Assembly (NCBI GenBank): GCA_020348445.1
Contig: CP070751.1
Coordinates: forward strand, 3,651,418 to 3,665,973
Direction: 5' to 3'
DNA: 14,556 nucleotides
Origin: Thermoplasmata archaeon
GTDB lineage: Archaea > Thermoplasmatota > Thermoplasmata > GCA-020350865
Both the position numbers and the translations under genes were made by a program. The notes beneath the pieces were generated by a model that saw only the letters and a list, made by a program, of their open reading frames with translations, made no database searches and was not told where the DNA came from. Shown here piece by piece: positions 1-14,556 of the stretch; position 1 is the stretch's first letter, and the number at the start of each line of letters is the position of its first letter.

Positions 1-29
1 AAATTCTTTAGCAGTTCTTTTGCACCCAT
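1..29 (-). CDS. 5' end of a gene running off the left edge (MGAKELLKN...), probably the next gene of the aor operon; product unknown
   Basis: ATG at 29..27 with GGAGG (42..38) 8 nt upstream, 30 nt after the moaD-like stop, open to the window edge. Only 9 codons are visible. Confidence 0.5.
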
Positions 30-59
30 ATCATGTCCCTCCTCTCAATTTGTGTAAAT

Positions 60-338
60 TCATCCCCCACCCACAGGATATGAAATCAACACTTCATCGC
101 CATCATAAAGACATGAAGATAGATCCTTTGATTCACCATTTACTGCAAATATCACGCTTCTGTTTTCGAAATCCTGCTCAACAAGTTTTTTAAATTTTCT
201 TCCATACCGAATGTAAAGCAATTTAAGAAGATTCTCTATTGTGTCGCCCTCTTCTATTTCCACTTTTTCGCTTTTTTTGCCTGTGATTTGGGAAAACGTC
301 ATTAGGTACTTAACAGTAACAAATGGCATGTAAATCAT
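60..338 (-). CDS. MoaD/ThiS/SAMP-family ubiquitin-like (beta-grasp) sulfur carrier
   Basis: About 90 aa with the typical pattern (VTVKY...EIEEGDTIENLL...FAVNG...LYDGDEVLISYPVGGG) and a C-terminal Gly-Gly. It lies in the aor operon, where such carriers serve W/Mo-pterin synthesis. The start is ATG 338 (ATGA overlap) or ATG 329. Confidence 0.9.
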   Translation of the reverse strand: MIYMPFVTVKYLMTFSQITGKKSEKVEIEEGDTIENLLKLLYIRYGRKFKKLVEQDFENRSVIFAVNGESKDLSSCLYDGDEVLISYPVGGG

Positions 339-559
339 CCTTTTTGACGATCAGATTGCGAGCTTTTTGATGACTTTCTTATAAACGAGAATGCAAGGCC
401 ACCACTTGAGATTGGCAATCCAGCACATTCATAGCAGATGTCTCTTGTAAAATCATAATGATTCCTGCACACGATCTTTTTGCATTCCCCGCACTTGTGG
501 GCTCTAATGCCTGTTTGGGATAAATCGATTCTCTCACGGCATATTCTGCAGTTTGGCAT
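335..559 (-). CDS. Small double-zinc-finger protein (CxxC-x15-CxxC-x4-CxxH-x7-CxxC), function unknown
   Basis: Eight regularly spaced Cys/His ligands. The GGTGA SD (570..566) overlaps the aor stop, 6 nt before the ATG. Its stop overlaps the next gene. Confidence 0.85.
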   Translation of the reverse strand: MPNCRICRERIDLSQTGIRAHKCGECKKIVCRNHYDFTRDICYECAGLPISSGGLAFSFIRKSSKSSQSDRQKG

Positions 560-565
560 TATAGT

Positions 566-2602
566 TCACCTTTTTTTGGTCTTACCCTTCTTTTTGCTAC
601 TTTTGGAAACAACGAGCTTTCTTTTCTCTAAATCAGAAAGCACATCCTTCATGTCCAGATCCTTGAGTTTTTGTTTCAGATGCAGTCCTGTTTTGTTGTC
701 CCAGCCCCGTAAATCGTAGTATTTGTCAATCATTTTATTCAATTCTTTTTTCGCGAATTTCTCGCCCTTTGCAGGTCCTGAGGGCAATGCCTGCTCCATG
801 AACCTTTTAGGCAGTATGTCATCCTTTCTTCTGATTCCCATTCGTGTATTTATCGCCCTTTCCAGATTCACAATTCTGTCTCCTATTCGTAGTAGATTGT
901 CATAGCTTATTTTCATGCCAGTTGCTGCAGAAAGCCAATCGTGGTACTTGATTGAATGAACTTCCTTCTTACTCTTTTTCTTTCTGTGCTTGGCTCGAAG
1001 CTCGGGGACAGGGTACTGGGCATAGTACGAGGCGTGCATGAACCTGCATGAGCCCATGGAATCTGTGACAGCAGACAAATTTTCATGCCAGAAAACCATG
1101 TTCGCCTTTCCACCGTAACCTCTCAGAGTGCAGGACTCCTCAGAGCCAAAAAGCTCCTTTCCAACTGCACCGTCCAGTCTTATCATCTCAAAAACAGGAT
1201 GGGCCCTAAGATGATCAGAGCCTCTGCTTGAGACAGCAAATGTAAATCCAAAGCCCTTTGCAGCCCGAGGGTCGCATGCAATTGTATCGATTCCTTTGAT
1301 GCAGGATGTATAATTCTCGGCTCCTTTGCCTATTTTCTTTGTTGCCTTGTATGCACCCATGGCACCCAATTTACCAAGTTTACCTTCTTGGTTCGCGATC
1401 CTGTGGACCATCTCGACCATGGCATCAGCATTTCCGAACTTCAAGTCGATTTTATCGTCCTTCTTGGAGTTGAGTATTCCCTCCTCGTTTAACTCCATAA
1501 ATGTGGCTATCATGTTACCTGCAGATACGCAGTCCATTCCGTAATCATTTGCCAGCATGAAAGCATGAAACACAGCTTCCAGATCGTCCACTCCGCATTT
1601 GGAGCCAAAGGCTGCAACTCCTTCAAACTCTATATTACCCCTTGTGCCCGCGTACTTCCCTGTATCTATTCTCCCAAATCTCTTGCATCTGTTCGGGCAG
1701 GACATGCAGGCTCTTCCCCCTGGAACTGGGGCCATTTTAATTGAGATTTTATCTCTAAACTCCTCACCACTTATCTTCTCAGCACCTTCGAATACGCTCT
1801 CTCTAAAATTCCTTGTGGGAAGCCAGCCTTGTGCATTACCCCATCCAACACATACAGAGGTTCCAAGGGCCTGATGCTCCCCCATTCTAAAGCCAGGATC
1901 GTTAGTCAAACCAAGCCATCCGTCTTCAATTACTTCTCTGTACTTTTTTGGATCGGCAACTGAAAGTTCTCCAGTTCCTGAAACTGCTATTGCCTTCAGG
2001 TTCTTTGAGGCCATCACAGTGCCCATGCCAGTTCTTCCTGCCGCATCCCATAAATCAAATATCACGCTTCCAAAGAGAACTCCTCTTTCTGCGGCAGGAC
2101 CTATGGCAGCCACCCTTGTTTCATAACCATTGTACTTATCTTGAATTGATAAACTGGTTTCAAATACACCTTCACCCCATATCCTTTTTGCATCTTTTAA
2201 TTCGACTGTGTCATCCTGAATACTGAGATAAACTGGTTTTTCGGCACGCCCAGTTATAACCAATCCATCATAGCCTGCATACTTTAGCTCGGGTCCGAAA
2301 TTGGTACCTGCATTCGAGTTTCCATATATGTCAGTCAGAGGAGATTTGGCAGCTATATTCACCCTCCCTGTAGTTGGACCGAGAAGGCCTGTAATTGGCC
2401 CTGTGGATATGCAGAATATATTTTCCTTTCCAAGGGGATTAGCATTTGGCGATAATTCATCGAACAGAATCTTGGCATCCCTTCCCCTTCCCCCGATATA
2501 ATCCTTGCAGACATCTTCTTGCAGGTCCTTTACCTTTATTTTCTCCTTTGTAAGGTCCACACGAAGGAGCTTTCCCGCATAACCACCTAATTTCTTTGTC
2601 AT
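566..2602 (-). CDS. aor: Aldehyde:ferredoxin oxidoreductase family, tungstopterin catalytic subunit
   Basis: GYAGKLLRVDLT N-terminus, GGRG, KSPLT, AAIGPAAE, GRTGMGTVMASKNLKA, CxxCxxxC (CMSCPNRC) plus DSMGSC Fe-S ligands, NDYGMD pterin motif, SRGSDH, and DDILPKRF...YYDLRGWD C-terminus. Confidence 0.95.
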   Translation of the reverse strand: MTKKLGGYAGKLLRVDLTKEKIKVKDLQEDVCKDYIGGRGRDAKILFDELSPNANPLGKENIFCISTGPITGLLGPTTGRVNIAAKSPLTDIYGNSNAGTNFGPELKYAGYDGLVITGRAEKPVYLSIQDDTVELKDAKRIWGEGVFETSLSIQDKYNGYETRVAAIGPAAERGVLFGSVIFDLWDAAGRTGMGTVMASKNLKAIAVSGTGELSVADPKKYREVIEDGWLGLTNDPGFRMGEHQALGTSVCVGWGNAQGWLPTRNFRESVFEGAEKISGEEFRDKISIKMAPVPGGRACMSCPNRCKRFGRIDTGKYAGTRGNIEFEGVAAFGSKCGVDDLEAVFHAFMLANDYGMDCVSAGNMIATFMELNEEGILNSKKDDKIDLKFGNADAMVEMVHRIANQEGKLGKLGAMGAYKATKKIGKGAENYTSCIKGIDTIACDPRAAKGFGFTFAVSSRGSDHLRAHPVFEMIRLDGAVGKELFGSEESCTLRGYGGKANMVFWHENLSAVTDSMGSCRFMHASYYAQYPVPELRAKHRKKKSKKEVHSIKYHDWLSAATGMKISYDNLLRIGDRIVNLERAINTRMGIRRKDDILPKRFMEQALPSGPAKGEKFAKKELNKMIDKYYDLRGWDNKTGLHLKQKLKDLDMKDVLSDLEKRKLVVSKSSKKKGKTKKR

Positions 2603-2611
2603 CTACTTAAC

Positions 2612-3106
2612 CTACCTTGAAGATGTCATTCGCGCCTCAGAGAAGGCACGGGCAGTTTTTTCTGCCCTTCTTGTTCTTTTGGTTCTTGGAAGCTCATCAA
2701 GTTTATCTGAATATGTAATTGCCTTTGTCTCGCACCACTTAACGCATTCAGGCTCACCTGAGCAAAGGTCGCATTTGTAAAATTTTCTATTGTCCTCGTC
2801 GTAATGTATGGCTCCAAATGGACATACTGCAAGGCACTGCTTGCAGCCTATGCATGCATCTGGATTGAGGATAACTGCATTGGTTTTCTTGTCCTCAGAT
2901 ATTGCCTTTACTGGACATACGAGCATGCATACTGCAGAGTCGCAGTGCTCGCATCCCACTGGAACGTCAATTCCTTCCTCGTCTATTCGAACCACCCTGA
3001 TTCTGGATTTTGAAGGTGAAAAGACCTCCTCGTGATAAAAGCTACAGGCGAGTTCGCAGGCCCGACAGCCTGTGCAGTTTTCTGAATTGAATGTGAGCTT
3101 TGGCAT
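2612..3106 (-). CDS. 4x[4Fe-4S] electron-transfer subunit (DmsB/NrfC-like) partnering the AOR
   Basis: CTGCRACELAC, CEHCDSAVCMLVC, CIGCKQCLAVC and CDLC...PECVKWC motifs, 9 nt from the aor start. ATG 3106 is preferred over the track's GTG 3121. Confidence 0.92.
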   Translation of the reverse strand: MPKLTFNSENCTGCRACELACSFYHEEVFSPSKSRIRVVRIDEEGIDVPVGCEHCDSAVCMLVCPVKAISEDKKTNAVILNPDACIGCKQCLAVCPFGAIHYDEDNRKFYKCDLCSGEPECVKWCETKAITYSDKLDELPRTKRTRRAEKTARAFSEARMTSSR

Positions 3107-3159
3107 GGGTGATACGTCCACGAGATTCTTTGGTTGAATGTTCTTAACTGAATCAAAAG

Positions 3160-3167
3160 TATATAAG
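3160..3167 (-). promoter_or_regulatory. Candidate TATA box of the ferredoxin-aor operon
   Basis: TTATATAC on the minus strand, ~55 nt upstream of ATG 3106, in an AT-rich divergent spacer. Confidence 0.4.
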
Positions 3168-3265
3168 GGTAACTATAATACAATTGATTATCATGAGTTG
3201 CGTTTTTTGCTCATTACATAGGTTTTAACATCAAAATGAAGATAATAATAAATATTGATTACTCA

Positions 3266-3273
3266 TTATATAT
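3266..3273 (+). promoter_or_regulatory. Candidate TATA box of the reductase-synthetase fusion gene
   Basis: TTATATAT ~57 nt upstream of the inferred start at 3330. Confidence 0.45.
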
Positions 3274-3329
3274 CACCCTCAGAACTCAGATAATTACAGC
3301 GATTTCACTGAAAAACAGGGCGTGAGAGT

Positions 3330-6131
3330 ATAGGCGGGACAATACTACTTACAGGTGCAAACGGTTTTCTTGGAACCCAAATCGCACTTCGAATCATAAA
3401 GGAAACTGACCACAAGATAATAGCGTTGGTGAGAGCAAAAAACGAAAAAGCAGCAGTGCAAAGGCTAAAAAGAACATGGTGGGACTGGCCAGAGCTTATC
3501 AGAGCAATAGAAAATCGTATCGAGATTTTTAAGGGAGATATCTCAGAGACCAACATCGGTCTAGATCAAACCAAATACGATTATCTGGTAAAAAGAACAA
3601 CCCATATAATCCACACTGCAGCAGACATGCGCCTTGGAGGGCCTATAGACGAGCTGAGGAAGGTCAATGTTCAGGGTACAGCAAACATAATCAAATTTGC
3701 AAAAGCAATCCACATGGACCATGGTCTCACACGATACTCACACGTCTCCACCGCCTATGTTGCAGGTGCCCGAAAAGGGGATGTCCCAGAGGATTCCTTA
3801 ACAGGAGAATACGGATTCTCAAGCCCCTACGAGCTCAGCAAGTACGAGGGCGAGGTGCTTGTTCAGAAGGCCAAGTCCCAATTGCCGATTTCGGTTTTCA
3901 GACCTGGTATGGTGGTTGGAGACTCAAAAACAGGCCAGATAAAGACCTTCAACACCCTCTACTTCCCTCTAAGACTATACTTCAAAGGCCAGTTGAGGAT
4001 ACTACCGGTTAGGTCCTCTTTGAGGGTGAACCTCATCCCTGTGGATTACGTAGCAGACGCAGTTGTAAAACTCACATTCGAGCCAAAGGCCAAAGGATTG
4101 AACTTTCACCTCACTGCACCCTATAAATCATTACCAACTGCAAAGGAGCTGGTTTTGTTCTCAAGGGATTGGGCAAAAAAGAACCTTGGAGTCAAACTCA
4201 AAAAACCACTTTTCATACCTGCACCCACTGGAGCAACAAAGGGAAGGTACAGAACTCAAAAGGTGGTCCAGAAGCATAAAAGAGGCTTTTTGGATGCTTT
4301 GATCATTCTTGCACCGTACTTCAACGAGCGCCGAAGATTTAAAAGGGACAATGTGAACAGGTTCCTTGGAACATATGAACTTAAATGGAAGGAGGTCATG
4401 GAAAACTTACTTGGTTACGCGGCCTACATGGGATTTCTGCATAGATCAGACCGAACTGTGCATGAACAGATCCTTTTCCGACTTTCCAGTAAAAGCATGC
4501 CCGTCACATATCATGATGTATTTGACGGACAGATCGTAACCAGGACTGGAAGCCAATTGAGATCTGACATAATCAGTGCTGCATGGGCTTTAAAGTCCAT
4601 TGGTGTTAAACCTGGGGACCGAGTGGCCATTGTGGGCCATAACAGTACAAGGTATCTTACACTTGATGTGGCTATAGGAATTATCGGGGCCGTGAGCGTC
4701 CCTGTGTACTACACAAGCCCTCCTTCAGAAATAGACAAAATTGTATCAGCCTCACAAGCCAAGGTTTTATTTGTGGGTGCACCAAAGATTCTCGAAAAAA
4801 TTCACGAGCTCACAGTGGATATTCCTGTTATTTCCTTTTGCCGAAAGATCCCGAAATATAAATCAAAAAGAACCATCGATAATTGGGGTGAATTTCTTGC
4901 CAAAGGAAAAGAAGATGATATCCCCCCTGAGCCAGAGTACGGATTTGGTGATCTCGCAACTGTCAGATATACCTCTGGAACCACGGGAAAACCAAAGGGT
5001 GTTTATTTTGATCACGAGAGGCTGAGATGGATGGGTGAATCATTATGTGCAATCTTACCCTGGAAGCCCAAGAACTCTGGGATCATTTACCTCTCGTTTT
5101 TACCCATGAACCACGTGGTCGAAGGCATCCTTGCCATGTACGCACCCTACTATGCACCTGGACCTCTGAACATTTACTATCTCGAGGATTTCAGGGAGCT
5201 CCAGGATACATTGAGAAAGGCAAGACCAACAATATTTTTCTCAGTTCCCAGATTCTATGAAAAGGTCTGGGATGGAGTTTTAGAAAATAATGTAGGACAG
5301 AAGTATATAAACTCCAAGGATGGCTTTAAAAAGAACGTGCTTCGCAACCTATTGAGAAAGGGGCTTTTAAAGAAAGTGGGTCTTGACCGCTGTGCACAGC
5401 TTGTTGTGGGGGCAGCTCCTGCGGGAGAGGACCTTTTAACCAATTTCAGGGAGCTGGGAATTGAAATACACAATGCCTATGGGCTTACCGAGGCTCCCCT
5501 TGTCACAATGAATCTTCTGGGCAACAATAAGATCGGAACTGTGGGCCGTCCCTTGCCCAGAACCAAACTACGTATTGCAGAAGACGAAGAGCTTCTTGTA
5601 AAAGGTCCCCAGGTAACATTGGGGTACCTGGATTCCGAAATCGAGCCTCCTGTAAAGGACGGATGGCTGTATACCGGGGATTTGGCCAAGATCACGTCAG
5701 ACAATTGCCTTGTGATTCATGGAAGGAAAAAGGAGCTTATCGTTACGTCGTATGGAAAGAACATTCATCCCACAAAAATCGAGGCAATGCTAAAGGAAAT
5801 CCAAGGTGTGGAGGAGGCCATGGTTGTGGGGGACGGAAAGCCCTTTTGCGGGGCCTTTTTATGGGTATCTGGGGAGGAAAAAGGGAGTTTTATCAATACA
5901 ATCGAGAGGTCCATTATGGAGGTTAACAAACGCCTTTCTAACCCTGAGCAGTTGAAGCGCTGGGCAATTCTAAAAAACGACCTCTCAATTGAGCAGGGGG
6001 ATTTGACTGCTTCTCTCAAGCTCAAGCGCTGGGATGTTATGAAAAGAAGAGAGGATGTGGTAAATGCCCTTTACGGTAGTAAAATTTCAAAGCTTAATGG
6101 ACTTGTTCATCTGGGGGGCAAAAAGGGATAA
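3330..6131 (+). CDS. Fusion: N-terminal thioester/fatty-acyl-CoA reductase (extended SDR) + C-terminal long-chain acyl-CoA synthetase (AMP-binding), ~933 aa
   Basis: Reductase motifs: ILLTGANGFLG (3342-3374, in frame upstream of the track's TTG 3426), HTAA, NVQGT, HVSTAYV, YELSK (YxxxK), FRPGMVVG and IPVDYVA. Synthetase motifs: YTSGTTGKPKG, SFLPMNH, SVPRFYEK, AYGLTE, TGDL, GRKKELIVTSYGKNI and LTASLKLKR. The start is inferred at ATA 3330. Confidence 0.9.
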   Translation: MGGTILLTGANGFLGTQIALRIIKETDHKIIALVRAKNEKAAVQRLKRTWWDWPELIRAIENRIEIFKGDISETNIGLDQTKYDYLVKRTTHIIHTAADMRLGGPIDELRKVNVQGTANIIKFAKAIHMDHGLTRYSHVSTAYVAGARKGDVPEDSLTGEYGFSSPYELSKYEGEVLVQKAKSQLPISVFRPGMVVGDSKTGQIKTFNTLYFPLRLYFKGQLRILPVRSSLRVNLIPVDYVADAVVKLTFEPKAKGLNFHLTAPYKSLPTAKELVLFSRDWAKKNLGVKLKKPLFIPAPTGATKGRYRTQKVVQKHKRGFLDALIILAPYFNERRRFKRDNVNRFLGTYELKWKEVMENLLGYAAYMGFLHRSDRTVHEQILFRLSSKSMPVTYHDVFDGQIVTRTGSQLRSDIISAAWALKSIGVKPGDRVAIVGHNSTRYLTLDVAIGIIGAVSVPVYYTSPPSEIDKIVSASQAKVLFVGAPKILEKIHELTVDIPVISFCRKIPKYKSKRTIDNWGEFLAKGKEDDIPPEPEYGFGDLATVRYTSGTTGKPKGVYFDHERLRWMGESLCAILPWKPKNSGIIYLSFLPMNHVVEGILAMYAPYYAPGPLNIYYLEDFRELQDTLRKARPTIFFSVPRFYEKVWDGVLENNVGQKYINSKDGFKKNVLRNLLRKGLLKKVGLDRCAQLVVGAAPAGEDLLTNFRELGIEIHNAYGLTEAPLVTMNLLGNNKIGTVGRPLPRTKLRIAEDEELLVKGPQVTLGYLDSEIEPPVKDGWLYTGDLAKITSDNCLVIHGRKKELIVTSYGKNIHPTKIEAMLKEIQGVEEAMVVGDGKPFCGAFLWVSGEEKGSFINTIERSIMEVNKRLSNPEQLKRWAILKNDLSIEQGDLTASLKLKRWDVMKRREDVVNALYGSKISKLNGLVHLGGKKG

Positions 6132-6150
6132 AAGGGTGACTTTAAGCCTT

Positions 6151-6756
6151 TTATTTGGCATCCTCAACCATATCATAACCCAGTTCAAAGGCCCTTGTAT
6201 TGATATCTTTTGAATAAGAAGGAGACCTTTTTTGGACTATCTCCAAAACAATCTCTTTTGGCAAGGGAACGGCGCCGCAGGCAGAAATCGCCCCTATCAT
6301 CACAGCGTTCATGGAAATGGGATTGCCGGCCTGTTCTGCAAGGGAAGTGGCGTTCAGAGCGTATATTTCCCTTGAATAGTTGATTATGATGTCTATGATA
6401 TCATTTACTTCAGGGTAAGAGCCTTTTCCTGTTGATACGCTAACTGGAACAACTGGTTTTGTGTTGAGGATGATCTTGGATCCTGAATCCATGAAATGCA
6501 TATGTCTTAACGCCTCTGCTGGCTCGAATGCAGCAAGCAGTTTTCCAGTGCCTACAGGAATAAGGGGTGTGTAAAGCTCTTCTCCAAATCTGATATGAGA
6601 TGCCACTGCACCTCCGCGCCTTGCCATGCCGTGCTCTTCAAAGGCATATACTCTGTAACCCTCTGACAGTGCCGATTCTAAGATTATCTGCCCTGCAAAT
6701 ATGATGCCCTGGCCTCCAACTCCGGCAAGGAGCATGTCGAAATTCTTAGATTCCAT
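6151..6756 (-). CDS. iorB: Indolepyruvate:ferredoxin oxidoreductase family beta subunit
   Basis: LAGVGGQG, EEHGMARRGGAVASHIRFG and AFEPAEALR motifs, directly after iorA. ATG 6756 has a GAAGGAG SD (the track start 6828 is too long). Confidence 0.92.
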   Translation of the reverse strand: MESKNFDMLLAGVGGQGIIFAGQIILESALSEGYRVYAFEEHGMARRGGAVASHIRFGEELYTPLIPVGTGKLLAAFEPAEALRHMHFMDSGSKIILNTKPVVPVSVSTGKGSYPEVNDIIDIIINYSREIYALNATSLAEQAGNPISMNAVMIGAISACGAVPLPKEIVLEIVQKRSPSYSKDINTRAFELGYDMVEDAK

Positions 6757-6760
6757 TGAT

Positions 6761-8665
6761 TTACTCTCCTTCAAATCCAATGGCACCCTTGGCGCAGACC
6801 TCCTTTTGTAGGCAAACACCACATCCATTGCACAACGTGGTATCTATATCCACCTGATCATCCCTGATGTACATGGCAGGACAGCCAAATCTATCTATAC
6901 ATATTCTGCAGTCCTTGCAGAGCTCGTAGTCTATTTTTACACATGGGATTTCTGATGTTCCCCTTTTTGCCTTTACATCCAACATCTTACACAAACCCTG
7001 AGAAATTATTACAGCAGGTCCCTTGTGGGCAATCCCGTCTTTTATTGCATCTACCAGTTCCTTGATATTGTAGGTGTCCACAGTTTTTACAAATTTCACA
7101 CCGCAAGCCTTGGCAACTTCCTCAATTGAAATGGCACTGCATTCTTCACCACATGCATTTACCCCGACTCCGGGATGGGGTTGAAATCCAGTCATTGCAG
7201 TGGTTCTGTTGTCCAAAATTAAGACCGTGATGTCGGCCTTGTTGAACACGGAATTAAGAAGCGGTGGGATGCCTGCATGGAAAAAAGTGGAGTCACCAAT
7301 TGTGCAAACCACAGGATCGTCGATCACCTTGGAAAAACCGCTAGAAATGCCGATTGAAGCGCCCATACAGAAATTGACATCAACTGCAGAAAGAGGGGAT
7401 TGAAAGCCCAGGGTGTAACAGCCTATATCGGTGGGTTTTACAAATCCCTCTGATTTTTCCTCACCTTTTTTGAACTTTCTTTCCACTATTCTAAGGGCAT
7501 AGAATACGGCTCTATGACCACAACCAGGGCATAGAACAGGAGGCCTTGGTGGGGCAAGCTGGCCCGCTTTTTCTTGAACATCCAGGATTTTGGTTATATC
7601 TATTGGCAGCTGAGTTTCTGTGAATTTGGATACAGCCTCAACTACCTTGAATACTGAAAGCTCCCCGGCAAGGGGAATCAGCTCTTTTCCGAAAATTGGA
7701 ATGGAAATACCCATTTTATTAGCCTGGGCCCTCACTTCGGTTTCCACAAAGGGCTCCAATTCTTCCACAACAAGGACCTTTTCGGAACTGGAAAGTACGT
7801 TTTCCACCAGTTCATTTGGAATGGGATAAGATGTGCCTATTTTCAGCAATTTCACGTTATCAGAAATGCCAAGTACATTGAGGGCCTCCTTTACATAGCC
7901 ATAGGCTATTCCAGAGGTGATAATACCATATTTGGCTGAATCTTCACCTTCGATTCTGTTGAAGTTCAGGGAGTTTACAGCCTTTTGTATGCGTTTTAGC
8001 CTTTTAATGAGCTCCAATCTCAATTTTCTCGCGTTTTTGGGCAGATTTACCCACCTATTGGGCATTTTCTCGAATTTTCCTTTTCTTTTTTCTTTGGGTA
8101 ATTCACCAAGCGTGATATCGGCACTCGTATGTGCTATTCTCGTTGTAATCCTCAGCATGACAGGCTGGCCCCATTCTTCAGATAAGGTCAATACCGATTT
8201 TGCCATGTCCTTGGCTTCCCTGGGATCAAAGGGCTCAAAAACTGGAATATATGCCTCCCTTGCAAAAAAGCGATTGTCCTGCTCTGTATGGGAGCTGTGA
8301 CAGCCAACATCATCGGCACTTACTAGCACGATCCCTCCTTTTGCCCCCATGTACGTAAAAGCCTGAAAGGGCTCAGAGGCAACATTTACCCCCACACCCT
8401 TCATTGAGACCATGGACCTCAATCCAGCAAGTGAGGCTGCTATGGCAATCTCGGAAGCCACCTTTTCGTTCACTGACCACTCCACATAGATATCATGTTG
8501 GGAACTAATCATTATCAAAGTGGCCATGATTTCAGATGAAGGAGTTCCAGGATACGAGGCCCCGACGTTTAGGCCGCCCTCCAAAAAACCCCTTGCTATG
8601 GCCTCATTACCCATGAGAATGACCTTTTTTTGGGGGGAATCCAATAAAACATCAGATCTGCTCAT
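6761..8665 (-). CDS. iorA: Indolepyruvate:ferredoxin oxidoreductase family alpha subunit
   Basis: LMGNEAIARG, YPGTPSSEI, EWSVNEKVA, LCPGCGHR, DIGCY, TPP motif GDSTFFHAG...ILDNRTTAMTG and a C-terminal 2x[4Fe-4S] domain. The start is inferred at ATG 8665 (MSRSDVLL); the track extension to 8758 is an AT-rich promoter region. Confidence 0.93.
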   Translation of the reverse strand: MSRSDVLLDSPQKKVILMGNEAIARGFLEGGLNVGASYPGTPSSEIMATLIMISSQHDIYVEWSVNEKVASEIAIAASLAGLRSMVSMKGVGVNVASEPFQAFTYMGAKGGIVLVSADDVGCHSSHTEQDNRFFAREAYIPVFEPFDPREAKDMAKSVLTLSEEWGQPVMLRITTRIAHTSADITLGELPKEKRKGKFEKMPNRWVNLPKNARKLRLELIKRLKRIQKAVNSLNFNRIEGEDSAKYGIITSGIAYGYVKEALNVLGISDNVKLLKIGTSYPIPNELVENVLSSSEKVLVVEELEPFVETEVRAQANKMGISIPIFGKELIPLAGELSVFKVVEAVSKFTETQLPIDITKILDVQEKAGQLAPPRPPVLCPGCGHRAVFYALRIVERKFKKGEEKSEGFVKPTDIGCYTLGFQSPLSAVDVNFCMGASIGISSGFSKVIDDPVVCTIGDSTFFHAGIPPLLNSVFNKADITVLILDNRTTAMTGFQPHPGVGVNACGEECSAISIEEVAKACGVKFVKTVDTYNIKELVDAIKDGIAHKGPAVIISQGLCKMLDVKAKRGTSEIPCVKIDYELCKDCRICIDRFGCPAMYIRDDQVDIDTTLCNGCGVCLQKEVCAKGAIGFEGE

Positions 8666-8760
8666 CAAAACCGCTAATATGCTTGCTTCTATAATATTTT
8701 TCTTGATGAAGTTATAATATAAATAATTAGGAATACCAAGAAAGTGCCAAAAAACCACGG

Positions 8761-9123
8761 CTAAGTAAGGGTCTTCAACTTCTCAGCAGCCTTTTCAATC
8801 TCCCACAGAATCATGTCGATATCGTTATTTGCATCAGTTAGGCACATAAGTAACGCATTCGAGCCGGCATTCATGATAATTATATAAGCGTTTCCTGTGT
8901 GGATTATTATCTTCTTTGGAGGCCCTTTTCTGCATTCAGATGTGATATTTTTAGCCGCCCCTAACATAACTGAGCTCATGGCTCCAAATACCTCGTTTGC
9001 ATGAAATCCATATGAAAAATCCGAGAGCACCATATGGCTGTCCCTGTTAATCAGGGCCGACTCTGTCTTGGCATTTGTCTTCAATTCTCTCAAGATACCC
9101 AGGACCTTCTCCTTATACGTCAT
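8761..9123 (-). CDS. Roadblock/LC7 (MglB-like) domain protein, ~120 aa
   Basis: Fold pattern helix-(SALINRDSHMV)-helix(FGAMSSVMLGAAKNI)-IIIHT..YIIIMNAG..LLMCLT-helix matches Roadblock. It follows the GTPase gene. ATG 9123 is preferred over 9165. Confidence 0.85.
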   Translation of the reverse strand: MTYKEKVLGILRELKTNAKTESALINRDSHMVLSDFSYGFHANEVFGAMSSVMLGAAKNITSECRKGPPKKIIIHTGNAYIIIMNAGSNALLMCLTDANNDIDMILWEIEKAAEKLKTLT

Positions 9124-9161
9124 CTTTATAACCTTTTCCCATTCATAGATTTGGTAAAATC

Positions 9162-9737
9162 TCAAGAGCCAGTGTTTATACGTTCAGGATTCTTTAGGTA
9201 TTCTTCTATCATCCTTTTGCCAAGGGTTTTGAATGCCTCTTCCACATTTACACCTGTTTTTGCACTTGTTAGATACCAAAGGGAGCTGTGGATTTCCGCA
9301 AGCATCTCCATGTCTTTCTCGTTTACTTTTTCCTTACCTTGTAAATCGCTTTTATTTCCTATGAAGATAGTGGGGATATTAGCATCGCCTTCCCCCTGTA
9401 ATGATTCCATCCAGTTGTTAAGGCTCTCCATGGTCTCAGGACGAGTTATATCGCACACAAGCAGAGCTCCGCCTGCACCGTGAAGGTATGAATGGTGCAA
9501 AAGCCCTCTAAAATGTATATCACCTATAATATCCCATATCATGAAAGTCAAATTGAATATCTTATCGTACTTTGGCATTTCTATGGAAATCTGTTTTTTA
9601 GTGACTTTGGTTCCCATTGTCATTAGATAGCTATCGTCAAATATATCGTACACATATTTTTTTATCAGACTCGTTTTTCCAACGGAGCTATCCCCTAAAA
9701 AGCATACCTTCAAGGTCAGGTTCACTTCCTCAGTCAT
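9162..9737 (-). CDS. Rab-like Ras-superfamily small GTPase, 191 aa
   Basis: G1 GDSSVGKTS, G2 YLMTMG, G3 WDIIGD, G4 NKSD and G5 SAK, plus Rab-like KVCFLG and SYLHGAGGALLVCDIT. SD GGAAGTGA lies 4 nt before the ATG. Confidence 0.93.
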   Translation of the reverse strand: MTEEVNLTLKVCFLGDSSVGKTSLIKKYVYDIFDDSYLMTMGTKVTKKQISIEMPKYDKIFNLTFMIWDIIGDIHFRGLLHHSYLHGAGGALLVCDITRPETMESLNNWMESLQGEGDANIPTIFIGNKSDLQGKEKVNEKDMEMLAEIHSSLWYLTSAKTGVNVEEAFKTLGKRMIEEYLKNPERINTGS

Positions 9738-9804
9738 ATGATCACTTCCAGGATTTTCACGTTTGATAACTGTTATTTACAATGCGTATCTATCTCGCTA
9801 ATAA

Positions 9805-9840
9805 TTATAATAGAATTTGGTTGCAAAAATCAATATTGAT
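9805..9840 (-). promoter_or_regulatory. Candidate GTPase/roadblock promoter: TATTATAA box (9812..9805) with the perfect palindrome ATCAATATTGAT (9829-9840) upstream
   Basis: Read directly from the sequence. AT-rich, so chance occurrence is possible. Confidence 0.35.
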
Positions 9841-10015
9841 AACAAATTGTGTGGATAGCATCGAATATAAATTGGCCCCCGAAAATCCACAAGTGGAGAT
9901 AAAAGAGCCATTATCCTGACTGGATAACCCCATGTTGTATTAGGGGGAATATGCGAATTTTATGGTATCCCATTAATGGGACCACAAGGATTATTTACAC
10001 CTAAGAGCTAATTGA

Positions 10016-10120
10016 TTATCTCTTTTTTCTCTTGGTGGATTTCTTCTTTGTAGTTTTTTTGGATGTGCTCTTCTTTTTTGTTGTTTTCTTCGAGGTCTTC
10101 TTCTTGGTTTTTCTTGCCAT
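10016..10120 (-). CDS. 34-aa Lys/Thr/Ser-rich basic micro-protein MARKTKKKTSKKTTKKKSTSKKTTKKKSTKRKKR
   Basis: SD GAAGGTGA 4 nt before ATG 10120 and its own candidate promoter. The internal 10-aa repeat differs only at synonymous sites. The track start 10255 is probably spurious. Confidence 0.75.
   Translation of the reverse strand: MARKTKKKTSKKTTKKKSTSKKTTKKKSTKRKKR
10037..10096 (-). repeat. Tandem 2x10-codon repeat TSKKTTKKKS
   Basis: ACC TCG AAG AAA ACA ACA AAA AAG AAG AGC versus ACA TCC AAA AAA ACT ACA AAG AAG AAA TCC: identical protein, 7 of 10 codons different. Confidence 0.9.
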
Positions 10121-10184
10121 TTTTTCACCTTCCATTTTTACACAAGTGGCAAAGATTCGTGCCAGAAAAATATTCCAGGTATTT

Positions 10185-10200
10185 GAATAAAAGGTTTTTG
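10185..10200 (-). promoter_or_regulatory. Candidate BRE/TATA promoter of the basic micro-protein
   Basis: CAAAAACCTTTTATTC ~65 nt upstream of ATG 10120. It resembles CCAAAACTTTTAATAC upstream of the 11197 gene. Confidence 0.45.
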
Positions 10201-10258
10201 GAACAGTTACTTTTAAAGATAATATATCAACTAGTCTGATATAAATACGGATCATATC

Positions 10259-11197
10259 TTATTCCACTATTCCCCCGACTCCGCATTTGGAGCACCTAAC
10301 ATTCAAAGGCCTTTTGGGAACCGAGACTCTGATAATCCCTTGGCACTCTGGACATTCAAATCTCCTTGGGAGCAATCCCCCTTTCGGTTTAGGCCCAATA
10401 GGGGAAAAGACCAAAGGAGAATCGACCTCCTCTGTTTCGTGGTTTTCGAATCTTGACCAGCCATCTTCTTTATGTGCAGTTGGGAAATTACGGGTTTCGT
10501 AATTAACAGATGGTATGGAGTATTCCCGTGAGAGGGGACTTGGCTGTGGCTTGGATAGAATAACCAAAAACAATGAAACAACGCATATTATCATGGAGCA
10601 CATGGCCATCAACCATCCATTTGATCCACCCCAGCTGAACTCTACATGAGCGCTTCCGAAATCATATTCTTCAGATCCAAAGAAAGACTCAGTCATCTTT
10701 TGGGAAACGGGATCAATGTCAGGATCATCCCCTAGATCCTTTTCATATGCGGCAGGAAGTGCAAACATGATGTACAAAGGTGCGATAAGGGAGAGGATAA
10801 CGGCAATTAGGACCAGGAAAGCCCCGAATTTAGGTCCAATTTTACGGAAAACAACCATTGTGGCTCCAAGAAGGCCGATTATACATCCAACTAAACCTAC
10901 GAAGGCTAAAACCTGGGTTGTTCTGAACGTCTGAAAAATATTCAAATCCTTTATAGACTCGTTGTCATAACTAATACTAGTTGACGTGGAAAAAGTGGGG
11001 CCAAAATAGCCATAGGAGGAACCCACACTTCCACTGATTTCTGCATGGTCAAAAAAATATTCAACGCTGCTTCGGGCAGATATTCCAGAGGCACTAACCT
11101 TAGATTCTTGTCTGTACCAGGGCATGATCAGAGACAGGGTCATAAATATTAATGCCATGACCATTAGTATCGTTCCGATTTCCGCCTTCCACTTCAC
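10259..11197 (-). CDS. 4-TM membrane protein with C-terminal zinc ribbon (paralog A), ~312 aa
   Basis: Four hydrophobic segments, LSLIMPWY after TM1, and CPEC...CSKCG at the C-terminus. GTG 11197 aligns its N-terminus exactly with paralog B and has AGGTGG upstream. Confidence 0.85.
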   Translation of the reverse strand: MKWKAEIGTILMVMALIFMTLSLIMPWYRQESKVSASGISARSSVEYFFDHAEISGSVGSSYGYFGPTFSTSTSISYDNESIKDLNIFQTFRTTQVLAFVGLVGCIIGLLGATMVVFRKIGPKFGAFLVLIAVILSLIAPLYIMFALPAAYEKDLGDDPDIDPVSQKMTESFFGSEEYDFGSAHVEFSWGGSNGWLMAMCSMIICVVSLFLVILSKPQPSPLSREYSIPSVNYETRNFPTAHKEDGWSRFENHETEEVDSPLVFSPIGPKPKGGLLPRRFECPECQGIIRVSVPKRPLNVRCSKCGVGGIVE

Positions 11198-11239
11198 GAT
11201 ACCACAACCACCTGCCAAATGTTTCTTAAGAGGTTGTGT

Positions 11240-11255
11240 GTATTAAAAGTTTTGG
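11240..11255 (-). promoter_or_regulatory. Candidate BRE/TATA promoter of paralog A
   Basis: CCAAAACTTTTAATAC ~44 nt upstream of GTG 11197. Confidence 0.4.
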
Positions 11256-11340
11256 AATAGAGTGTGAAAAATGATAATCTAGGATTATTTATTACTGAAT
11301 TAAAATGATTAATGAAGATTTCATTTAAAGAGCCATATTA

Positions 11341-12291
11341 TCAATCTACAATTCCCCTCAATCCACAGTAAGGGCAGTTCAGAATCGCGGGCCTCTTTCC
11401 AGGTGCTAAAATAAATATTTTAGAGCAATCTGGGCATTGGAACTGATCCCCCTTAGATTTTAAAGAGGGGGGAATATTCAGTGCGGGAGGGGGAGCTTTT
11501 GGTTCTGCTTTAAAGACCATCTCACCAGCTGGGGATTCAGGTTGAAATACTGGCCCGGCCATAGGCTCTTCCAAGGGCGCTGGAGATTCTGGTTGAAATG
11601 TTACAACACCAGGTTGTTCTATTGGCTGTGCCTGGAAGACTGGCTCTGCTGCGGGTTTTGATGTTGCCACAAAAATCAGGGCAATTATGCATAATATCAT
11701 GGCGATGATGGGAAGGAACCATCCCGTGGAGCCGCCCCATGTGAGCTCAGCAGTCACATTCTCATTTTCGGTTTTGTCTGAACCAAAGAAATTATCACCC
11801 ATCTTTTCAAAGGGATAATAGCTTATAGTACCGGACTCATCCTCTTCTTTAAACGTGGGTGGTAATGATGTCATTAGGTAAATCGGGGCAATAAGGGTGA
11901 GAATAACTGCGAGGAAAACGAGTATGGTCCCCATCCAGGGTTTGATTTTTCCCAACATTACCATGGCTGCTCCAATCAGACCCAAAATACATCCAATTAA
12001 TCCAACGAACACAATGATTCGAGTGGTTTTAAAGATATCCACGGATTTATTGTCTTTAAAAGTTTCATTTTCATAACTTAATTCAAAGGTGACTTCAGTT
12101 GGAACACCGAATACTTTTCCCTTATATTGTTCCTTTGCATGATCCAGGTAGAATTCAGCAACAGCGCTCTCCTCTTCCCCATTTTCAGTTGCCAAAACCT
12201 CTATACTGAACCAAGGCATAATTAAAGATAATCCTACTAAAACTAATGCTACGAGAACTAGTATCATCCCGACAAGTGCTTTCTTTTGCAT
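11341..12291 (-). CDS. 4-TM membrane protein with Pro-rich linker and C-terminal zinc ribbon (paralog B), ~316 aa
   Basis: Shares LSLIMPW, F.TT....FVGL.GCI.GL.GA.MV, LIAP.Y.M..LP, KM...FFGS and WGGS.GW with paralog A, and ends CPDC...CPYCG. The start is inferred at ATG 12291 (MQKKALVG). Confidence 0.87.
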   Translation of the reverse strand: MQKKALVGMILVLVALVLVGLSLIMPWFSIEVLATENGEEESAVAEFYLDHAKEQYKGKVFGVPTEVTFELSYENETFKDNKSVDIFKTTRIIVFVGLIGCILGLIGAAMVMLGKIKPWMGTILVFLAVILTLIAPIYLMTSLPPTFKEEDESGTISYYPFEKMGDNFFGSDKTENENVTAELTWGGSTGWFLPIIAMILCIIALIFVATSKPAAEPVFQAQPIEQPGVVTFQPESPAPLEEPMAGPVFQPESPAGEMVFKAEPKAPPPALNIPPSLKSKGDQFQCPDCSKIFILAPGKRPAILNCPYCGLRGIVD

Positions 12292-12400
12292 GCAAACACA
12301 AGCACCCGAACTATATTTAGAGAATAAATATTTTTTTATACGTGATTTTATCAATAAAGTGGATTTATAGGCATTTTAATCTCTAAACGACGATAATTTA

Positions 12401-12408
12401 TTTATATA
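12401..12408 (+). promoter_or_regulatory. Candidate TATA box for the 12450/13333 gene pair
   Basis: TTTATATA ~42 nt upstream of ATG 12450, which has an SD-like GAGGAAGGT. Confidence 0.5.
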
Positions 12409-12449
12409 TTCGATTCCATTCACATAACAGGACTGAGGAAGGTAAAAAT

Positions 12450-13340
12450 ATGCCTTATTGTCCCAATTGCGCAAATCCTGTTACTGGGAGAATTTGCCAG
12501 TACTGTGGCTATGATGTCTATCGTCCCCCACAAATACCCCAAGCCCAATACGGCCCACCAATAGGAGAAATAATAGGTAAAAGTACTGTGGCTAAAATGG
12601 GAATTGCTTTGCTGATAATAGGCATTATTGGCTTGATTTTAGCTGTAGGTGTTCCATGGATTATTGCTGAGAGAGAGGTAGGAGATTATTACGAGGAGAT
12701 ATATGAGTGCCAAGAATGTGGATATTCAGAAGATTCCTACTTCTACCGATGCCCAGAATGCGAATCCTATGACGTAGACTGGGATGAGGTATATGTAGAG
12801 GGAGAAACAGCTTCTTTTTCGTTTAACTATGATTTAGATCTCGTCGATGGTGATGAAGATGATTGGGGCTTAGATAAATTCACTACCGGCGAAATGGAGG
12901 ATTACTTTGAAGACACCATTGGTCAAGCATTTATTGGCCTTATTTTAACGATAGTTATTGCTATAATCCTAATAATTGTGGGAATCATGGCCTTTTCAGG
13001 CAGACATCAAACTGTAATCTTTCAGGGATTAACTGTTATTGTTGCGGCAATATTATTGATCCCTGCCGTACTGATGATCGTTTCTGGGATTAATCTGGTT
13101 GGATTTAATATACTAGAGGGGCATTATAACGAGAATCAAGAAAAAACTGGAGACGAGGTGACCTCTTCAACTATTTATCCCGCAGGATATTTGGTACTAA
13201 TATTTGGTCTAATCATATTAATTTTCGCCTTTACAATCATGATAAAAGAACTTCATAATATCTCTTCGTCTCAGCAGACCCAGTCAGCTCCCATTCAGCC
13301 TCGCTCACCCCAATATCCTGGAGGTGATTTTTATAGATAA
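12450..13340 (+). CDS. 4-TM membrane protein with N-terminal zinc ribbon and a second CxxC..CxxC in the loop after TM1 (C), 296 aa
   Basis: MPYCPNC...CQYCG, a Pro/Gln linker, TM1-PW, an acidic loop with YECQECG...RCPECES, then three more TM segments. Confidence 0.87.
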   Translation: MPYCPNCANPVTGRICQYCGYDVYRPPQIPQAQYGPPIGEIIGKSTVAKMGIALLIIGIIGLILAVGVPWIIAEREVGDYYEEIYECQECGYSEDSYFYRCPECESYDVDWDEVYVEGETASFSFNYDLDLVDGDEDDWGLDKFTTGEMEDYFEDTIGQAFIGLILTIVIAIILIIVGIMAFSGRHQTVIFQGLTVIVAAILLIPAVLMIVSGINLVGFNILEGHYNENQEKTGDEVTSSTIYPAGYLVLIFGLIILIFAFTIMIKELHNISSSQQTQSAPIQPRSPQYPGGDFYR

Positions 13341-14175
13341 TCTGTTTGCTGATAAGGCCCAAAAATTGGCATTCACATTGGTTGTCGTTAGCATTATCGG
13401 ATTGTTCACAATTCCTTTATTTCCCTGGTTTGGATTAAAATCTGATGATACTCATTCCGATACTGGTGAAAAGGTCACAGTCATTGAATACACCTATGGA
13501 AATTCTGGGTATTTACACATGTTAGCGGAATCTAGTTTCTTATTTTCTGATGTTGAGGACGAAATTGAGGATCTAGACGGCGATGTCAGCATGATAAGCC
13601 TTTGTTTTTGGCTTTCCTTATTTTTCGGAATTATCGCAATTGGTGGGGTTGCGTTATATCGCACAGGGAAGGCCCAAGGAACTGCACATGTGATGTTATT
13701 GATAGGTTCCATTATAATCGTTTTCTGTATAATAGCTTTAATTTCCCATGTGACATTCTTTATTCATTTAGGAGATTTTGAAGATGAATTTAGCGATGAT
13801 AGTGAGATAACATATGGTTATAATTACTTTCCATTGATCTTTTTGATAATATTACTTCTAGCTTCCATTGCATATATTGCAATAGTTGTGCCATTTTCTA
13901 AAAGAGCATTATCGCAGATGACTTATGGGGGTGGATATGCGGATCAATACCAATATCCAAAATATCAACAACAGTATCCCCAATATCAACAGCAAGTTAC
14001 ACAAACACCTTCATACCAATATCAACAGCCATCCAGACAACCACCACCAAGGCCATCATCTCTACCCACTGAGGTTTCTTGCCCAACATGCAAATACGTG
14101 ATAGCTGTCAAGGTAGATCGGCTTCCCAAGCCCATAAGATGTCCTCAATGTGGGACAAGGGGATTTATCGAGTAA
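13333..14175 (+). CDS. 4-TM membrane protein with Gln/Tyr/Pro-rich linker and C-terminal zinc ribbon (D), ~280 aa
   Basis: TM1-PW, three more TM segments, a YQQQYPQYQQQ linker and CPTC...CPQCGTRGFIE. The start is either GTG 13324 (inside the SD) or ATA 13333 (5 nt after a perfect GGAGGTGA). Confidence 0.85.
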   Translation: MDNLFADKAQKLAFTLVVVSIIGLFTIPLFPWFGLKSDDTHSDTGEKVTVIEYTYGNSGYLHMLAESSFLFSDVEDEIEDLDGDVSMISLCFWLSLFFGIIAIGGVALYRTGKAQGTAHVMLLIGSIIIVFCIIALISHVTFFIHLGDFEDEFSDDSEITYGYNYFPLIFLIILLLASIAYIAIVVPFSKRALSQMTYGGGYADQYQYPKYQQQYPQYQQQVTQTPSYQYQQPSRQPPPRPSSLPTEVSCPTCKYVIAVKVDRLPKPIRCPQCGTRGFIE

Positions 14176-14185
14176 TTAAAAAGTC

Positions 14186-14556
14186 TCAGCTCACGATCTT
14201 GCCGTCTTCTATCGTGATCATTCTATCAGCATGCTTCGCCACTTTCAGATCATGAGTGACAACAAGAAGTGTGACCTTTTCCTCGGAATTCAACTTCCTC
14301 AATAAATTAACGATCTTTTCGCTGGTTTCACTGTCTATCTCCCCAGTGGGCTCGTCAGCCAGTAGAACAGAGGGTTTGTTGGCAAGTGATCTAGCAATGG
14401 CCACTCTTTGCTGCTCTCCACCGCTGAGTTGGTTTGGATAATGTTTTTCCCTCTGGGTCAAACCCACATTCTCCAGAAGCTGCCTTGTTCTTTTGCGTCT
14501 TTCCTCTCTCGGAACCTTCGCCTCTTTCATTGGCAGCTCAATGTTTTCCATGGCAT
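14186..14556 (-). CDS. LolD/MacB/FtsE-type ABC transporter ATP-binding protein, 3' part (5' end off-window)
   Basis: HYPNQLSGGEQQRVAIARSL signature, Walker B/D-loop LLADEPTGEID and H-loop VTHD. Walker A is absent and the frame stays open to the edge. Confidence 0.93.
   Translation of the reverse strand, partial: AMENIELPMKEAKVPREERRKRTRQLLENVGLTQREKHYPNQLSGGEQQRVAIARSLANKPSVLLADEPTGEIDSETSEKIVNLLRKLNSEEKVTLLVVTHDLKVAKHADRMITIEDGKIVS

Follow-up and report, generated by a model that had tools for sequence, protein, structure and literature searches.

What could a single polypeptide accomplish in which a thioester-reductase-like domain precedes a long-chain acyl-CoA synthetase, with no phosphopantetheinyl carrier? 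The question is raised by a gene on a 14,556-nucleotide stretch of DNA (the window) from a large-genome lineage of Thermoplasmata within the Thermoplasmatota, a host that is archaeal, as the preliminary description of the locus had supposed. The gene occupies positions 3330-6131 of the plus strand, in a single open frame that runs from 3312 to the TAA stop codon at 6129-6131; read from an ATA start it encodes 933 residues, 100% identical to the 933-residue protein P0001. A Ras-family GTPase and Roadblock pair is also encoded. An Asgard origin, which this pair suggested, was rejected on the evidence of the nearest named relatives, described below, and because the sample of the phylum shows genome sizes and families of Thermoplasmatota.

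Domain architecture of the fusion protein

Scanned against Pfam, the protein matched NAD_binding_4 (PF07993) over residues 13-251 (E = 1.8e-59; 201 bits against a cut-off of 20.1), AMP-binding over residues 407-773 (E = 9.7e-59) and AMP-binding_C_3 over residues 808-922 (E = 5.4e-11), the latter two also exceeding their cut-offs. Profile, motif and homologue evidence places the reductase core at residues 1-280 (3330-4169, plus strand, as for all features of the gene), followed by a reductase C-terminal subdomain and a conserved junction, with no carrier, at residues 281-400 (4170-4529); profiles and motifs assign residues 401-933 (4530-6128) to an acyl-CoA synthetase of the ACSL/FadD11 type. 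The motifs of both enzymes are intact and, across 60 homologues, invariant or nearly so. Those of the reductase are the Rossmann motif TGANGFLG (3351-3374), S140/T141 (3747-3752), Y167 (3828-3830) and K171 (3840-3842), with T141, Y167 and K171 invariant, and those of the ligase are the P-loop YTSGTTGKPKG (4968-5000), YGLTE (5478-5492), the FACS-like signature DGWLYTGD...GRKKE (5655-5765) and K897 (6018-6020), so that P-loop, YGLTE, TGD, hinge Arg and A10 Lys are all present. Together with the AlphaFold2 model described below, the Pfam matches and intact motifs uphold the initial view of one carrier-less polypeptide in which the reductase comes first and an ACSL-type ligase second.

No NCBIfam model was attained at the equivalog level in a profile search. 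The protein fell narrowly under the cut-off of the thioester reductase model TIGR01746 (190 bits, cut-off 213.35), and its matches to the carboxylic acid reductase (CAR) model NF041592 (215.5 bits, cut-off 1300), to FadD11 NF038343 (214.5 bits, cut-off 950) and, for the reductase domain, to the AcrB-type PRK07201 (151 bits, cut-off 549) were well below theirs. It does match FadD11 and long-chain-CoA-ligase profiles, and to judge by these, by AMP-binding_C_3 and by motifs common to stand-alone ligases, the ligase half is of the acyl-CoA-making type. Both halves are under purifying selection (dN 0.13-0.19 with dS saturated; dN/dS about 0.1 for the gene and about 0.09 for the reductase core), and a pseudogene was rejected on this ground.

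The region between the two enzymes

The two enzymes had been described as joined by a short linker, a description that does not survive closer comparison. Stand-alone reductases, which are about 380 residues long, have a C-terminal part with which residues from about 280 to 370 can be aligned. Few stretches of the family are as well conserved as the junction that follows (residues 371-396; HRSDRTVHEQILFRL...), where H371, R375, T376, Q380 and R384 are invariant in the set of 60 homologues. What had seemed a linker belongs to the reductase itself: it is a conserved C-terminal subdomain that packs against the ligase. The nearest reductase relatives beyond the reductase-ligase (R-A) family are likewise stand-alone NAD_binding_4 proteins of about 380 residues without carriers.

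We found no match to PP-binding (PF00550) anywhere in the protein with Pfam, and a scan of residues 251-410 alone at E<=10 returned zero family matches. The AlphaFold2 model (pLDDT 88.2, pTM 0.86) is disordered only at residues 301-318 (18 residues), and a four-helix carrier module additional to the two enzymes was not found in it. On the strength of model, scan and reductase alignment, a concealed or degenerate carrier between the domains was rejected. An acyl-cysteine carrier at C688 or C840, by analogy with LuxE, was also rejected: the two residues are conserved in the fusion, yet they are not universal across the R-A family, both are present in ordinary stand-alone ligases, and C840 is replaced by Gly in one family member. 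The invariant junction and the single compact body of the model argue for a coupled machine.

Distribution of the family and the ancestral gene cassette

The architecture might have been taken for a singular archaeal oddity, but it is common to many archaea and bacteria. More than 100 proteins are collinear with the fusion at 55-84% identity over 98-100% of its length, conserved junction included. Homologues of about 930 residues, at 50-84% identity, are distributed over Bathyarchaeota, Methanobacterium, Methanomassiliicoccales, Chloroflexota, Bacillota and others, and the nearest named relatives come from Thermoplasmata or Methanomassiliicoccales metagenome-assembled genomes. In a tree built from a quick search, the Thermoplasmatota sequences form a clade with 96% support inside which the window's subclade is nested. 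Of the two findings that together would have counted against the preliminary description, wide occurrence is borne out, but assignment to a known pathway is not: full-text searches of the literature found no paper on the architecture or on the four-gene cassette described below. The R-A family is a widespread, uncharacterised one that has moved between archaea and bacteria. It is common in uncultured anaerobes important to sediment carbon cycling (Bathyarchaeota, Thermoplasmata, methanogens and Chloroflexota). As the searches found no paper on it, the outcome of a single assay would provide an annotation for hundreds of genes.

In 27 of 32 homologous loci the fusion gene belongs to a cassette, with a pyruvyl-transferase-like gene upstream and genes for an ATC-hydrolase-like protein and a GMC flavoprotein downstream (the locus contexts exclude P0002, P0003, P0005, P0008, P0010 and the N-truncated P0014-P0021). 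The presence of a CsaB-like pyruvyl transferase in this ancestral setting is a hint that the substrate may not be a plain fatty acid. The partners were not found at the window or at two related loci (L020 and L039) among the 32, and a profile search of the host genome gave zero matches to PS_pyruv_trans (PF04230). The window's clade has lost the ancestral cassette, and the fusion gene persists there under selection.

Proposed reaction

The route from acid through acyl-CoA to aldehyde or alcohol that the preliminary description put forward is, we infer, still the best reading of the protein. On balance we lean towards a bifunctional, carrier-independent enzyme that reduces carboxylic acids with free CoA and NAD(P)H, the presumed substrate, use of CoA and product being those suggested by the two domains. 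The C-terminal ACSL-type domain would adenylate a carboxylic acid of hydrophobic character, probably fatty or aryl-alkyl, and load its acyl group onto free coenzyme A. The conserved junction would keep the N-terminal NAD_binding_4 domain in a rigid position against the ligase, and this domain would use NAD(P)H to convert the acyl-CoA into an aldehyde, which it might reduce further to the alcohol. Fatty-acid chemistry had been thought unexpected in an archaeon, an argument that is weak because the host genome has matches to acyl-CoA dehydrogenase, five of them full-length and one a short fragment, together with several further acyl-CoA ligases and one cluster of phosphopantetheinyl transferase (PPTase), ACP and ligase genes at 787-790 kb, and because haloarchaea are documented to make wax esters from fatty acids (PMC11948995).

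Neighbouring genes

Divergent from the fusion gene lies a minus-strand operon for a tungsten-type aldehyde:ferredoxin oxidoreductase (AOR; 566-2602) and its poly-[4Fe-4S] electron-transfer subunit (2612-3121), with a gene for an archaeal MoaD-family small protein, a sulfur carrier for the pterin cofactor, downstream of AOR (60-338, minus strand; TIGR01687, 72 bits, cut-off 49.5). Convergent with the fusion, also on the minus strand, are the genes for the alpha subunit of indolepyruvate:ferredoxin oxidoreductase (IOR), IorA (6761-8758; TIGR03336, 751 bits, cut-off 650.9), and for IorB (6151-6828), the stop codon of the latter 20 nt from that of the fusion. In the Thermoplasmata lineage the R-A gene has left its usual four-gene cassette and stands alone beside the AOR operon and IOR.

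Could the fusion and AOR, with or without IOR, form an acid/aldehyde/acyl-CoA redox node? In one version the acid would be reduced, at the expense of ATP and NAD(P)H, to an aldehyde that AOR would re-oxidise to yield reduced ferredoxin, uphill from NAD(P)H; in the other, IOR would make acyl-CoA, whose reduction to aldehyde or alcohol would serve as an electron sink. AOR adjoins the fusion gene throughout the window's subclade (the window, L020, L039, L048 and G303), IorAB is convergent at 20 nt in three genomes, and the loss of the cassette in the window's clade suggests a new role. The Thermoplasmata adjacencies are nevertheless not independent, because the genomes are close kin: the AOR/IOR synteny belongs mostly to a single clade at genus level, in which insertions vary in size (0.2-7 kb), and in the genus-mate G301 a truncated fusion copy has neither AOR nor IOR nearby. 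An independent adjacency is seen in a single Chloroflexota bacterium, where AOR (only 37% identical), ThiF and the fusion follow one another in that order on one strand. Since the genes of the window lie on separate strands and in separate operons, the host has six AOR paralogues, an ATP-consuming cycle between acid and aldehyde would be costly, and nothing ties the substrates of AOR, IOR and the fusion together, we regard such a node as unlikely. A lineage in which the fusion sits beside AOR and IOR after losing its cassette nonetheless offers a natural experiment on the stand-alone role of the enzyme.

Alternatives to a relay through free CoA

A different reading dispenses with any relay between the domains. 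The SDR half would act on some other substrate, for example an intermediate that is linked to a sugar or stems from the cassette. The acyl-CoA, amide or ester formed by the ligase half would serve a separate purpose, and fusion would only ensure co-expression. The usual neighbours of the gene, a CsaB-like pyruvyl transferase, an ATC-hydrolase-like protein and a GMC flavoprotein, are not a classical fatty-alcohol context, and the N-terminal half gives weak additional Pfam matches to Epimerase, 3Beta_HSD and GDP_Man_Dehyd. These sugar-SDR models lie far below NAD_binding_4 (E 3e-16 against 1.8e-59), however, and thioester-reductase structures head the matches of the reductase; the invariance of the junction, the single compact body predicted for the protein and the retention of the gene under selection after cassette loss also speak against two unconnected activities, which we consider improbable.

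The third possibility is that a carrier is supplied in trans, the ligase loading a separate holo-ACP or PCP from which the reductase releases the product, as in TamA/TamH. PtTamH, a natural carrier-less thioester-reductase fusion, required an acyl-ACP partner, and its reductase domain rejected free acyl-CoA (PMC9594044). Both halves of our protein are closest in PDB sequence to domains of CARs, which depend on a carrier, and the host genome encodes a PPTase (787471-787794) and an 89-residue PP-binding protein (788083-788277). That sole carrier gene is, however, 2.9 Mb away in a cluster with its own ligase, no carrier gene adjoins the fusion in the roughly 35 loci examined, the conserved cassette included, and in its C-terminal domain and motifs the ligase conforms to the CoA-forming enzymes of the ACSL type. 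A carrier in trans seems to us quite unlikely on these grounds, and transfer to free CoA is the reading that we carry forward.

Initiation of translation

The start of the gene is unusual. From the upstream stop codon (3309-3311) as far as the Rossmann motif the frame contains no ATG, GTG or TTG; a canonical start is first reached with the TTG at 3426, initiation at which would remove the NAD(P)H-binding loop. The ATA at 3330-3332 aligns exactly with the Met of homologues and follows a Shine-Dalgarno-like element, AGGGCGTGA (3317-3325, plus strand), after a 4-nt spacer, the arrangement (3317-3332) being conserved in three genomes. The block GGGCGTGAGAG(T/A)ATA is kept in these genomes. The synonymous sites of their genes are saturated, yet the ATA codon and the 12 nt that precede it have been conserved, and they pair at proper spacing with the 3' end of the genome's 16S rRNA, GGATCACCTCCT. 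A possible archaeal TATA box, TTATATAT (3266-3273, plus strand), can be read from the sequence about 55 nt upstream of the start. Most likely, then, translation of the fusion begins at a weak ATA start preceded by a Shine-Dalgarno-like site, which would be a rare case of non-canonical initiation in archaea. An out-of-frame GTG at 3322 opens a mini-ORF, GTG AGA GWA TAR, in all three ATA genomes; translation might begin there and reach the gene through a frameshift or by re-initiating beyond the mini-ORF. We consider this a less likely course than simple initiation at the ATA: the GTG lacks a Shine-Dalgarno site of its own, and GTGA forms the core of the base-pairing with the 16S 3' end. That the gene is instead decaying or silent, yielding only a truncated protein from TTG 3426 with a dead reductase, is very improbable despite the missing canonical start, the truncation of the G301 copy at 762 residues and a frameshift in the copy of Methanobacterium ferruginis, since the 32 codons before TTG 3426 are conserved as protein while their synonymous sites vary, the reductase core is constrained as described above, and the ATA block has been preserved.

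Comparison with known systems

Carrier-independent reduction of fatty acids to aldehydes at the expense of ATP and NADPH is known from LuxC/LuxE. The Lux proteins belong to families unrelated to the fusion, however, and work through acyl-enzyme cysteine intermediates. The NAD_binding_4 reductases of the FarA (Maqu_2220) and AcrB (PRK07201) types act on free acyl-CoA without a carrier. Their reductase fold and catalytic Tyr and Lys recur in the fusion, which differs in having neither the FAR-type "Sterile" C-terminal domain nor the second SDR domain of AcrB in the Pfam scan and in being joined to a CoA ligase of its own. FarA and AcrB have been surveyed as recognised types of bacterial fatty acyl-CoA reductase (PMC11948995). 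A comparison with Myxococcus ElbD, drawn earlier, turns out to be loose. As far as the survey's account of it goes, ElbD is made up of FadD, ACP, FarA and PlsC-like parts (PMC11948995); it does combine fatty-acid activation with an NAD_binding_4 reductase in one protein, but its ACP and PlsC/AGPAT acyltransferase domains were not found in the fusion by the Pfam scan. With the ACSL/FadD11/COG1022 ligases the fusion shares AMP-binding and AMP-binding_C_3, all core motifs and the FACS-like signature; it is 32-38% identical to stand-alone ligases of about 600 residues from the same phylum, with which it also has GRKKE...GKNI and LK(L/I)(K/R)R in common, and it differs from them in its 400-residue N-terminal reductase and in falling under every equivalog cut-off.

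A close parallel is offered by the CARs (EC 1.2.1.30; Nocardia iowensis and Segniliparus rugosus; PDB 5msc, 5mso and 5msp), which likewise unite an ANL adenylation domain and an NAD_binding_4 reductase in one polypeptide, rank first in the PDB by sequence for both halves and by structure for the ligase half, and carry out the net chemistry predicted for the fusion, from acid, ATP and NAD(P)H to aldehyde. Whereas a CAR has the order A-T-R and a mobile phosphopantetheinyl carrier, the fusion has the order R-A (reductase at residues 13-251, ligase at 407-922), a rigid conserved junction, an ACSL-type C-terminal domain in its ligase, and no carrier, so that no PPTase would be needed. If acids are indeed reduced via free CoA, the enzyme would be a simpler relative of the biocatalytic CARs, requiring neither carrier domain nor helper PPTase, and would fill a gap among the known cellular routes from acids to aldehydes. 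We put forward only tentatively, and with some doubt, the further proposal that it represents a fifth natural type of CAR, free of carrier and phosphopantetheinylation, in which CoA itself, diffusible or transiently held, would serve as the swinging arm from ligase to reductase, the two being locked in place by their conserved junction, and that in this Thermoplasmata lineage it was recruited from an envelope or lipid cassette to an acid/aldehyde/acyl-CoA redox node with AOR and IOR.

Results

The open frame on the plus strand runs from 3312 to a TAA at 6129–6131, and the 933-residue fusion that it encodes (3330–6131) has an NAD_binding_4 reductase domain at residues 13–251 (Pfam E value of 1.8e-59) followed by AMP-binding (residues 407–773, 9.7e-59) and AMP-binding_C_3 (residues 808–922, 5.4e-11) domains. 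The top NCBIfam matches (long-chain-fatty-acid-CoA ligase, carboxylic acid reductase, FadD11 and thioester-reductase domain) all score under their curated cut-offs, and in a PDB sequence search the carboxylic acid reductases (CARs) 5mso, 5msc and 5msp were the top matches for each half, followed by MxaA and PKS/NRPS reductase domains. No PP-binding domain was found by Pfam scan in the entire protein, nor in residues 251–410 scanned separately at E ≤ 10. These matches bear out the anatomy in the preliminary description, a reductase followed by a CoA ligase without a phosphopantetheine carrier.

What had been described as a short linker is not one. When residues 1–400 were searched against 1.84 billion representatives, the nearest reductase relatives beyond the fusion family were stand-alone NAD_binding_4 proteins of ∼380 residues (30–37% identity), which align with the fusion up to about residue 370, the PYFxxxRxFxxxN motif included. 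Residues 280–370 are thus the C-terminal subdomain of the reductase itself, and the true junction is residues 371–396 (HRSDRTVHEQILFRL...), among the best-conserved stretches of the family, with H371, R375, T376, Q380 and R384 invariant in 60 sequences. An AlphaFold2 model built with 60 homologues gave a mean pLDDT of 88.2 and a pTM of 0.86, with disorder only at residues 301–318; for a two-enzyme fusion, such a pTM means a confident prediction of how the two halves are placed relative to each other. Judged from its conservation and this model, the junction is predicted to be a rigid interface.

Across the 60-sequence family alignment (mean column identity 64%), the invariant or near-invariant residues include the GxxGxxG glycines, S140, T141, Y167 and K171 of the reductase and S549-G-T-T, K556, E721, D784, R799, K810 and K897 of the ligase. 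Comparison of the gene with two relatives of ∼75% identity gave a dN of 0.13–0.19 and a dS of 1.4 or saturated, with dN/dS of ∼0.1 or lower for both halves alike. A Lux-like acyl-cysteine relay through the conserved C688 and C840 was ruled out, as ordinary stand-alone ligases of the phylum share both cysteines.

No in-frame ATG, GTG or TTG occurs from the stop at 3309–3311 to the Rossmann motif, and translation from TTG 3426, the earliest canonical start, would leave out the NAD(P)H loop. In the database the protein begins at ATA 3330, where the start of homologues (M-G/T/S-x-x-I/V-L-L-T-G) aligns exactly. The sequence GGGCGTGAGAG(T/A)ATA is also present, again with no canonical in-frame start, in L020 (an uncultured Thermoplasmata MAG, the same genome as G304; fusion 76% identical) and L039 (a metagenome contig; 75% identical); many synonymous changes follow directly after it in both. 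A 15-nucleotide block is kept in three genomes despite saturated synonymous sites. The ATA stands behind a Shine-Dalgarno-like AGGGCGTGA site in each (window 3317–3332, L020 ∼7989–8003, L039 ∼1236–1250). In the window, AGGGCGUGA (3317–3325) pairs with the 3′ end of the genome's 16S rRNA, GGATCACCTCCT, with one mismatch and one G-U, and 4 nucleotides separate it from the ATA. From these features we conclude that translation starts, probably weakly, at the ATA behind the putative Shine-Dalgarno site. An out-of-frame mini-ORF (GTG AGA GWA TAR) overlaps the ATA, and as it does so in all three genomes alike, the fusion might instead, though less probably, be translated by re-initiation after it. 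The genus-mates G301 and G303 start with GTG and ATG, respectively. Gene callers drop the N terminus where the start codon is non-canonical; the called protein lacks its N terminus in 8 of the 21 closest database homologues, and this cause was confirmed among them for L020 only.

A widespread architecture, one half of what the preliminary description had set against its own reading, is what the searches revealed: >100 database clusters of ∼930 residues are 55–84% identical to the fusion over its full length. Named archaeal hosts include many Bathyarchaeota, Methanobacterium, Methanomassiliicoccaceae and Thermoplasmata, and named bacterial hosts include Chloroflexota, Bacillota, Poribacteria, Vecturithrix and a betaproteobacterium, so the interest once attached to an archaeal host falls away. 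The family forms a few tens of clusters at 50% identity, and in the ESM Atlas it is represented by three clusters with 50–124 members. Of the 301 genomes sampled from the host phylum, only 6 have the full-length fusion, and the other matches there are mostly stand-alone ligases; a copy occurs in four of the six genomes of the host's order. In the genus-mate G301 (CP070739, "Methanomassiliicoccales archaeon bin396"), the minus-strand copy on the 3.2-Mb chromosome (locus L065) stops after 762 residues, its ligase end gone. The gene of Methanobacterium ferruginis NBRC 105197, cultured and with a complete genome, has a frameshift near residue 495 in the ligase domain (L021:7989–10834) which marks either a pseudogene or an error in sequencing.

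Among named relatives, those nearest to the window's gene are Thermoplasmata MAGs, which places the host in the Thermoplasmatota as a large-genome representative. A quick maximum-likelihood search placed the gene within a 9-row Thermoplasmata clade (100% support), nested in turn among other Thermoplasmatota families in a clade of 19 rows (96%). Bathyarchaeota cluster with Poribacteria and Caldilinea sequences, and Methanobacterium with Bacillota; these mixed groupings indicate several inter-domain transfers.

Neighbour genes were clustered for 32 fusion loci. A CsaB-like polysaccharide pyruvyl transferase (∼410 residues) lies immediately 5′ in 27 of these, and an ATC_hydrolase-like protein (∼205 residues) and a GMC-family flavoprotein (∼440 residues) immediately 3′ in 24. 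This cassette, which at times ends with a 153-residue protein of no known family, occurs in Bathyarchaeota, Methanobacterium, Methanomassiliicoccaceae, Chloroflexota and Bacillota; L009:6769–13171 is an example, and others are L010–L018, L021–L030, L040–L045 and L072. No carrier gene was found in the cassette loci examined. The clustering found no cassette partner in the window, L020 or L039, and PS_pyruv_trans has zero matches genome-wide in the window's genome.

In the window's clade the fusion gene is flanked not by the cassette but by a divergent MoaD, tungsten-type aldehyde:ferredoxin oxidoreductase (AOR) and poly-ferredoxin operon and by convergent indolepyruvate:ferredoxin oxidoreductase genes (IorBA). 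The gap to the AOR operon is 0.2 kb in the window and 5–7 kb in G304 and G303, and a Ras-like GTPase lies within it in L039 and L048. A functional tie of AOR and IorBA to the fusion is a lead rather than a finding. It is favored by a Chloroflexota locus without the cassette (L070:5500–11805), where AOR, ThiF and a 58% identical fusion lie on one strand and the AOR is just 37% identical to that of the window, which makes the association independent of the Thermoplasmata case; another Chloroflexia locus likewise without the cassette has no AOR. Against it, the Thermoplasmata examples are closely related, the transcription units are separate, the window's genome has six AOR paralogues, and the shortened G301 copy is sited elsewhere with neither AOR nor IOR nearby. 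One of the six paralogues (G000:C1:3336051–3337085) contains an in-frame TAG, which could be a break or, given the NCBI label of the lineage as Methanomassiliicoccales, a pyrrolysine codon.

Also in the window, a small GTPase of the Ras family (Pfam Ras, E value of 1.3e-34) is paired with a Roadblock/LC7 protein (8761–9737, minus strand); a second Ras-like gene occurs at L039:436–924 and L048:3769–4263. The pair had hinted at an Asgard host, a reading rejected in view of the Thermoplasmatota placement above. Three paralogous ORFs of ∼280–340 residues with no Pfam family (10259–11218 and 11341–12354, minus; 13324–14175, plus) are conserved, alongside the GTPase pair, in both L020 and L039. The genome, a single contig of 5.16 Mb, is unusually large against the 1.3–2.3 Mb of class-mates in the phylum sample.

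Discussion

The fusion most likely provides a three-step route from acid through acyl-CoA to aldehyde or alcohol. The ACSL-type half would adenylate a hydrophobic acid and then form the acyl thioester with free CoA, as is believed for its stand-alone relatives, and the NAD_binding_4 half would then reduce the acyl-CoA to the aldehyde or onward to the alcohol. Free acyl-CoA is already a substrate of fatty acyl-CoA reductases with the same fold. A handover of the thioester between the halves without complete release is suggested by the rigid, conserved junction. The main caution against a free-CoA reading comes by analogy from TamH, a TA-TR fusion without a carrier, which in experiments failed to use free acyl-CoA and required acyl-ACP (PMC9594044). 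The sole PPTase and sole PP-binding protein of the window's genome are encoded 2.9 Mb away (G000:C1:787471–791252, locus L007) with a 500-residue AMP-binding ligase and a 375-residue ORF, in what appears from its gene content to be a small separate carrier-dependent cluster. Given the pyruvyl-transferase-like enzyme of the ancestral cassette, the substrate is not necessarily a plain fatty acid.

Full-text literature searches found no study of the reductase-ligase architecture or of the cassette, and with it no assignment to a known pathway, the other half of what the preliminary description had set against itself. The fusion is a real, widespread and unstudied enzyme design, and the window copy is notable for its cassette-less AOR/IOR setting and conserved ATA start. 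Compared with ACSL-type ligases and NAD_binding_4 reductases, it is a superfamily member at the domain level only. The likeness to ElbD holds for the two domain types in common and goes no further. From its sequence the fusion is predicted to work like a CAR, yet it is not a CAR, differing in domain order, carrier and profile score; where a CAR has a mobile carrier between its domains, the fusion would have a rigid, conserved junction.
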